Part shown: piece by piece, positions 1 through 64,000 of the stretch
Position numbering within the stretch: the first letter of the stretch is position 1
Layout of the letters: each line of letters begins with the position of its first letter
Translations under genes and position numbers: made by a program
Sequence record: OP953026.1
Length of the DNA: 64,000 bases
Reading direction: 5' to 3' (one strand)
The notes under the pieces: model-generated
Databases searched by the model: none
The model's input: the letters and a program-made list of their open reading frames with translations, nothing else
Told to the model about the DNA's origin: nothing

Positions 1-1829
<1,829 letters not shown>

Positions 1830-1906
1830 TACCGCTACTCCTTAAATGGATAGTAAAAAATAACTAGTATGGTCAACTATGATTAATATCTATGATTGAC
1901 TGTTAG

Positions 1907-4045
<2,139 letters not shown>

Positions 4046-4073
4046 GTGGGTGGCTTTCAGAATGAGGAAAAGT

Positions 4074-4957
<884 letters not shown>

Positions 4958-4958
<1 letters not shown>

Positions 4959-5140
4959 TGGCAAAAGTATATCCGATGGTCCCACCTGGGAAGACTCGCA
5001 ACCAAGATCAGAACTTTGATATCAATGCATTCTTTTCTCCCGATGTAGTTGCGGCTGGCAATGGTCTGGTTAGTCAACTTCGGCGAAATGCTCAAACTGA
5101 AAAGAATGAGCAGACTGTCGGTACTAACCAAAAAAGCTAA
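4958..5140 (+). CDS. Small protein translationally coupled to the tail tube gene
   Basis: 60 aa, TAATG stop/start overlap, GTAGGA RBS, lies before the terminator. Confidence 0.6.
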
Positions 5141-5142
5141 AG

Positions 5143-5172
5143 CATATCGCCTCCCTTCGGGGAGGCTTTATG
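5143..5172 (+). terminator. Intrinsic terminator of the sheath/tube operon
   Basis: GCCTCCC-TTCG-GGGAGGC stem followed by TTTATGTT. Confidence 0.85.
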
Positions 5173-5189
5173 TTGTTAAAAACTATGCT

Positions 5190-5214
5190 AAAAAATAATT
5201 AAGATATATATTAC
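5190..5214 (+). promoter_or_regulatory. phiKZ early (virion RNAP) promoter
   Basis: A-tract plus AGATATATATTAC; matches the TATATTAC early consensus. Confidence 0.8.
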
Positions 5215-5267
5215 ATGTTTGCTTATTCAATAAGTAAAACTAGATTGTAAATTTTAGAGAGGTTAAA

Positions 5268-6464
5268 ATGAAAATTAATGAACTTACAAATACTGATTTA
5301 TTATTAGAAAACCACACTATTAATAAAATTGATTGTTTACTAGGATTACTTTATAAACATAACTTCGATAAAGAATTTACATCTAAAATTAATTTTGGTA
5401 TTCTAACGCAAATGACATATCAGAAGGATGATGTCAGTTTCGTAGTGAAGCCTAGCTTTGAACAAGGTTTTATTAATATCACTTTTAGTAATGATACATC
5501 ATGGAATGTTAATTTTGCACTCATCGATGGTAAACCTAAATACATTGGTTATACTGATCAAGAAGTGACAATTGAAGAGCCGCATAGCAGGGAATATTAC
5601 ACTCTAACAAGTGAGAGTATTCGGCAATTAACAATTCAAGTATTAATTAATACATGGTATCAAGTAAATAATATTCCAAGCGAAGTATACGAGTATCAAC
5701 ATCACTGGAAACTGGATAAAAATATTCTTAACGATGATGATATTATTCGATACTATTATCGTTTCATTTTAGCTACCTATTGGGGAATGCCAACACCTGA
5801 TAGACAAGCTACATTTGAAAAGTGGTTAGAAAATGACATTGCAAATGGGGAAGGTGATGACACAACTAATAGTCATTTAAAATGGCTATTCAAACAGGAT
5901 CATTCTAATATTACTGAAACAACTAATGTTAGAGATGAAATTAATGCATGTAGTATCCACCACATTTATCCGTCAGGCAATATTACGTGTGTTTTAACTG
6001 ATAATAAGAAACCCACACGTTGGCGAGAATATGTAATGCATGCCTTCTATAAAACCATTGGGTATACTTGGGTTAATCCAATTGAACTATATTGGCATAA
6101 AGGTACTTCTGTGGAGTATGTTAGTTTAGAAACGGTTAATGCCAACCTTTTACTAGCTGCAAATATTTTCACTGTATACAGTAATTGGAATATTACGGAA
6201 AATAGCCATACTTCAGATAACTCTGTATCTATCCCAGCTATTAACCTATTTTGCATCAATAGTGAAAATAGTCAATATGCAGTATCCTTTAAGAATAAAA
6301 ATAATAACTCTTATGAATTATTTGATTCATTATCCTTAAGTGGAAATCAAATAATTTCATACACTGAAACCGCTATTGAGAAATCTAATTGTTCTGGTCC
6401 ATTGAAATTTGTAAGTGATCACGTTATCAAGTTTATTTGTAAGGAACTAACAACGTGTCGATGA
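5268..6464 (+). CDS. Hypothetical early protein (gp31-like)
   Basis: 398 aa, GAGG RBS, downstream of an early promoter. Confidence 0.75.
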   Translation: MKINELTNTDLLLENHTINKIDCLLGLLYKHNFDKEFTSKINFGILTQMTYQKDDVSFVVKPSFEQGFINITFSNDTSWNVNFALIDGKPKYIGYTDQEVTIEEPHSREYYTLTSESIRQLTIQVLINTWYQVNNIPSEVYEYQHHWKLDKNILNDDDIIRYYYRFILATYWGMPTPDRQATFEKWLENDIANGEGDDTTNSHLKWLFKQDHSNITETTNVRDEINACSIHHIYPSGNITCVLTDNKKPTRWREYVMHAFYKTIGYTWVNPIELYWHKGTSVEYVSLETVNANLLLAANIFTVYSNWNITENSHTSDNSVSIPAINLFCINSENSQYAVSFKNKNNNSYELFDSLSLSGNQIISYTETAIEKSNCSGPLKFVSDHVIKFICKELTTCR

Positions 6465-6817
6465 AGAATGAAATTGATAGTTTAACTAAAATTATTAATG
6501 ATTTATTAAAAGAGCACTTTACTAATCGTAAAGAATTTATTACGAAGATTGGTAATAAACGTATAGTCGTTCCGGGTGCTCTAGTTTTCTTCAAAAAGTT
6601 ACGTGGAGAAATTACGGCTAAGGTTTATGCAAAGCGTAAAGTAGATGGTGGCTATCATGAGCCAGCTATTAGCACTGTATGTGTTAGTAATACAAATGTA
6701 TCATGGGGTGGATTCAGTGGCACCCCACGTAAGGAAATTAAAGATAGTTTAACTATTTTTACTTATGTGGCTATTTACGATGCTCTGAAAAATTTATGTA
6801 ATGATCAATCTAGCTAA
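6455..6817 (+). CDS. Hypothetical protein
   Basis: 120 aa overlapping the previous stop; ends before the terminator. Confidence 0.65.
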   Translation: MSMKNEIDSLTKIINDLLKEHFTNRKEFITKIGNKRIVVPGALVFFKKLRGEITAKVYAKRKVDGGYHEPAISTVCVSNTNVSWGGFSGTPRKEIKDSLTIFTYVAIYDALKNLCNDQSS

Positions 6818-6830
6818 TGTTACTTAACAG

Positions 6831-6862
6831 CATAAGCCCTCCCATTGCGGGAGGGCATTATG
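6831..6862. terminator. Bidirectional terminator between convergent genes
   Basis: CATAAGCCCTCCC-ATTGC-GGGAGGGCATTATG. Confidence 0.85.
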
Positions 6863-6863
6863 T

Positions 6864-8138
6864 TTATTTTGTTTTTGTATAGTAATTCTTAGTCATAGCA
6901 CGTAGAATTAAATACAACATCAACCCAGTCCTAGTTGCTGCGATATATGCAGGTACCCTAGAATTAGTCGCATCCCTAACTAACTTCTCACCTTCTTCAC
7001 GCATGAAAATAACTTGAGCATTTTCTGTTTTAGATGCCATTATCTTTGCTCGTATTTTTACAAGCAATGTTTGTAGATCATTATTTCTAGCAACCATTGT
7101 ACGGAGTGATTGCATATAATCGAAAGCATACAATAAGCACTCATCTACGAGTTTCTCAAGCTTTTGTGCTCTAGGTTGACCGATGTTACGGGAAAGGTGT
7201 CTAAGCGTTGCCATGAACATTTCTGGAGGCATTGTGGGCATTATCTTTTCAATAATACCGACTAGCTCAGGTCTAATGAAATTTTGTTCTTGTTGCGCAA
7301 CTTGATGGATATAAGTAAGATATGAGCGATACCCAGTAGACTTATCGCGTAGAATCTGCTCACCATCAGAATTAACAGCCATATCCGATGAAATAACTAA
7401 TTTACCACCTGATTGCAGTGTTCTGATATAAACATCATAGTACTTGTTGATTAATTCACGTAGACGTGTTTGAGTATCAGATACCACACGACCAGACCAA
7501 TAATCCAGTTCTTGTGTTTTACCAGTTAAGAAAGGTGCATAAATAGAATCAGGTGCAATGATACCTTCAGCCCGTTGCCTAAATAGTTTCTCCCATGACC
7601 CAATTGTCTTAATGTCAAATCGATAATTGAGTGCGGCGAATGCAGCTTCGGCTACTTCTTTACGTGCAGGATATTTAAAGCGTGGTACAAGTAAAGATGT
7701 TAGATATTTAAAATGCAACACCATGAAACAACTAACCATTGCTTCATGTCTAATATTCAAAGGAACATTAGTTGTTTTTAAAAGCCTAGAACAAATATAG
7801 GCAGGAAGATGATTGAATACATCTGACATTACACGATGGTTAGGGTCAATGAATTCAACTGACTTAAAATCTTGGACTAACAGCGCTTCATCAATTCGTA
7901 AAACATCATCATACCAAATCTCACGATCCGTATCGAAGAATTTAACTTGTTGTACACCTAGTAATACACCACCAAAGAAAGCAGAGTGATCAGCATTCCT
8001 ATTCATAAAACTGATAGTAAAGTCAATAATTCTTTTACATAAATCGCGATCAAATTGAACATCCTTAAAATTTCTATCAAGGACTTCTTTAATAGTTGCC
8101 ATTGGGAAAACCTCCTGGAGAATCAAATCATAAGTCAT
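6864..8138 (-). CDS. Conserved virion structural protein (gp32-like)
   Basis: 424 aa (likely start MATIKEVL after GGAGG); late-type minus-strand gene. Confidence 0.75.
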   Translation of the reverse strand: MTYDLILQEVFPMATIKEVLDRNFKDVQFDRDLCKRIIDFTISFMNRNADHSAFFGGVLLGVQQVKFFDTDREIWYDDVLRIDEALLVQDFKSVEFIDPNHRVMSDVFNHLPAYICSRLLKTTNVPLNIRHEAMVSCFMVLHFKYLTSLLVPRFKYPARKEVAEAAFAALNYRFDIKTIGSWEKLFRQRAEGIIAPDSIYAPFLTGKTQELDYWSGRVVSDTQTRLRELINKYYDVYIRTLQSGGKLVISSDMAVNSDGEQILRDKSTGYRSYLTYIHQVAQQEQNFIRPELVGIIEKIMPTMPPEMFMATLRHLSRNIGQPRAQKLEKLVDECLLYAFDYMQSLRTMVARNNDLQTLLVKIRAKIMASKTENAQVIFMREEGEKLVRDATNSRVPAYIAATRTGLMLYLILRAMTKNYYTKTK

Positions 8139-8192
8139 AAAAGTACTTATGTTATTTATTCCATGTAATTACATAAATTAGAGGATAATAAA

Positions 8193-9062
8193 ATGGTTTA
8201 TAAAATGATTAGTTTATTAAACCTAGCTAACCCTAGTTTAATTCAGCAATTAAGTCAATCGGTATCTAATGAAAAAGATCTAGAAAATCTTAGAACTAGT
8301 GGTTGGCTAAAAGATGATCTTAATAATAATGTGTTTTTCATTTATTCTGAAACATCTTCTGATATTCTAGCTAGTCTAAGGATTTTTTTAAATATTGACC
8401 CATGGGTAGATAGTGGTAGTAACTATCAGAAACTAGATGTTAGTCAAGTTAGTCGATACATGACAACTGCACTTGCTTGTACTAATAATGATTATGAAGT
8501 TAATGTTATTAAAACTATTTCTAAACTATTATTATCGTTTATTAATAATCAGATATGTTCAGTTAATAATATTAAGTTTAACAATAGTGGTAATGAGACT
8601 CAACTATCAATTGGTTTAATACATGATTCTTACACACTGGACATAGATTTAAATATTGGGATGAAATCATTTATTGATAATAAAACTATTATTGATAAAT
8701 ATAAATTATTTGAAACATCGTTAAGTAAAACTAAGAGTGAATTTAATTTTTCTATAGTCACTAATGACAAAGTTAATAAAGTTGCATCCATATACAAGAC
8801 CGCAGCTACATGCGAATATGATGATGCAATTCTATTTAACAAAGATTCGCTAGTAAGTATAAAACCATTTATTGATGGACATTCACTTATTACTAATGAG
8901 CTTATTGAATCGCTTATCAAAGAAATTCAAAATAAAGAAACTAAAAAATTAAAGTTAATCAAAGTTATGTGTTCCAATCATTATCAAAGAACTCATAGAG
9001 ATTTAATCACAATTGTCTTATGCAGTCCTGTTAATATTTGGTCCATAACTATCCATGTATAG
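8193..9062 (+). CDS. Hypothetical protein (gp33-like)
   Basis: 289 aa, GAGGA RBS. Confidence 0.7.
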   Translation: MVYKMISLLNLANPSLIQQLSQSVSNEKDLENLRTSGWLKDDLNNNVFFIYSETSSDILASLRIFLNIDPWVDSGSNYQKLDVSQVSRYMTTALACTNNDYEVNVIKTISKLLLSFINNQICSVNNIKFNNSGNETQLSIGLIHDSYTLDIDLNIGMKSFIDNKTIIDKYKLFETSLSKTKSEFNFSIVTNDKVNKVASIYKTAATCEYDDAILFNKDSLVSIKPFIDGHSLITNELIESLIKEIQNKETKKLKLIKVMCSNHYQRTHRDLITIVLCSPVNIWSITIHV

Positions 9063-9069
9063 GTAACAT

Positions 9070-9273
9070 ATGGATTTAAATCCTCATGACATCGATAATC
9101 AAGCAATATTTAATTATTTAGAAATGCTGCCATCTACTTTTAAGATAACTGAATCTACTTTTATTGCTGCTGATTTTGATAGTAATGGCGATGTCATCAT
9201 ACAACTAGAGCAATCATTAATTTATACTGGCTGCTCATTATCTAAATTTAATGCGTGTTTTAACACTATGTAA
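9070..9273 (+). CDS. Small hypothetical protein
   Basis: 67 aa, AGGT RBS, followed by a terminator hairpin at 9276-9307. Confidence 0.55.
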   Translation: MDLNPHDIDNQAIFNYLEMLPSTFKITESTFIAADFDSNGDVIIQLEQSLIYTGCSLSKFNACFNTM

Positions 9274-9359
9274 ATATAATGCCCTCTCCATAAGGAGAGG
9301 GCTTATGATGTATTTTCTCTTTTATCATCTGTAGTACAATAACTCAAATATAATTGTAG

Positions 9360-10139
<780 letters not shown>

Positions 10140-10148
10140 GGTACAACC

Positions 10149-10964
10149 ATGGCTAAACGAAAAGCTCGCGCAGTAAGTGCACCGGTAACATTATCAGAAA
10201 TTAGTGAAATCCCTAATGAAGTAACTAATGCAGAGGATAGTGTCAATGAACTTGAAACCACTCCTACTGAAATTGTTTCTACTGAATCAAGTGAAAATGA
10301 AAATACCACTGCCGATTCAGAAAACACAGCCACAACTGACTCGACAACAGATGAAGAATCAGAAGACACGTCTTCTACTGAAGCAAATGGAGATGGGGAA
10401 TCAGAAGAGCCCGATCTATCGGAGAATCAGGAAGATCCGAAGGAGCCTATAGAAACGCCTGAGGAGCCCGTTGAAGATGATGATGGTTCAAGTGACCCTG
10501 ATGGTGGCACATCTGAAGAAAAGCCAACAGAAGGCGATCCAGAGGATCCTGAAGAGCCTACTGAACCTACTGGCCCTGAAGAACCCACTGATCCAATTGA
10601 TCCGGTGGAACCGCCGCCTGAAGAACCTAAAGCATTCCAATTAAACCTAGCTACAGTGAAATCACAGTTTGGTGATTTACCAACGTATTGGGCTATTGAG
10701 TTAATTAAACGTTATTTCAGTGCGCCACCTGGTATCTATATCCCAGATGTAGTCGATAACCCTGATTTCAAAATAATGGTTCAACAAGTGAAATTCTTTG
10801 GTAATGGTCTACGTCCGATATATAACTCTAAGAACATGATTACTTTCACCACTATGTTAGAAGGTGCAAGTGAAGCAACAATCTTAGAGGATATGAAGAA
10901 ACAACAACCGGCACTACTAAGTTTATTACCTTGGTATGATCCAAACGCTGAAATAGATAAATGA
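10149..10964 (+). CDS. Virion protein with long acidic Glu/Pro/Thr-rich region (gp35-like, capsid decoration)
   Basis: 271 aa; EEPTEPTGPEEPTDP repeats then a folded C-terminal domain; capsid role from recalled phiKZ structure work. Confidence 0.65.
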   Translation: MAKRKARAVSAPVTLSEISEIPNEVTNAEDSVNELETTPTEIVSTESSENENTTADSENTATTDSTTDEESEDTSSTEANGDGESEEPDLSENQEDPKEPIETPEEPVEDDDGSSDPDGGTSEEKPTEGDPEDPEEPTEPTGPEEPTDPIDPVEPPPEEPKAFQLNLATVKSQFGDLPTYWAIELIKRYFSAPPGIYIPDVVDNPDFKIMVQQVKFFGNGLRPIYNSKNMITFTTMLEGASEATILEDMKKQQPALLSLLPWYDPNAEIDK

Positions 10965-10999
10965 ACATATCGCCTCCCCTAGGGGAGGCTTTATGCTGA
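10964..10999 (+). terminator. Intrinsic terminator (36-nt exact copy at 58492-58527)
   Basis: AACATATCGCCTCCCCTAGGGGAGGCTTTATGCTGA. Confidence 0.85.
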
Positions 11000-11002
11000 G
11001 TT

Positions 11003-11027
11003 AAAAAAAGTTTAAGATCTATATTAC
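11003..11027 (+). promoter_or_regulatory. Early promoter
   Basis: AAAAAAAGTTTAAGATCTATATTAC. Confidence 0.85.
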
Positions 11028-11067
11028 TAATTTGCAATAATAAACAATATTCAAATAGGTATCTATA

Positions 11068-11883
11068 ATGACTGAATCAACTACTTTTAGTTTTACCCCT
11101 AATCCACATCTAAAAGAAATATACGATAATTTTAAAAATAAATATCCTAAAAACAGTGTAATCTACGGTTGGATAAATAAAGAAAATAATAAATGGGGAA
11201 TTACCGGTAATACGAAATATAATTCAATTACCGGTACTGGCCATAATGTTCAATACATTAATCATCTAATTTCTAGACTACTAGAAGAAGAACAACATTT
11301 TGAGAATACACGTATTGAAAGAGCATGGCTTAATTTAATTGAGTCATATGAAGACAGTTATAAAAGCGATGTATCTCACTATACTAATCTGCCATTAAAA
11401 GCCACCTTACCAATTGGTAAGCTCAATGTATTTCAAATCGGAAGAGCACACTCAGATGAACTAGGTATGATTACACTAAAATCTGCCAATGTATCAGAAA
11501 TCATTATTGAGTCTAAATCAGCTCTTGATGAAGCTCTTAATTCTATTGATTGCATTATTCATGAAAACATTAAAACTGATTTTAAAGTACTCATGCATGA
11601 ATTTTATAAAAATGAACCATATAGGCCTGATTGGTTAAAAGAAAATGGTACATGCAAATTTATTCAATCAACCTTTAACATTGGTTCATCATTTGATTTA
11701 ATTTACTATGGATGGAAGTGGGAAGGTGTAACCAGAATTAAAACAAGTGATCGAGATGCAGCTGATATGCTGTATTCTGGTATTATTATTAATACATCAA
11801 AATTAGTTAATGATCCAGATAATGAACCGTTATTTGAACAATTAGTTAATGTATGTGAAGTATCAACTGCTAAAGTAAAATAA
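11068..11883 (+). CDS. Hypothetical early protein (gp36-like)
   Basis: 271 aa after an early promoter. Confidence 0.7.
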   Translation: MTESTTFSFTPNPHLKEIYDNFKNKYPKNSVIYGWINKENNKWGITGNTKYNSITGTGHNVQYINHLISRLLEEEQHFENTRIERAWLNLIESYEDSYKSDVSHYTNLPLKATLPIGKLNVFQIGRAHSDELGMITLKSANVSEIIIESKSALDEALNSIDCIIHENIKTDFKVLMHEFYKNEPYRPDWLKENGTCKFIQSTFNIGSSFDLIYYGWKWEGVTRIKTSDRDAADMLYSGIIINTSKLVNDPDNEPLFEQLVNVCEVSTAKVK

Positions 11884-11919
11884 GTGTATTATTTTTAATA
11901 AATGAAGAGGTTAGAAAAA

Positions 11920-12741
11920 ATGACTCAATTTAACATCACCTGGGAAGAACAACTCCAAGCCCTATCTAAGCTAGATGGTTTACATCATCCACATAAATTA
12001 GAGGATATCTCCGTTCATTGGGTATTTAATCCAGTAGATATTTCAGTTTTTGTTACATGTGCGACCATGAGTAGTCATAACACCCACTATACTTTTAAAC
12101 CGCAGTCAAGTCCAGATGATGCCATGGTGCGAGAATATGTACTATCTCGCATTATTGCCGATAATCTGAAATATGTTGATAATTTATATCTAGCGGCTGG
12201 TGCCGTTATTTGCGGTAATGACGAATACATTAGTGATGGTAATGTGATTGGAATTCATATCGCTGACGGCGTAGGAGGTAACAAGCTTATTCTACCAGTC
12301 ATTGAATTTATGCCAGGCGTTCATGTTGATGATATCAGTGATGAACTAATCGAGTCGTCATCTTATCAAGGTATTTTCAAAACAGATAACCTTGAAGAGT
12401 TTGAATTCCTTGTTGATAAGAAGAATGCAATTAATGTAAAAGAATTAATTCTAGCCCATACTGATTATTTCGCTAATAAGCTGGCCTTTAAAGATCCAGC
12501 TGAACCAGCTGTAGAAATGTATCAGTTTATTGATCGGACTGAAGTATATTTTAGTTTCGAAGGATGTCATTCAGATGTTGAAGAAGTTCTATTTACTATT
12601 AAGATCACACGTTATAATCAACCGCTCAATTCAACCGCGATGCAAGTATTTTTGAAAAACCCGCTATTACCGCACATCCGGACCATCGTCCGGCAGGCCA
12701 ATCCGACGCAACGGACGCGCGGTGTACTATTTAATTTTTGA
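11920..12741 (+). CDS. dip: Dip, RNA degradosome (RNase E)-interacting inhibitor (phiKZ gp37)
   Basis: Sequence MTQFNITWEEQLQALSKLDGLHHPHKLEDISVHW... recognised from memory; 273 aa from ATG 11920 (track starts at 11902). Confidence 0.85.
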   Translation: MTQFNITWEEQLQALSKLDGLHHPHKLEDISVHWVFNPVDISVFVTCATMSSHNTHYTFKPQSSPDDAMVREYVLSRIIADNLKYVDNLYLAAGAVICGNDEYISDGNVIGIHIADGVGGNKLILPVIEFMPGVHVDDISDELIESSSYQGIFKTDNLEEFEFLVDKKNAINVKELILAHTDYFANKLAFKDPAEPAVEMYQFIDRTEVYFSFEGCHSDVEEVLFTIKITRYNQPLNSTAMQVFLKNPLLPHIRTIVRQANPTQRTRGVLFNF

Positions 12742-12816
12742 GAAATTCATTACTTTAATAGACTGTATTTCTCTTATTTATCTCTTTTCTTCTAAAAAGA
12801 AAATTATATAAATAGT

Positions 12817-12859
12817 ATATTATGTGGGGGGGACCCTTTGGGGGGGTCCCATATAATAT
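12817..12859. repeat. Intergenic palindrome containing G7-ACCCTTT-G7
   Basis: ATATTATGT-G7-ACCCTTT-G7-TCCC-ATATAATAT; the outer arms are complementary. Confidence 0.8.
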
Positions 12860-12988
12860 TCCTTATTATTAGAGAAGGGGTATAACCCATCCTTAGTTCG
12901 AGAATCTATTACTTTTAGTAATAAGGGATTGGCTATAAAAAGCCAATACCGTTTAATTTGAAAATAGAAAAATTGGAAAAAATGAAAA

Positions 12989-13501
12989 ATGACTGAACAG
13001 AAAGATTACACTCTAGTACGTACTCCACTAACTCATGATGAACTAAAGAAAGCATTTAAAGAAGATAACATTCATGCATCTGACGTTCAACTAGATAGGT
13101 TAGTTAAGTTATCTGAAGAAGTATGCAGTGTTAAAGGTAATTATAACATTCGTCCTTTAGCTAACTCAAAAGGAATGGTATTTGAATTCACCAACAAAGA
13201 TGGTGAGATCATTGCACTAATTCCTTTTGATATTTCAAAAGAACGTAAAAATGCCAAAATCCCAAAAACGAAATGGCTTACTGAACTTCTAAACGTTTAT
13301 CGTTATAAAGTTAGTAAGATTGAAGTTAAGAATGTACTTAACATGATTATTGATTGTGTTAAGTCTGGTGGTACTTGGCAAACATACATGTGTCGAGATA
13401 AGATGGTAATCGAATTTAAATCTGATACTGGTAAAGTGGTTAATGAATTAATTGTTCATCAAGAACGAACTCATGAAGAGATCGTTACTTTTAAGCACTG
13501 A
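12989..13501 (+). CDS. Hypothetical protein (gp38-like)
   Basis: 170 aa with two similar beta-hairpin segments. Confidence 0.7.
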   Translation: MTEQKDYTLVRTPLTHDELKKAFKEDNIHASDVQLDRLVKLSEEVCSVKGNYNIRPLANSKGMVFEFTNKDGEIIALIPFDISKERKNAKIPKTKWLTELLNVYRYKVSKIEVKNVLNMIIDCVKSGGTWQTYMCRDKMVIEFKSDTGKVVNELIVHQERTHEEIVTFKH

Positions 13502-13551
13502 TACCATTTACAAGTTGGTATATGAATTTATATTAAACACAATGAGGTGTA

Positions 13552-14535
13552 ATGATGTCTAAAGTAAAAACTCGAATTTACTTTTGTGGTGGTGCTGGTT
13601 TCCGTATTGGTGAACTATTCCATGGTTATCATGAGGATGTTTGCTACATTGATACCAGTGTACAAAATAAACACAAACACAATACTGACGATAATACGAT
13701 CATTATTGAAGCGGATACTAAGCTAGCTGACCAGACCGCACGTAAACGTGCTATCGGTATGGGTAAAGATCGTAAGGCAGCCGCAGAACTAATCTCTTCA
13801 CACATTCCTGCCATTGCCCATCATTTCCCAGCAGGGGATGCTAACATTGTAGTGTATTCAATGGGTGGTGCTTCTGGTTCAACTATTGGTCCTTCCCTTG
13901 TCAGTCATCTACAACAACAAGGTGAAGTAGTTGTAAGTGTGGTCATTGGATCTTACGACAGTGATATTAGTCTTCGAAATAGTAGTGGTAGCCTTAAGAC
14001 GTTTGAAGGGGTTTCCTCTGTTAGTAAAGTTCCGATGATTATTAACTATCATGAGAATGTTGAAGGTGTACCGCAGTCAATGGTGAACCAAAACATTCTT
14101 GAAGTACTAGATGCACTAGTAACTCTATTTAATCAAGAACACCAAAGTCTTGATCTAATGGATATCACTAACTGGGCACACTTCCATAAACACCATGATG
14201 TACCTGTACAGACTGTCCAATTACACGTGTGTTTTGATCGTCAAGAAGCCCAGGCTATTCTGGATCCAATTTCTATTGCTTCACTATACACTGACCCTGA
14301 TCGCGAAGTATCCATTAACACTGTTTTAACTCGTACTACTGGTTATGCTGATCCCGAGAAATATGATTTCGATCAAATGCATTTTGTGATCACTAGTCTA
14401 TCTGTTGAAGATATTCGTAAACGATTAGAAGAACGTCGTGAAATGATGAATCGAGCCAAAGCTAATATGCGTAAGCGTCAGTCTACTCTAGATGTGGATG
14501 ACCAAGCAACTAGTAGTGGTCTTGTATTCGATTAA
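13552..14535 (+). CDS. phuZ: PhuZ tubulin-like spindle protein (phiKZ gp39)
   Basis: 327 aa; CGGAG, YIDTS and MGGASGSTIG tubulin/FtsZ GTPase motifs. Confidence 0.95.
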   Translation: MMSKVKTRIYFCGGAGFRIGELFHGYHEDVCYIDTSVQNKHKHNTDDNTIIIEADTKLADQTARKRAIGMGKDRKAAAELISSHIPAIAHHFPAGDANIVVYSMGGASGSTIGPSLVSHLQQQGEVVVSVVIGSYDSDISLRNSSGSLKTFEGVSSVSKVPMIINYHENVEGVPQSMVNQNILEVLDALVTLFNQEHQSLDLMDITNWAHFHKHHDVPVQTVQLHVCFDRQEAQAILDPISIASLYTDPDREVSINTVLTRTTGYADPEKYDFDQMHFVITSLSVEDIRKRLEERREMMNRAKANMRKRQSTLDVDDQATSSGLVFD

Positions 14536-14543
14536 CCTATACT

Positions 14544-14574
14544 GGAGCCCTTCGGGGCTCCTTTTATTTTTTTT
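14544..14574 (+). terminator. Intrinsic terminator after phuZ
   Basis: GGAGCCC-TTCG-GGGCTCC plus T-run. Confidence 0.9.
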
Positions 14575-14589
14575 GTAACGAGGTGTAAT

Positions 14590-15072
14590 ATGAAACCAGT
14601 AAATACAGTTACTTATATTCCTTTGCATGTAGCTGAATCATTTTATTCCCCTAGAAATATGATCTGTCTACTGGAGAAAGGTAGAGTCCCACTTTATTCA
14701 GCAAAACATCTTAATTATTTACGTATCAATGTTGATGACATTGAGGATTATGTTGATTCTTCTTATGATCTATTTGATCATCGGCATGCACAACGTATTA
14801 TTTCCTTCTGTGAAGCTCTTGGTAAGGGTCAACACCTATTCGTACACTGTGAGGCAGGTATTAGCCGATCGGCTGCTGTAGCTAAGTTTCTGTGCGATAA
14901 AATGGGATTCATTCATGTACCGCATAATCCATCTTTATTTAATTTTGATGGTTACAATGGTCACATTTATGGAGTTTTATGTAATGCTAAAGCAGGGAAG
15001 CTTTATTATGACGATAGAGCCGATGGTATTTTTATGGGTAAAGTAAATCAGAATTTTGCAGATATTAAATAA
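14590..15072 (+). CDS. Dual-specificity/PTP-type cysteine phosphatase
   Basis: HLFVHCEAGISRSAAVA matches the HCxxGxSRS (CX5R) loop. Confidence 0.8.
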   Translation: MKPVNTVTYIPLHVAESFYSPRNMICLLEKGRVPLYSAKHLNYLRINVDDIEDYVDSSYDLFDHRHAQRIISFCEALGKGQHLFVHCEAGISRSAAVAKFLCDKMGFIHVPHNPSLFNFDGYNGHIYGVLCNAKAGKLYYDDRADGIFMGKVNQNFADIK

Positions 15073-15111
15073 CTAGCGATAATTAATAATCTGTATATTA
15101 GGAGATAACCG

Positions 15112-15585
15112 ATGGCAAAGAACACTGCTAAAAAGCTCGACGAGCAAATGGCAGCTGAACTTGATCTGACGTTATCTCCGTTTACTATGGTTCTGAAACA
15201 CGTAGTTCGTCTCCCCAACATAGTTGAGGGATTTATCTTTGTAATGGTTAAGGATGGAATTATTAGCTATGATCGGGTAGACAAATGGGCTGAAGTAAAC
15301 GGGATGCGTTTGCGAGTTCCTCGTTTCAAATCGCATTCGGTTATTGAGAAGCGGTTAAACGATAAGCTGTATAGACGTTGGTATGTTTGGGGGAATGGTA
15401 TTTTATATCCATTACAAACATCCAAGGTTGAAGATTTAAAAGATAATTTCTATTTCAAGATTGACAGTAACCCCCACTGTTGTACCATCCACATTCCAAA
15501 TATTGATGCAGACAGTATACGAAATAATACATTACCATTTTTCGAAAGAGTCCACCCTGGATGGGGTGTTATATTAACTAATTGA
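15112..15585 (+). CDS. Hypothetical protein
   Basis: 157 aa, AGGAG RBS. Confidence 0.7.
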   Translation: MAKNTAKKLDEQMAAELDLTLSPFTMVLKHVVRLPNIVEGFIFVMVKDGIISYDRVDKWAEVNGMRLRVPRFKSHSVIEKRLNDKLYRRWYVWGNGILYPLQTSKVEDLKDNFYFKIDSNPHCCTIHIPNIDADSIRNNTLPFFERVHPGWGVILTN

Positions 15586-15914
15586 GATTTACGTATATGC
15601 TATTATTGATTGATTATCCTGAGGTTAAGGAACTGGCAGATTATGTAATGTCTGAATTTGAACAATATCCTAAATTAGTTAGTGGTTCTATTCTTTCACT
15701 TGAACACCACACTAAAGGATCATTTGATTTTATCTGGAGATATGACGGATGTGTTGATATTAGATATAAAAATCATATCTGTGGGACTATTACATTTATG
15801 GGTTCATATCCAACTTATTTAACTTATAAAAATGTTATTACCATCAATGTCCAAGATATGATTATTTCATTAACAGATATCGAGAAATCATTATGTCAAC
15901 AGTTGCTCAGTTAA
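15582..15914 (+). CDS. Small hypothetical protein
   Basis: 110 aa, TTG start overlapping the previous stop. Confidence 0.55.
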   Translation: MRFTYMLLLIDYPEVKELADYVMSEFEQYPKLVSGSILSLEHHTKGSFDFIWRYDGCVDIRYKNHICGTITFMGSYPTYLTYKNVITINVQDMIISLTDIEKSLCQQLLS

Positions 15915-16180
15915 GTATTTATGTAAAACAGTTTGTTCGTCTTAATCTTAAAGATGAGGATGTTATTTTAGCCGATGGCGAGAAATGGAATATTTTTGTT
16001 TTAAATAAAAATAAACTATTGATCCGTGATAGTGATCGAATAGCAGTTACAACTATCGATTATGATTCATTCGGTAAGATTATTAAGATTGATCATTCTG
16101 ATTTTGTCAATAGTTCCATGGCAACTGATAAGGCATATGAGGTATTAAAAACATATATAGCTCATCGCTATGGGGTTTAA
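15893..16180 (+). CDS. Small hypothetical protein
   Basis: 95 aa in an overlapping chain of ORFs. Confidence 0.6.
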   Translation: MSTVAQLSIYVKQFVRLNLKDEDVILADGEKWNIFVLNKNKLLIRDSDRIAVTTIDYDSFGKIIKIDHSDFVNSSMATDKAYEVLKTYIAHRYGV

Positions 16181-16475
16181 TAAATATTTAAATACATTTA
16201 AAGGCTATATTACAAACATGATAATAATCCATGTTAAAGGAATAATCATGAATAGCCTTGCATATAAAACAACTGTTGTATTCGGTAAGACATATCGCGT
16301 AACAGGTAACAAAGCATTTATATCCATTCTAGATTCACGTGGCAATATTTGCTTTGAATTAAATATCGTTGAAAAGAAAGCATGTCAACCGTGTAATAAC
16401 TTTAGACGGTATTGTTCAGGTATTGGTATTGCACCTGGTGATCTCATCAAAAAGATTCTCAACAGTATTAATTGA
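16170..16475 (+). CDS. Small hypothetical protein (start may be a later ATG after AAGGA)
   Basis: 101 aa in an overlapping chain of ORFs. Confidence 0.55.
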   Translation: MGFNKYLNTFKGYITNMIIIHVKGIIMNSLAYKTTVVFGKTYRVTGNKAFISILDSRGNICFELNIVEKKACQPCNNFRRYCSGIGIAPGDLIKKILNSIN

Positions 16476-16532
16476 TGATGGGTTATACCAGTATGTTTTT
16501 AAATATAGTGTTATTTAGATATTATCTTAATG

Positions 16533-16565
16533 GCATAAGCCCTCCCGCAATGGGAGGGCATTATG
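16533..16565. terminator. Bidirectional terminator
   Basis: CATAAGCCCTCCC-GCAAT-GGGAGGGCATTATG. Confidence 0.85.
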
Positions 16566-16583
16566 TCTTTTTTTTTATTTTTT

Positions 16584-17393
<810 letters not shown>

Positions 17394-17480
17394 CTATAAT
17401 GCGCTGTACGCGTTTTTTCGATGGAGATAATACCCAACTAAGGTATAATATACATCGGCTTACCACGAACAGATTTGACT

Positions 17481-17505
17481 AAAAATATTTTTAGATCTAT
17501 ATCAT
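17481..17505 (+). promoter_or_regulatory. Early-type promoter
   Basis: AAAAATATTTTTAGATCTATATCAT. Confidence 0.7.
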
Positions 17506-17520
17506 GTTCCTGAACATTTA

Positions 17521-17949
17521 ATGAGAGATTGTACTGTGACTACTCCCCAAGTAGCTGACCTGTATGTAATAGATGTAACGAGGGTGATAGCCAAGTTAGT
17601 ACCAAGATCGCCAAAAGAGCTAATAAATGCTCGTTTAGCAATTAGGTGCCAAAGCTTTGGAATACATCCAGATGACTATGGTACATTAGAGCATATATTT
17701 AAATCAGTAGAGGACAGCTTAATTGATGACTTCTTTAAATATTCTATTGACTCTTTTGAATTCATGTATACTACTGGATATAATCCAATAAATAACACCC
17801 CTCAAGAAATCCAATGGTTTCATGATAATCATGAGGCCGCATCTGATCTTTGGGATATATTAAAAATTATACCTAGAGTAAATGCAGGTAAGTTTGTAAT
17901 ATTTTATCGGTTAAAGAACACAGTTTGGATCGCTATTCCAAAAAATTAA
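17521..17949 (+). CDS. Hypothetical protein
   Basis: 142 aa after the promoter. Confidence 0.65.
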   Translation: MRDCTVTTPQVADLYVIDVTRVIAKLVPRSPKELINARLAIRCQSFGIHPDDYGTLEHIFKSVEDSLIDDFFKYSIDSFEFMYTTGYNPINNTPQEIQWFHDNHEAASDLWDILKIIPRVNAGKFVIFYRLKNTVWIAIPKN

Positions 17950-17962
17950 TTGGAGAAATATA

Positions 17963-19036
17963 ATGTCGAATAAGCTCATTGTACTTGATACGCGCCACCA
18001 AGAAAAAGCAATATACGATTTACTAGGTCAGCTTACAGCTTCAGCTTCAATTGATGAAGCGATTGGGGTGAAATTGAGTAAAGATGTGGCTCAACAGTTT
18101 TTACATCTAATGGTTGAAAATATAGTAGAGAGTTTAGTTTCATATAAAACAGCCAAAGACCAGTACACCAATCTTAAGATGGCAGCAGCTATTTTTAATT
18201 GTGCTGTAACTGACGTAGATAGTAATAAAGTTGCTTGGGTAGAAAATCTAATGAAACTACCTTATCTAGAAACTATCTATCTAGATATCTATAAACAAGT
18301 AGCTAAATATATCGATAGCGGTACATGGATCCAATGGGATGTAGTTAAAGCTGGTTCAGTTATAACTTTAATCAGTGGCAAAGATTATCGTATCGCGGAA
18401 TATGATCGTGTCCATGGGATTGATAATGGTGATGATCATGCAGTGGTATCACTTAACCTACTGAACCCATTAAACTATTTATTTAGTGAATTTCTCCGTA
18501 CATTCTTCCATGGCTTTGACAGAATTAATTTACAAACACTAGGTTATAGTATCTACGAATCTAGGCGTAAAACTCAGCTATCTCTTGCTAATGGTGGTAG
18601 CTATACTTTAAATAAAGACCACATCACCACTAACCATGCATATAACATCGCAGTAGAATATATTCAAGAACAGTTAACTGCATTACTTATTGGTGTAATT
18701 GTTAAACAATATAGTAATATTAAAGTATCTTATCTAATACCTAAGGTTAACCATGATTTCTTTGCAAGTTTAGGACTTGATAATTTATTACTATTTGAAG
18801 AGAAATATATTAGCCCTCTAGTTAGTTCTATTAACATGGCATATTTTTCAACCAGAATTGAGCATGACGTTAAGTATGAACTAGAGTATCATAGCTATGT
18901 AATTTCTGTATACAAGAATAAGAATGCAACTTATCCTATTGAGAAATTAGTATTTGAATATCAACGTGGTGATTATTTACCTGATGATCAGCGAGCGCAA
19001 GCTGAGCGATACATTTTAGAAAATAATCTATACTAA
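17963..19036 (+). CDS. Hypothetical protein
   Basis: 357 aa, GGAG RBS, followed by a terminator at 19037-19064. Confidence 0.75.
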   Translation: MSNKLIVLDTRHQEKAIYDLLGQLTASASIDEAIGVKLSKDVAQQFLHLMVENIVESLVSYKTAKDQYTNLKMAAAIFNCAVTDVDSNKVAWVENLMKLPYLETIYLDIYKQVAKYIDSGTWIQWDVVKAGSVITLISGKDYRIAEYDRVHGIDNGDDHAVVSLNLLNPLNYLFSEFLRTFFHGFDRINLQTLGYSIYESRRKTQLSLANGGSYTLNKDHITTNHAYNIAVEYIQEQLTALLIGVIVKQYSNIKVSYLIPKVNHDFFASLGLDNLLLFEEKYISPLVSSINMAYFSTRIEHDVKYELEYHSYVISVYKNKNATYPIEKLVFEYQRGDYLPDDQRAQAERYILENNLY

Positions 19037-19085
19037 ATAAAGCCCTCCTTATGGGGGGCTTTATACCGATTATAAGGTTTTTATA

Positions 19086-19475
19086 ATGAACATATCTAAT
19101 GATAAAGACACATCAATGTGTATCAGAATGGAAGTAAGATCTTTTGTACAAGATCAACATTCTGATATTTGGAAATCTATAAAAAATAGTATTGGTGCAG
19201 AATATGCATTAACAATTGTATTGGCAGCAGCGTCTGAGAGGGCATCGGGTAGCACATCTAATGATGTCATAGAACTAATTAATCAGATGCTGGGTTATAG
19301 GGATATTTGTGATATTGATTTAACAACTTATCTGTATAATTGTTCTAACCGGGTAGTTCTACCATCAGCTGGTAACATCCAGTTAAATAGGGTTATTTAT
19401 GATACTGAGAAACCAGAAGATCTATACGTCACCATTACCCACACCACAACCTCGTTTTTTACTAAGAGCGACTAA
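19086..19475 (+). CDS. Hypothetical protein
   Basis: 129 aa. Confidence 0.65.
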   Translation: MNISNDKDTSMCIRMEVRSFVQDQHSDIWKSIKNSIGAEYALTIVLAAASERASGSTSNDVIELINQMLGYRDICDIDLTTYLYNCSNRVVLPSAGNIQLNRVIYDTEKPEDLYVTITHTTTSFFTKSD

Positions 19476-19851
19476 AAGTAAACTTATTAAAGATGATAAC
19501 TATCTAAGATTTGTATTGGACTTTTTAGATATTAGTTATATCGAAGCAATGCATTTGCTTGTTGCATTGGCAGAACAGAAGCTTATGCAAATGGTCGTTA
19601 AAGAAGAAATGTTCTATGAATATGCTAAAGACATTCATTTCATGCATAAACTAATAGAACTTCTCGATGAGTGTGCTGAGCAGATCATGCACCTCATTCC
19701 AACAAATACTAAGGAACTGTGGTATGAAACAGAAGCACGAGATGGATTGTACATCGGAGGAAGTACAACGTCTGGTATATGTATTGCCAATCGAAGTGGT
19801 ATTCCCACAATTAATCACATTGATAAAGAAATTTACTTACCTAACAAATAA
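19399..19851 (+). CDS. Hypothetical protein
   Basis: 150 aa overlapping both neighbours. Confidence 0.6.
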   Translation: MILRNQKIYTSPLPTPQPRFLLRATKSKLIKDDNYLRFVLDFLDISYIEAMHLLVALAEQKLMQMVVKEEMFYEYAKDIHFMHKLIELLDECAEQIMHLIPTNTKELWYETEARDGLYIGGSTTSGICIANRSGIPTINHIDKEIYLPNK

Positions 19852-20182
19852 AGATGAAGCTACAGTCATCGTCTTATTAACTCAATGGGTTGTTAAGATG
19901 ATGTCTAAATTACAACAGGATAATACGGTTATTCCTTTTGTGGATATATCAATACAACTAGGAAATGGTCCAGATTGGGATGAGTTCATTAATTTGTTCT
20001 ATACAACTGGAATCCAATTACTACATAGAACACCGAAGAATTTAATAGACTATAAGTTCATTAGTGTAATAGATAACAAAGTTGTTCTATTAACTATAGT
20101 CACTGGTAAAGAGTGGAGTCAATATGCAATTGTTGCTAATTTTGAAACCGCGTTCTTTTACGGAAGAGCTAGGTGTAGATGA
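19742..20182 (+). CDS. Hypothetical protein
   Basis: Track ORF 19667-20182; ATG 19742 is the more plausible start. Confidence 0.6.
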   Translation: MDCTSEEVQRLVYVLPIEVVFPQLITLIKKFTYLTNKDEATVIVLLTQWVVKMMSKLQQDNTVIPFVDISIQLGNGPDWDEFINLFYTTGIQLLHRTPKNLIDYKFISVIDNKVVLLTIVTGKEWSQYAIVANFETAFFYGRARCR

Positions 20183-20558
20183 ACCGACTGACTTTGTACT
20201 GTGGTGTATCAATAGACTTCTAGCAGCATATGTAGAATACTTTAACCACTGGCAGAGATTAGATTGGCCTACCTTTTTAGAGCAATGGTTAGAAGATTAC
20301 TTAAGCGATACCTATATAGAACCAGATAGACCGATGAGCATGATGGTATTTGATCATCAGGGAAATCCTAATACTATCAATTGGCACTTAAGATCTGCTG
20401 AGATTATCGAAAGGGTATTGGATTTATTTGGAACTGATTTCTTAGAGATAATCCAAAAACAAGTTATTCAAGCAGGTAATCTTATTACTAGTCTTAAATG
20501 TATAGAAGTAGATAAATATAAGATGGTAACTAAATTAGTTATGAGGTCTCAAACATGA
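20124..20558 (+). CDS. Hypothetical protein
   Basis: 144 aa, GGAG RBS, ATGA overlap with the next gene. Confidence 0.7.
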   Translation: MQLLLILKPRSFTEELGVDEPTDFVLWCINRLLAAYVEYFNHWQRLDWPTFLEQWLEDYLSDTYIEPDRPMSMMVFDHQGNPNTINWHLRSAEIIERVLDLFGTDFLEIIQKQVIQAGNLITSLKCIEVDKYKMVTKLVMRSQT

Positions 20559-21091
20559 TGCATCCACTTCTTTATAGACAACAAGAAATGCAGCGGATAA
20601 ATGATGCTAATAACATAACTCCAGGCCAACAAGGAATGACGAGTTTCGTAGTTATTAACATCAGTGATATCTGGCCCATTGTTAATAAAATGGCTGATGT
20701 AGTTGTCAATAAGTCTTACAATACTCCTTACCCATATACTGAACACCAATCTATAGAACAGTTATGGTATCAGGCGATTAATGCATATATTGAATTTCTA
20801 GCACAACAGCCTACTCAACCAATTATAGGGGTTGACTATTATTTACAAGAATACTTTCCATCAGTAGCGCCTGTGATTATGCAAGATAAATATGCATTGA
20901 GTATTCTTAATATGTGGTTTGCAGCTGTGTGTAAAACACTGGCTAGTAAACTACAATCTGAAATAGCGTATCTTTATCAGAATGGATATGGTGTAGAAAG
21001 AATCCAATCAATAGCAGTTGATCAACATAATCAAGGTTATATTCTAGAAGGTGAAGACTTTGGTATGGACTGCTACAATGATGTGGATTAA
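20555..21091 (+). CDS. Hypothetical protein (gp47-like by order; possible nucleus-import accessory factor)
   Basis: 178 aa, GAGG RBS; numbering inferred by counting back from the DNA polymerase gene. Confidence 0.6.
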   Translation: MMHPLLYRQQEMQRINDANNITPGQQGMTSFVVINISDIWPIVNKMADVVVNKSYNTPYPYTEHQSIEQLWYQAINAYIEFLAQQPTQPIIGVDYYLQEYFPSVAPVIMQDKYALSILNMWFAAVCKTLASKLQSEIAYLYQNGYGVERIQSIAVDQHNQGYILEGEDFGMDCYNDVD

Positions 21092-21163
21092 GTGACACAT
21101 ATTAACAATTGACGTAAATAGGAAAGCCTATCGGTTCACATAGGCTTCCTACTAGGAACCGAT

Positions 21164-21547
21164 ATGGAAAAACGAGTATTTATCGTATTTAAATCTAAAG
21201 AGTCAGAAATATATTCGCAACATTTGCTTCGTGAATATACAAAACGAATGATATATCCAGATTGTCCAACACCACTTGATTTATTTGAAGAATCACGTAA
21301 GTTAAGTTATATGGATACGCTTAATAATGACATATATATCCATATGCTGATGTATGGACATGACTCATTTGATGATCCTGACGAAGATATTGAGTTAGAG
21401 AATTATTCTACTAAAGGATATGTTATTGAATATTGTACCGACTTTATCAATAGCTTTAAAGAAAAATATCCAAATGGACATGTATTAATTACAGTGCCAA
21501 TGGATACAAAAGGTCTGTTTGGTGTAGTTGTATTACTAGATGAGTAA
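21164..21547 (+). CDS. Hypothetical protein (gp48-like by order)
   Basis: 127 aa, AGGA RBS. Confidence 0.6.
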   Translation: MEKRVFIVFKSKESEIYSQHLLREYTKRMIYPDCPTPLDLFEESRKLSYMDTLNNDIYIHMLMYGHDSFDDPDEDIELENYSTKGYVIEYCTDFINSFKEKYPNGHVLITVPMDTKGLFGVVVLLDE

Positions 21548-21572
21548 TACCCTATGTAACCAACTATTTTAG

Positions 21573-21998
<426 letters not shown>

Positions 21999-22198
21999 CT
22001 ATAAAGGAGCCATTATGGCTCCTTTTATGTTGTATTATTTTTACTTGCTTACATCATCTAATGTGAATGTAAGTTGATGTGCTACCTCTCAATTTAGGGT
22101 GCCCGTATAGGGTACCCATTCTTTCCTTTTCTTTTTTAGTTAAAGAGAGAGAAATCATTCACTATAATTAAAAATAAGTATACTGAGAGATATGTGAA

Positions 22199-24394
22199 AT
22201 GACCGCATTTGCCCAACCAAATCCGTTTTTAAAAGATGTCAATGATTACCATCGTGATATTGATATCATTAATGCATGTCTTGATGATAATGCCAAATAT
22301 CTTCAATTAATGACAAAAGATGAATTAAATATTAGTTTAGAAGAATGTAAAGAATTTGTTAAAGAACAATTACGTCAAAATGGCGAATATGCACTTCGTA
22401 ATCCATTAGCAACTATTCTAGATAAAAATAAGTTTGGTGATAGGGAATTAAAGACGGTTTCATTTATGGCTTTTCTTAACCGTGTTAAGAAACAGAATCT
22501 ATTATTATCTCCATCAATGACCGCATATTTACCAGAGTCTGTTAGACAGTCTACGCACTCCATCTATATTGCCGAAGGTGTGAAAAACCGTAAGCGTGTT
22601 AAAGGTGAACAGATGCAGGCTGAACGTGAAGCAGCTGCTTTCCTACAGGCCGGCGATAAAGAGAATTCACAAATTAAAACAGAACTTGCACAAGTACGTA
22701 AAGGCGAGCAAGAAAACTTCAAAATTAACAATAACTCATATTCAGGCGGTACTGTATCTGCTGCCACTATTCTTTATTATAAGTCCACACACTCTAGTTT
22801 AACATCTACCTGTAGAACTGGTACCTCTTATGCTAACTCAAATAATGAAAAATTCATTATGGGTAATAGGCATTATTATACTCCAGAAATCACAAAAGCT
22901 AATTTAGTAAACACTATTAATGTAGCTGATATGGAGTTAATTCAAAAAGCAGTAACTAATTTTAATCTACATTGCCCAACGCCAGAAGAAGTAGTTGATA
23001 TGGTTCTTTATTCAACTAAACACTATTGGCAAAATAAGTACTACACGGCGCAGATTTTAAAACTAGCTACTGGGATGACACCAGTCGAACGAGCAGCAGT
23101 TATGTACGTAGGTGATCTATATCACTTATATAAATACAATAAAGAATTAATCAAGAGCTTTCTAATTAAATTAAGCCAGGTTGGAACAAAAGAACAAATC
23201 ATCACTGAAGAAGAATATTCAACTTATGATGGTGATATGGATCTATTGGCTAGCTTTATTTGCTTTGATACTGTTAAAGGTCGATCTAAAGCTAAACTAA
23301 AAGAGTCAGATCCAGATACATTAAACCAAGTTTATGCCACTGGTCGAAATATCGCTGAAACTCTTAATGAATATCGTCTATTGATTGAAGCTTTCTTCTT
23401 GACTAAATGTGTACCATCAAGCATTCATGCTTTTCCAACTGTGTATAGACGAGCTGCTGTTATTTCAGATACTGACTCCACTATGTTTACATTACAATGG
23501 TGGGTTGAGGAATTCTTTGGTAAAGTAACTTTTAGCAATGAAGCTAAGCGACTAGTATTCGCACTAGTGTTTCTAGTGTCTGAAGTAGTTATGCATATCT
23601 TGGCGATTCAATCCGCTAATATGGGTGTATCTAAAGATAAGCTTCGTCTATTTGCAATGAAGAACGAATATTATTTCGCAGTACTGGCCTTAACTACTCG
23701 TTCTAAACATTACTTTGCATCACAGGATGCCCAAGAAGGGGTAATGTTTAATGAGTCACGAATGGAGATCAAGGGTGTAGGACTAAGGGATAGTAAAGTA
23801 CCTAAGAAGATTAATAGTCGTGCTAAAACACTCATGGAAGATATCATTAAAACTGTAAAGACTGAAGAGAAAATCGACTTGGCTTCAATTCTAAAAGAAG
23901 TTGGTGATATCGAAAGAGAAATTATTGAGTCTGTTAGAAGTGGTAAAGCTGAGTATCTGACAAGTGGTCAAACTAAACGACCTGAGTCTTATAAATCTGA
24001 AGATAACTCAACCCATAAAAAGGGATTAGTGTGGAAGACTGTATTTGCTCCATCATTTGGTGACGCTGGTGATCCACCTTATTCACATGTAAAGATCTCA
24101 GTTACTCTTAATAATAAAACTGCGATCAAAGAATGGATTGATGGTATCGAAGATAAGAAATTAGCTGCTCGTATTCAAGCATGGGTTACTGAAGAAAATA
24201 AAACCAGTATTGGTGATTTCCATATCCCGAGTACAGTAGTAGAAACTGGTCGTATTCCAGAAGTTATTACGCGTGTTGCTGACGTTAGAACTATCATTGG
24301 AAACACTATGGGTGTATTCTATCTAACCTTAGAGTCCCTAGGTATTTTCCTTATTGATAAAAATAACGATCGACTCATCTCTGACTTCTATTAA
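22199..24394 (+). CDS. Family-B DNA polymerase, catalytic subunit (phiKZ gp50)
   Basis: 731 aa; motif B (FKINNNSYSG), motif C (ISDTDS), KHY and IKGV motifs. Confidence 0.9.
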   Translation: MTAFAQPNPFLKDVNDYHRDIDIINACLDDNAKYLQLMTKDELNISLEECKEFVKEQLRQNGEYALRNPLATILDKNKFGDRELKTVSFMAFLNRVKKQNLLLSPSMTAYLPESVRQSTHSIYIAEGVKNRKRVKGEQMQAEREAAAFLQAGDKENSQIKTELAQVRKGEQENFKINNNSYSGGTVSAATILYYKSTHSSLTSTCRTGTSYANSNNEKFIMGNRHYYTPEITKANLVNTINVADMELIQKAVTNFNLHCPTPEEVVDMVLYSTKHYWQNKYYTAQILKLATGMTPVERAAVMYVGDLYHLYKYNKELIKSFLIKLSQVGTKEQIITEEEYSTYDGDMDLLASFICFDTVKGRSKAKLKESDPDTLNQVYATGRNIAETLNEYRLLIEAFFLTKCVPSSIHAFPTVYRRAAVISDTDSTMFTLQWWVEEFFGKVTFSNEAKRLVFALVFLVSEVVMHILAIQSANMGVSKDKLRLFAMKNEYYFAVLALTTRSKHYFASQDAQEGVMFNESRMEIKGVGLRDSKVPKKINSRAKTLMEDIIKTVKTEEKIDLASILKEVGDIEREIIESVRSGKAEYLTSGQTKRPESYKSEDNSTHKKGLVWKTVFAPSFGDAGDPPYSHVKISVTLNNKTAIKEWIDGIEDKKLAARIQAWVTEENKTSIGDFHIPSTVVETGRIPEVITRVADVRTIIGNTMGVFYLTLESLGIFLIDKNNDRLISDFY

Positions 24395-24430
24395 GAAATA
24401 TAGCCTCCCCTAGTGGGAGGCTTATATACT

Positions 24431-24455
24431 AAAAAATAATTAAGATTTATATAGT
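24431..24455 (+). promoter_or_regulatory. Early-type promoter variant, directly after the terminator at 24398-24427
   Basis: AAAAAATAATTAAGATTTATATAGT. Confidence 0.55.
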
Positions 24456-24459
24456 CTGA

Positions 24460-24669
24460 TTGCCAATTACTAACTTAATATGGTTCAATATAATGACAAA
24501 TCATACCGAATTTAATTTTGACTTAGATCGGATGAAGAAGGCAATTAACAGTGGTACTATCACATTACCAACCGCTCCACCTGGGTTAACTCGTGAAGAA
24601 AAACGAGCATTTATCCGAAGTTATATTAAAGACAAATTAAAAGAGGTAACTAATGATGAAAGAGAATAA
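24460..24669 (+). CDS. Small hypothetical protein
   Basis: 69 aa from TTG (a later ATG may be the true start); PPGLTREEKRAFI motif. Confidence 0.6.
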   Translation: MPITNLIWFNIMTNHTEFNFDLDRMKKAINSGTITLPTAPPGLTREEKRAFIRSYIKDKLKEVTNDERE

Positions 24670-25375
24670 AGAAGTCCGCGTAATTACCTGGAATGATTAT
24701 AGTAAATTAGTAAATGATAATCGTATTAGGATCCATGGATTAGCACCTGATGATTCCACCAAAGCAACAGCCTATGTTCTTTTGGATGACGGTAGTGAAG
24801 AATTAGTATATGTAACTTATACCAACGAATTAAAAGAAGTTGATGTTACTACTGAAACAACTGCAATTACTAGTGATAAAAGTTCACTAGATGATGTTCA
24901 ACCAATTGGTTTAATTACCTCTAGTAACGAACCACCAAAGTTAATGAGTCTAAATGACTATATTGATGAATTCAATTGGCACTCAAGTGCTGACAACGAT
25001 TACAATAATGTCTCACTTGAATTAATGTTAAATACCCATCATACAACTCTTTGGGAATGTGATAATATCCTGGTAAAAGACGTAACTATTAAACAAGCTC
25101 TTAAAGAAGGTGTTGATAAACAACTTATTAATACCGATAGTTCATTTGATGAACTAGTTACTCATCTAAGATTGACTGCTAAAGCTATTATGGACCCATT
25201 AGATGAAATGGATAATGGAGTTAAAAGCAGTGACCAAGCTGTAGTTGATCAATTACTAAATCATGACCGCAAGCCAGGTAAGTTTAGTAATAAAATGCTA
25301 TTACCAGCTATCCCAGGAATTAACCGAGCTGAACGTAGAAAATTACTTTCTAAAATGAAGAAAGGTAATTTCTAA
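24653..25375 (+). CDS. Hypothetical protein (gp51-like)
   Basis: 240 aa, GAGG RBS, basic NRAERRK tail; terminator at 25384-25418. Confidence 0.7.
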   Translation: MMKENKEVRVITWNDYSKLVNDNRIRIHGLAPDDSTKATAYVLLDDGSEELVYVTYTNELKEVDVTTETTAITSDKSSLDDVQPIGLITSSNEPPKLMSLNDYIDEFNWHSSADNDYNNVSLELMLNTHHTTLWECDNILVKDVTIKQALKEGVDKQLINTDSSFDELVTHLRLTAKAIMDPLDEMDNGVKSSDQAVVDQLLNHDRKPGKFSNKMLLPAIPGINRAERRKLLSKMKKGNF

Positions 25376-25418
25376 TAAAACGGCATATAACCCCCTCCAA
25401 TTTAGGAGGGGGTTTATG

Positions 25419-26510
25419 TCACATTTCTTTTCTTTTAAGTGCATCTATCATCCAATCAACTTGTGCCTGTTGAGCTTTTACAAACTCACTATTTGCTTGT
25501 TGCTTAAATGCTTGATCATTAGATGCTTCTATAAGATCAATTAATACAGTGTTAACAGAAGATTGATCATAACCAGTATTCTTTAAAAGCTGCCCTACAA
25601 GATACTTAATGAAGGGTGTGCGAGCCAATACATAAGCCCATTCATTATTCCTGTTAATAGGTTCTCGTGGGAGCCGCATCATATCGAACAAATTAGATTG
25701 TACGATAGCTGGTGTTATCCATGATAAACCTTCCATGTCTACACCTTTTAATATGGATTCTCTATTGATAGTTGTACATAGTTTATCAATACGTGGATTC
25801 ATATCAGTGATGTAAAATGGATGCGGTATAGGGAATGTTGGATTTTTAATATCTAAAGCATTCCTTGCTAACCTATTAAAGAAAGAAATATCTAAATAAG
25901 AGTCAACCATATTTGGCAATACAAATGATCCTATAAACCTATAAGTGTCTTCTACTTCATCAGGATTCTTCTCAACTTGCCATCGATACCAGTAACGGTA
26001 CATCACAAGAAGCATTGGTATATTTACTAGAGTTACACCATAGCCTCTACCCTGTGTGGTATTGTTCATGATAGGTAAATTAGTATCAGTACGTGTATGA
26101 TACAGATACGTAACAGGGGAAAGTTTATACCATGTTTTATTTAGATCTTTTAGATCAAAGCTCTCTGATGTGGATACTAGAACTTCTTCAGTTTGAGGAC
26201 CAAGTGTAACACCACCTACATGAACCTTACCTTTATTTAAAGATGATGTAATACCAAATGAACGAATAATAGCACGTGAACGATCGTCCACGTTCTTTAT
26301 AAAAGTAGCATCATCACTTAGTAACTCTACGTTAAAATGTCGAATCATTTGTGCTAATATGTTTTTAGATTCAACATACTTCGGTGCCCGTCTATAATAA
26401 CTTTTAACGTCCCTAATTTGCTCAGCGTAGATTCGTCGGATATAATGGATGTTAGGATCAACCACCTGCCCCAATTTACGTGACGGAGCATTCTTAAATA
26501 AATTATACAT
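25419..26510 (-). CDS. Conserved virion-associated protein (gp52-like)
   Basis: 363 aa minus-strand ORF. Confidence 0.7.
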   Translation of the reverse strand: MYNLFKNAPSRKLGQVVDPNIHYIRRIYAEQIRDVKSYYRRAPKYVESKNILAQMIRHFNVELLSDDATFIKNVDDRSRAIIRSFGITSSLNKGKVHVGGVTLGPQTEEVLVSTSESFDLKDLNKTWYKLSPVTYLYHTRTDTNLPIMNNTTQGRGYGVTLVNIPMLLVMYRYWYRWQVEKNPDEVEDTYRFIGSFVLPNMVDSYLDISFFNRLARNALDIKNPTFPIPHPFYITDMNPRIDKLCTTINRESILKGVDMEGLSWITPAIVQSNLFDMMRLPREPINRNNEWAYVLARTPFIKYLVGQLLKNTGYDQSSVNTVLIDLIEASNDQAFKQQANSEFVKAQQAQVDWMIDALKRKEM

Positions 26511-26525
26511 GGTTATTATCCGATT

Positions 26526-26550
26526 AAAAATTAATTGAGATCTATATCAT
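26526..26550 (+). promoter_or_regulatory. Early-type promoter
   Basis: AAAAATTAATTGAGATCTATATCAT. Confidence 0.7.
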
Positions 26551-26591
26551 AGTTTGGTAACAACAGTAGTAATTACAAATAGGAATATACA

Positions 26592-26957
26592 ATGGCTAAA
26601 AATAATGTTGAAGATCCGCCACTATATTTAGGTAATAACAAAGATCTTACTGTATACATGACTAGCAAAGAAATTGTAGTAAACTTTTTCAATGTCGAGC
26701 GTAGGATTAAGATAGATCCTAATGATCCCAATCCATTAGCAACTGCTACTAAACTCCATGAGGAATTAATAAAGGTATTAGTCGCATATCGATTTGGTAG
26801 TGTAGTTAAAGTAAATGAAACATCTGCTTCGGCACATTCACCATTTATTGCTAAATTTGATACAACTGATAATAATAAAGTTGATCCAGTTAGTAAACTA
26901 TACAAACTGTATCATTCTCTTTTTGGAACAGTTCGTAAGTATATGCGAAGTAAATGA
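26592..26957 (+). CDS. Hypothetical protein (gp53-like)
   Basis: 121 aa, AGGA RBS. Confidence 0.7.
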   Translation: MAKNNVEDPPLYLGNNKDLTVYMTSKEIVVNFFNVERRIKIDPNDPNPLATATKLHEELIKVLVAYRFGSVVKVNETSASAHSPFIAKFDTTDNNKVDPVSKLYKLYHSLFGTVRKYMRSK

Positions 26958-27172
26958 TAACTGCATTTTATAAAAATACTGATAGTTATTATTTAATACA
27001 GGACTGACGTAAATTAGTTTCTGGATTCAAACTTTATACCCATAAACTCAAAAAAGAAGATATGGAAATTGTAAGATGAAAAATAAATAATACTCAGATT
27101 GTAATAATATGTAGTGAACATAGTGTTCGTTACGATCTGCTGATAGCAGATTATAGCGTCTATGTTGTAATG

Positions 27173-27196
27173 AAAAAAATTTGAGATTTATATTAC
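27173..27196 (+). promoter_or_regulatory. Early promoter of chmA
   Basis: AAAAAAATTTGAGATTTATATTAC. Confidence 0.85.
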
Positions 27197-27268
27197 TAAA
27201 TTGAATCTAGTATACTAAGTACTTAGGTTCTTCTTGATCAAGAAACCATAATCGTAAAGGTATTTAAA

Positions 27269-29149
27269 ATGGCTGTTAACGAAAACGAAATCGGCACCGT
27301 TCAAACTCAAGCTACCGCTCCGGCTCCGCAACCCACTGCACAGCGTCAAGCTCAACGTCCTACTGGCGCGCCTGGGTCTACTACTGGCATTAACCATCTA
27401 ATGCGTCGCTCTGGTCGGCTAGATGGCTCTGATGCTCGTTCAGCAGATGCCCTACAAGTATTCACTAAAGTAAAAGAAGAAGCAATCCGCCATCAGGACC
27501 TACCTGATGACTTCGATATCCATCGTTTCGATCGTGATGCGCAACAAGTTGGTATGGCTGGTCTACTCATTGTTAAACTAGCTAAAGATATCAATGGTTC
27601 CATGAAGGCATTCGTTCGTACTCTAGTACTCGATAACCTACCTGGTACTCGCATCCGTCCCCGTACCCACAAAATCAACAATGGTCTAACTGATGACATC
27701 ATTGAAGAGAAGGTACTACCGCGTGATGTATTCACTGCTCAATACTGGAGCAAGATCGGCGAGTTCCTACGGAACCGTTACAACATCCCTGGTCTAGAAG
27801 TACTATCTGCCGGTCCACGTGCAGTGTATGCTGACTTCGACTTCAAAGATGAACTAGCTGTTAAGAACCTACTAGTTGAATCCGTTAATATCTGTGAAGA
27901 TGCTATTGCGCGTCGTAACAATGAGACTCCGTTCTCTATTGCGACCCACATCAAAGCAGAAAACGAACAGCTTACCTGCAATCTAGACTACAATGGTATT
28001 CCGGTTAAAGATAGCTGTGGTAATCCGATCCGTTCTGACCTGGTCATCTCCACTAGCCGTGGTAAGAAAACCAACGTACCTGAGAACGAGTTCTATGATA
28101 CCGATAGCCAGCTAAACCAAGTTAGTCTATTCGTAGATCTACATTGGACTCCGACCACTGGCCAGCAACAAGGCATGTTTGGCGTAACTCTACCTGGTGC
28201 AGTTCTACCTCCGCAGTTCACTCCTTACATCGTTATTACTGACGTTCGTAAGGCGTCCTGGATCCAAGCATGGACTCTAGAAATGTGGCTGTTCGCGCTT
28301 GGTAACGCGTATCGTGCAACTGCATCTCAGGCATGGGCTCGTACTCTAATGCCGAAGATCGCTACTAGTAAGATGCGTGATATTGGTGCACTTGGTTATT
28401 ACTCAGAGCTAGGTAAAGCGATTGAAACTCGCACCGAAGCATTCATGGCAGACGACAGCAACTTCGTAATGCTAATGAACAAGATGGTTAACCAGAACCC
28501 TGCATTCCAGATCGATATCGATCCAATGGGCGACAACTCAGCTATTGAGCAAGTCATCCTAGATGCAGCTGGTGGCGTAAACCAAGCTCGTGCAGTTAGC
28601 CTGATCTTCCAAGCTCTAACTAACCTATACGGCACTGATTTCCGTCAGTTCTATAACCTAGCTGAAGCTGGTCCGATTATCTTTGACAACCATCATGAAG
28701 TAGACCTCGGTCACTACACTGATGAGCATGGCGAACTAAGCGACCGTCGTGATCTTGACGTTCTAGGTGCCATGAACATGTCTGAAGGTAATGACCAAGA
28801 GTGGAAGACCTGGTATGCTACTCAGGTAGGTAATGACCACATTGTGCGTCGTATGAATAACAGTAAAGGCTTCGACAAGATGTACCTAGGTAACGTTACC
28901 TATACTGGTCGTGCTCGTCGTCTAACCTTTAACCCGAAATTCATCACCGCAATGGATGCCGCAGCAGCAGCCGCTGGTGTAACTGTAACCATGGAAAACC
29001 TAATTACCAACTTCGGTCAACAGCGCTTCGCTGGTTACACCGGTATGGGTAACATGGCTGTTTCTGGTAGTGCACAAGTTGGTATGGCTGGCAGCATGGG
29101 TCAAACTTACGGCGCTCCTTCCTATAATGCACCGGGTACCTGGTACTAA
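27269..29149 (+). CDS. chmA: Chimallin, major phage nuclear shell protein (phiKZ gp54)
   Basis: 626 aa; disordered Q/A/P-rich N-terminus, GM-rich C-terminal tail ending W-Y; position between the polymerase and nvRNAP genes. Confidence 0.92.
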
Positions 29150-29156
29150 TAGGAAA

Positions 29157-29469
29157 TACCTCGGTAGATAGGGATGTTAAATAAGTAACATCCCGATTCT
29201 AATACTGCGACCCTGGTTCACTTCGGTGATAACGGTTAGGAGTAGGTTCCGTGAAGTAATCGACTAGTGGACTTAGTCTAGGTCGACCTATCACTACACG
29301 AGGATGATAGATCACTTAACCGAAAGGAGTTACTCAAAAGGTGACGTGTGATCAAAAACTACAATGGATGGTAAATGATACTAGTGCCGGTATGCTACAG
29401 AGAAGAGCGGAGGTTAAGCTTTGTAGATGACGCTAGGATCGGGCCAGGCTCCGTTGGTGGTCCATTGTA
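29157..29469 (+). ncRNA. Candidate structured RNA in the chmA 3' region
   Basis: No ORF; 46% GC by hand count (137/300 over 29161-29460); series of helices (see findings). Confidence 0.55.
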
Positions 29470-29475
29470 AAAACT

Positions 29476-29518
29476 GATATAGCGGCTCCTTCGGGGGCCG
29501 CTTATATCTCCTTTTTTT
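29476..29518 (+). terminator. Strong intrinsic terminator
   Basis: GATATAGCGGCTCC-TTCG-GGGGCCGCTTATATC plus T-run. Confidence 0.9.
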
Positions 29519-29543
29519 GTTAATCGATAAATAGGAGTTTGGT

Positions 29544-30788
29544 ATGGGTCTTTATGCCAAAGTTGTTGATCATAATGAAGTTCATGATCAATTTACGGGT
29601 AAACGAATTTATGCCAATGATTACAATACGAGTAACTCAGATGAGAAAGAAGAATTTGATAGGCATTTCTATTCTCATTTCCAAGATTCAGAAGCAATTG
29701 AAAGTAGTGTAAGCTGTGATTGTCGAGCAATCGAAGACGCACATAAACTCGGAGTAATCTGTGATATTTGTAATACTCCAGTTGTCAATACTTCTAGCCG
29801 TCCTATCGAACCATCAATGTGGGTTCGTACACCAAAACATGTACGTAGCCTAATTAACCCACGTTTAATCATTATGCTAACCGGATATCTAGTAACTAAA
29901 GAATTCGATTTCTTAGCATATCTAACTGATACTTCTTATCGATACGATGTAGAATCTATTGGTTCTAAGGAAACACGCAGGAAAGTAGATAGGCTACTGC
30001 ATCGAGGATTTGAAAGAGGATTAAATCACTTCATTGATAATTTCAATGAGATCTTCCAATTCCTACTAGATGCAAATATTATCTCTAATAATAAATCCGA
30101 ATTCGCTCAATTCGTTGCTCAGAATAAAGATAAGTTATTCCCTAAATATTTACCAGTTCCTTCTAAACTCTGTTTCGTAGCAGAATCAACCACATCTGGT
30201 ACTTACTTAGATAAACCAATTGAAGCAGCAATTGATGCTACCTTAACCTTCGCTAGTATTGATGCATCATCTGTACCACTTAGTCCAATTAAAGCTCAGA
30301 ATAGGACTATGCGAGGACTAAGACTATATGGCCAGTTCTACGAGATCTACGCAAAATCACGAATTGCTCAAAAGCCTGGTCTTGCTCGGCGTCACATGTT
30401 TGGTGCTCGTCTCAACGCTACGGCACGTGCAGTAATCACTTCTATTAGTGACCCGCATGATTATGATGAACTACATATCCCTTGGGGGGTAGGTTGTCAA
30501 TTATTAAAGTATCATCTAACCAATAAACTAAAAGCAAAGTTTAACATGACAACTCGTGAAGCATTCTCATTTGTATATGAGAATGTACTTCAATATAACC
30601 AAATCATTGCAGATCTATTTAAAGAGCTAATTGCAGAAGCAGCCCCTTATAAAGGGATGGGTTGTACTTTTCACCGAAATCCAACGCTTCAACGTGGATC
30701 TACGCAGCAGTTCTTTATTACTAAAGTAAAAGATGACATTAATGATAATTCTATCAGCATGTCAGTTTTATGCCTTAAAGCGCCTAAT
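29544..30788 (+). CDS. nvRNAP beta-prime N-terminal subunit, exon 1 (phiKZ gp55)
   Basis: Zn-finger CDC...CDIC; FHRNPTL motif; exon ends at LKAPN and joins exon 2 to restore NADFDGD. Confidence 0.9.
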
Positions 30789-32177
30789 GGACAATTGAAT
30801 AACCAAATAAGGTAAAAGACAATGGAACAAAACGGAGTAGTGTCCGTCTTTGATCCGGCTTCATTTAAAATTGAATGGCGAGATATTCCTGGATACTCAG
30901 CTTATGAGGCTAGTAACTTAGGAACGATTCGTCATAAGCGGTTAAATAGAATATGTAATTTCTTCCTTACTAAAACATCAATTGGGACATATCTCAATAT
31001 AGGTGCAAAAAATGATGAAAAGACATCAAAAAGTAAGGGAGCGCATATTCTAGTTTGTACTGCATTCCATGGTCCATCTCCTGGACCAACATATGAAGTC
31101 AATCATAAAGACGGCAACAAACATAATAACTTACCATCCAATTTGGAATGGATGACTCGTGGTGAAAACATTGAGCATGCTTACAAAAATGGATTAAGAA
31201 AAGAAAATAGACGGGTAATTGCAACTGATGTTACCACTGGTGAAAAGACTACTTATTACTCGATGAATGAACTTGCTCGGGTATTAGGAGTTAATAAAAA
31301 TACGGTTTGGGTTATTATACGTGACCATAAGACTAAGCCGTATAGAAATAGATTCACATTTGAATTTATTACCGGTGAGACTAAGATTGCTGATCGTGAA
31401 AGTACCAAGACAGTTTATGTTTTAGACTATAAGACTAAGACATTACATGTGTTTCATAACTTAGCAGAAATGGAACTTGCACTAGGTACTAAACGTAATA
31501 AAGCCTATTACCATCTAGTTAGAGGTAGTAAGGAAATCATGGATGGTCTGGTATTCTCATATACTGCTAATCCTGAAGATTTCCCTAAATATACTCAGAA
31601 AGAAATTGAAGCCTCATTTGGAAAACCTAGTAATGGAAAAGGCACTCCAATTGAAGTAACTGACACCATCTTGAACACTACCAAAGTGTATCCAAGTATT
31701 CCACACTTTGCAAGAGATGTCGGTATTAAGCATCCGAATACTATTCGAAGAGCAATCTTTGAAAAGAATGGGGTGCTTGATAAATACCTTATTAAGTTAA
31801 TCAAGTCTAGTTCCCCCAATGAGTAATCATTGGGATGAGTTCTCTCTAATTGCTGGGATATCCTGTTAAACTAATCTACCACTGCGAGTCGAAAGACAAA
31901 GCCAAGGTTTGAAAAAGATTAGGTAGGGACAATCAGCAGCCAAGCTCCGTAACATTCCATTTAGGAATAGGAGAAGGTTCAACGACTATTACGGTATCAG
32001 GTGCGCCGGTCCTAGAAATAGGATGTAGAGTCAAGTGACTCGAAATGGGAGACACCCTACTCCGAAAGGAAGGGTGAAGATATAGTCTGGTCTGCATGGC
32101 GACATGCAGCAGGTGGTAATTATCATGTGGTAATTATACTACCGGGTATGGATTAACGACCCATACTGAACATAACG
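30789..32177 (+). mobile_element. Group I self-splicing intron with homing endonuclease
   Basis: 5' splice site after U, terminal G; P (AATTGCTGGGA), Q (AATCAGCAG), R (GTTCAACGACTA) and S (AAGATATAGTC) elements; P7 GACTA/TAGTC. Confidence 0.92.
30822..31826 (+). CDS. Intron-encoded HNH homing endonuclease, I-HmuI-like (phiKZ gp56)
   Basis: NUMOD4-like EWRDIPGY...ASNLG; HNH VNHKDGNKHNN...NLEW...ENIEH; three NUMOD1-like repeats. Confidence 0.92.
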   Translation: MEQNGVVSVFDPASFKIEWRDIPGYSAYEASNLGTIRHKRLNRICNFFLTKTSIGTYLNIGAKNDEKTSKSKGAHILVCTAFHGPSPGPTYEVNHKDGNKHNNLPSNLEWMTRGENIEHAYKNGLRKENRRVIATDVTTGEKTTYYSMNELARVLGVNKNTVWVIIRDHKTKPYRNRFTFEFITGETKIADRESTKTVYVLDYKTKTLHVFHNLAEMELALGTKRNKAYYHLVRGSKEIMDGLVFSYTANPEDFPKYTQKEIEASFGKPSNGKGTPIEVTDTILNTTKVYPSIPHFARDVGIKHPNTIRRAIFEKNGVLDKYLIKLIKSSSPNE

Positions 32178-32396
32178 GCGGATTTTGACGGCGATCAATT
32201 GAATTTAACGTTAATGCCTGATGTGTATTTAACCAAAGCAACTGAACGCATTGCTCCACATACATGGGTTCTATCTATTGATGAACCACATGAAATCTCA
32301 GGTAACCTTGAATTACAGGGTCCTGTTGTAGAAACAATTATTAACTGGGCGCATGAGAAGTATTTACCGCCATTAGAAGAATGGTTGAAGTCGTAA
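32178..32396 (+). CDS. nvRNAP beta-prime N-terminal subunit, exon 2 (gp56.1)
   Basis: Begins GCG GAT TTT GAC GGC GAT = ADFDGD, the catalytic motif. Confidence 0.9.
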   Translation, partial: ADFDGDQLNLTLMPDVYLTKATERIAPHTWVLSIDEPHEISGNLELQGPVVETIINWAHEKYLPPLEEWLKS

Positions 32397-32484
32397 TAAT
32401 AAACTTACCCCTACTATTTATGTAGTAGGGGGCTTTATTTCCTGTTATGGCGGCGACTAACCATGGATGTAAAGTTCCACTGGA

Positions 32485-32506
32485 TTTAATTTCAGATTTA
32501 TATCAC
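32485..32506 (+). promoter_or_regulatory. Early-type promoter
   Basis: TTTAATTTCAGATTTATATCAC. Confidence 0.65.
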
Positions 32507-32537
32507 TAAGATGCAATAGTGATAAGGGGAATACCCA

Positions 32538-32726
32538 ATGTCTAATATTCGTGAAATTATTCGACGTAACCCGGAATGTTTATCACAAGTCGAATGAGAT
32601 GAACGTGAAGCCAGATCGGTAGCCGTATTCACTAAGAGATATATTACTTGCGGGAATGGTGATGTAGTGGTAAACAGAAGGTTTGTCGATGCATATGTCG
32701 AAATGATCTCTAAGCTTAATGATTAA
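32538..32726 (+). pseudogene. Small early ORF interrupted by an in-frame UGA at codon 20
   Basis: AAGGGGA RBS; MSNIREIIRRNPECLSQVE*DEREARSVAVFTKRY...ISKLND*. Confidence 0.6.
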
Positions 32727-32785
32727 AAGCAAAATAAATTAATAGGGGAGTTTGAATCCCCTATTAATTCTTTGAGGCTAGTAGT

Positions 32786-33169
32786 ATGCATGATTTAGTT
32801 ATCTATTGGAAAGCTCATGATGGTTACTACATACAAGATGAATATGGCGAACATCCTGTAACTTTCCAATTATCAGAAATTAATTGGAATTTCACCGGAG
32901 CTTATGAATACGGTGGTTCTGAATTGATTGATGGTCATTTAAGATTTGGTATAGATTTCAAAATACGAAATATTAAGTGGTGCATTAGGTTTAACCTAGA
33001 CGGTAAGTTTACTTTTTACAATATGTCAAATAATGATCGGGATGATACCCTTGTAATTCCAGCTACTTCAAAATTTGCACAATTCTTTAAAAAGACAGGT
33101 AAACATGTAATTACTAATGAAGTTATCACTATTCCAATCAATTGTTCTTTTGATAAACAAATCTATTAA
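32786..33169 (+). CDS. Hypothetical protein (gp57-like)
   Basis: 127 aa, GAGG RBS. Confidence 0.7.
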   Translation: MHDLVIYWKAHDGYYIQDEYGEHPVTFQLSEINWNFTGAYEYGGSELIDGHLRFGIDFKIRNIKWCIRFNLDGKFTFYNMSNNDRDDTLVIPATSKFAQFFKKTGKHVITNEVITIPINCSFDKQIY

Positions 33170-33181
33170 AGGTAAATAAAG

Positions 33182-33607
33182 ATGAATAGTAAATGCAACG
33201 AATGTACTAAGCAAATCGATAATTCCCATGATGTACCAAAAACACTTGGTATCTGCCATAAGCATTATCGATTCAATGTATTTGGGGATAATGGTTTACT
33301 TAAAGATTCAGATAAACTAGTTACATTTAAACTTAATAAAGAAACTAATCTATTTGAATGTATTCTAGAAAATACTAAAGGTGAATATACTGGATTCCAT
33401 CATCCTAAGTTTGGATTCCGTATTAAACATGATGATCCAATCACTATTGTGGTGACTGCACCTGAACATGATATCCATGTTGAATTAACTGTAACTGTTG
33501 AAGGTGTTACAAAAGCTGTCAATTGGATCGGTCAGGAACTAGATACATTTAACTTACCTATGCAACATCCGTTTAATCTATGCTGGTCATATACGGCCAA
33601 TAACTGA
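33182..33607 (+). CDS. Hypothetical protein (gp58-like)
   Basis: 141 aa, AAGG RBS. Confidence 0.7.
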   Translation: MNSKCNECTKQIDNSHDVPKTLGICHKHYRFNVFGDNGLLKDSDKLVTFKLNKETNLFECILENTKGEYTGFHHPKFGFRIKHDDPITIVVTAPEHDIHVELTVTVEGVTKAVNWIGQELDTFNLPMQHPFNLCWSYTANN

Positions 33608-33615
33608 GGTGTATA

Positions 33616-34227
33616 ATGATTGTAGATGCACATGGTGTAGACCTCTTGGACATCTGTGCAGGTGGCCATCTTACACAGCAAACAACTCAATGGTTGGGTG
33701 AGCGTAGTCAGGCACTTCGTTCAACTATGTCAACTGCTGCTGCTAGCTTTTTTAATACTGCTCAAAATATGTACAGTATGATTAGTGAATCAGCTGCTGT
33801 TCAAGCACTGCGGAATCTGACCACAAAGAAAGATAACTTATGGCAGTCGAACAACATTGTGTATCTTGAGACATTAGCTGAACTACAAACAGCTGGTCCA
33901 ATTATGCAACGTTGGGTTATGGCGCATGAGCGTCTAAGAACTATGTATCTTAATAATGAAGTTGATGGATATGGTGGTTCTTATAATAACATCCAAGGTG
34001 ATGCTGTAGGTGAACGACAGTTTGATTATCGCCGCGTGATGGATGGAGTTATGTATACCGATAAGAAAGAATTCGGTTATAAAAACTATCACGAAGATAT
34101 CAAGAGCGATCGTAAACTTAGTCTGCACGAGAAAGTTGACATCATCCGTATGTGGAATGCTATTGATGAACATCTGGACGCAGGTGAAGAAGATCCAACT
34201 TCAGTCGTAGGTAATCTTCTAGGTTAA
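33616..34227 (+). CDS. Conserved chimallivirus protein (gp59-like; reported nucleus-import factor Imp3)
   Basis: 203 aa, GAGGT RBS; identity from gene order. Confidence 0.65.
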   Translation: MIVDAHGVDLLDICAGGHLTQQTTQWLGERSQALRSTMSTAAASFFNTAQNMYSMISESAAVQALRNLTTKKDNLWQSNNIVYLETLAELQTAGPIMQRWVMAHERLRTMYLNNEVDGYGGSYNNIQGDAVGERQFDYRRVMDGVMYTDKKEFGYKNYHEDIKSDRKLSLHEKVDIIRMWNAIDEHLDAGEEDPTSVVGNLLG

Positions 34228-34278
34228 ATAAATGAGAGTCCCTACATGGGGCTCTCTTCTATCGTTTAGGAGAGATCT

Positions 34279-34614
34279 ATGTCAATTGATCTACTCGTAC
34301 CAAATAAACTAAAGATGTTTCAAAAAAGTCCAGATGGTACGGGATATATGTACTTTAATAGTACAGATGGAATAGAACTTAAATACGATAATCAAACACG
34401 ACTATTGTATCTTCCCGATAATGACTATGTAACTGGTGATTATGTTTCACCTGATACTAAATTTATTTTCACAGTCATTGAAGGTGAAGTGGTCTCTATT
34501 AAATTAGATACTGGCGAGGAAATACATAGTTATAGTTTTTGTGATGAGAGTCCATTGTGGAACCATCCACATATTGCTTTTTACGTTAAGGAAAATACCG
34601 ATGCTATTAATTAA
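34279..34614 (+). CDS. Hypothetical protein (gp60-like)
   Basis: 111 aa, AGGAG RBS. Confidence 0.7.
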   Translation: MSIDLLVPNKLKMFQKSPDGTGYMYFNSTDGIELKYDNQTRLLYLPDNDYVTGDYVSPDTKFIFTVIEGEVVSIKLDTGEEIHSYSFCDESPLWNHPHIAFYVKENTDAIN

Positions 34615-35065
34615 GAATAATAACTCATCAAGGCCACTACACCCTATTCTTAAATTAACTACTGCTGTGGTTGATTCAATTCGTTTTAATTTTGAAGAAT
34701 ATTCTTATCTTAAAGAAGCATTTAAGAATGGCGCTCTACGTATCTATGTAACTGGATATGACTATGCTTACCCATCTGAAGATGGTCATCTTGTTATTAA
34801 AGACGACCATCCTAATGTTTCTAGCAGGCCACCATTTGTACATGTTGGTAGGGATCCAAATGGGTTAGTTGATGATACCCAGTTATATGTAGCTACAACT
34901 CATTTTTCAGGGACAAGTAGTGAAATTACTACCAAACCCATTAGTGTACATGCATGTGTTACTGAACACGATATCGTTTTAACAAGCACACTCAAGAAAA
35001 AAGAAGGTGCTGTTATCGTATATCACATTGAATTAATTGCAAGTAAATATTTATATGCTAGTTAA
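34601..35065 (+). CDS. Hypothetical protein (gp61-like)
   Basis: Track ORF 34541-35065; ATG 34601 has an AAGGA RBS. Confidence 0.65.
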   Translation: MLLIKNNNSSRPLHPILKLTTAVVDSIRFNFEEYSYLKEAFKNGALRIYVTGYDYAYPSEDGHLVIKDDHPNVSSRPPFVHVGRDPNGLVDDTQLYVATTHFSGTSSEITTKPISVHACVTEHDIVLTSTLKKKEGAVIVYHIELIASKYLYAS

Positions 35066-35131
35066 TGTAAGTATTTAACTGTATGTATCAAGCAATATAA
35101 AGGGAGCCATTTGGCTCCCATCTTAACTTAA

Positions 35132-35569
<438 letters not shown>

Positions 35570-36127
35570 ATGACTAGTGAAGTTGAGAAAAATGAAAGCG
35601 AAGCTATGAACTCCATGCTATTAAAACGAATTCATATGCTAGAAGTAACAGTTAGGAATCTAACAAAACATGCTAATGTTGTAGATGAGGCTTTCCAACA
35701 ATTGGTAAAAGCTAAAGCTGAAGAAACTGCAACATTTAATATTCGCGTTAGTCGAGTTCTTGCAGATATTCTTTGCAATATGGGTGAAAGTATTCGGCAT
35801 GAAGTTGATGACGCATTGCGAGCTATCCATGGTGATACTAAACCAGTATTCTCACTAGCTGAAGTAGATGGGGTTAATCAGAAAGAACATATGGAATCAG
35901 TCATTGTTCGTAAGGGCGGTGATAAAGGTTATATGTTTGCTACTGTTGGAACGCCTAATAAGTTCACTACTGAAAACTGCGATGCGTTGATTGATTACCT
36001 AAATAGTAATCCTCAACTAATGGAAAATAAAGAAGAAGCTCGTTTTAATATCATCACTACTCTGACTAAACAACAGATTGAACAAGTTATGGGTAAAGAA
36101 GATGGCAACTCCGGAACCGAACACTAG
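35570..36127 (+). CDS. Hypothetical coiled-coil protein (gp63-like)
   Basis: 185 aa abutting the previous stop. Confidence 0.7.
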   Translation: MTSEVEKNESEAMNSMLLKRIHMLEVTVRNLTKHANVVDEAFQQLVKAKAEETATFNIRVSRVLADILCNMGESIRHEVDDALRAIHGDTKPVFSLAEVDGVNQKEHMESVIVRKGGDKGYMFATVGTPNKFTTENCDALIDYLNSNPQLMENKEEARFNIITTLTKQQIEQVMGKEDGNSGTEH

Positions 36128-36710
36128 AGTTACAGATAGCGATAACATGATCATGGATGCAATGCAAGCCATGGTTAACATTCATCAGAAAGAGACACCT
36201 ATTGTTCATGAGGACGTTTTTGTAAAGAATATATTACCGTTACTTGAATGTCCATGGGCACCTGGTGCATTAGATGAATATCGTAAATATGTTCGTGAGC
36301 TATCAAATCCGTTACGCGTAGCAAGTGTAAATACCAAAGAAGCAGTTGTGCTTTTTACAGTTCCAGCACTCTATCCTCGTCCAAGTGTTGCAATCTCATC
36401 TGGTGAGAATGTTGCTAGCATTTCTAACGTAATGGATTATTATAATAAAGAACATAACCGTAATCCACGTGGTGGGTTTGCTAAAGAAGCGGCTCAATTC
36501 CTAGAGCGGTGTATTTATAATGAACCATTAGAAAAACAACTTCTACAAGTGTTAATCCAAATCTTAGCAGCATATGGTCGGGTATTAAAAAATACTGATG
36601 GTACTCCGTTATATGAGTTACCGAATGCATCTTCATCTAAATCTGGAGGTGTGCAAGTAGATACACCTGAGAATGATGAATGTGTTTACGGTGACGAATA
36701 TGAAGACTGA
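36102..36710 (+). CDS. Conserved hypothetical protein (gp64-like)
   Basis: Track ORF 36078-36710; probable start ATG 36102. Confidence 0.7.
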   Translation: MATPEPNTRVTDSDNMIMDAMQAMVNIHQKETPIVHEDVFVKNILPLLECPWAPGALDEYRKYVRELSNPLRVASVNTKEAVVLFTVPALYPRPSVAISSGENVASISNVMDYYNKEHNRNPRGGFAKEAAQFLERCIYNEPLEKQLLQVLIQILAAYGRVLKNTDGTPLYELPNASSSKSGGVQVDTPENDECVYGDEYED

Positions 36711-37839
36711 TAAAACAAAGAAACCTGGCATATTTCGATATTTAACAGTAGGCGATGTCCATATGGGGCATCGCCAAACCCCTACTGAATTAATCATCAA
36801 TAACTTTTGGAAAACTGTCCCTGATACAATTTTAAAAGATATTGATATGTTGATTATTACAGGGGATTTATTTGATCGCCAATTAAACAATGGTGATCCA
36901 GCTGCATACGCAATTGATAGATTTATTACAATACTTCTCTACAAATGTGAAATGTATAATGTAATGATCCGTATTGTTGAAGGGACTCCATCACACGATC
37001 GTGGGCAAATGCAGTTTTTCGTAGAACAAAAGAATAATGCTAATATTAAAGTTGATTTGCATTATTCAAAGATTCTCGATATCGAGTATATTGAGAAACT
37101 AGATGCATATTTCCTTTATGTCCCTGATAAATGGAATCCATCCACATCAGAGACTTTAAATCAAGTAAAAGATTTAATGCATAAGAAAGGTATATCTCAA
37201 GTTGACTTTACTATTTTACATGGTGCATTTAAACACCAGCTACCTAGCATTGTTGAAGAGCCAACACATGATCCAGATGAATATTTAGCATTAACTAAAT
37301 ATATGATCAATGGTGGACATGTTCATGAGATGTCTATCTATGAACGCATTTTAGCTGCCGGTGGATTTGACCGATTAAGTCACAACGATGAAATTCCAAA
37401 AGGATTATTTGATGTTGTGGTGAAAGAAAATGGCGAATGGACTGCTACATTCCTTGAGAATAAGGGTGCGCGTAGATATGATACTTTGAATGTCCATGGA
37501 ATGGATACTAAGCAACTTAATTACACTGTTAAAGAACATATCAAGACACTACCAACTAACTCTGCAATTAGGTTAAGATGTAATCCAGGTGATGTAGCTA
37601 CTGGTGATCTCGATACATTTCAAAATGAATATCCTAATTTTTCATGGAGTATCTTAATTGAAAAAGTTACTACAAAGAAAAATACTGTGTCAGATAGCCT
37701 AAAGAATTTTGATTTATCAGAATTTTTGGATATAACTCCAGAAAGTATTTCTGATTTAATTATTCCAGATATTGAAAAATTTACAGCGGACGCTGCTCAG
37801 ATCCAGCGGGTATTGGGATTATTGACAGAGTTCAAATAA
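36700..37839 (+). CDS. SbcD/Mre11-like metallophosphoesterase nuclease (phiKZ gp65)
   Basis: GDVH, GDLFD, GTPSHD, HG and GHVH calcineurin-like motifs. Confidence 0.88.
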   Translation: MKTDKTKKPGIFRYLTVGDVHMGHRQTPTELIINNFWKTVPDTILKDIDMLIITGDLFDRQLNNGDPAAYAIDRFITILLYKCEMYNVMIRIVEGTPSHDRGQMQFFVEQKNNANIKVDLHYSKILDIEYIEKLDAYFLYVPDKWNPSTSETLNQVKDLMHKKGISQVDFTILHGAFKHQLPSIVEEPTHDPDEYLALTKYMINGGHVHEMSIYERILAAGGFDRLSHNDEIPKGLFDVVVKENGEWTATFLENKGARRYDTLNVHGMDTKQLNYTVKEHIKTLPTNSAIRLRCNPGDVATGDLDTFQNEYPNFSWSILIEKVTTKKNTVSDSLKNFDLSEFLDITPESISDLIIPDIEKFTADAAQIQRVLGLLTEFK

Positions 37840-37851
37840 AAGGCAATAATA

Positions 37852-38682
37852 ATGGATATTATCGAGAGAGATGTAGGTGCTAATATTCCGATTAGCATTG
37901 GAACTTCTTTTGCTCTCGAAGGGCTTATAGGAACACATCCACAAAAGCCTAGACAACCAACTGATGTTAAGTCTATTAAAGAAATATGGATTAATGTCCG
38001 TACTCTTGCAAGAAATATGTGGCAGGCTATGAAGTCTGAACAACAAACTAATATTAACTTGGTTGCAGCAGTCGATGTTTTATTTCAAGAAGCACAAACA
38101 ATCCCGGTTGCTTTACGGCAATCGGGGATAAAAGCAACTGTAAAATATTACATTACTGGTCGAGATGCAGTGAAGTGGTTATTCCCTAAAGCTACATTTA
38201 AAGTATCACGAACACCGCAACAATTAGCTTATGATGTTTATGAACGATTTGTATCAATTGAACTATACCAGAAGTTAAAAGATACAGATTTAACTACAAT
38301 GGAAATATCTAATAAACCTCCAAAGGTTGAAGGTACTGTTTTACTATTAACCCATTTCCCACATGAACTATTATGGAAACCCCATTTTAATAGACTTCTT
38401 TTATTGGAATCCCATACGGGTAAAATAAAGACATACAACATGTGGTATACTAAACTAAATGGTTTAAAAGAAGATACTCCATTTCCTTTTACATCATTTG
38501 CTATACAGATATTTGGCGATAAACAATTACTTGAACCACAAGACAAAGCTATTCGTGCGCAATTAAAACAATTGGCACAATCTAGAAAATGGACAGGATT
38601 AACAACACCAGATAAAGTTCATCATGACATTACTGCTTATGGTTCTAAAGAGTTAAAAGAAGCATACAAGAAATTCAAATAG
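37852..38682 (+). CDS. Conserved protein, possibly a divergent 5'-3' nuclease (gp66-like)
   Basis: 276 aa in the core block; nuclease call is tentative. Confidence 0.55.
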   Translation: MDIIERDVGANIPISIGTSFALEGLIGTHPQKPRQPTDVKSIKEIWINVRTLARNMWQAMKSEQQTNINLVAAVDVLFQEAQTIPVALRQSGIKATVKYYITGRDAVKWLFPKATFKVSRTPQQLAYDVYERFVSIELYQKLKDTDLTTMEISNKPPKVEGTVLLLTHFPHELLWKPHFNRLLLLESHTGKIKTYNMWYTKLNGLKEDTPFPFTSFAIQIFGDKQLLEPQDKAIRAQLKQLAQSRKWTGLTTPDKVHHDITAYGSKELKEAYKKFK

Positions 38683-38768
38683 AAGAAATACTTGTTGCGA
38701 TAATATTACGTAGAAATCATTTCCCATCTAGTTAAAAGAATCTAGTTTTAATTTGGAGTTATCACATC

Positions 38769-39509
38769 ATGTCACAACAGCAGCCTAATGCACCCGTAGT
38801 TAACCCTTTTAACGTAATGAATACTTGGCTACATGCCAAACCATGTGAGGGTTCTCAAAAACGACCGACGCTACGATTTGGTCTGTTTAAAAACCAACCA
38901 CGGGTTACTGTTCGTACTAATGTACCTGGTGATAAAGACCATGGTAAAATTGAGTTCAATACTGACCTAGCAACCTTTGCATGTTTCATTAAGTTTGCAA
39001 TGGACTTAATTGAAGGTAAAACTGAAGATACTGAACGCGTCTTTGTTTACCGCAATAACTTCGTAGCTGGTAAAAAGCGTGATAATTTTATTGAGCTTTC
39101 TAAGCTACATGTTGGCCGTGCACAAGATGGTCGAATTTACATCGCAGTGCTGAGCACTCAACCTGATCGTCCAAAGATCAAATTCTTCTTTGGCCCGTCC
39201 CAATTCCATGATATCCGCAAAGCAGATGGTAGTCAGCTATCACCTAAGGAAATGTCTGATGCTTATGCATACGGTTTCCTAGACCCCGCATATAAACTAG
39301 TAATGCATCTTCTAGTAACTGAATTCGATCCAGATGCTAAAGGTGTATCTAACCCTGCTAATTTCAATCAGGGTAATGGTAATAGCGGTGGTTACAATAA
39401 CGGTGGTCAGCGCAATAACTATAACAACGGTGGCAATAATAGTTATGCTAAGCCGGCTAATAATAGTTATAATGACTCAGCTTTTGATGAGGATATGCCT
39501 TCCTTCTAA
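38769..39509 (+). CDS. chmC: ChmC-like nucleus-associated RNA-binding protein (phiKZ gp67)
   Basis: 246 aa; beta-rich core plus Asn/Gly-rich disordered tail; two genes upstream of PicA. Confidence 0.75.
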   Translation: MSQQQPNAPVVNPFNVMNTWLHAKPCEGSQKRPTLRFGLFKNQPRVTVRTNVPGDKDHGKIEFNTDLATFACFIKFAMDLIEGKTEDTERVFVYRNNFVAGKKRDNFIELSKLHVGRAQDGRIYIAVLSTQPDRPKIKFFFGPSQFHDIRKADGSQLSPKEMSDAYAYGFLDPAYKLVMHLLVTEFDPDAKGVSNPANFNQGNGNSGGYNNGGQRNNYNNGGNNSYAKPANNSYNDSAFDEDMPSF

Positions 39510-39576
39510 AACATATTTCGGTGCTTACTCTCGAAGTAGGCACCGATATGCCCTCAGCACTAAATACCGTTATACT

Positions 39577-39601
39577 AAAAAAAATTTGAGATCTATATTA
39601 C
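39577..39601 (+). promoter_or_regulatory. Early promoter
   Basis: AAAAAAAATTTGAGATCTATATTAC. Confidence 0.85.
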
Positions 39602-39634
39602 TAACATGTATCTACATTGGTAAAAGAGGTTAAA

Positions 39635-41200
39635 ATGCAAATCATCGTTACAGGAGTTCAAGGTACTGGTTTTACTGAAGTGGCTACAGAACACAATGGT
39701 AAACGTTTAACTTGGACAACTACGGCTTATAGTAAAATCCGTGTACAAGATCAACAACGCGTATTCCAAGAAATCAATGATTATTGGAGTGGCCTAAGTG
39801 CTGAGACACAACAACATATCTGGAATTGTTATGTAGAAATTCGTAAGATCATGGATATGGCTATGGATCCGATGAGGATTGCAATGAGTCTATCCTATTA
39901 CATCAAAGAGATGTATAAAGCCATGCCGATGAACAGTTTTCGGCGATGGCTACTAACTATTGGTAAACTTTATATTCCAGTAGATATTGAAGAAGTTATC
40001 ACTGATGATTCACGATATAATCGACCAGATCAAACATATCTGAAACATGACTATATTAACCTTGCATCTGTATCACTAGCTCTTCGTCCTTTAGTACCTA
40101 TTTGGGGCGAGTTTATTGATCAGGGCACTTCTCAGGAAATGCATAAAGAGTGTGAAGTAATTAGTCTCATCTCGGATTGTGAGGTTAACCATTGGCCTGT
40201 TGATGAAATATCAATTGATGGAACTCCAGTAGAAACAGCTTATGATAAGCTAAGTGCATATGTTAAGTTTTGTGTAGAAGATGAAGCACCCACCTTAGCC
40301 AACCTTTATAGAGGTATGAGTTCAGCTGAAGTGCCGGATATCTTACAGGCTAAAGTTATGGTTAGGCGATTAACCATCCTACCATTAAACGATGCCACCT
40401 CACATTCCATCGTTTCAAATATGTTTAGATATGTTAAGTCAAATCTAAACCCTGCTGAACGATCAACTGCTGACCGGGTTAATGATAAACGGCCAGATAA
40501 AGGTGGTATTGATGATGATGATAAAACATCATTTATCGAATCGCATAAAACTAAACAGCGAGTTACTCCTGGTGATATCGTAGCTTATAACTTAGATGCT
40601 CTTGATGTAGTTAAACTGGTTCACAAAATCGATGACACTGTCCCAGTAGAGTTAATTCAGGAATGTCTAGATTGCGTTGCAGTTACAGCTACTAAAGATA
40701 TCTATCCACACCAGATATTACTTGCACAATGGGTGATGCACAAAGCTTTCCCTGCAAGAGCATTCAGCCACATTAATAAAAATGCAGTTAACCATTTGTT
40801 GGCAGCAGCTCAGTCACTAATGTGGCATTGGGGTTTCCAACAAGTTGCTGTATTTATGCAAGTAGAGTTGTATTATAGTGGTGAACATGCAATGTCCATT
40901 CAACCACGTAATAGTACACGTATTCAAATTAAATATAAGGATGTGATGGATGAACTTTATCCACATCAGCGACAACAACGAGCTATTAACGGTGTTCCAG
41001 TAGCACCTGTAAATATTGCGGGCATTGCTGTGCAATCTGCACATGCATCCATTAGATCTAGTAACTGGATCTATCATGGACCCGATCGTTTATTCAAAGA
41101 AGCAGAACAGGTAACTCAGAATAAAGTCCTTGTTGTACCGGCCACAATTAAGTCGGTGATCACCGAACTGGTAATTCATCTGGGTAAACTTAATCAGTAA
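39635..41200 (+). CDS. nvRNAP promoter-specificity (sigma-like) subunit (phiKZ gp68)
   Basis: About 520 aa; GAGG RBS before ATG 39635; conserved position. Confidence 0.85.
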   Translation: MQIIVTGVQGTGFTEVATEHNGKRLTWTTTAYSKIRVQDQQRVFQEINDYWSGLSAETQQHIWNCYVEIRKIMDMAMDPMRIAMSLSYYIKEMYKAMPMNSFRRWLLTIGKLYIPVDIEEVITDDSRYNRPDQTYLKHDYINLASVSLALRPLVPIWGEFIDQGTSQEMHKECEVISLISDCEVNHWPVDEISIDGTPVETAYDKLSAYVKFCVEDEAPTLANLYRGMSSAEVPDILQAKVMVRRLTILPLNDATSHSIVSNMFRYVKSNLNPAERSTADRVNDKRPDKGGIDDDDKTSFIESHKTKQRVTPGDIVAYNLDALDVVKLVHKIDDTVPVELIQECLDCVAVTATKDIYPHQILLAQWVMHKAFPARAFSHINKNAVNHLLAAAQSLMWHWGFQQVAVFMQVELYYSGEHAMSIQPRNSTRIQIKYKDVMDELYPHQRQQRAINGVPVAPVNIAGIAVQSAHASIRSSNWIYHGPDRLFKEAEQVTQNKVLVVPATIKSVITELVIHLGKLNQ

Positions 41201-41216
41201 TAATTGAGGTAGTTCT

Positions 41217-42890
41217 ATGTTAGGTTTTAATAATTCAGCAATGGGTGGTAATACTGAAGTACAGATTGAATCATTCATTCTAGTACAGACTGGTACTTAT
41301 CAACCTGAGCATGTTCGACCATTTACGGTAGAGGTCACTGAGAACTCTATTGAACGTTTAAAAGAAGCAACTAATGATGGTCGTAATCTAGGTGTTGCAG
41401 CTGTACAGCAAATTGCAGCTGATGTGATCGCACCACGTGCTCAAACTCAAGGCGAAGTCCCTATCGTCAATGGTTGGGGTGAACGCCGGTTTAGGTTCAT
41501 GATGAAAGTATGGGAGAATAACCGTTTCTTTGGTAATACCCGTACTTGCCGGATTCTATTTGGTTGCTCTGACCATTGCTCTATTAGTCCGCTTAGCAAT
41601 AGTCTAGATCCTAACATGCGTATCTATTTTAATAGTGAAACTGTTATTGTAGAGCGTCAACGACCAACTGAGTTTGGTGTGGTTAAACAAGCACATATCC
41701 TAGGTTCTAACCAGATCCTTGCACCCGTCGATATCATGAGTGATATTACTATCCCTCAGAACGGGTTTAGCATGTATACTGGAACTTCATCATATCTCCA
41801 ACGGCCAGAAGATGTTTTCCAGATTCAGCAAACGATGCAAGTAGCTAAACGCATTGAATCAACTGGACTACATCAAGGTGTATTTGACCGGATCATTGAT
41901 CAACGTTCCAGTGTTGGTGAAGCAGGTACTTTCCAATATTCAAATCGCCGTGATACTTCTCCTACTCGTTATCTATCTAGTACTCTTAATGCATGGCAGC
42001 ATTCTGTTAAAGAAGCTGAGATGGCTAATAATGATAACGATAATATCTTTGGAGGTGTCTCTGATGAAGTGATGCTAGGCGATGCATCTGCTGTACTTCG
42101 AAATCAAGATATCCATTCCAATATGTTCATGCGCATTCTAAAAGAACGCTGCAATTACATGGAACGTGGCTTTGTTACACTGGCTGACCTACAACGAGTA
42201 TTCCCTGAACTACTGGTTGATGGTGTAGTTAAAGCTGGTATGGATAATGGTAATTCTCAACGCTTCGTTAACCGAGCAGAGCATTCCATGCATTGGGGTG
42301 GTGCAGATCATCACACTGTTGCAGCATCTCTACTTGCACAAGTAGTTCCAGCAATCATGATGGATAACTATTTCCGGGTAACCTCCTTTGCAATTACAAA
42401 TGGACATGGAGCGAATAACTATCTATTCGAAATGCATCCAAATGGTACCAGGAGTATCATGGATGGAATTGATATGACTCCACAGATTAATGACTTTGAA
42501 CGTCGTCTTATTACCGATGCGATTAACAGTATCTCTTATGGTAACCAGATTCCGTTTAAAATTTCCATGCACTCTGACTTAGCTGGTGATACTGTTATTG
42601 ATATCAGTCTAAATCATGAATCGGTAGAACGATTCATCGCACCGACCTTCATTGATAGTCTGTTTAGTCCAGTCATTACTCGGGATGCATCTGCACCGGC
42701 TATGATCTCTAATGACCTTACCTATCTTGTTAAGAATGTTATCCCAACTAAGACTCAACAAAACATTCTAAACAGTAGTGGTCAGCCGGTTAACATGCAA
42801 CCGTATCAACATCCTGTAGCTCAACCTGCTCAAATCAATCCTAAATTTGGTGATAACAATGCCTACGATTTCTCTTTCCAAGTTCTATAG
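41217..42890 (+). CDS. picA: PicA/Imp1, phage nucleus protein-import factor (phiKZ gp69)
   Basis: 557 aa directly after gp68; GAGG RBS. Confidence 0.8.
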   Translation: MLGFNNSAMGGNTEVQIESFILVQTGTYQPEHVRPFTVEVTENSIERLKEATNDGRNLGVAAVQQIAADVIAPRAQTQGEVPIVNGWGERRFRFMMKVWENNRFFGNTRTCRILFGCSDHCSISPLSNSLDPNMRIYFNSETVIVERQRPTEFGVVKQAHILGSNQILAPVDIMSDITIPQNGFSMYTGTSSYLQRPEDVFQIQQTMQVAKRIESTGLHQGVFDRIIDQRSSVGEAGTFQYSNRRDTSPTRYLSSTLNAWQHSVKEAEMANNDNDNIFGGVSDEVMLGDASAVLRNQDIHSNMFMRILKERCNYMERGFVTLADLQRVFPELLVDGVVKAGMDNGNSQRFVNRAEHSMHWGGADHHTVAASLLAQVVPAIMMDNYFRVTSFAITNGHGANNYLFEMHPNGTRSIMDGIDMTPQINDFERRLITDAINSISYGNQIPFKISMHSDLAGDTVIDISLNHESVERFIAPTFIDSLFSPVITRDASAPAMISNDLTYLVKNVIPTKTQQNILNSSGQPVNMQPYQHPVAQPAQINPKFGDNNAYDFSFQVL

Positions 42891-44238
42891 TGATCAAGTA
42901 TTACCTGCTTTCCGATACAAAGTAGGTGAAGAGGATATGATCAGTATTCTCGATCCACTTGGTCGACCTGCACCTGCAAAGGTAGATGGTAAGCGACTAG
43001 TGGTACCTACTAAAGATTGGCTTCGTAAAGGGCTAGGCGATGATTACATCGCCTTCCACCCGCTATCTGAAAAGATCTCTCGGCTAGGTACTTCTCAAGT
43101 ACTACAGCATATGCAGCGTCAAGTTAAGGCTAATCTAATGTTTACTGTGAAGTATCTTACTTCACGTATTTTAGAAGTAGCTGCCGACTCCACTCTGCAT
43201 AAAGACATTCCACCAGAATGTTCAGACTTCCTAAAGAAACTATCCGGTGCTAAGCCAGATACCATTGAGTGGTTTAATAAGGTTGTCAAAGCTGCTGAAA
43301 AACGTTCACGTTTTGTAAGCGTGTATCTAAAAGCAAATGGTAAATTTGATGGGAAGACAGTTAACCGTATCTGCGTTATTCGGTTCCCTATCGTAGAGGA
43401 TCTTTATTCTAAAGATGATATCCTTGGAGTAAATGTACCTAAGAAACAGCGGCCAGTTCTAATCGAACTATTTAAACTAGTTGTACCATTTGGTGATTCA
43501 CCAACTGAATATTCAGCAGGAACAGTTGAGCGGGTAGCACCTTATTTTGTATGTCTTATCCAGGCATTTAACAAAATCACTACTCAACTAAATAGTGTTA
43601 TTGATAAGTATCGCCTGATCTTCGATGATGCTATTCAACCTTATTCAAAAGTTGATGAGAAGGTGATTGCTGATTTTGCAAAGATGCAACGTGAGATCCC
43701 CTCTCTTGATGGTAATGAAGGAGTCAGCAATGAAGTAGAAGAAGAAGCTTCTGAAACTGTAAACCCAGTTGCCCAAATTCCTGTCCAGAAAAAGGATAGT
43801 GTAGTTAAAGTGGGTAATACTGCTAAAGAACAAACTACTTCTACACGTGTACCAGTAGGCACAACTGTGAATGTTAATCCATCTATGAGTCAAGCTGTAG
43901 CAATGACTCAGGCACCTCAACGTCCCGCACAACAAGTTCAAACTAGCAATAAAGCATCTATCCAAGATCTTCTAAACGCTGGGCAGAAAAACCAATTTGC
44001 TCAACCCGGAATGATGCAACAACCTGTTATGATGAACAATAACTTTGCAATGCCTGGGATGATGCAGCCACAGCAACCAATGATGGCTAATATGCATCCG
44101 CAAATGATGCAACTCATGGGCAATCAAATGCCGATGGGTGGTGGATTTGCACAAGCACTAAACCCCGCTCTAGCTGGTAATGGTAACACCGCGATGATGA
44201 ATCTAGGTGGAAACCAAATGATGGGTCGTCTACTGTAA
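42859..44238 (+). CDS. Conserved chimallivirus protein (gp70-like) with a Met/Gln/Asn/Gly-rich C-terminal disordered region
   Basis: Folded N-terminus (FHPLSE...RVAPYF); last ~100 aa low complexity. Confidence 0.8.
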   Translation: MPTISLSKFYSDQVLPAFRYKVGEEDMISILDPLGRPAPAKVDGKRLVVPTKDWLRKGLGDDYIAFHPLSEKISRLGTSQVLQHMQRQVKANLMFTVKYLTSRILEVAADSTLHKDIPPECSDFLKKLSGAKPDTIEWFNKVVKAAEKRSRFVSVYLKANGKFDGKTVNRICVIRFPIVEDLYSKDDILGVNVPKKQRPVLIELFKLVVPFGDSPTEYSAGTVERVAPYFVCLIQAFNKITTQLNSVIDKYRLIFDDAIQPYSKVDEKVIADFAKMQREIPSLDGNEGVSNEVEEEASETVNPVAQIPVQKKDSVVKVGNTAKEQTTSTRVPVGTTVNVNPSMSQAVAMTQAPQRPAQQVQTSNKASIQDLLNAGQKNQFAQPGMMQQPVMMNNNFAMPGMMQPQQPMMANMHPQMMQLMGNQMPMGGGFAQALNPALAGNGNTAMMNLGGNQMMGRLL

Positions 44239-44279
44239 CACGGCATAAACCAGGGGGCCTAAGGGTCCCCTGGCTTGCT

Positions 44280-44654
44280 TTAAAACTTTTTAGTTTGATA
44301 TAAGCTAACGAGGTGTTGAATCATGTCGTTATTCGGTATGATTAAATAGCTGGTGTAATCATTAGCTGAAGGATCCCTTAGAACTTTACCAAAATCATAA
44401 GGGCTAACTAAACCATTAACACGCATTTGAATCCACCACATATCAGGATTGACACGGCGTTCTGCCATGTATCCATAAAAGTTTCCTTCGAACTGGTAAT
44501 ACAGTTCAGGTGGAATCTGAATACGTGTGGATCTGACATTACGTAAGATATTCAAATGAGTCTCAATAATTAATCTGAACCCTGGTTCATAATAAACAGA
44601 TTCACCTGAATCTGGCTGATTAGCTAACAGTGTGAATGCCATAATAAATTCCAA
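44280..44654 (-). CDS. Conserved small protein, possibly T4 gp53/LysM-like baseplate component
   Basis: FYGYMAERRVNPDMWWIQMRVNGLVSPYDF resembles the gp53 pattern; terminator at 44250-44273. Confidence 0.6.
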   Translation of the reverse strand: MEFIMAFTLLANQPDSGESVYYEPGFRLIIETHLNILRNVRSTRIQIPPELYYQFEGNFYGYMAERRVNPDMWWIQMRVNGLVSPYDFGKVLRDPSANDYTSYLIIPNNDMIQHLVSLYQTKKF

Positions 44655-44656
44655 TA

Positions 44657-44680
44657 AATTTTATTTAAGATCTATATCAT
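44657..44680 (+). promoter_or_regulatory. Early-type promoter
   Basis: AATTTTATTTAAGATCTATATCAT. Confidence 0.7.
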
Positions 44681-44706
44681 TGATTTGTAATTAGTAAACA
44701 GGAGGT

Positions 44707-44826
44707 ATGAGATTGGTGATACCAGACATTGAAGTCTTACAAAAGGCTATATCTAAAAACAGCGCAAATAAGAAATATAGTAGTACTGCATCTTGTCTAA
44801 TTAATGGTGATAAACAAAATGGCTGA
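44707..44826 (+). CDS. 39-aa leader ORF overlapping the nvRNAP start codon
   Basis: GGAGGT RBS; MRLVIPDIEVLQKAISKNSANKKYSSTASCLINGDKQNG*. Confidence 0.55.
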   Translation: MRLVIPDIEVLQKAISKNSANKKYSSTASCLINGDKQNG

Positions 44827-45997
44827 ACTAGGTAAACGTGAAATTGATCTAACCCTATTAGGGCATACTGGTTTAGATCCTTGGTATGGCACTACCTCAT
44901 CTGCACGGGGTGCTATGTTTGTAACACATATTGGCCAGGCACCAGAAGTAAATGGAAATGAATCGCGTTATTTCCTAACGGGTGCTGAATTAGAGTATGC
45001 CAAGTATACACATGATGTTCGTTTTCCTGAGGATTGTCGTGTACTACATGTTCTTAGAAAATATCCAACGGGTATTGGTAAAGACAGTATTAGATCTAAC
45101 CCGGTAACAACTATTATCTACGAAAACTATTTTGACAAATATAAAACCATTGGTGTCTTACATGTTCCCGAGTACATGAGTCATCACCAAGACTTTGGTT
45201 ATGAACTTGTAAAGAATCGAGAAGTGTGGGAAACCATTGCCCCAAATGAAATGTTCTCTAAAGACACAGTGATTGCACAGTCTGGTGCAGTTAAGAAAGA
45301 CGGTACTTTAGGGATGGGTGTTAATGCTAATGTTGTATTCCTATCTGCCGCTGGTACCATTGAAGATGGATTCGTAGCTAATAAGAATTTCCTTAAAAGG
45401 ATGATGCCAACTAGTTATAGCACGGCTGTAGCTAATGCTGGTAGGAAAGCTTTCTTCTTAAACATGTATGGCGATGATAAGGTCTATAAACCATTCCCAG
45501 ACATTGGCGATGTTATCCGACCAGATGGTGTAATCTTCGCCATCCGTGACCATGATGATGATCTAGCTCCTGCCGAGATGACTCCTAGGGCACTTCGTAC
45601 ACTAGATAGAACTTTCGATAGAGCTGTTATTGGCACACCTGGTGCGAAGGTTATTGATATTGATATTTGGCGTGATGAGCGTGTAAATCCATCCCCTACT
45701 CCAACAGGAATGGATGCACAACTAGTTAAATATCATACTCATCTTAGCAGTTATTATCGAGAACTATTAAAGATCTATCGTGGTCTATTAGCACGTCGTA
45801 AAGATGATCTACATATCACTGAGGAATTTGAACGTCTTATTGTAACTGCACAGATGTTCCTACCTCAACCTGATAATGTCCGTAAACTATCTCGATTCTA
45901 TCGACTAGACCCACTAGATGAATGGCGAGTCGAAGTAACTTACAAAGCCCAAAAGATGCCTGCTGGTGCTTTCAAGATGACTGATTTTCATGGTGGT
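44819..45997 (+). CDS. nvRNAP beta C-terminal subunit, exon 1 (phiKZ gp71)
   Basis: GTIEDG motif; exon ends KMTDFHGG and joins KGVIC. Confidence 0.88.
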
Positions 45998-46304
45998 AAT
46001 TAATATCCATCCATCTCTCAGGAATGGATATTGTCAAATTGCCTGCTTGATCTCGAAAGAGTCAAGTAAATCCTCTCTAATTGCTGGGACATCTCAATGA
46101 GACAATCAGCAGCGAAGCTTTCCAGAAATGGATTGAACGTTCAACGACTATCCGGTTACGCGGAGTACACTCAAGCGAGTGGAAATGGGAGGGACCTGAC
46201 CACCTAGGGTGAAGGTTAAGATATAGTCTGGTCTGCATGGTGACATGCAGCTGCCTGCAATACGAGAGGCGGGGTAAGCGTAGCGAACTTACCTGAACAT
46301 AACG
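45998..46304 (+). mobile_element. ORF-less group I intron (307 nt)
   Basis: P1 GGU|AAUU pairs with AAUUGCC (U.G at the splice site); P/Q/R/S elements as in intron 1; ends CTGAACATAACG. Confidence 0.9.
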
Positions 46305-47228
46305 AAGGGCGTCATCTGTAAGGTAATGGAAGATGAAGATATGCCTATTGACGAAAATGGTAATAGGGCAGATCTAATTATCTTTGGTGGTTCAACCATG
46401 CGTCGTTCAAATTATGGTCGAATTTATGAACATGGTTTTGGCGCAGCTGCACGAGATCTAGCTCAACGCCTACGCGTTGAAGCTGGACTAGATCGACATG
46501 CCAAACCAACCCAGCAACAACTAAATAGTGTAATGGGTAATACGCAATGGGTTGATTATGCATTTAAAGAACTATTAGGTTTCTATGAGATCATTGCTCC
46601 AACAATGCATAGTAAAATGATGGAACACCCAAATCCAGCAGAACATGTTAAAACAGTACTAATGGATGGATTCCCATATATCTACGCACCAGTTGATGAT
46701 CCAGTGGATCTAATGGCAGCAGTCAACAAATTAATTAATAGCGATAAGTATCGACCACACTATGGGAAGGTATCTTATCGAGATCAAGCTGGTAAGTGGG
46801 TAACAACTAAAGATAATGTCTTAATGGGTCCACTTTACATGATGCTACTAGAAAAGATTGGTGAAGACTGGTCAGCAGCAGCATCTGTAAAAACACAACC
46901 ATTTGGTCTACCTTCTAAGTTAAACAATGCTGATAGGGCTAGCACACCTGGTCGAGAAACAGCTATCCGGTCATTCGGTGAATCTGAAACTCGGTCATAT
47001 AACTGTACAGTTGGTCCAGGTCCGACTGCTGAAATCTTAGACCAAACTAATAACCCATTGGCGCATGTTGCGGTTATCGAGTCTTGGCTAACAGCAGAAA
47101 AACCTTCATCTGTACCAGTTGCAGTTGATCGTGAAAAGATTCCATTTGGTGGATCTCGCCCAGTAGCTATGTTTGATCACCTGCTTGAATGTAGTGGTAT
47201 TGCATTAGAATATGCCCCTGATCATTGA
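46305..47228 (+). CDS. nvRNAP beta C-terminal subunit, exon 2 (phiKZ gp73)
   Basis: KGVICKVMEDEDMP...ADLI; RSFGESE motif. Confidence 0.88.
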   Translation, partial: KGVICKVMEDEDMPIDENGNRADLIIFGGSTMRRSNYGRIYEHGFGAAARDLAQRLRVEAGLDRHAKPTQQQLNSVMGNTQWVDYAFKELLGFYEIIAPTMHSKMMEHPNPAEHVKTVLMDGFPYIYAPVDDPVDLMAAVNKLINSDKYRPHYGKVSYRDQAGKWVTTKDNVLMGPLYMMLLEKIGEDWSAAASVKTQPFGLPSKLNNADRASTPGRETAIRSFGESETRSYNCTVGPGPTAEILDQTNNPLAHVAVIESWLTAEKPSSVPVAVDREKIPFGGSRPVAMFDHLLECSGIALEYAPDH

Positions 47229-47258
47229 TCAGGGGTTTAATAATACAAGAGGTAAATA

Positions 47259-49292
47259 ATGAATCTTAATCGTTATAAAGCGCGTGATCTTCTAAATCTA
47301 AGTTATGATGATTTATGGTCACTCCCTTCAGAATGGCATCTAATCGAATTTGATGATGGTAAAACGGTTGTGTCAGTTGACCGTATTACCAAATTATCCG
47401 TTCTGTGTTGGTATCCTCTTAAACATTATAAAGATTGCCCAATTCCATCTGATCACCATATCGATTTCAATCGCATCTTAACTGATAATCCTAAAGATTA
47501 TCTAAATGTTGAAGGTGGCCGAGTAACATCTAAGGCCATGGTTAAGCATTTAAATAAGGCTATTTGGAACATCTATGATTGGTCAGGTGAAACAGTAGAT
47601 CCTGAAGTACTATCTAAACTGGCTATTGAAGGTAAGAACTGGCTGTATAATCAGACCACTGTGAAACTGTCTGAATATCTAGCAACCTTGTCGATGTTTG
47701 ATATTGCTGAAGTATATAATCATCCCAAGGTACGTGAGGCTAACCATAATATCGAACCAACTACTTATGGTATCGAAAAAATTAGTTATGGTAAAGTCAA
47801 AGAAGTATTTAATGATCCTACCCAATTCATTGGTAACAGCATCATTGAAGGTCTTCGTTCTGGTACTCAGAAAACTGAACAGCTTCTACAAGCATTTGCT
47901 TGGCGGGGCTTTCCAACTGACATTAACTCAGATATCTTTAAATATCCGGTAACAACTGGTTATATTGATGGTATTTGGAATCTGTATGAGAATATGATTG
48001 AATCTCGTTCAGGTACTAAAGCACTACTATATAACAAAGAACTACTGCGAGTAACTGAATACTTTAACCGGAAATCTCAGCTTATTGCACAATATGTCCA
48101 AAGGCTACATCCTGGTGATTGTAAGACCACAATCTTAGCTGAGTATCCTGTAACTAAGTTAACTTTAAAAGCATTCAAAGGAAAATATTATCAAAAAGAA
48201 GATGGTAAACTAGACTGGATCCGTGGAAATGAAACACACCTAATTGGAACTAAACAGAAATTCAGGTCTGTATTTGGATGTAATCATCCAGATAGTCAGG
48301 GTATCTGTATGACTTGTTATGGCCGACTAGGTATCAATATTCCAAAAGGAACTAATATCGGTCAGGTTGCTGCCGTATCGATGGGTGACAAAATTACTTC
48401 AGCAGTATTGTCTACTAAACACACCGATGCGTCTTCTGCTGTAGAACAATATAAACTTGGCAAAATTGAAAGTAATTATTTAAGAACAGGTGAAATCCCA
48501 GAGACACTATATCTAAAGAAAGAACTTACTCAGAAGGATTATCGTTTAGTAATCGCACGGTCAGAGGCAGAAAACCTTGCTGACATTTTAATGATTGATG
48601 ACCTTACTGCATATCCAGCTACTTCAGCTACTGAACTAACCAGCCTGGCCCTAGTCTATGATGATGAGGTGAATGGTGAATGTGGTGATGTTCTGACTGT
48701 GTCGCTGTATAACCGTAGGGCTAGTCTATCTATTGAAATGCTAAAGCATATTAAGATGGTCCGTTGGGAACTAGATCAGCGAGACAATATCGTCATTAGT
48801 CTTCGTGGTTTTGATTTTAACCTACCATTCTTAACGCTACCAAATAAGCACGTAAACATGTATGAAGTAATGAAACGATTCCAAAGTTTCTTACATTCCG
48901 GTAGTGACTCAGCCGAGGCAGGTAAACTAAGCACTGAGAAAGTTGGATATACGTCTAAAACGTATCTTAAAAACTACAAGTCACCAATTGAAGCACTACC
49001 TGTATTTGCAACAATGGCTAATGAAAAGATTAGCCTTAATATTTCCCATTGTGAGATCTTGATATACGCTATGATGATCCGTTCAGCTCAATATCGAGAC
49101 TATCGCTTACCTAAACCCGGTATTAATGGCCAATTTGAAAAATATAATAGGCTAATGCAATGTCGTAGTTTAGGTGGTGCGATGGCTTTCGAAAAGCAGC
49201 ATGAGCCACTAAATAACCCAGGCAGTTTCCTTAACAAGATGAGGAATGACCATCCATATGACTTACTAGTTAAAGGTGGTAAACTGCGATAG
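47259..49292 (+). CDS. nvRNAP beta-prime C-terminal subunit (phiKZ gp74)
   Basis: 677 aa; CMTCYG zinc site; GQVAAVSMGDKITSAVLSTKH trigger-loop-like segment. Confidence 0.88.
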   Translation: MNLNRYKARDLLNLSYDDLWSLPSEWHLIEFDDGKTVVSVDRITKLSVLCWYPLKHYKDCPIPSDHHIDFNRILTDNPKDYLNVEGGRVTSKAMVKHLNKAIWNIYDWSGETVDPEVLSKLAIEGKNWLYNQTTVKLSEYLATLSMFDIAEVYNHPKVREANHNIEPTTYGIEKISYGKVKEVFNDPTQFIGNSIIEGLRSGTQKTEQLLQAFAWRGFPTDINSDIFKYPVTTGYIDGIWNLYENMIESRSGTKALLYNKELLRVTEYFNRKSQLIAQYVQRLHPGDCKTTILAEYPVTKLTLKAFKGKYYQKEDGKLDWIRGNETHLIGTKQKFRSVFGCNHPDSQGICMTCYGRLGINIPKGTNIGQVAAVSMGDKITSAVLSTKHTDASSAVEQYKLGKIESNYLRTGEIPETLYLKKELTQKDYRLVIARSEAENLADILMIDDLTAYPATSATELTSLALVYDDEVNGECGDVLTVSLYNRRASLSIEMLKHIKMVRWELDQRDNIVISLRGFDFNLPFLTLPNKHVNMYEVMKRFQSFLHSGSDSAEAGKLSTEKVGYTSKTYLKNYKSPIEALPVFATMANEKISLNISHCEILIYAMMIRSAQYRDYRLPKPGINGQFEKYNRLMQCRSLGGAMAFEKQHEPLNNPGSFLNKMRNDHPYDLLVKGGKLR

Positions 49293-49350
49293 ACGTGGAG
49301 GACGTGAGGTTTGGGGAGCACTGCTCCCCTTACCGATCGTTGATTTTTTT

Positions 49351-50889
49351 ATGAAACCGATTCTTACAGCAGAACGATACACCCATGGTGTTCGTTTATC
49401 CGGTTACGATCGGGAAACATACTTAAAGATGACTGGATATCTTAATAAACTGGTTTTAAAAGAACCTAAGAAGATACCTGGTCAACGCACCATAATGGAA
49501 ATAAAGAAAAAATATTATGGTGAAACAGAAGATGGTAAATCTGTATTCATCCATCGTGAATGTCTTCAAGAACTTATTAATTATCTAGCCGATAAGAATA
49601 TACCATCTACTAGAATTGAAATTGTAGATATTCCTGTACCAACAGCTGTTAAAGTAGACTATACTTTATTTGAACATTATGTTCTAAGGGATTATCAGGA
49701 AACCATCCGCGAAGATATTCTAAGACCACATTTACATTCAGCACGTGTTGATTTACAGACTGGTAAAGGTAAAACCTTAACTAGTTTAGCTTCAGTTGCA
49801 GTAATGAAAGAACGTGGTGTTGTTATGATTCCACCTAAATATTTCGGTATTTGGGAGAAAGCATTAAAAGAAACATTTGTTGGTTATGAAGATCAGCTAG
49901 GTATAAAATATTTAAAAGTATCTGGATCTGCTGAGTTACAGAATCTAATTAATCGCGGACTAGAGAATGATTTAGAGGGTGTTGAAATTATTCTCATTAG
50001 TTCTACAACATACCGTGCATATATCGATACTTTTGAACGATTAGGTGAAAAAATCGATGTAGTTGGATTTAATGTACCACCACCTAGATTCCATGAGGTT
50101 ATTGGAGCAGGTTGGCAGATCAATGATGAGATTCAAGAAGATCCAGGATTAGTATTTCGTACTGATCTATATACCAATGTCAATAAACAAATCTATTTAT
50201 CAGCTACTCCATACACTGGTAATCAGTTTGTTACTAAAATGATTGATGTCATGCTACCTGCCACTACAAAGTGTAGGTTACCTGCATATGACTCATACAT
50301 CAATGTTATTGGCTTGTTATATAGTGAACCAACTATTAAACCTAAGGACTATTTAACTCCATTTAAAAATACATATAACCATGCTCGTTATGAAACAGTA
50401 ATGATGAAGAATCCTAGGCGACTAGACTTCTATTTAAAGATGGTTAAACGTATTGTAGATGGCGTTTATATAAAGGATCGTATTGAAGGTCAGAAATGTT
50501 TGCTATTATGCGCGACTGTAAACTTTATCGATGTACTGACAGCTTATCTTAAGAAACAATATCCAGATCTTCAGATTAATAGACATGTTTCGGGTAGTCC
50601 GTATGATAGATTAATGACTAATGATATCACTGTATCAACTATTAAATCATCTGGTACTGGTGTTGATATTAGGAATTTAAGGGAAGTTATTCTATTACAA
50701 GCAACTGACTCTAAAAAGGACAGCATCCAAATTCTTGGACGACTAAGACCATTGAAGAACTGGCCTGATGTAATACCAAGGTTAACATTCATGGTTTGTA
50801 ATAACATACCTCATCATTGCAGATACGCTAGAAATAAAGAAAATCATTTCATGGGTAAAACTAAAAGTATGCGCATGATGCGTTTATAG
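49351..50889 (+). CDS. SF2 (DExD/H-like) helicase (phiKZ gp75)
   Basis: QTGKGKT, DEIQ, SATP, TGVDI and QILGRLR motifs; track start is GTG 49276, ATG 49351 preferred. Confidence 0.88.
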   Translation: MKPILTAERYTHGVRLSGYDRETYLKMTGYLNKLVLKEPKKIPGQRTIMEIKKKYYGETEDGKSVFIHRECLQELINYLADKNIPSTRIEIVDIPVPTAVKVDYTLFEHYVLRDYQETIREDILRPHLHSARVDLQTGKGKTLTSLASVAVMKERGVVMIPPKYFGIWEKALKETFVGYEDQLGIKYLKVSGSAELQNLINRGLENDLEGVEIILISSTTYRAYIDTFERLGEKIDVVGFNVPPPRFHEVIGAGWQINDEIQEDPGLVFRTDLYTNVNKQIYLSATPYTGNQFVTKMIDVMLPATTKCRLPAYDSYINVIGLLYSEPTIKPKDYLTPFKNTYNHARYETVMMKNPRRLDFYLKMVKRIVDGVYIKDRIEGQKCLLLCATVNFIDVLTAYLKKQYPDLQINRHVSGSPYDRLMTNDITVSTIKSSGTGVDIRNLREVILLQATDSKKDSIQILGRLRPLKNWPDVIPRLTFMVCNNIPHHCRYARNKENHFMGKTKSMRMMRL

Positions 50890-50895
50890 TAAATG

Positions 50896-50940
50896 GCATA
50901 AATGATCCCTCCCTTAGTTGGGAGGGATTATGCTTTTTTT
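50896..50940 (+). terminator. Intrinsic terminator
   Basis: ATCCCTCCC-TTAGTT-GGGAGGGAT plus T-run. Confidence 0.85.
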
Positions 50941-51007
50941 TATTTTTTGTATTTAAAGCATTTTAAACAGTATATCACAAATGTGATAAAACTATAGGGT
51001 ATTTACA

Positions 51008-51073
51008 ATGAAGAAAAAATTGATTATGATTACAATTGTAGTTATAGCTTATAAACTATGGGAGTGGAAATAA
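51008..51073 (+). CDS. 21-aa single-helix membrane peptide
   Basis: MKKKLIMITIVVIAYKLWEWK*; TAATG coupling to the next gene; below the track cut-off. Confidence 0.5.
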   Translation: MKKKLIMITIVVIAYKLWEWK

Positions 51074-51330
51074 TGTATACAGTTGATCAGATCTTTGGTG
51101 CAACATGGCTTCTAGTCAGTACTTTGATCTTAGTTGATATTCTTCTAACATGCATGCTGATATTTATTATTAAAACATATCTTGAGTTTAAAGATATCTT
51201 TAATAAAAGTGCATGCCAGTACGCTATGCTTTTTCTCTCCGTAAGCATTGTATTAGTTACCATATGGGTAAGTACTATTGTTAGTTGCTGGACTAACTAT
51301 TCACTGACATGTACAACTTATCTATTTTGA
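51073..51330 (+). CDS. Small membrane protein (2 predicted TM helices)
   Basis: Hydrophobic segments; GGGAG RBS before ATG 51073. Confidence 0.65.
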   Translation: MYTVDQIFGATWLLVSTLILVDILLTCMLIFIIKTYLEFKDIFNKSACQYAMLFLSVSIVLVTIWVSTIVSCWTNYSLTCTTYLF

Positions 51331-51342
51331 TGAGGTGTCTAT

Positions 51343-51534
51343 ATGGCTCGGGTATTGTTATTTTTAGTACCACTATTAATTGCATTTAGTGGATTAATAA
51401 CTTCAATTATATTTCTTGCTGCTGCTAAAACAATCAAACAAAAAGCAATGATTGTAAGTGGCTTGATTTGCAGTATGTTTACCCTTATGTTAGGGTTGTG
51501 GTTATTTAATATGATAATCATGCATATTAAATAG
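51343..51534 (+). CDS. Small membrane protein (2 predicted TM helices)
   Basis: 63 aa, GAGGT RBS. Confidence 0.65.
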   Translation: MARVLLFLVPLLIAFSGLITSIIFLAAAKTIKQKAMIVSGLICSMFTLMLGLWLFNMIIMHIK

Positions 51535-51589
51535 ACATGCTATGTAAGAACAATTGATCATTGTTCTCTAATAATAAGAGCATCCCACT

Positions 51590-51784
51590 ATGGTCTTTTT
51601 GTGTCAACTTATAGTAATAGCCCTTGTGGCTAGTATGGGATATAAAAGTTATCAGATTTATCTTTATGTCAAGTTTGACTTAGATAAAGATAGTATTAAA
51701 TCCCGGTATGTTCGCCAAAAGACACTGCTTGTTGTTTTATATGGCTTCTTTGCTTTATTCCCATTAGGATATCTGATGGTTTAA
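51590..51784 (+). CDS. Small membrane protein (2 predicted TM helices)
   Basis: 64 aa with two hydrophobic segments. Confidence 0.6.
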   Translation: MVFLCQLIVIALVASMGYKSYQIYLYVKFDLDKDSIKSRYVRQKTLLVVLYGFFALFPLGYLMV

Positions 51785-51879
51785 TAAATATTACCCCGCC
51801 TTTTATTGGTGGGGTAATATGCCATCTTTATATCAAAAGACTTTTGAATATCATATCCCACCCTGATAAGGAGTAGACC

Positions 51880-52023
51880 ATGCAAGTACGAATTGAGGTA
51901 ATCAATAGTGAGGGCAATCTGGATATCGAAGAACGGGTTGATATCCGCCCAATGAAGGGGTTAACGGCCTGGATGGTCGCTCTAGCTATCAAAGGTCTTG
52001 TAGCTAGCTTTGCACGTAAGTAA
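51880..52023 (+). CDS. 47-aa protein with a hydrophobic C-terminal helix
   Basis: TAAGGAG RBS; MQVRIEVINSEGNLDIEERVDIRPMKGLTAWMVALAIKGLVASFARK*; ends at the terminator 52029-52075. Confidence 0.7.
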   Translation: MQVRIEVINSEGNLDIEERVDIRPMKGLTAWMVALAIKGLVASFARK

Positions 52024-52073
52024 GGCGACATAAACCCCTCTCCACATGGAGAGGGGCCTGTCTTTATTTTTTT

Positions 52074-52589
52074 TTATTTAGTTAACGGCTTGTTTAATTC
52101 ATTTAACTGGTTATTGTTATTAACAGCTTCATTATGGGTAATATTTCTACATAATTCAATTATGTATTCTACCTCAGAATAAGCTAATTCAAAGAATTCA
52201 GTTAATGACATATTAGATAAGCTACCTACTTTATACTTGAAGAAATCTCTAGTCAGTCTCCTTCTCAACCCACCTTCGATAAAGTCCTCTTTAGGATTTA
52301 CCTTATTTAACCACATGGGTCCGTTTTCTGGTGAACCGATATCGTAATCAAGTAGATATGCTTCTCTTGTTAAACGTGCTGCTGTAGACGGTCTTACTGC
52401 CCCTACTGTCGATAATAGTCTATCTAAGTGTGTATCATCTTCAGTTAACTTATCATAACCAAAGTTTGGATGTAGGATGTGACCACTATCTTCCTTGAAA
52501 GTGGCCTCAAGACGACTATATCTCAGATCATTAACTACACCATCCGGTTTGACTTCGAGGCCGCCAAAGTAAAAAAAGTTGACAGCATG
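52074..52589 (-). CDS. -1 frame extension of gp77 (T-like part of a G/GT chaperone pair)
   Basis: 171 open codons; first in-frame ATG only at codon 92 (52316); slippery T TTT TTT at 52571-52577. Confidence 0.7.
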   Translation of the reverse strand, partial: HAVNFFYFGGLEVKPDGVVNDLRYSRLEATFKEDSGHILHPNFGYDKLTEDDTHLDRLLSTVGAVRPSTAARLTREAYLLDYDIGSPENGPMWLNKVNPKEDFIEGGLRRRLTRDFFKYKVGSLSNMSLTEFFELAYSEVEYIIELCRNITHNEAVNNNNQLNELNKPLTK

Positions 52590-54136
52590 TCAATAGGGAT
52601 TAAGTGTGGGAAACGTTCTTTAAATTTAGTAGCAGCAGGTGACTCACATACTGGACAATTCCAACTTGTAATTGCAATCATTCCAATTAGTTGTGAATCA
52701 ATGAAGTTACTCACCGCATTAATAAAGCGGTCATTATATTCCGGTGTGGATAGAATATTAGTTAAGAACTTTTCAATAGTTTCACGATTAGTGGTTGCAG
52801 TACGAATATTGTCTTCAGAACTTTCACCATCGTCATCTTCACGTACTTTAATTTCTTTAACAAAATGTGAGAACTGACGGGCAATAGAGATCTTTTGTAA
52901 ACGTGCAATATACTGAGAACGTTGCGGACCATCGACTGGTTCATTAAAACTACCTTGAGTCATATCGATAATTGAGTTAATCCAACTATCACCAGACTCT
53001 CGGCGATCAGCAATTGTACACATCTCAAGAACAACACCAACGTCACCAAACATTTCAGTTACTTGAGTTTCAATACGGAATCCTTCTTTATAAGTCTTAA
53101 GATCAGATTCAGTACATGCATTAAACTTACGTGCAATATATTTCTTTTGTTCTTCTGAGAATGCCAGTAGATCATATTGAACAAGCGTTGACATATTAAG
53201 TTTCGCTGTTTCAATATGGTTACATGTATTGGCATCTGCAATGCATGGATAACTATAATTAAATCCATCTGGATACATAGTCGCCGCTAGTGCGTGATGC
53301 AAGAACGGCTCATCAGCTACTGAGATAACATGCTCTAGATCAGTTGGGGTGTTGAACTTATAGTTGGATTGAATAACACATGCAAGTGCTAAACTACTAA
53401 CCATGTTAAGTAACACAGCTGCCATGTTTGAGAACAGCATACCTTTTGATTCAGCGCCTAGCCGGATCTTTAATTGTGCTAGACGTGCTTGTAGGGCAGC
53501 TACTTCAGTACCAGTAGGTGCACGTAGTTTTACCCAAATACCTGAATGAGGTAGGAAAGTATCATATGGCGTACCGATGTTAGCTTTACGTGTTAGGAAA
53601 ACTAGAGTTTCATCATCGGTCATTTTACGACCATTGGTATTAAATACAGGTCGGCCAGGTCGAATGATCTTTTCACCATAAGGAATTTCACTAGACCATT
53701 CAGAACCTTCTCGGGCAGTTGCACCGATTGGTGCATCTTCAACAATAGAGTGAGCTAAGCCTTCCAGAATAGCAGCTGTCCACTTTACACCGTCACTAGT
53801 GTCATCTACTTTATTATCAGCAAATGCTTTAAATAGTTCTTTATTGTGATCCAGGAAATTATAAACAGTCTGGGGATTCTCACGTAGTAAAGTAAGAATG
53901 CTAGCACTATCTTTAATAGCCGGTTCAGAAGCATCCCGGATATTTCCAGTTTTAGCATTACGTGGAATACGTAGTTTAATTTCTTTTTGATCAGGAACGA
54001 AAGGTGGAGTTTCCACCTCGTCATTATTTTCAATACTAGAGTCAGGATCGTGTTGCGCATTGATCTCATCAATTTGATCTAGTAAATTCTCTTCTGGAGT
54101 ATCATCGTACTCATTATCGAAGTCAGCAGTAGCCAT
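52535..54136 (-). CDS. Conserved protein gp77-like; probable tail/baseplate assembly chaperone
   Basis: 533 aa; LRAPTG, CIAD..C and CPVC motifs resemble T4 gp26/gp51-type chaperones. Confidence 0.65.
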   Translation of the reverse strand: MATADFDNEYDDTPEENLLDQIDEINAQHDPDSSIENNDEVETPPFVPDQKEIKLRIPRNAKTGNIRDASEPAIKDSASILTLLRENPQTVYNFLDHNKELFKAFADNKVDDTSDGVKWTAAILEGLAHSIVEDAPIGATAREGSEWSSEIPYGEKIIRPGRPVFNTNGRKMTDDETLVFLTRKANIGTPYDTFLPHSGIWVKLRAPTGTEVAALQARLAQLKIRLGAESKGMLFSNMAAVLLNMVSSLALACVIQSNYKFNTPTDLEHVISVADEPFLHHALAATMYPDGFNYSYPCIADANTCNHIETAKLNMSTLVQYDLLAFSEEQKKYIARKFNACTESDLKTYKEGFRIETQVTEMFGDVGVVLEMCTIADRRESGDSWINSIIDMTQGSFNEPVDGPQRSQYIARLQKISIARQFSHFVKEIKVREDDDGESSEDNIRTATTNRETIEKFLTNILSTPEYNDRFINAVSNFIDSQLIGMIAITSWNCPVCESPAATKFKERFPHLIPIDMLSTFFTLAASKSNRMV

Positions 54137-54147
54137 TTAAAACTCCA

Positions 54148-54642
54148 TTATTGTTGAATTAGTTTTTCGTCCCAACCAGCTTCTCGAAGAGTGCCGATCA
54201 TCGCTAGGATTACACCATCAATACCGCGTTCAATAGCACCTTCAATACCAGTGTATTTAGTAACAAGTTCACTGATGAGTTTTAGTTCATCTTCATTATT
54301 TGCTGGACCAGCCTTACCTTGATGTTGTGCATATAGGACACTGATAATTTTAGTTAGTCGATTAAGGTCAGCAATAACTGTTTGTAGGTTCTTTTGGAAT
54401 CCAGTAGGATCAGATAACGTCGGAATGATTTCATTGATCTTATTGATAACTGGATTAATGAATACTTCAGTTTGTAGAATACGTTTACCTACGGAACCTG
54501 CTAGTACATTGACAACATCCCAACCATCACGGTTAAGAATATGATCAGCTGCGGCAGCTGATGCTCCAACAGCACGTTCAAATAGACGTAGAGTCTTTTC
54601 CTGTTCTTTAGTTAGAGTTGGTTCTTTAGCTTTATTTGACAT
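54148..54642 (-). CDS. Hypothetical helical protein (gp78-like)
   Basis: 164 aa, GGAG RBS. Confidence 0.7.
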   Translation of the reverse strand: MSNKAKEPTLTKEQEKTLRLFERAVGASAAAADHILNRDGWDVVNVLAGSVGKRILQTEVFINPVINKINEIIPTLSDPTGFQKNLQTVIADLNRLTKIISVLYAQHQGKAGPANNEDELKLISELVTKYTGIEGAIERGIDGVILAMIGTLREAGWDEKLIQQ

Positions 54643-54781
54643 CTTGTTATACTCCGATAGAGGCTTAATTTAATATTTGCCAATATAAATTGACAAATGA
54701 AAAAAAATGATTAGTTCAACATATATTTAACACATTTGGTAATTTTACACTATATTAAAGAATAACTATCTGTCCAACCCT

Positions 54782-55672
54782 ATGTTAATAATTCCGTATA
54801 AAAAGGATATCGTCATGAAAGATTTCATTGATAGTCATCTTACGCCTCTTATACATGAAGAGCGTAAAGAAGTTATCCTAGACTGCGTAGCATCTTTTGA
54901 AAAGATTAATTATGTTGCAGCTCTAGATGAACTAAATACAGTATGTCAGATTCAATCAGGTATCTCAGATAATGCAATGCTTCTTTCTCGCATTGATGAT
55001 ATCATTCGCATTGCACAAGATGAAATTCTAAATGAGCATCTTATTAAAATTAGTGATGAAGCAACTCAGGCTGAGCGGCAAGCTGTTGTTAATACACTCC
55101 TTAGTTTAGAAGATTACATTATTCCAGATGAAGTGAATGATATTCTGTTAGCTGAATATTCACCCGAAGAGACATTAGCGCATCTGGTAGAACTTATTGA
55201 TACAAGTGTAGATTTCTTAAATATCATTGACTTAATTGAAAGTGTATCGCCAACACTTATTAGTAATATTACATCATTTATTCAGTCAGTACTTACTACC
55301 CGTGGTCAAGCATATGGCAATGTAAGTAATGTTGAACGGATTAATTTAATTAATCGCCTTATTCGTATTCATACGCGTGCATCATTTAAGTTAGCTATGG
55401 AACTAGTTAATGCAGGATTACGTGTTGGTAAAAGGAATATTGATGACCTATTACAAATTTCATTTGGCCCATTAGATGCTATGACGCCTATTGAAGTTGC
55501 TAAAGAAATTGTCGGATTGGTATTAATTTCAAATACTGAACAGAATGAAATTAGTAGAACGGTAATGGGTATTATAGATGATTTCACATCTAACAATATT
55601 GAACGATCTATTATGGAAAATGAAGCTAAAAAGATTTTAAATAGCATAGGTGATACTAATGAAATTACGTGA
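54782..55672 (+). CDS. Conserved virion-associated protein (gp79-like)
   Basis: 296 aa (likely start MKDFIDSH after AAGGA). Confidence 0.7.
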   Translation: MLIIPYKKDIVMKDFIDSHLTPLIHEERKEVILDCVASFEKINYVAALDELNTVCQIQSGISDNAMLLSRIDDIIRIAQDEILNEHLIKISDEATQAERQAVVNTLLSLEDYIIPDEVNDILLAEYSPEETLAHLVELIDTSVDFLNIIDLIESVSPTLISNITSFIQSVLTTRGQAYGNVSNVERINLINRLIRIHTRASFKLAMELVNAGLRVGKRNIDDLLQISFGPLDAMTPIEVAKEIVGLVLISNTEQNEISRTVMGIIDDFTSNNIERSIMENEAKKILNSIGDTNEIT

Positions 55673-57008
55673 TTATTTTCTAATGGGTATCAATGCTGGA
55701 TTAGATAAGAAACGAGCATGGGTTAACGTTTTATTTAATATCGTTTATAACCCAAATGATGGTGGTGAATATCTATACAAGCCATATTTCAAAGATGGTA
55801 AAATGTTCTTCTATAAAGAAGGCGATTCTAATGATGAAGTTGTTTATATCGACGATTATATTGAAGGTAAACAACCATTAGCATTTCGAGATGAATTCAT
55901 TTTACAACCTGGTGAAATTGAAAACTATAAAGGACCAGGTGCATTAAGAACAACTTATGGTAACGTTTTTGTTAACCATTTAGTATTATGTTTACCTTTC
56001 GGTGATCTGTTCCCATTCCAATCTGGTTATTTCGATATTGGTAAAGTTGAGAAAGAAATTCTTAACCGCATGATCGATGATCCAATTGATGATGATAATC
56101 CACCGCGTGCAACTGATGGTAAGTTATATGTATGGCAATATCGGATGTTTGCAGATCATTGTTTAGCATTGCCAGCATATGCTAGTACCTTGGTAACATC
56201 CATTACTGAGAAATCAATGACCTCTGCACCAGACAGAGATAAGTTACGCAAAGAACTAGAAGAGAAATATAAAGATCGGTTAGATGATCCGGCTGTTATT
56301 GCAGAGATGGGTAATGCATTAATCAAGCTAGATGAGGACTATCTAAAAGACGATCCTTCTTATGAGTTCTATGACACTAAACATAGTAAATTATTTGGTG
56401 GCGTGCGTAAGAAAGTATTTGGTATGTTTGGTGGGGAAGCGCCATTCCAAGATGGTACGTCAGTTGAATATATCGGTAAATCATTGGAAGAAGGCATTGA
56501 CACTGACCATATGCCAGTAATGAATAACTCATTACGTTATGGCTCATATAACCGTGGTGCACAAACAGCCCTTGGCGGTGAGTCAACTAAAACGATTTAT
56601 CGAATGGTTGGTACAGTCAGGATTATTATGGAAGACTGCAACACATGGATAGGTATTCCAACTACTGTTCACCAATTTAATAAGAAAGATTTCATTGGCT
56701 TGTCTTATGTTAAGAATGGGAAATCTATCCTTATTGAAGAAACTAACATTGATGAACTAGTTGGCACTGAGATTGAACTACGTGGTCCAATGACATGTAA
56801 GGCCGGTGGTGATCCAGCTAATGGTGTAATAGGTAGAGGTAAGAACGTATGCGCTGTCTGTATGGGTAAACAAATGTCAGAGAACCCTAATGGCATCCCA
56901 GCAGCAGCGGCAGGTGTTGGTGGTCGATTCCTATCCATCTTCATGTCTAAAATGCACAGTGCTGTTCTTAAGACTGTTAAATGGTCTTATCGCGATCGCA
57001 TCAGTTAA
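55650..57008 (+). CDS. Virion RNA polymerase beta-prime-like subunit (phiKZ gp80)
   Basis: SYNRGAQTALGG bridge-helix-like segment, EDC, C..C zinc site, FMSKMH. Confidence 0.85.
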   Translation: MILMKLRDYFLMGINAGLDKKRAWVNVLFNIVYNPNDGGEYLYKPYFKDGKMFFYKEGDSNDEVVYIDDYIEGKQPLAFRDEFILQPGEIENYKGPGALRTTYGNVFVNHLVLCLPFGDLFPFQSGYFDIGKVEKEILNRMIDDPIDDDNPPRATDGKLYVWQYRMFADHCLALPAYASTLVTSITEKSMTSAPDRDKLRKELEEKYKDRLDDPAVIAEMGNALIKLDEDYLKDDPSYEFYDTKHSKLFGGVRKKVFGMFGGEAPFQDGTSVEYIGKSLEEGIDTDHMPVMNNSLRYGSYNRGAQTALGGESTKTIYRMVGTVRIIMEDCNTWIGIPTTVHQFNKKDFIGLSYVKNGKSILIEETNIDELVGTEIELRGPMTCKAGGDPANGVIGRGKNVCAVCMGKQMSENPNGIPAAAAGVGGRFLSIFMSKMHSAVLKTVKWSYRDRIS

Positions 57009-57070
57009 AATAGATGGAGAAGTTACTCAGCTTCTCCATTATTTAGATTATAACCAGAAAGGAACTAGTA

Positions 57071-58492
57071 ATGTCTAAAAAGAATCAACGATTTGGAAAG
57101 TTTCCTCAACTCAATCGTTTACCTGAAAAACCCATTGTCAAAGACGAAGTTTTATCAGAAGAAACTGAAGAAAAGCCAACTTCTGAAATTGGTCGAGGAT
57201 TAACAAATATTGAATTAGTATCTCCTGAGGAAGTATATGCTACAGCAGATGATATTAATTCATCAGTTAATGCAGTTAACGATACTTCAGAATTAGCTAA
57301 AGTTAACGTAGATGCACTGCGTACTGGCTATGATATTCCTGAAACATGGACAGATGAAAATGTCATTGAATGGTTTACCAATGATGGCATTGCTAAAGGT
57401 AAAACTGAACTCGGTAGCTTTGTATTTGACCCAACCCGTAAATATCGTCCTTATGATGAATGGTCAGATGATGAACTAATCGATGCTGCTAACCATCGTC
57501 TAACTGGTGTAGTTAATGATATCGCAGATATTGCTGATGATATTTTAACTAAACGGGCTAAAGAGAATGAGACTACTGAGGAAGTAATTGTACCGGTAGT
57601 TAATGAAGATACTCTGAAACAAGATATTCGCAATACTGAAGACAGTATCAAGCTTGAAGAATTAGTCAAGCAACTGCGTATTCACACTAGTGATATTCCA
57701 CTAGATTGGTCTACCCAAGAAGTGGTTGATTTTGTTAAACAAGGTATTACTCCACCAAAAACACTACGTGGTAGTTGGGTTAATAGTGTTATTCGTGATA
57801 ATGCTCCACCTACCGATTGGACGACAGCAGAGCTTGAAGACTGGGCTGAAGGACTTATTAAAAATAGTAATCTGATAAAAGATTTTAAAATTGCTATTGA
57901 GTTACGCGATCGTTTATTCTTACCTACCACTAGTCAAGATATTGAAACTATTGTTGAACAATGGAAAGTATTCTCTGGTAAAGATGATATTAAACCAACC
58001 GGGGAAGTTAAAATCTTGAATAGTGAATCAACATCTAATGAACCTGTACTTCGTAAAGGTATGACCAAAATGAACCAAGTATTTATCGAATCTCGTCTAG
58101 AGCAGTTTGCCACTGGTGCTAAACCTGGTGACTATATCACTATCGAACGTGGTGGCGATGCACAAAAGAAACTAGATGATGTATTCAACTACGTAATGAC
58201 AATCGAAGATATTGAAGGCTTTAAATCAGGCATGGATATTATCTTTGATTTCGTTAAGAAAAATCGTAATACTCTATTTAGTGAATCTAACGCACTTCGC
58301 TTTGTTGCTACTCTACCTACTCAGAATAACCGTCAAGAAGCACACATTAATCTTCTTACTCTATTCTGCCTATTTACTAGTGATGTATCAGATGCGCTTT
58401 ATCAGGTAGATATTAACTATCTTGCACGTTTCATCCCTGAAGGTAAACGGCAACTCGTTCTACACTTCTTCCGGCAGAAAGCTGGTATGTAA
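57071..58492 (+). CDS. Hypothetical protein with W[ST]xxE repeats (gp81-like)
   Basis: 473 aa, AAGGA RBS. Confidence 0.75.
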   Translation: MSKKNQRFGKFPQLNRLPEKPIVKDEVLSEETEEKPTSEIGRGLTNIELVSPEEVYATADDINSSVNAVNDTSELAKVNVDALRTGYDIPETWTDENVIEWFTNDGIAKGKTELGSFVFDPTRKYRPYDEWSDDELIDAANHRLTGVVNDIADIADDILTKRAKENETTEEVIVPVVNEDTLKQDIRNTEDSIKLEELVKQLRIHTSDIPLDWSTQEVVDFVKQGITPPKTLRGSWVNSVIRDNAPPTDWTTAELEDWAEGLIKNSNLIKDFKIAIELRDRLFLPTTSQDIETIVEQWKVFSGKDDIKPTGEVKILNSESTSNEPVLRKGMTKMNQVFIESRLEQFATGAKPGDYITIERGGDAQKKLDDVFNYVMTIEDIEGFKSGMDIIFDFVKKNRNTLFSESNALRFVATLPTQNNRQEAHINLLTLFCLFTSDVSDALYQVDINYLARFIPEGKRQLVLHFFRQKAGM

Positions 58493-58527
58493 ACATATCG
58501 CCTCCCCTAGGGGAGGCTTTATGCTGA
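58492..58527 (+). terminator. Intrinsic terminator, identical to 10964-10999
   Basis: 36-nt exact repeat. Confidence 0.85.
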
Positions 58528-58593
58528 TTATTACTTTTACTAGGCACTAATATAGTACGTAGATAAATATCAATATGTGCTGAGGTTATAGCA

Positions 58594-60510
58594 ATGTCTA
58601 ATGAACAACAGGTTACAAATAAGAAAAAGATTAAGGGCATTGAAGCCAAACATATTACTTATTGTACTGATCAATTTGGTAAGTTTACAGATGCGCATTT
58701 CGTTAAAGAACGAATTCATTTTGAAGATGGTACAACTGCAAATAATTTAAGGATGTGGGAAAACTACCAGCGTCCTTTTTGGATTACCGCAAAAGGAATG
58801 CGTAACCATAAAGAAAAGAAAGATTACGAATATGAGCGTAACTTAGTTAAATACATGTCAACTCAAATTGACATGAAACGTAAGATTAGTAAAATCCTAG
58901 GTGACTATTCGGCTAGATCTCTTCGTCAACTAGCGCGTAGTCCTTACCTATATGGCAGTGATGTTAGTTCAACCTGTTATCTGAAGCATGATTATCAAGA
59001 ACGTTATCCTGGTCTAATCTCTCTAAACACTGTTGCTGGCGGTGACATCGAAACCAACGTTTATGAAGCTGAGAACGATGGCCAGATTATCTGTATGTCA
59101 GTTACACATAAGAACAAAGCTTTCCTAGCCTATTTAAAACGATGGGTTAGTGATATTGAAGATCCAGTGAAAGAGACATTAGAACAAGCACAAAAAGAAG
59201 AGGTATTATCACATCTAATTAAAGAACGTGGTCTAGATATTGAAGTAATGGTTGTTGAAACACCAGTAGATATTATTATTGAATGTTTTAAACGACTACA
59301 TACCTGGAAACCAGATTTCTTCGCATTCTGGAATATTAGCTTCGACATTGGTAGAATCTTAAAAACATTAGAACACTATGGTGTTAATCCAGCTGATGTT
59401 TTTTCTGATCCATCGGTACCTAAGAATTATAGGTATTTCCATTTTAAGATTGATGAACCTATGACCACCACTGCATCTGGGGTCACTAAATCTAAAGGAC
59501 CGGAGGATCAATGGCATTGGATTACAGCACCCTCTAGTTTTCAATGTATCGATTCTATGTCAACTTATCGAGTAACTCGATTAGCTAAAGGACGTGATCC
59601 TAACTATCGGTTAGAGTCTATTCTTAGAAAAGAACTAAACATCGATAAATCCACGACCATTAAAAATGATAAGGACTTAGAAGATTTTATTGAAGGTTTT
59701 AATAAACAACTAGTTGACCGACCAGGCGGCGTTATTACTAAATATATTAAAAATGTAGGTAGTAATGAATGGGTACCGGTGGATGATTTTATATTAAATG
59801 ATAACTTTACCTATGGTGATTCTATTAGATATGTAATGGAATTTGGTAAGTTAACCTTTAAAGAAACTGCACATCTTGGTGGTATCGATTGGCACCGTGA
59901 GATGCAGACTAAGCATAAAATCAAATATGGTCTTTATAACATCATCGACTCCATTCGACTAGAACAACTTGATGAACAAGTAAATGACCTTGGTCGCTCT
60001 ATAAGTCTATTCTCTAAGGCATCTGACTATAAGAACTTTAGTTCTAACCCAAAACGACTATGTGACGATATGCACTTCTGGTATTTGAATAGACCAGAGT
60101 CATGTGTCATTGGTTCAAGTTCAGATCAGATGGTGCATGAACTTGATCAATATGTTATTGGCCATAATGATTGGATTGTTACACTACCATCATACATGGC
60201 AGGTCCAAATGGATTGCAGTGTGTTAAAGATTTACCGAATTATAAAACCTTAATCTTCTGTCATATCGCCGACCTTGACATCGTGTCGACATATCCTAAC
60301 GTTAGTCAGATTCTAAATATTGCACGTGAAACATGTGTGATGGAATTCTCAATGATGGAAGGAATTAGTGAACACCATCGCCGTGAAGTTGGCGTAAACT
60401 TAACAGGTGGTAGGGTTAATGCTATTGAAATCACACAGAAGATCATGGGTGCTCCTAAAATGGACACCCTGCTAGAGAAGTTTATTAATACCTATAAGAA
60501 CCCAAAGTAA
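58594..60510 (+). CDS. Family-B DNA polymerase, 3'-5' exonuclease/N-terminal subunit (phiKZ gp82)
   Basis: ExoI GDIET, ExoII WNISFD, ExoIII YNIID and polymerase motif A DLDIVSTYP. Confidence 0.88.
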   Translation: MSNEQQVTNKKKIKGIEAKHITYCTDQFGKFTDAHFVKERIHFEDGTTANNLRMWENYQRPFWITAKGMRNHKEKKDYEYERNLVKYMSTQIDMKRKISKILGDYSARSLRQLARSPYLYGSDVSSTCYLKHDYQERYPGLISLNTVAGGDIETNVYEAENDGQIICMSVTHKNKAFLAYLKRWVSDIEDPVKETLEQAQKEEVLSHLIKERGLDIEVMVVETPVDIIIECFKRLHTWKPDFFAFWNISFDIGRILKTLEHYGVNPADVFSDPSVPKNYRYFHFKIDEPMTTTASGVTKSKGPEDQWHWITAPSSFQCIDSMSTYRVTRLAKGRDPNYRLESILRKELNIDKSTTIKNDKDLEDFIEGFNKQLVDRPGGVITKYIKNVGSNEWVPVDDFILNDNFTYGDSIRYVMEFGKLTFKETAHLGGIDWHREMQTKHKIKYGLYNIIDSIRLEQLDEQVNDLGRSISLFSKASDYKNFSSNPKRLCDDMHFWYLNRPESCVIGSSSDQMVHELDQYVIGHNDWIVTLPSYMAGPNGLQCVKDLPNYKTLIFCHIADLDIVSTYPNVSQILNIARETCVMEFSMMEGISEHHRREVGVNLTGGRVNAIEITQKIMGAPKMDTLLEKFINTYKNPK

Positions 60511-60878
60511 TATATCAGTGGAAGCGCCGAGGAGGATATGAATGTTCATCTGTTGGTGACAAAAGATTCTCGGCTCTTTACGCAAGGCTTCCTGATGGCA
60601 GAACAATTGAGGAAGCTTGGCAGTTAGATTGTAAAGGATATCGCATATACTCCAACCATTGGAAAGCTGGTAAAGGAAAACCACCACTAGACGGGTATAA
60701 TCCCAAATATGATGATTATAAAAATCTGTGGAAAGTATGGGCGGTATCTAATAAACATCTAATGGATGAATTGCGTCAGAATGCAAAAGAACATGATAAC
60801 TATCTTTCTGATGTTTTTGCTTCTACTGATATTTCACAGGCACGTGCTCTAGCAGAACTACTTAATGAAGGATATTAA
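60498..60878 (+). CDS. Start-less 126-codon ORF (NADAR-like) in the -1 frame of gp82
   Basis: ...VIYQWKRRGGYECSSVGDKRFSALYARLPDGRTIEEAWQLDCKG...STDISQARALAELLNEGY*; no ATG/GTG/TTG near the 5' end. Confidence 0.65.
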   Translation, partial: EPKVIYQWKRRGGYECSSVGDKRFSALYARLPDGRTIEEAWQLDCKGYRIYSNHWKAGKGKPPLDGYNPKYDDYKNLWKVWAVSNKHLMDELRQNAKEHDNYLSDVFASTDISQARALAELLNEGY

Positions 60879-60946
60879 AAAATGGAAGGTATTCCTAATT
60901 AAATATTATCAATTGATCATTACTGCTAACATAAACTTCGACACAT

Positions 60947-60979
60947 CATAAAACCCTCCCATTACGGGAGGGTTTATTT
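60947..60979. terminator. Bidirectional terminator
   Basis: AAACCCTCCC-ATTAC-GGGAGGGTTT. Confidence 0.85.
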
Positions 60980-60981
60980 CG

Positions 60982-62496
60982 TTAACTAATTTGGTATTTT
61001 AAATTCTGATTACCGTTTAGAACATAAATCTTACCGTCATTATTAAACGTATTGGCAAAACCTGCATCCACTAAACCAGTTTCTAAATTACCTAAATTTA
61101 TCCATCGTGCTAATCGTGGTTCATAATACTTAATTGGTGCGTTATTTTGATTTTCACCAGCGATTACATAAAGTTCACCAGATGGGCGTATATTAATAGC
61201 TGCACCAAGAGGTATACCTGTAGTTATTGGTTTGGACCAATTATTGTTGGTTTGATTGTACGATATGATTCCAGTGTTAACACCAGCACCAACCGTACCA
61301 CCAATAACGCATACGCTATTATTATAAATACTCACTGAATAATCTTGGGTATATTCCCCAGTATCATTAAATGCTGCACCACTGGTATATGTATCTGTAG
61401 TTGGATTGTACATTAATGTAAATCCACGATTATTTGTCGCAGTTGTATCAGCTGCACCTAATATGTAGATTAACCCATTAAGACTAGTTCCACGTGCATA
61501 CCGGCAAGCTATCGTGCCTGGTGATTTTATTTCCCATGTATTAGTTGCAGGATCATAACACTGCATATCTTTAGTAAGTACACCATCTGTGGCACTTTCA
61601 CCACCATAGAAATATACTTTACCATTAAATGCAACAGCCGAGCATTGTTTAACTGCTATAGGCGTACCAGTTGGTTGTAATGTTGTTAACTTACCCGTGA
61701 CTAAATTCAGTGTACGTAGAGCAGTATTAGCATTATTCTTACCACCGTAATAATAGACTAAGTTACCTATTTGGGCACCTGCTGCCATTTCGTTATCAGT
61801 TTCAAAATCAGTAAGTTTAATAACATTATCTTTAACGAATGGATATGTACCACTAGCATAAACCACTGGACGCCAACCTTGGGTTGCAGCACCCGTTTCA
61901 CTACTTGACGAGCTAGTTATATCAATCGCATAGTAGCCACGATAGAGCTGGTCATTAACTGGATCACTACCTGGGTCTCTTCCCCAGTTAGTAGTACCAT
62001 CAGTGCTAATACCACCAGCGACCGCTTGGTTAATACCTAAGTCATTATCTGTAAATTTATAAGGCCAGTTAGCACCATTTAAATTAGATACGTGAACATT
62101 ATAAAGTAACCTTTGCCATTCTGATGTGGCACCAGCCATTGTTAATAAACCAAATTTATAAATGTTCCCCATAAATCTAACTTCATAGTCACCATTACGG
62201 AGTCCGGCATTATTAAGCCGTGATTTTTGTATTGATTTACGAGCTGGTTTCTTTGGTATGTAACAAGTAACATTTTTATTAGAGAACTTTAACCATGGTT
62301 GTCCATCATTGATTACTGTTCCAAATGTCATATTAACTAATTTAGCTGCATCATCATAACCAAATAATTCTGAAGATGTTGTTTCACCATACAAACCTAA
62401 TTCCCTTGTCCCAGCTATCAGTGTTTTAGGACCTGGATAAGGATCGGAATATATAGGCGTATTTGTTAGTCCAGAAGACAACAATAACTCAAACAT
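60982..62496 (-). CDS. Virion protein with Kelch-repeat beta-propeller (gp83-like, tail-fibre family)
   Basis: Repeated YxxGG...YDPxTxxW Kelch units after a PGPKTLIAG N-terminal domain. Confidence 0.8.
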   Translation of the reverse strand: MFELLLSSGLTNTPIYSDPYPGPKTLIAGTRELGLYGETTSSELFGYDDAAKLVNMTFGTVINDGQPWLKFSNKNVTCYIPKKPARKSIQKSRLNNAGLRNGDYEVRFMGNIYKFGLLTMAGATSEWQRLLYNVHVSNLNGANWPYKFTDNDLGINQAVAGGISTDGTTNWGRDPGSDPVNDQLYRGYYAIDITSSSSSETGAATQGWRPVVYASGTYPFVKDNVIKLTDFETDNEMAAGAQIGNLVYYYGGKNNANTALRTLNLVTGKLTTLQPTGTPIAVKQCSAVAFNGKVYFYGGESATDGVLTKDMQCYDPATNTWEIKSPGTIACRYARGTSLNGLIYILGAADTTATNNRGFTLMYNPTTDTYTSGAAFNDTGEYTQDYSVSIYNNSVCVIGGTVGAGVNTGIISYNQTNNNWSKPITTGIPLGAAINIRPSGELYVIAGENQNNAPIKYYEPRLARWINLGNLETGLVDAGFANTFNNDGKIYVLNGNQNLKYQIS

Positions 62497-62597
62497 TTTG
62501 TGTGCGCCTCTTTTATAATACGTAGTGCATAAGATTGAATTCTATACAACGCAGCCTTATCTTTATGATTATAAATTAATACTGGTAGAGATATAAA

Positions 62598-63839
62598 ATG
62601 CTACATACGATAGAAATCTCTAATGAAGTGTTAGATGTGAATGTTAAGCGTGACTTAGGTCCATTGATCGAAGAACATCTAACCAAGATTCGTGATAAAT
62701 TAGATAATCAACAGAGAATAGATATTAATGATTTTAGGTCACTGAGTGATGATGTTTCTAAGATCCTCAATATGAATATAGAGTTTACACACCTGGATGA
62801 TCAGGGTATAATGGGTGGTGCATACACATCCTTTACAGTTGGACATACTGGTAGTAAATTTGACAATATTAATCGAGTTACTTTAGCAACTGAGCAAGGT
62901 GTCAATACATTCATTAATATTGATTTAACAAATTTAAAAGTTACGGGTGAGGCTGTTTCAACTTTTAAATACAAGGTCGGTTTATCTATTGGTTTATTAT
63001 CGGCTATTAACCGTGTTAGTATAGCAGAAGCTACTGCCATTACATTACATGAAATTGGGCATTGTTGGGAAACACTGGCTACAATGGGTGACTACGTCTA
63101 TCTTAACTATGCACTTACTGAAGGTATACTTATCTTACAGGGTAGGAAAGCTAATAAGTATAAGATTCAATTATTGGATGAAACATGGTTAAAGAAAAAC
63201 GTTGATCCAGCCGATTATGAGAAGTTTGCTAATGATAGGACTGAAGGAAATATTCGTAAAGTCATTCTATCATCATTTAAGAAAGCGCAACGTCCGCATT
63301 TAACTGGTGATGTTCAATCACGTAAACGCGATGAACAATTAGCTGATTTATTCGCCACTCGATTAGGTTATGGAAGGCCACTGGCAACGGCATTAACTAA
63401 ATCAGGTCGGTATTATAATGACCGTGAATATAAATCTGTTTCTAGCCATATTACTGCTGAGGTATTCAAAGGTCTATTTATGATCATTGGTTTACCTGTT
63501 ACACTAGGTATCATTGCCGGTAATTTAAAAGTTGGATATGATCCAATTAGTTCACGTTATGACAAACAACGACAACGTTTAATGAAAATTAAACAAGATC
63601 TAGTAGCACAACTTAAATGGGTAAAGGACTCATCACTAAAACCAGGAATTGATGATGACATTAAAGTAATTGATTCATTGATAAATGATTTAGCTAATGA
63701 GTGGACCATTTTTGATAAAATTTTAGATTTCCTTAGTCCCCAGCGTCGTAAAGATAAACGGGCTACTGAATTAGAAGATACTTTAGAAAGTCTATTAAAT
63801 AATGACTTATTTGTAAGAGCCTACCGCTTAACTAAATAG
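62598..63839 (+). CDS. Virion protein with zincin metallopeptidase motif (gp84-like)
   Basis: ITLHEIGH (HExxH) plus EQLAD...RLGY. Confidence 0.75.
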   Translation: MLHTIEISNEVLDVNVKRDLGPLIEEHLTKIRDKLDNQQRIDINDFRSLSDDVSKILNMNIEFTHLDDQGIMGGAYTSFTVGHTGSKFDNINRVTLATEQGVNTFINIDLTNLKVTGEAVSTFKYKVGLSIGLLSAINRVSIAEATAITLHEIGHCWETLATMGDYVYLNYALTEGILILQGRKANKYKIQLLDETWLKKNVDPADYEKFANDRTEGNIRKVILSSFKKAQRPHLTGDVQSRKRDEQLADLFATRLGYGRPLATALTKSGRYYNDREYKSVSSHITAEVFKGLFMIIGLPVTLGIIAGNLKVGYDPISSRYDKQRQRLMKIKQDLVAQLKWVKDSSLKPGIDDDIKVIDSLINDLANEWTIFDKILDFLSPQRRKDKRATELEDTLESLLNNDLFVRAYRLTK

Positions 63840-63850
63840 AGAGAAAAATC

Positions 63851-64000
63851 ATGCAACAATTAGGTTTTGAACTTTCCCGTATTCTAAAGCAACTGCCTAA
63901 CTTAGGTGGTTCTGATCGTAAAACCCGCGCAATGCTCCTAGCTAATGCGGTGGCATTACAGATTCCATTTGAGATTTTACTTGATTTCAATGAACAACAG
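63851..64000 (+). CDS. Virion protein gp85-like (partial)
   Basis: MQQLGFELSRILKQLPNLGG..., open to the window end. Confidence 0.65.
   Translation, partial: MQQLGFELSRILKQLPNLGGSDRKTRAMLLANAVALQIPFEILLDFNEQQ

Follow-up and report, generated by a model that had tools for sequence, protein, structure and literature searches.

A modular structured RNA between the chimallin gene and an RNA polymerase gene of phiKZ-type jumbo phages

Directly behind the chimallin gene chmA, positions 29157-29469 of the DNA analysed here encode a sense-strand non-coding RNA composed of three independently folding domains, D1, D2 and D3. The element is very probably a genuine structured RNA family that has so far been absent from databases, and covariation was found for nearly every + strand helix across Phikzvirus, Pawinskivirus, PhiPA3 and three uncultured Psa21-like phages. 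The whole 64-kb stretch, hereafter the window, is by sequence comparison that of a phiKZ-type jumbo phage: positions 29150-29520 are 100% identical to KTN4, fnug and OMKO1 and 98.9% identical to phiKZ, and the chmA product is 99.7% identical to that of phiKZ (tblastn). PhiKZ is the model nucleus-forming phage and chmA its most studied gene, and for the RNA directly behind it the records inspected have no RNA annotation and the literature searched has no mention.

Locus, composition and overall fold

The gene upstream of the element encodes the nuclear shell protein (Pfam PF25677, E = 0, 1122.7 bits; PHROG 4795). Downstream lies the gene for the N-terminal part of the nvRNAP beta-prime subunit, with its Shine-Dalgarno (SD) sequence AGGAG at 29533-29537 and its reading frame at 29544-30815. 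The order of chmA followed by RNAP beta-prime is kept in each of the 25 full-length IMG/VR loci as well as in the isolates examined, across which the spacer between the two genes varies from 12 to 874 nt. The features of the locus are as follows.

27189..27196, + strand: TATATTAC motif upstream of chmA; the next + strand copy is at 32640
27269..29149, + strand: chmA (chimallin, nuclear shell protein; PHIKZ054 homologue), ending in the tandem stops TAA TAG
29160..29302, + strand: D1, multibranch domain closed by a 4-bp long-range CUCG/CGAG helix (29160-29163/29299-29302)
29310..29353, + strand: D2, three-way junction in which GAUCAC/GUGAUC closes a CC-GAAA-GG hairpin and a GUUAC/GUGAC hairpin
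29360..29469, + strand: D3, core module (model R1; alignment A7, 12 sequences, 3 lineages)
29360-29368/29461-29469, + strand: D3 helix P1, 9 bp
29377-29386/29431-29440, + strand: D3 helix P2, followed by an asymmetric purine-rich internal loop
29395-29402/29419-29426, + strand: D3 helix P3
29403-29418, + strand: D3 loop L3, 16 nt, invariant
29444-29460, + strand: invariant part of the 21-nt 3' junction of D3
29406..29455, + strand: putative pseudoknot or kissing contact of L3 AGCGGAG (29406-29412) with CUCCGUU (29449-29455)
29476..29518, + strand: intrinsic-terminator-like hairpin, arms 29476-29489/29494-29508, UUCG loop
29533..30815, + strand: nvRNAP beta-prime N-terminal gene (PHIKZ055 homologue; PHROG 2987), SD and first exon

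The phiKZ record has no annotation between PHIKZ054 and PHIKZ055, and none of the phage records inspected annotates the element as RNA. Two records produced by automated pipelines, those of HPP-Temi and HHBS36_1, place small "hypothetical protein" CDSs over it; these are probably spurious, because no conserved small ORF exists there. A search of the element and its homologues for a conserved reading frame found none, the longest frames being 24-38 aa and differing among homologues.

The element measures 313 nt at 45.4% GC (45% for the wider interval 29150-29543), in good agreement with the original prediction of about 310 ORF-free nucleotides at 46% GC. The same prediction held that other intergenic DNA in the window is AT-rich, which is correct for the other ORF-free stretches of at least 150 nt (26-40% GC) with one exception, the group I intron-bearing stretch 46004-46325 at 48% GC; the other intron-bearing stretch has 40%. 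The + strand folds with a minimum free energy (MFE) of -122.4 kcal/mol (z = -3.8), a value that none of 100 dinucleotide shuffles equalled, whereas the - strand fold is weaker (z = -2.6). Without the terminator, the three domains alone give z = -2.7. The RNAalifold consensus of ten close Phikzvirus and Pawinskivirus sequences comprises 108 pairs, and double compensatory changes are seen at 8 of these. The element as originally proposed, large, structured, non-coding and on the chmA strand, thus folds better than shuffled sequences and is strongly supported by covariation.

Most helices proposed earlier from the single sequence recur in the consensus at the same positions: GGGATGTTA/TAACATCCC (29171-29179/29186-29194), TCAC-UUCG-GTGA (29218-29229), TCGACTAG/CTAGGTCGA, GATCAC/GTGATC around CC-GAAA-GG, TACAATGGA/TCCATTGTA (29360-29368/29461-29469), CTAGTG/CGCTAG and CTACAGAG/CTTTGTAG. 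The one exception is CTATCA/TGATAG, which is absent, its bases being taken by two covariation-supported helices, CUCG/CGAG and, at the base of the long arm, GUGAAG/CU-AUCAC. The AAAAACT linkers are not kept in the aligned relatives.

Within D1 lie the hairpin 29171-29194, an arm capped by UUCG and another arm that is long and bent, and 5 of its pairs in the RNAalifold consensus show compensatory changes. The covariance model of D1, R2, aligns PhiPA3 over the full length (44.5 bits, E = 8e-10); the PhiPA3 domain carries 157 inserted nucleotides in its distal arm. D2 is present in phiKZ-type and PA1C-type phages, phiHQ and PhiPA3; with PhiPA3 included, 98.6% of alignment cells are paired, against 23-56% in slid controls, and 4 pairs carry double changes. 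The chmA terminator expected behind the element proved to be a 14-bp hairpin followed by the 3-nt spacer UCC and U7 at 29512-29518. The hairpin appears in both the MFE and the consensus fold, and hairpin and U7 are kept in every relative examined, including phages in which the site is empty. A simple terminator scan missed it because the U-run begins 3 nt beyond the extended stem.

The invariant core of D3 and the search for known families

D3 carries the strongest evidence for a conserved structure. In a model-guided alignment of 12 sequences, 98.1% of cells form standard pairs, against 31-57% when the partners are slid by 1-3 columns. Conservation and covariation across relatives are both strong: 21 of the 36 pairs are altered on both sides (8/9 in P1, 8/10 in P2, 5/8 in P3), and none of 500 shuffles reached the observed covariation. 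G-U pairs, which occupy 44 of 431 cells, identify the + strand as the RNA, because on the other strand they would become A-C mismatches. Together with the stronger + strand fold, this confirms the strand favoured in the original prediction.

About 50 positions of D3 are invariant (53 columns in alignment A5), most of them belonging to loops or junctions. Examples are UGGUAAA (5' junction), GAGCGGAGG (L3) and CCAGGCUCCGUUGGUGG (3' junction). Since the helices of D3 are almost fully changed between lineages while its unpaired nucleotides are unchanged, a tertiary core contacting something specific is indicated. By analogy, this pattern of invariance is the signature seen in aptamers, ribozymes and protein-binding sites. 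A pseudoknot may join L3 to the 3' junction: 7 contiguous pairs are possible, with a duplex energy of -12.2 kcal/mol (P about 0.03-0.05 against shuffles), and the contact is called putative here because both strands are invariant in 12 of 12 sequences, so that covariation speaks neither for nor against it. Within the internal loop, an isolated pair between columns 35 and 71 covaries (G-C in 10 sequences, A-U in 2). The loop has a K-turn-like layout, YCN-RA-G / AYGA, that is noncanonical in 5 of the 12 sequences; position 1b is G in 7 and A in 5, and the phage studied here has GU for GA.

Two further features of D3 were considered and dropped. Pairing of the junction with the gp55 ribosome-binding site, which amounts to 9 bp in this phage, is not kept in PA1C or in the uncultured genome L040, and an AUG/UUG start behind the SD-like GGAGGU in L3 is not conserved.

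The original prediction had also counted nine GGA triplets and raised the idea of an RsmA sponge. There are in fact 8, against 6.6 +/- 2.2 expected (P = 0.32). Some GGA do lie in or near loops, such as that in L3 (GCGGAGG) and that at 29302 (ACGAGGAUG), as might suit sequestration of RsmA/CsrA. The best CsrA-like site, that at 29302, is lost in PA1C-type phages, the GGA in L3 falls within the putative pseudoknot, and the sites are not conserved in PA1C or PhiPA3; with GGA not enriched either, a sponge is scarcely credible.

Searches for a known family were negative, in line with the earlier failure to assign one. Rfam 15 applied to the whole window returned only two group I introns elsewhere (85.3 and 84.2 bits). 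A sensitive Rfam scan of 29100-29560 gave only noise at E = 3-10, mostly over the terminator, and eight related loci gave no Rfam match at E <= 1. ARAGORN found no tRNA or tmRNA gene in 29000-29700, and blastn found no match in E. coli genomes and plasmids. A group I intron was rejected: no RF00028 match appears at E <= 10, although both real introns of the window score 84-85 bits, and splicing would have no coding exon to restore, because the element follows tandem stop codons. The element is also unmentioned in the text of the phiKZ and 201phi2-1 transcriptome, Grad-seq, ASO and ChmC eCLIP papers and of the 2026 ncRNA-mining preprints. Among the ideas put forward in the original prediction, that of a new RNA class has survived best.

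The anatomy of D3 invites comparison with a ligand-sensing riboswitch or attenuator, in which occupancy of a D3 aptamer would alter termination and thereby control nvRNAP expression. P1 is closed, the arm is bent, the loop-junction pseudoknot is putative, and an invariant core is combined with covarying helices; the terminator lies 6-8 nt downstream and is followed by the SD and ATG of the RNAP gene. Constrained folding of five lineage representatives, however, found no conserved antiterminator and no mutually exclusive pairing, D3 and the terminator folding independently in these sequences. It should also be noted that P1 is a stable 9-bp helix, that no Rfam riboswitch matches, and that the same operon runs without the element in related phages. 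A switch of this kind would be an unlikely explanation.

An exchangeable cassette site behind chmA

The element was found in 57 phage records, as a single copy per genome. It is 95-100% identical within Phikzvirus and about 85% identical in the Pawinskivirus group (PA1C, PS119XW, HPP-Temi, HHBS36_1, BRkr). PhiHQ has only its 3' part, and PhiPA3 has a partial element in which D3 is not detectable between D2 and the terminator. D3 occurs in addition in two uncultured IMG/VR genomes, L030 and L040, whose ChmA is only about 43% identical to that of phiKZ, and in the metagenome contig L051, the one true new copy among the matches of a metagenome scan with the D3 motif, the other 10 being chance matches. 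An IMG/VR scan with the D2 motif returned only PhiPA3 and PA7, plus two chance matches within long ORFs (L018, L019). A motif scan of bacterial genome contigs gave 15 matches in unrelated MAGs, of which model R1 confirmed none, and models R1 and R2 found no further match within the window.

What lies between the chmA stop and the terminator varies strongly: this is a hypervariable cassette site, with modules exchanged among related phages. The sets range from none (D6, Noxifer) through D3, Y+D3 and X+D2+D3 to D1+D2+D3. In the Psa21/D6-like clade the flanks align, with the end of chmA and TAAGAC on one side and AGTTAGATAGG and the terminator on the other, and the contents differ. Individual cassettes are as follows.

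D6: about 15 nt between the aligned flanks
L030 and L051: D3 alone
L040: an unrelated 76-nt module, Y, and D3
L025, L028 and L029: other modules
Psa21: a module X of about 300 nt and another (X+W)
phiHQ: X replacing D1, then D2 and D3

In D6, Noxifer and several uncultured phages the site comprises about 80 nt without any module, and terminator and gene order are unchanged. Wherever D3 is present it lies 6-8 nt upstream of the terminator (3/3 lineages), and the modules 5' of it vary. The cassette of L029 looks D1-like by eye (GUAGAUAG plus a hairpin); R2 fails to detect it, and homology is not claimed.

Nearly all non-homologous cassettes fold better than their shuffles (z = -1.7 to -5.4), none of them matching an Rfam family, and some phages lack a module altogether. 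The stable folds and the empty sites would both suit a generic structured spacer, in which any stable fold protects the chmA 3' end or insulates the terminator and modules are replaced neutrally. Such a spacer leaves unexplained why about 50 D3 positions, most of them unpaired, are invariant across lineages with ChmA only about 43% identical, and why cassettes are 85-97% identical between phages with flanks only 42-65% identical. It is accordingly given little weight.

The relationships among cassettes conflict with those of the flanking genes. Between the window and PA1C the element is 80-97% identical and the flanking genes 42-65% at the DNA level; between PA1C and PhiPA3 the flanks are 65-85% identical and the elements 13-60%. 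On our reading of the alignment, the first 45 nt or so of PA1C D1 are closer to PhiPA3 than to phiKZ, and the remainder is phiKZ-like. A boundary inside D1 points to homologous recombination between related elements rather than to insertion of a discrete mobile element, and suggests that such recombination may take place in co-infection.

The sharp boundaries of identity against the flanks could also recall a selfish or catalytic RNA, either a degenerate ORF-less intron or a small self-cleaving ribozyme spreading between co-infecting phages; at 1.3 kb downstream there are mobile group I introns, with an HNH endonuclease, and the element has UUCG and GAAA loops and a possible pseudoknot. What speaks against such an origin is that neither a group I intron nor a ribozyme matches even at E <= 10, that R1 and R2 detect no other copy in the window, that target-site repeats are not conserved, and that in PA1C the phiKZ-like tract appears to begin inside D1. 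It is very improbable.

Transcript context, possible roles and comparison with known systems

The motif TATATTAC upstream of chmA, which we take to be the phiKZ early-promoter core, occurs 8 times in the window (7 times on the + strand), a total not above chance. PHIKZ054 has an early primary and a middle secondary transcription start site and belongs to a six-gene operon (Wicke 2020, PMC8244752), and the nvRNAP subunits, gp55 included, are early gene products (PMC4666361). Neither sequence nor fold offers a terminator between the chmA stop and the element, and the conserved hairpin-U7 stands directly after it; the element must therefore be co-transcribed with chmA. Gp55 would have to be reached by read-through of the terminator, because its ATG is only 25 nt past the U-run and no early-promoter motif occurs between 27189 and 32640. 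In this context the element would have a dual role, as 3' UTR of the terminated chmA mRNA and as intercistronic leader of nvRNAP beta-prime in read-through transcripts. It also has the anatomy of a 3'-UTR-derived sRNA, lying downstream of the stop on the chmA strand and sharing the chmA terminator. Two further ideas of the original prediction, an mRNA export or localisation signal and a ChmC ligand, gained no support: according to the text of the ChmC eCLIP study, the protein binds mRNAs broadly, with peaks close to start codons, and the chmA 3' UTR is not mentioned (PMC11077065). The original prediction had overlooked the three autonomous modules, the hypervariable, horizontally exchanged site and the position ahead of nvRNAP beta-prime.

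The reading favoured here, at a probability of roughly 35%, is that of a partner-binding RNA governing the fate of the 3' end of the chmA-nvRNAP transcript. The element would be transcribed with chmA from the early promoter. Where the terminator fires, it would become the 3' end of the very abundant chmA mRNA, and upon read-through the intercistronic leader of chmA-nvRNAP transcripts. D3 may act as a tertiary-folded platform, with its bent P2-P3 arm and loop-junction pseudoknot binding a specific partner, protein or small ligand. Binding might confer resistance to 3'-to-5' decay or processing, determine what share of transcription runs on past the terminator into the RNAP genes, or both, and the proportion of ChmA to nvRNAP would be fixed in this way. 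D1 and D2, stacked upstream of D3, would be accessory. This role is proposed for D3 because it is always next to the terminator that separates an abundant product from RNAP subunits. The element is not needed for read-through or for general chmA expression, since empty-site phages keep terminator and gene order. Three further points weigh against the 3'-end-fate model: no conserved alternative pairing joins D3 to the terminator; the patchy, exchanged distribution fits an accessory function in host conflict at least as well; and the constant position next to the terminator could merely mark the point of insertion by recombination.

A trans-acting role is nearly as probable. Here the 3' UTR, or a processed piece of it (such as D3 plus terminator, about 150 nt), would build up as a stable RNA from the most abundant early transcript and serve as decoy, sponge or aptamer. 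Its target would be a host or phage factor, for instance an enzyme of RNA decay, an RNA chaperone, a factor associated with ribosomes or a defence protein that senses RNA, and the modules would be interchangeable RNA accessory genes in phage-host conflict. This would agree with a site whose content varies strongly even between close relatives that share conserved flanks (empty, D3, Y+D3, X+W and others), with the conflict between cassette and flank relationships and the replacement of D1 by X in phiHQ, and with loops that stay invariant while helices change, as expected of a surface recognised by a partner. UTR-derived ncRNAs are moreover documented in phiKZ (PMC8545117; PMC10914365). On the other hand, all known copies are found at one site, in cis to both chmA and its terminator, no processed species is documented, and manual inspection of Grad-seq data gave only two other ncRNA candidates (PMC8545117). 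There is likewise no evidence for mimicry of a cellular RNA, because E. coli chromosomes and plasmids show no similarity and the matches in bacterial genomes are chance only.

It is also possible, though less likely than not, that the chimallin 3' UTR of Pseudomonas nucleus-forming phages is a hypervariable docking site dedicated to exchangeable RNA accessory genes, and that at least D3 is a new RNA class of aptamer or ribozyme grade with an invariant tertiary core, which would either neutralise a host RNA-directed factor or sense a signal that governs how much of its own RNAP the phage makes. Modules docked there would ride the earliest and most abundant phage mRNA, which exits the protected compartment. 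Shielded as nucleus-forming phages are from DNA-targeting immunity, it is through their exported mRNAs that they are exposed; a module in the chmA 3' region is for this reason a natural place to seek RNA-level takeover, counter-defence or RNAP control. With 110 nt, three covarying helices and an invariant core, D3 is a compact target, approachable with methods that work in phiKZ (antisense oligomers, Cas13a-assisted editing, Grad-seq, CLIP). In phage engineering, tagging or replacement of chmA or gp55 may interfere with the element.

Several known systems resemble the element in part. The SAM-I and THF-I aptamers share with D3 a fold closed by P1, an internal-loop bend, a loop-junction contact (putative in D3), an invariant core and an adjacent terminator; D3 differs in having no Rfam match, no antiterminator alternative and an internal loop that is a noncanonical K-turn in 5 of 12 sequences. 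HK022 put, which consists of two simple stem-loops of about 70 nt acting on the host RNAP, is a phage RNA that works in cis, ahead of terminators whose read-through is needed for downstream genes, and the element has the corresponding position before its terminator. Put has no homology to the element, and antitermination by D3 cannot be obligatory, because empty-site relatives share the terminator, the gene order and the downstream RNAP gene. In E. coli, the intergenic attenuator of rplL-rpoB adjusts how much of an abundant upstream product is made relative to RNAP subunits, and there too a spacer of about 300 untranslated nucleotides with a partial terminator separates an abundant product from RNAP genes in one operon. 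It is unrelated in sequence and structure and is neither modular nor exchanged, whereas the phage element is served by phage polymerases, with transcription uncoupled from translation.

In its modularity the element resembles the 3'-UTR structures of flaviviruses (xrRNAs, dumbbells), which are tandem autonomous pseudoknotted modules varying in number and type, with conserved loops and covarying helices. There is no homology between the two; flaviviruses are RNA viruses of eukaryotes, and their xrRNAs block a 5'-to-3' exonuclease that Pseudomonas lacks. Another likeness comes from the same phage. The UTR-derived ncRNAs 3'UTR_PHIKZ298 and 5'UTR_p40 of phiKZ (Gerovac 2021, PMC8545117; Putzeys 2024, PMC10914365) are structured, ORF-free and genus-conserved, and have transcript and terminator in common with a neighbouring gene. 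Those RNAs were found experimentally and measure 70-200 nt with two stems, whereas the present element, absent from the text of both papers, has about 310 nt in three multibranch domains and, unlike them, shows covariation across genera and a cassette site with alternative modules. The element belongs to a broadly known kind, the UTR-embedded viral RNA elements, as a new structured-RNA family or set of families, the unusual point being that its modules are interchangeable at one fixed site.

Composition and coding content of the element

The structured non-coding RNA downstream of the chimallin gene chmA (29157-29469, + strand) continues the base composition of that gene and differs in GC content from the genome as a whole: the chmA region (27200-29150) has 44-53% GC, versus 26-40% in adjacent genes and spacers. 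Within the invariant loop of its third domain, D3, GGAGGU at 29409-29414 forms a perfect Shine-Dalgarno core, and the putative pseudoknot partner of this loop, CUCC, resembles an anti-Shine-Dalgarno sequence. This likeness may be either a ribosome-related feature or a coincidence.

In two GenBank records, small "hypothetical protein" CDSs are annotated over the element:

L007 (HPP-Temi locus): 574-681 and 827-1015
L009 (HHBS36_1 locus): 574-681 and 826-1014

The corresponding ORFs lack conservation among relatives, and the CDSs are therefore probably annotation artefacts.

Alternative modules downstream of chmA

The site downstream of chmA is also occupied by a distinct structured RNA of ~300 nt, module X, common to one P. 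aeruginosa phage and one P. syringae phage:

L010:1197-1503, phiHQ copy
L013:4257-4560, Psa21 copy

Its conserved blocks are long, its folding z is -2.7, and it has no Rfam match. In PhiPA3 (L002:3099-3260), the distal arm of the first domain, D1, holds an insertion of ~157 nt, and D3 is not recognisable in the ~100 nt from the second domain, D2, to the terminator.

Putative promoter motifs and ORF-poor stretches

The motif TATATTAC, matching the phiKZ early-promoter core, occurs eight times in the window, seven on the + strand (5207, 11020, 16206, 27189, 32640, 36230 and 39594). Although eight matches in all are no more than chance would give, the strand bias fits a one-directional early-promoter array.

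Three other long stretches contain no ORF of at least 80 aa, have 35-38% GC and give no Rfam match at the gathering threshold:

1-866, 866 nt
51331-52073, 743 nt
60511-60981, 471 nt

Group I introns and the apparently split nvRNAP beta-prime gene

Two regions of the window bear group I features, the first lying 3' of gp55 (29544-30815), the nvRNAP beta-prime N-terminal gene:

30822-31826, homing-endonuclease ORF, HNH/NUMOD
31789-32109, group I ribozyme core, 85.3 bits
46022-46250, the second of the group I introns, matching RF00028 at 84.2 bits

The last lies in an ORF-free region of 48% GC (46004-46325). The gp55 ORF covers only positions 1-418 of the 478 in its PHROG profile, and the gene appears to be split within 30816-32109, which looks like an intron with its own endonuclease, the last exon lying downstream and corresponding to PHIKZ056.1 in phiKZ.

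Follow-up and report, generated by a model that had tools for sequence, protein, structure and literature searches.

How is the small open reading frame downstream of phiKZ gene 77 translated, when its conserved protein sequence extends far upstream of any start codon of its own? We studied this in a window of 64,000 nucleotides from record OP953026.1, which is a phiKZ-type phage. The gp77 region is 98.6% identical to Pseudomonas phage phiKZ and 100% identical to several phiKZ-like isolates, and the gp77 of the window is near-identical to PHIKZ077 (27 base differences over 2,063 bases). The initial annotation proposed that a run of U near the end of gp77 is a -1 frameshift site giving products of 533 and about 687 residues, stimulated by a stem and possibly a pseudoknot, and that the pair resembles the G/GT tail chaperones, with an extension resembling their T part. 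All of its sequence observations were found to be correct. Its interpretation is partly supported: the shift site and the two-frame layout are supported and are more general than was proposed, whereas the RNA structure and the likeness to tail chaperones are not.

The U run and the two reading frames

All features described here are on the minus strand of the window unless stated otherwise. gp77 occupies 54136..52535 and consists of 533 codons plus TAG. Seven T occupy 52577-52571, where the zero frame reads ACT TTT TTT ACT, so that the run is an in-phase U_UUU_UUU heptamer over the two Phe codons 521-522, 11 codons before the stop. The -1 frame has a TGA at 52592-52590, four codons before the run, and then stays open for 171 codons (52074..52589, followed through to the stop at 52076-52074). 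From the run onward, 165 codons would be added to gp77 residues 1-522, and the product sizes are therefore 533 residues and 522 + 165 = 687 residues. The first ATG, GTG or TTG in the -1 frame is the ATG at 52316, codon 92, which is the start of the 80-codon ORF annotated in RefSeq as PHIKZ076.4 (52074..52316). This ORF is only the C-terminal half of the extension. The start-less part between the gp77 stop and this ATG (52317..52534) is left in RefSeq phiKZ as 218 unannotated bases.

A T7 run by itself is not unusual in this AT-rich DNA, with 23 matches in the window against 34 expected. What exceeds chance is the conservation of the whole arrangement in relatives. The run is also not a sequencing or assembly error, nor polymorphic in length, since all 47 close phiKZ-like genomes match the 101 bases around it with no insertion or deletion.

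Conservation of the layout in related phages

A tblastn search with the -1 frame piece alone (164 residues, a single frame) hit 47 phiKZ-like records, in all of which the extension protein is at least 99% identical, and also 21 records of distant Pseudomonas jumbo phages at 32-41% identity. The latter alignments begin at query residue 1-10, far upstream of any start codon. We then read the junction in 11 annotated Pseudomonas phages, in 12 distant phages of Xanthomonas, Erwinia, Ralstonia, Serratia, Bacillus, Salmonella, Vibrio, Aeromonas and Klebsiella, plus a marine phage from a sea squirt, in about a dozen uncultivated viral contigs, and in two contigs from sequencing-run assemblies. Homologs of gp77 are found in 226 phage records. 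The loci read were counted as 34 non-redundant loci (lineages), and their gp77 homologs form 33 clusters at 90% identity, 24 at 60% and 13 at 40%. The result is uniform. At the homologous two codons (Phe-Phe, or Phe-Leu in two lineages) there is a run of T, which is T5 in 6 loci, T6 in 12, T7 in 13 and T8 in 3. The small downstream gene is in the -1 frame in 34 of 34, and that frame is open back across the run in 34 of 34, with extensions of 151-181 codons counted from the run. That homologs keep the run and have no conserved start of their own is the pattern that had been named beforehand as a test of the proposal. The zero frame stops 8-44 codons after the run and the -1 frame is closed 2-46 codons before it. 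Taken together, the only place where all lineages allow entry into the -1 frame is a window of about ten codons that contains the run.

The run is selected as nucleotides and not only as Phe-Phe, and we treat it as a conserved signal and not as damage. Most of these genes prefer TTC for Phe, and outside the site the TTT/TTC counts are 0/14 in Xoo-sp14, 2/19 in PhiPA3, 2/14 in RSF1 and 1/17 in L032. The site nevertheless keeps TTT, usually preceded by a codon ending in T, and runs of six or more T occur nowhere else in the ORF in 28 of 29 lineages.

The start-less stretch is conserved as protein. Its translation aligns across all lineages, and length changes between the run and the downstream domain never break the frame. 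The nearly identical phiKZ-like genomes offer too few differences in this part (2) to be useful. We therefore used moderately diverged pairs, in which the differences over the equivalent segments, beyond the zero-frame stop and before any start, fall 23, 12 and 43 on codon positions 1, 2 and 3 of the -1 frame; as the pairs are not independent, the significance of this third-position excess is indicative only. In the overlap zone (52535..52570), which holds the last 11 zero-frame codons of gp77 and the first codons of the extension, both frames look constrained. The zero frame is better conserved at codons 1-3 after the run, while the -1 frame is better conserved at codons 5-6, where Pro and Glu have shares of 0.90 and 1.00 against 0.48 and 0.86 for the commonest residues of the zero frame.

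The available starts are not conserved. The first canonical start in the -1 frame lies anywhere from codon 8 to codon 87 of the extension, at non-homologous positions; it falls before the predicted helical domain in 21 lineages, inside it in 9, and after the invariant Tyr of the conserved domain in 4, phiKZ among them. The Ea35-70 record had to be annotated with a CTG start. A word-indexed protein search with the extension found one fragment only, and a search for related loci with the extension alone found only a phiKZ-like contig, while in a 27-sequence alignment no stretch was conserved enough to seed such a search. An exhaustive HMMER search of 1.84 billion representative proteins found 39 relatives of the extension, all of 45-175 residues and with N-termini placed anywhere from query residue 6 to 82, which is what gene callers produce when there is no real start. 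None is fused in frame to a larger protein. The two-frame layout is therefore maintained and not accidental, which argues that both the short and the long product matter.

Mechanism of the proposed frame change

We consider a programmed -1 ribosomal frameshift, conserved across the family, to be the best explanation, with a probability of roughly 0.7. In this view, ribosomes translating gp77 reach the two Phe codons in the run of U, and in a fraction of passages the Phe-tRNA, or both tRNAs, re-pairs one base back and translation continues in the -1 frame for 165 codons. Two proteins would result: gp77 proper, of 533 residues and ending in a short helix, and a form of about 687 residues in which the last 11 residues are replaced by a linker of roughly 45 residues and a compact helical domain of about 120 residues. 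The signal, the frames, their conservation and the protein-coding nature of the start-less stretch are shown by our analysis, whereas that the shift is made by the ribosome, how often it happens, and that a trans-frame protein is produced and both products are used are inferred from sequence alone. Tandem slippage is possible where the full U_UUU_UUN heptamer is present (18 of 34 lineages, including the window). In the other 16 the heptamer is imperfect (N_UUU_UUY with T5-T6 runs, and in one case the run sits in the other phase), and there only one Phe-tRNA can re-pair perfectly.

No conserved stimulatory element was found. The two complementary segments named in the initial annotation do exist (52564-52553 and 52511-52501), but they are not part of the minimum-free-energy fold, and the region folds no better than shuffled sequence (z = -0.13 and -1.14). 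RNAalifold on 20 aligned junctions finds no shared structure (-0.24 kcal/mol), and the proposed stem pairs in 48.5% of cells against 45.7% in shuffles. Folding of the 70 bases 3' of the run in each lineage gives z-scores that scatter from -3.65 to +1.88 with no common pattern; lineage-specific elements are not excluded, as Psa21 and D6 fold well. The stem and pseudoknot are thus rejected as a shared stimulator. An Rfam scan of the region gave nothing relevant, and no shared purine-rich, Shine-Dalgarno-like motif was seen in the 20 bases upstream of the run in 27 lineages, although this was by inspection only and not by a statistical scan.

The same long protein would be obtained by transcriptional slippage, in which the phage RNA polymerase adds one U to a fraction of the transcripts at the T run, and the comparative data do not separate the two. 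The site is a homopolymer, with T7-T8 in 16 of 34 lineages, no ribosomal stimulator was found, and these phages transcribe with their own multisubunit polymerases. We nevertheless regard this as unlikely, because the run is only 5 or 6 T in 18 of 34 lineages, shorter than the runs of about 8-9 or more usually needed for appreciable polymerase slippage, and because the phase of the run relative to the codons is conserved in 33 of 34 lineages, which matters to a ribosome but not to a polymerase. Similarly unlikely is that the downstream protein is a separate gene, started at a non-canonical codon or by re-initiation coupled to termination of gp77, with the T run kept only because gp77 needs Phe-Phe. 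It is true that all genome records annotate two genes, that 201phi2-1 has a TTG overlapping the stop of its gp77 homolog, that the PHROG 12109 profile matching the extension is 147 positions long, and that in 21 of 34 lineages a canonical start precedes the helical domain, so that a free small protein could also be made there. However, no start of any standard kind precedes the conserved domain in 13 lineages, phiKZ included, the start positions are scattered, and the -1 frame is conserved as protein upstream of the zero-frame stop. The small gene also remains in the -1 frame in 34 of 34 lineages despite many length changes. A need for the amino acids does not explain the use of TTT against codon bias or the preceding codon ending in T, and the second codon is Leu in two lineages while the run is kept.

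The reading that the stretch after gp77 is a decaying remnant or an assembly artefact, with only PHIKZ076.4 or nothing expressed, is very improbable. In its favor are only the RefSeq annotation of the 80-codon ORF and one relative, RVTF4, which carries one extra frame break in its extension. It is contradicted by the identity among the 47 close records, the full length conserved in distant lineages, the coding signature, and a confident helical domain model that begins upstream of the ATG at 52316. A further possibility, which the evidence does not rule out but which we consider doubtful, is that the shift is not a passive low-level slip but an obligatory recoding event, older than the diversification of the family, that fixes the ratio of two forms of the gp77 protein. 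Because no RNA stimulator is conserved, its efficiency would be set by the conserved nascent peptide just before the run or by phage factors that bind host ribosomes during infection. It would then be the first recoding event tied to the core gene set of nucleus-forming phages, and a stimulator-less or protein-tuned frameshift in bacteria.

Protein parts, gene context and known systems

gp77 is Chimalliviridae core gene cg18 (phiKZ gp077, Goslar gp081, RAY gp267), listed as a hypothetical protein in Table S3 of Prichard et al. 2023 (PMC10299810), and is one of the roughly 70 core genes shared by nucleus-forming jumbo phages, a group studied intensively and used in phage therapy. The part of that core-gene table we examined (part 2 of supplementary file 1, cg1-cg58) pairs no small downstream ORF with cg18. 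The main text of the paper and a 2025 review of these phages do not contain the word frameshift, and no mention of recoding at this gene was found in the literature that could be searched (subscription-only papers excluded), including a Goslar virion structure and a transposon essentiality screen. In none of the roughly two dozen annotated phage records we read is the locus marked as recoded. What is new here is the gene and the family-wide context, while the proposed shift site itself is of a classical -1 type. If the frameshift is real, a conserved domain has been cut short, given an arbitrary start or, in phiKZ, left partly as apparent spacer. The family would have a conserved recoding event outside the classical tail-chaperone locus, in a block of replication and transcription genes, and functional work on cg18 (localisation, interaction partners, structures, essentiality screens) would have to reckon with two protein forms. 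The lineages also give a clean natural series of proposed U-run shift sites (T5 to T8, several third-codon variants, hosts from Pseudomonas to Bacillus) with no obvious RNA stimulator.

When compared to the G/GT pair of lambda-like and many other tailed phages, the locus as proposed here shares a -1 shift close to the 3' end of the upstream ORF, a downstream ORF with no dependable start, two products with a common N-terminal body of which the longer carries an added domain, and conservation far beyond the point where sequence similarity fades. The pair is not located between the tail tube and tape-measure genes, however, as its neighbors in phiKZ are gp74 (RNA polymerase subunit), gp75 (helicase), gp78, gp79 (head protein) and gp80 (RNA polymerase subunit). 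Neither part matches any tail-chaperone family, the upstream protein is large, with four conserved Cys, and the slippery run consists of U only. The comparison therefore holds as an analogy of layout and not as membership. In phage T7 gene 10A/10B, a late -1 shift at Phe codons in a U-rich stretch adds a C-terminal extension to a minor share of the capsid protein, and no simple hairpin is known to lie immediately 3' of the site; there the protein is different, the extension is much shorter, the feature belongs to one phage group rather than a whole family, and none of our searches found homology. Bacterial dnaX tau/gamma and IS3-family orfA-orfB share with the proposed site -1 tandem slippage on a homopolymeric heptamer in a bacterial translation system that sets a ratio of two proteins from one message. 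Those sites depend on an upstream Shine-Dalgarno-like element and/or a 3' hairpin or pseudoknot, neither of which is conserved here, and in dnaX the shift shortens the protein while here it would lengthen it.

gp77 corresponds to PHROG 4585 and the extension to PHROG 12109, but searches of Pfam, NCBIfam and PDB by sequence, and of AlphaFold models by Foldseek against PDB and BFVD, gave no informative match for either. All searches, alignments and models used single-frame pieces that end at the run. The gp77 model is of low confidence (mean pLDDT 59.7), so the fold test for gp77 itself is weak. Four of its Cys (C298, C305, C494, C497) are nearly invariant, which suggests metal binding, although this is an inference. 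The extension models well (mean pLDDT 83.8), with a low-confidence linker of about 45 residues and then a helical domain ending in a long helix; PHIKZ076.4 starts after the invariant Tyr of the conserved domain. The search of viral models with the extension returned only small uncharacterized proteins of other jumbo phages, Goslar included, and no tail chaperone. The annotations 'baseplate hub assembly protein', 'ZipA-like' and 'metallophosphoesterase', carried by some homologs or neighbors, were not reproduced by any search.

In RefSeq phiKZ, PHIKZ078, PHIKZ077 and PHIKZ076.4 lie on one strand and are followed by convergent small ORFs. The small upstream gene gp78 (54148..54642), for which no family match was found in the same family searches, accompanies the gp77 homolog in the annotated relatives that were retrieved. 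A terminator-like G+C-rich hairpin (52035..52056, no strand assigned) lies just after the stop of the extension and is the likely end of the gp78-gp77-extension transcription unit.

Irregular and annotated relatives of the extension

Among the relatives, the extension ORF downstream of the gp77 homolog is interrupted only in Pseudomonas phage RVTF4 (PQ015378.1), in which there is one additional frame break inside the extension and the reading then continues in another frame. This could be due to a sequencing error or to real decay. In Erwinia phage Ea35-70 (locus L019), the downstream gene, a CDS starting at 2685, is annotated with a CTG start because no ATG, GTG or TTG is available before extension codon 68, which shows that annotators met the same problem. 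Also, a 96-residue "hypothetical protein, partial [Klebsiella pneumoniae]" encoded on a 288-base contig is 90% identical to the start-less part of the extension, and it is probably phage DNA in a bacterial assembly.

Features around the U run

A six-pair hairpin with a three-base loop (52579-52593, minus strand) ends one base before the U run, giving a weak terminator-like shape. A similar palindrome is found in pEa_SNUABM_54, but most lineages do not have it. When close relatives were compared over 52000-54200, their lengths were found to differ by plus or minus one base. The difference is not at the U run, and in PA7 it is not anywhere in 52074-54136; it probably lies in the A run just after the extension's stop (52066-52075). 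Other runs of seven or more T exist in the window, for example at 49344-49350, 16568-16585 and 14567-14574 (all plus strand), and one of them lies near the junction of the RNA polymerase subunit gene and the helicase gene.

gp77, gp78 and their record annotations

In gp77 (52535-54136, minus strand), four Cys residues at positions 298, 305, 494 and 497 are nearly invariant across 27 homologs, with the last two forming a C-x-x-C pair about 25 residues before the proposed shift site, and this may be a metal site. Some records carry functional annotations for the counterparts of these genes, namely "metallophosphoesterase" for the gp78 counterpart of Halocynthia phage JM-2012 (locus L047, 353-757), and "ZipA-like cell division protein" and "baseplate hub assembly protein" for the gp77 counterparts of LAh10 (L046, 694-2289) and AgentSmith (L021, 922-2625), respectively. 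These annotations were not reproduced: Pfam found nothing for the JM-2012 gp78 counterpart or the AgentSmith gp77 counterpart, the LAh10 protein itself being left out of the scan. A small gp78-like gene (54148-54642, minus strand, in the window) precedes the gp77 homolog in every annotated relative fetched, so the conserved unit is a trio. This gene is not in the core-gene table.

What the first reader, a model, noticed from the sequence alone, without database searches (positions are those of the whole stretch)
60498..60878. Candidate -1 frameshift fusing the DNA polymerase exonuclease subunit to a NADAR-like domain
Seen: gp82 ends AAC CCA AAG TAA. C CCA AAG (60501-60507) is an X XXY YYZ heptamer ending in the A AAG shift-prone codon, immediately before the stop. 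The -1 frame opens at 60498, right after a TAA, and runs 126 codons with no usable start codon. A slip gives ...TYKNPK-VIYQWKRRGGYECSS..., a 761-aa fusion. A weak TATATC/GATATG stem follows the stop. Inference: RFSALYARLPDGRTIEEAWQ..K parallels the FSNF..DG..TxEHxYQAxK core of NADAR hydrolases, and some phage NADARs remove DarT-type ADP-ribose from DNA. A replisome-tethered eraser of DNA ADP-ribosylation made at sub-stoichiometric level would be a new anti-defence arrangement.
Basis: partly seen in the sequence, partly recalled or inferred. Interest (0 to 1): 0.85.

Follow-up and report, generated by a model that had tools for sequence, protein, structure and literature searches.

The report
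Frameshift extension of phiKZ DNA polymerase
In phiKZ-type giant phages the gene for the front half of the DNA polymerase ends on a slippery sequence, so some ribosomes probably shift back one base and add a conserved 123-residue enzyme-like domain that no genome record annotates in full.

Summary
The window is a phiKZ-like phage. gp82 (58594-60510) is the N-terminal DNA polymerase subunit (DNAP-N). It ends C_CCA_AAG-TAA (60501-60510). A 126-codon ORF in the -1 frame (60498-60878) has no ATG/GTG/TTG before 60762.

Comparison supports a programmed -1 frameshift. Of 18 distinct polymerase-ORF junctions, 15 are in the -1 arrangement. Each has C_CCA_AAG, G_GGA_AAG or A_AAA_AAG in the polymerase frame, with the -1 frame open through it. 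These are the three most shift-prone bacterial heptamers. Ten of the 15 have no start codon ahead of the conserved motifs. The ORF is under strong purifying selection: dN/dS is 0.03-0.12 with synonymous sites saturated, and within Phikzvirus synonymous changes outnumber nonsynonymous ones (9:1, 5:1, 13:2). No record and no paper I found reports the fusion.

The NADAR reading is a lead only. Pfam and profile-profile tests are negative. Foldseek's only sizeable non-family matches are NADARs, but weak (TM 0.4-0.58). The order of secondary-structure elements matches YbiA. Fusion partners and neighbours belong to the NAD/ADP-ribose network. Any anti-DarT role is untested.

Frameshift fusion: about 0.8. 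NADAR-like enzyme: about 0.35-0.4.

The parts
58594..60510 (+). gp82 = DNAP-N, the N-terminal subunit of the split B-family DNA polymerase (638 aa); zero-frame product
   Evidence: ORF, translation; phrog_3011 DNA polymerase, E 1.6e-241; annotated PHIKZ082 DNA polymerase; cryoEM preprint 10.64898/2026.09.30.755723
60501..60507 (+). Slippery heptamer C_CCA_AAG, on the last two sense codons of gp82
   Evidence: Sequence. Conserved as C_CCA_AAG, G_GGA_AAG or A_AAA_AAG in 15 distinct junctions. Background rate 3 per 16,623 codons. Named among the most efficient E. coli motifs (PMC4066793; PMC5009743).
60508..60510 (+). Zero-frame TAA directly 3' of the heptamer. It ends the 638-aa product and may slow the ribosome at the slip site (inference).
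   Evidence: The stop directly follows the heptamer in 9 of the 10 C_CCA_AAG/G_GGA_AAG junctions and is one codon later in 201phi2-1.
60498..60878 (+). -1 frame ORF of 126 codons plus stop. The part decoded after a shift would be 60507-60875 (123 codons). It encodes a domain of phrog_9995.
   Evidence: phrog_9995 E 1.8e-55; dN/dS 0.03-0.12; syn:nonsyn 9:1, 5:1, 13:2 within Phikzvirus; AF2 model pLDDT 95.6
60762..60878 (+). 'PHIKZ082.1', the 38-aa piece annotated in public records. It is the C-terminal end of the -1 ORF read from its first in-frame ATG.
   Evidence: phrog_33573; first in-frame start at 60762
60538..60627 (+). 29-aa zero-frame ORF behind AGGAGG, annotated in some records and probably spurious. 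The AGGAGG spells the Arg-Gly-Gly codons of the -1 ORF.
58500..58517 (.). Terminator-like hairpin upstream of gp82, a likely boundary of the transcription unit
60951..60975 (+). Terminator-like hairpin with T-run about 70 nt after the -1 ORF stop. gp82 and the ORF lie in one unit with no promoter or terminator match between them.

Best explanation
Shown. gp82 (DNAP-N) ends on C_CCA_AAG followed directly by TAA. A conserved, selected 126-codon ORF lies in the -1 frame with no start codon of its own. Relatives keep a shift-prone X_XXA_AAG heptamer at the junction.

Inferred mechanism. With tRNA-Pro on CCA in the P site and tRNA-Lys on AAG in the A site, a fraction of ribosomes slips back one base (CCA to CCC, AAG to AAA). 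Those ribosomes then read GUA at 60507-60509 and continue to 60875. Most ribosomes terminate and make the 638-aa DNAP-N. The slipped fraction makes a 761-aa DNAP-N with a 123-residue C-terminal domain. No stimulatory RNA structure was found, so the fraction may be only 0.3-4%. The adjacent stop codon may raise it.

Inferred role. The fusion ties the domain to the replicative polymerase, and so also carries it into the phage nucleus, where DNA replication takes place in this phage family. In phages without this polymerase arrangement the same domain is a free early protein or a module of giant multi-domain proteins.

Weaker inference on the domain. It is probably a small enzyme of the NAD/ADP-ribose or nucleotide-processing network with a minimal NADAR-like fold. 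It could remove ribosyl-type adducts from DNA or nucleotides at the fork.
For: - Site and frames.
- 18 distinct junctions from GenBank phages and IMG/VR. Fifteen have the ORF in the -1 frame with an in-phase heptamer and the -1 frame open from heptamer to domain.
- C_CCA_AAG occurs in phiKZ, PhiPA3, L079, L019, L021, PS119XW, Phabio, Viktualia and 201phi2-1. G_GGA_AAG occurs in L022. A_AAA_AAG occurs in Noxifer, L028, L053, L027 and L060.
- In L027 and L060 the A_AAA_AAG sits at the homologous position, directly before the Val-x-x-x-Trp start of the domain.
- The codon before CCA always ends in C although it encodes Asn, Pro, Ser, Leu, Ala or Val. The DNA upstream is otherwise unalignable.
- Ten of the 15 have no ATG/GTG/TTG before the conserved motifs.
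- Chance of such a heptamer in each permissive window is 5e-4 to 2e-2.
- Purifying selection covers codons 2-88, upstream of the first in-frame start: pS about 0.70, pN 0.05-0.18. It also acts within the ATA-bearing Phikzvirus clade.
- The three heptamers are the most efficient in E. coli (PMC4066793; PMC5009743).
- gp82 and the ORF share one terminator-bounded unit.
- 46 phage records encode an identical -1 ORF product, so this is not a sequencing error.
- Domain: confident model. There are 890 representatives, many in multi-domain proteins.
- Fusion partners are DUF4326 (18 of 78), SLOG, RNase H, 2OG-Fe(II) oxygenase, guanylate kinase and SF1 helicases.
- Neighbours include SLOG, NadV, NUDIX, Macro and ART-PolyVal.
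- NADARs are the only non-family matches in the PDB search with TM above 0.4. Element order matches a YbiA model.
Against: - There is no direct evidence of the trans-frame protein. No proteomic or ribosome-profiling data could be examined.
- No conserved stimulatory structure or upstream SD-like element was found, so efficiency could be very low.
- Five of the 15 -1 lineages have a possible start: ATG at the aligned first codon in PhiPA3 and L079, GTG there in 201phi2-1 and Viktualia, and GTG one codon upstream in PS119XW. A free protein may therefore also be made.
- D6 and Psa21 have the ORF in the +1 frame with GTG/TTG and no heptamer. Fusion is therefore not obligatory for the domain's function.
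- The 2026 cryoEM work obtained an active polymerase from the 638-aa gp82 alone.
- P. aeruginosa may have a tRNA-Lys that pairs fully with AAG, which would lower slippage (general point in PMC4066793; not checked here).
- Domain function: Pfam NADAR and gp30.3 models do not match. hhalign probability is 0.09-0.13. Foldseek probabilities are at most 0.38. True NADARs match YbiA at TM 0.6-0.84, against 0.4-0.58 for this domain.
Confidence: 0.8

Rival explanations
1. The ORF is a separate gene. After terminating at TAA, ribosomes re-initiate at the overlapping ATA (60510) or another near-cognate codon and make a free 122-aa protein. The heptamer plays no part.
For: The codon aligned with ATA is a canonical start in several relatives: ATG in PhiPA3 and L079, GTG in 201phi2-1, Viktualia and D6, TTG in Psa21. 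PS119XW has GTG overlapping TGA. Stand-alone homologues with their own ATG begin at about this position. The phrog_9995 profile starts at residue 6 of the ORF.
Against: L019, L021, L022 and Phabio have ACA, ACT, GTT and GTA at that codon, each two changes away from AUG. The five A_AAA_AAG genomes have no start at all before the conserved motifs. There is no SD-like sequence ahead of ATA. This model does not explain why CCCAAAG, GGGAAAG or AAAAAAG is kept, third codon positions included, while the flanking DNA is saturated. It may still operate alongside frameshifting in some lineages.
Confidence: 0.1
2. The ORF is a decaying gene that lost its start codon, or a sequencing error, and is not expressed in phiKZ-like phages.
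For: There is no canonical start. Public records annotate only a 38-aa remnant or nothing.
Against: 46 records encode an identical product. dN/dS is 0.03-0.12 against relatives. Within Phikzvirus, changes are 9:1, 5:1 and 13:2 synonymous to nonsynonymous. The 126 codons contain no stop in an AT-rich genome. All 23 residues invariant in the family alignment are present, since they are numbered on this protein.
Confidence: 0.02
3. The fusion arises by transcriptional slippage of the phage RNA polymerase on the A run, not by ribosomal slippage.
For: The A_AAA_AAG lineages have six consecutive A.
Against: Ten of the 15 junctions have only three A (CCCAAAG or GGGAAAG), too short for polymerase slippage by established knowledge. 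All sites obey the X_XXY_YYZ phase rule, which matters only for tRNA re-pairing.
Confidence: 0.03
4. The frameshift fusion is real, but the appended domain is not a NADAR-type hydrolase. It is a different enzyme or a binding module, for example for a nucleotide, DNA or a partner protein such as the Pseudomonas-specific 'little finger' insertion of DNAP-N.
For: No sequence or profile link to NADAR. Fold matches are below significance. The domain has about 120 residues against 150-190 and lacks two helices of YbiA. The Glu-to-Lys spacing is 8 rather than 7. Fusions to RNase H, helicases and a 2OG-Fe(II) oxygenase fit any nucleic-acid-directed role. The preprint suggests the LF domain binds a protein found only in this phage subset.
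Against: Twenty-three invariant columns, many of them charged or polar, look catalytic rather than structural. NADARs are the best structural neighbours in both libraries. The context is rich in NAD/ADP-ribose enzymes, which the literature describes as NADAR and Macro partners (PMC9503650).
Confidence: 0.45

Closest known systems
E. coli dnaX tau/gamma -1 frameshift (A_AAA_AAG)
   Same: A -1 ribosomal frameshift on an X_XXA_AAG heptamer in a replisome gene gives two products from one mRNA (PMC5009743). The Noxifer-type relatives use the identical heptamer.
   Different: In dnaX the shift truncates the protein, acts on the clamp-loader subunit, reaches about 1:1 and depends on an upstream SD-like element and a downstream hairpin. 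Here the shift extends the catalytic polymerase subunit with an extra domain, and no stimulator was found.
Phage lambda G/GT tail assembly chaperone frameshift (G_GGA_AAG) and similar phage cases
   Same: A conserved low-level -1 frameshift near the end of a phage gene adds a C-terminal domain. The shift is conserved across very divergent phages while the sequence is not. L022 uses the same heptamer.
   Different: Those cases concern morphogenesis genes, not replication. In lambda the shifted product tethers the chaperone to the tail tape measure; here an enzyme-like domain would be tethered to a polymerase.
IS3/IS911 transposase frameshift
   Same: Two overlapping ORFs with the second in the -1 frame and no start of its own. 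X_XXA_AAG motifs are among the best (PMC4066793).
   Different: IS elements usually have a pseudoknot or hairpin stimulator, and the fusion is the active transposase.
NADAR hydrolases: E. coli YbiA, DarG1-type NADAR antitoxins, T4 AdfN (gp30.3)
   Same: The domain is a small alpha+beta protein with the same order of elements as a YbiA model. It has an invariant Glu and Lys on the first core helix. It occurs as an early phage gene in N4-like phages. Its context includes SLOG, DUF4326, Macro, NUDIX and NadV. AdfN shows that phage NADARs can remove DarT1 ADP-ribose from DNA (PMC11257639).
   Different: There is no Pfam PF08719 or PF08010 match, and hhalign probability is about 0.1. TM is 0.4-0.58, against 0.6-0.84 among true NADARs. 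It is shorter by two helices. Activity is unknown.
phrog_9995, uncharacterised phage proteins of 120-140 aa
   Same: Full-length match, E 1.8e-55. Members include PhiPA3 gp084, 201phi2-1 gp143, Delftia phage RG-2014 gp018 and Sphingomonas phage PAU gp29.
   Different: Those members are annotated as free-standing proteins. In the window the domain has no start codon and is reached from the polymerase gene.

Membership tests
Programmed -1 ribosomal frameshift site (bacterial X_XXA_AAG class) | Slippery heptamer X_XXY_YYZ in phase with the upstream (zero) frame | tested here: met
   C_CCA_AAG at 60501-60507 with zero-frame codons AAC CCA AAG. In-phase heptamers in 15 distinct junctions.
Programmed -1 ribosomal frameshift site (bacterial X_XXA_AAG class) | Overlapping -1 ORF that is open across the heptamer and lacks its own initiation signal | tested here: met
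   The ORF opens at 60498 and its first in-frame start is at 60762. No SD-like sequence precedes it. Ten of 15 relatives have no start before the conserved motifs.
Programmed -1 ribosomal frameshift site (bacterial X_XXA_AAG class) | Site conserved at the nucleotide level among diverged relatives | tested here: met
   The heptamer is kept, or exchanged for another top-efficiency heptamer, while synonymous sites are saturated (pS about 0.7) and the upstream DNA is unalignable. Chance per junction is 5e-4 to 2e-2.
Programmed -1 ribosomal frameshift site (bacterial X_XXA_AAG class) | Stimulatory element: a downstream hairpin or pseudoknot, or an upstream SD-like sequence | tested here: inconclusive
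   No significant or conserved structure: z -1.24 and consensus -5.35 kcal/mol. No SD-like sequence upstream. The only shared 3' feature is the adjacent stop codon, in 9 of 10 CCC/GGG-type junctions.
Programmed -1 ribosomal frameshift site (bacterial X_XXA_AAG class) | Trans-frame protein product observed | not testable with these tools
   No proteomic or ribosome-profiling data were available. No paper found mentions it.
NADAR superfamily (Pfam PF08719; YbiA, DarG1 NADAR, T4 AdfN) | Significant match to the family sequence models | tested here: not met
   No PF08719 or PF08010 hit for the ORF at E<=0.1, for five relatives at E<=1, or for 77 members at E<=0.01. A profile search of PDB sequences did not return YbiA or PnNADAR at E<=10.
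NADAR superfamily (Pfam PF08719; YbiA, DarG1 NADAR, T4 AdfN) | Profile-profile homology to bona fide NADARs | tested here: not met
   hhalign of A2 against the YbiA family A4 gives probability 0.09, and against T2 AdfN 0.13. Both alignments have low diversity (Neff about 2.3-2.5), so sensitivity was limited.
NADAR superfamily (Pfam PF08719; YbiA, DarG1 NADAR, T4 AdfN) | [quoted passage not shown] | tested here: inconclusive
   In the PDB search, YbiA 2b3w has TMq 0.51 and PnNADAR 8bau 0.40, while all other hits are at or below 0.20, but E is 2.7-7.8. BFVD NADARs give TM 0.41-0.53 with probability at most 0.38. The element order equals that of a YbiA model minus two helices. The reciprocal search listed only the top 50 hits, all true NADARs.
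NADAR superfamily (Pfam PF08719; YbiA, DarG1 NADAR, T4 AdfN) | Catalytic Glu and Lys on the first core helix (AdfN E36/K43, PMC11257639) | tested here: inconclusive
   Glu38, Gln42 and Lys46 are invariant on helix 37-45. YbiA-family invariants are Glu48, Gln52 and Lys55. Glu-to-Gln spacing is equal, but Glu-to-Lys is 8 against 7. No residue-level superposition was possible.
NADAR superfamily (Pfam PF08719; YbiA, DarG1 NADAR, T4 AdfN) | ADP-ribosyl or N-glycosidic hydrolase activity | not testable with these tools
   This is a biochemical property. Only contextual support exists.
phrog_9995 (uncharacterised phage protein family) | Full-length match to the family profile | tested here: met
   E 1.8e-55, residues 6-126 on profile positions 2-123 of 124. 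208 relatives at 90% clustering and 890 representatives at 50%.

The most novel reading that the evidence does not exclude
A replicative DNA polymerase catalytic subunit carries, through a conserved programmed frameshift, a minimal NADAR-like eraser enzyme into the phage nucleus and to the replication fork. A small share of replisomes could then remove ADP-ribose-type base adducts, such as those made by DarT-like defence enzymes, from the template as it is copied. This would be replisome-coupled counter-defence, with the frameshift setting the dose.
Probability: 0.2. Interest if true: 0.88.

Novelty: new variant of a known kind. Interest (0 to 1): 0.72.

Why it matters
phiKZ is the model nucleus-forming jumbo phage, and its polymerase has just been solved as a gp82-gp50-Rhc machine with no mention of a second gp82 isoform.

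- If the frameshift operates, every Phikzvirus genome and several related genera lack an annotated polymerase isoform. A conserved 123-residue domain of a large, uncharacterised family (890 representatives) would gain a physical link to DNA replication.
- It would be, to my knowledge, the first recoding event that extends a phage replicative polymerase subunit with an extra enzyme-like domain.
- It suggests how a small protein could enter the phage nucleus, by travelling on an imported subunit.
- It gives a concrete handle on the function of a domain that recurs next to SLOG, DUF4326, Macro, NUDIX and NadV genes and inside giant multi-domain proteins of phages and plasmids.
- It is directly checkable in existing proteomic or ribosome-profiling data.

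Tried and rejected
- Pfam, NCBIfam, PADLOC and PDB sequence searches of the ORF and relatives gave no meaningful hit.
- Five giant proteins with the domain and three plasmid-encoded ones, two of them giant, had no Pfam hits.
- hhalign against a YbiA-family alignment and against T2 AdfN was negative.
- The downstream RNA stimulator was rejected. The single-sequence fold is not better than shuffles, the consensus of 8 relatives is weak, and there is no Rfam match in 58000-61500 other than terminator-like noise. A GGAGGA/TCCTCC hairpin seen in PhiPA3-type sequences starts about 22 nt after the heptamer and is not kept in phiKZ, so I did not count it.
- No tRNA genes lie in the window.
- Literature searches for phiKZ with frameshift, gp82 or gp82.1 found nothing on this site.
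- A paper on the rhodanese-phosphatase superfamily, recalled from memory as a likely source on DUF4326, is not held.
- The reciprocal fold search, YbiA model against viral structures, listed only the 50 best hits. All were true NADARs, so it could not show whether this family is also hit.
- Sequencing error and pseudogene readings were rejected. Transcriptional slippage was rejected for the CCC/GGG-type sites.
Full report
**What the window is.** The region matches Pseudomonas phages of the genus Phikzvirus at 99-100%. The 638-aa ORF at 58594-60510 is PHIKZ082, or gp82. A 2026 preprint shows gp82 is DNAP-N, the N-terminal subunit of a split B-family DNA polymerase. It holds the N-terminal domain, the exonuclease, part of the palm with motif A Asp562, and a palm-insertion segment at residues 589-638. 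It works with gp50 (DNAP-C) and gp155 (Rhc) (10.64898/2026.09.30.755723). That paper has no occurrence of 'frameshift' or 'slippery'.

**Check of the observation.**
- The zero-frame codons are AAC CCA AAG TAA, so C_CCA_AAG lies at 60501-60507 in the right phase and the stop at 60508-60510.
- The -1 frame has TAA at 60495-60497 and is then open for 126 codons to TAA at 60876-60878.
- The first in-frame ATG/GTG/TTG is at 60762. Public records annotate only that 38-aa tail ('PHIKZ082.1'), sometimes with a 29-aa zero-frame ORF at 60538-60627, or nothing at all.
- No record joins the two frames.

**Is it more than chance?** In the window's 47 long ORFs, in-frame X_XXA_AAG occurs 3 times in 16,623 codons. 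One of those is this site, on the last two sense codons of gp82. The chance of one falling in the four-codon stretch where both frames are open is about 7e-4.

**Comparative evidence for recoding.** A tblastn search of the ORF found 91 phage records, and an IMG/VR scan gave 80 loci. In 18 distinct genomes or contigs the ORF directly follows the DNAP-N gene.
- In 15 of them the ORF is in the -1 frame. An in-phase slippery heptamer lies where the -1 frame is already open, and that frame stays open into the domain.
- C_CCA_AAG followed directly by a stop occurs in phiKZ, PhiPA3, L079, L019, L021, PS119XW, Phabio and Viktualia. In 201phi2-1 the stop is one codon later.
- G_GGA_AAG followed by TAG occurs in L022.
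- A_AAA_AAG lies 24-63 nt before the stop in Noxifer, L028, L053, L027 and L060. In L027 and L060 it sits at the homologous place, directly before the Val-x-x-x-Trp start of the domain.
- These are the three heptamers measured as most efficient in E. coli. C_CCA_AAG reached 54% with the IS3 pseudoknot (PMC4066793; PMC5009743).
- The codon before CCA always ends in C although it encodes six different amino acids. The polymerase tail upstream varies in length and cannot be aligned.
- Ten of the 15 have no canonical start between the last upstream -1 stop and the conserved motifs.
- At the codon aligned with phiKZ's ATA, relatives carry ATG, GTG, ATA, ACA, ACT, GTT or GTA. Initiation there cannot be the general route.

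**Is the ORF translated?**
- Against PhiPA3, L079 and L019 the ORF shows dN/dS of 0.03-0.12 with synonymous sites saturated (pS about 0.70).
- The same holds for codons 2-88, upstream of the first in-frame start. The same DNA read in another frame shows no such pattern.
- Within Phikzvirus, where all genomes carry ATA and no start, differing codons are 9:1, 5:1 and 13:2 synonymous to nonsynonymous.
- 46 records encode an identical product.
- gp82 and the ORF lie between two terminator-like hairpins, with no promoter or terminator match between them.

**Exceptions.**
- In D6 and Psa21 the ORF is in the +1 frame. It overlaps the last ten or so polymerase codons and has GTG or TTG at the aligned first codon, with no heptamer. 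There the domain is probably a separate, translationally coupled protein.
- In L074 and L075, which are identical over the locus, the domain follows the polymerase ORF in the same frame directly after TAG and has no start. This suggests stop-codon readthrough or a reassigned TAG.
- These cases show that physical or translational linkage to DNAP-N is the conserved theme, reached in more than one way. Covalent fusion is not strictly required.

**Stimulators and efficiency.**
- I found no stimulator. The downstream fold is not better than shuffles (z -1.24). The consensus structure of eight relatives is weak, at -5.35 kcal/mol with a covariation term of -0.23. There is no SD-like sequence upstream.
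- The only shared 3' feature in the CCC/GGG group is the adjacent stop.
- Published values for these heptamers without a stimulator are about 0.3%, rising to about 3.7% in a favourable 3' context (PMC4066793).
- The fusion would then be a minor isoform. That the adjacent stop raises the rate is my inference.

**The domain.**
- It is phrog_9995, of unknown function. It gives no Pfam, NCBIfam, PADLOC or PDB sequence hit.
- The family is large: 208 clusters and 890 representatives at 50% identity.
- It occurs as a free 120-140-aa early protein in N4-like Achromobacter and Delftia phages and others. It also occurs inside giant proteins of 1,300-6,000 aa, for example on Gloeothece plasmids.
- An alignment of 73 members has 23 invariant columns. 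They include Glu15, Ser17, Gly20, Asp21, Arg23, Ser25, Arg35, Glu38, Gln42, Asp44, Lys46, Lys59, Asp105 and Gln114. That pattern looks catalytic.
- The AlphaFold model is confident, with pLDDT 95.6.

**Test of the NADAR idea.** Sequence-based tests fail.
- No member hits Pfam NADAR or the T4 gp30.3 model.
- hhalign against a YbiA-family alignment gives probability 0.09. That alignment was built from E. coli ybiA, fetched from NC_000913.3, and the comparison is.
- hhalign against T2 AdfN gives 0.13. AdfN was located with a primer printed in PMC11257639, and the comparison is.

Structure-based evidence is suggestive but below significance.
- In the PDB search the only hits with TM above 0.2 are YbiA (0.51) and the Phytophthora NADAR with ADP-ribose (0.40), at E 2.7-7.8.
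- In the viral library, after four family members, named NADARs recur at TM 0.41-0.53 with probability at most 0.38.
- The same proteins match a YbiA model at E 1e-13 to 1e-4 and TM 0.6-0.84.
- The order of secondary-structure elements is the same in both models: strand, short turn, hairpin, helix, long helix pair, strand, C-terminal helix. YbiA has two extra helices.
- Invariant Glu38, Gln42 and Lys46 lie on the first helix. The YbiA family has invariant Glu48, Gln52 and Lys55, and AdfN needs Glu36 and Lys43. The Glu-to-Lys spacing differs by one.

Context fits an NAD/ADP-ribose or nucleotide role.
- Of 78 mid-size multi-domain members, 18 carry DUF4326, eight a SLOG domain, three RNase H and two DUF488-N3a. 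Single cases carry a 2OG-Fe(II) oxygenase, a guanylate kinase or SF1 helicases. These lie in separate regions of the protein.
- Flanking genes of free-standing copies include SLOG, NadV, NUDIX, Macro, ART-PolyVal, DUF4326, RtcB and dUTPase.
- The literature describes DUF4326 and SLOG as typical partners of Macro and NADAR domains (PMC9503650 and PMC7824862).
- I rate 'divergent, minimal NADAR-like enzyme' at about 0.35-0.4. Removal of DarT-type adducts is untested.

**Most likely mechanism.** Most ribosomes end at TAA and make DNAP-N. A small share slips on C_CCA_AAG and adds the domain through the short, variable Lys/Glu/Pro/Ser-rich tail, which would act as a linker. The isoform would place the domain on the polymerase next to the palm-insertion domain. 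Because replication takes place inside the phage nucleus, it would also bring the domain there. The preprint notes that the little-finger insertion of DNAP-N occurs only in Pseudomonas chimalliviruses and may bind a protein specific to them. The extension has the same distribution, so a link is possible, but that is speculation.

**Novelty.** The mechanism is a known kind. The case is new: a conserved recoding site in a phage replicative polymerase subunit, missed in all records examined and in the papers I could search.

- I did not build the joined 761-aa sequence, so I could not model the fusion.
- While thinking, before testing, I wrote approximate NADAR motif letters from memory. I also briefly compared consensus lines that the alignment tool had printed.
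- Neither is used as evidence here. The comparison above rests on the tools' lists of invariant columns and on search scores.

Noticed in passing
L018:1920-2225 (PhiPA3, IMG/VR copy); L005:1-609: The PhiPA3 DNAP-N gene is interrupted by a group I intron (Rfam RF00028, 71.7 bits, E 5e-17). GenBank gene 085 ends at the intron. The second exon, which runs to the CCCAAAG-TAA, is unannotated.
   Followed up: partly
L074:1735-2110 and L074:2156-2881 (identical to L075): This locus, identical in two IMG/VR contigs of 150 kb and 117 kb, has an intron-like insert in the polymerase gene (RF00028, 48.8 bits, just under threshold). The domain follows the polymerase ORF in the same frame directly after TAG and has no start codon. 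This may be stop-codon readthrough or a reassigned TAG.
   Followed up: partly
L010:560-625 (phage D6); L011:560-620 (Psa21): In these two relatives the domain ORF is +1 to the polymerase frame. It overlaps the last ten or so polymerase codons and has GTG or TTG at the aligned first codon. There is no slippery heptamer.
   Followed up: partly
L097:1770-5876; L099:1359-6185 (Gloeothece plasmids): The same domain sits near the C-terminal end of giant proteins of 1,368 and 1,608 aa that have no Pfam hits. They lie next to transposases, NB-ARC and TPR genes and CRISPR genes. Many representatives are 2,000-6,000 aa long.
   Followed up: partly
window 60538-60627: A 29-aa zero-frame ORF behind a perfect AGGAGG is annotated in some phiKZ-like records. 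The AGGAGG is the Arg-Gly-Gly codons of the conserved -1 ORF, so this ORF is probably spurious.
   Followed up: no
window 60982-62496 (-): The convergent neighbour gp83, annotated as a virion or head structural protein, contains Kelch repeats (Pfam E down to 2e-16).
   Followed up: no
L016:1447-1998 (Sphingomonas phage PAU gp29): This family member carries a C-terminal extension of about 55 residues that contains several cysteines and may be a zinc-ribbon-like tail.
   Followed up: no
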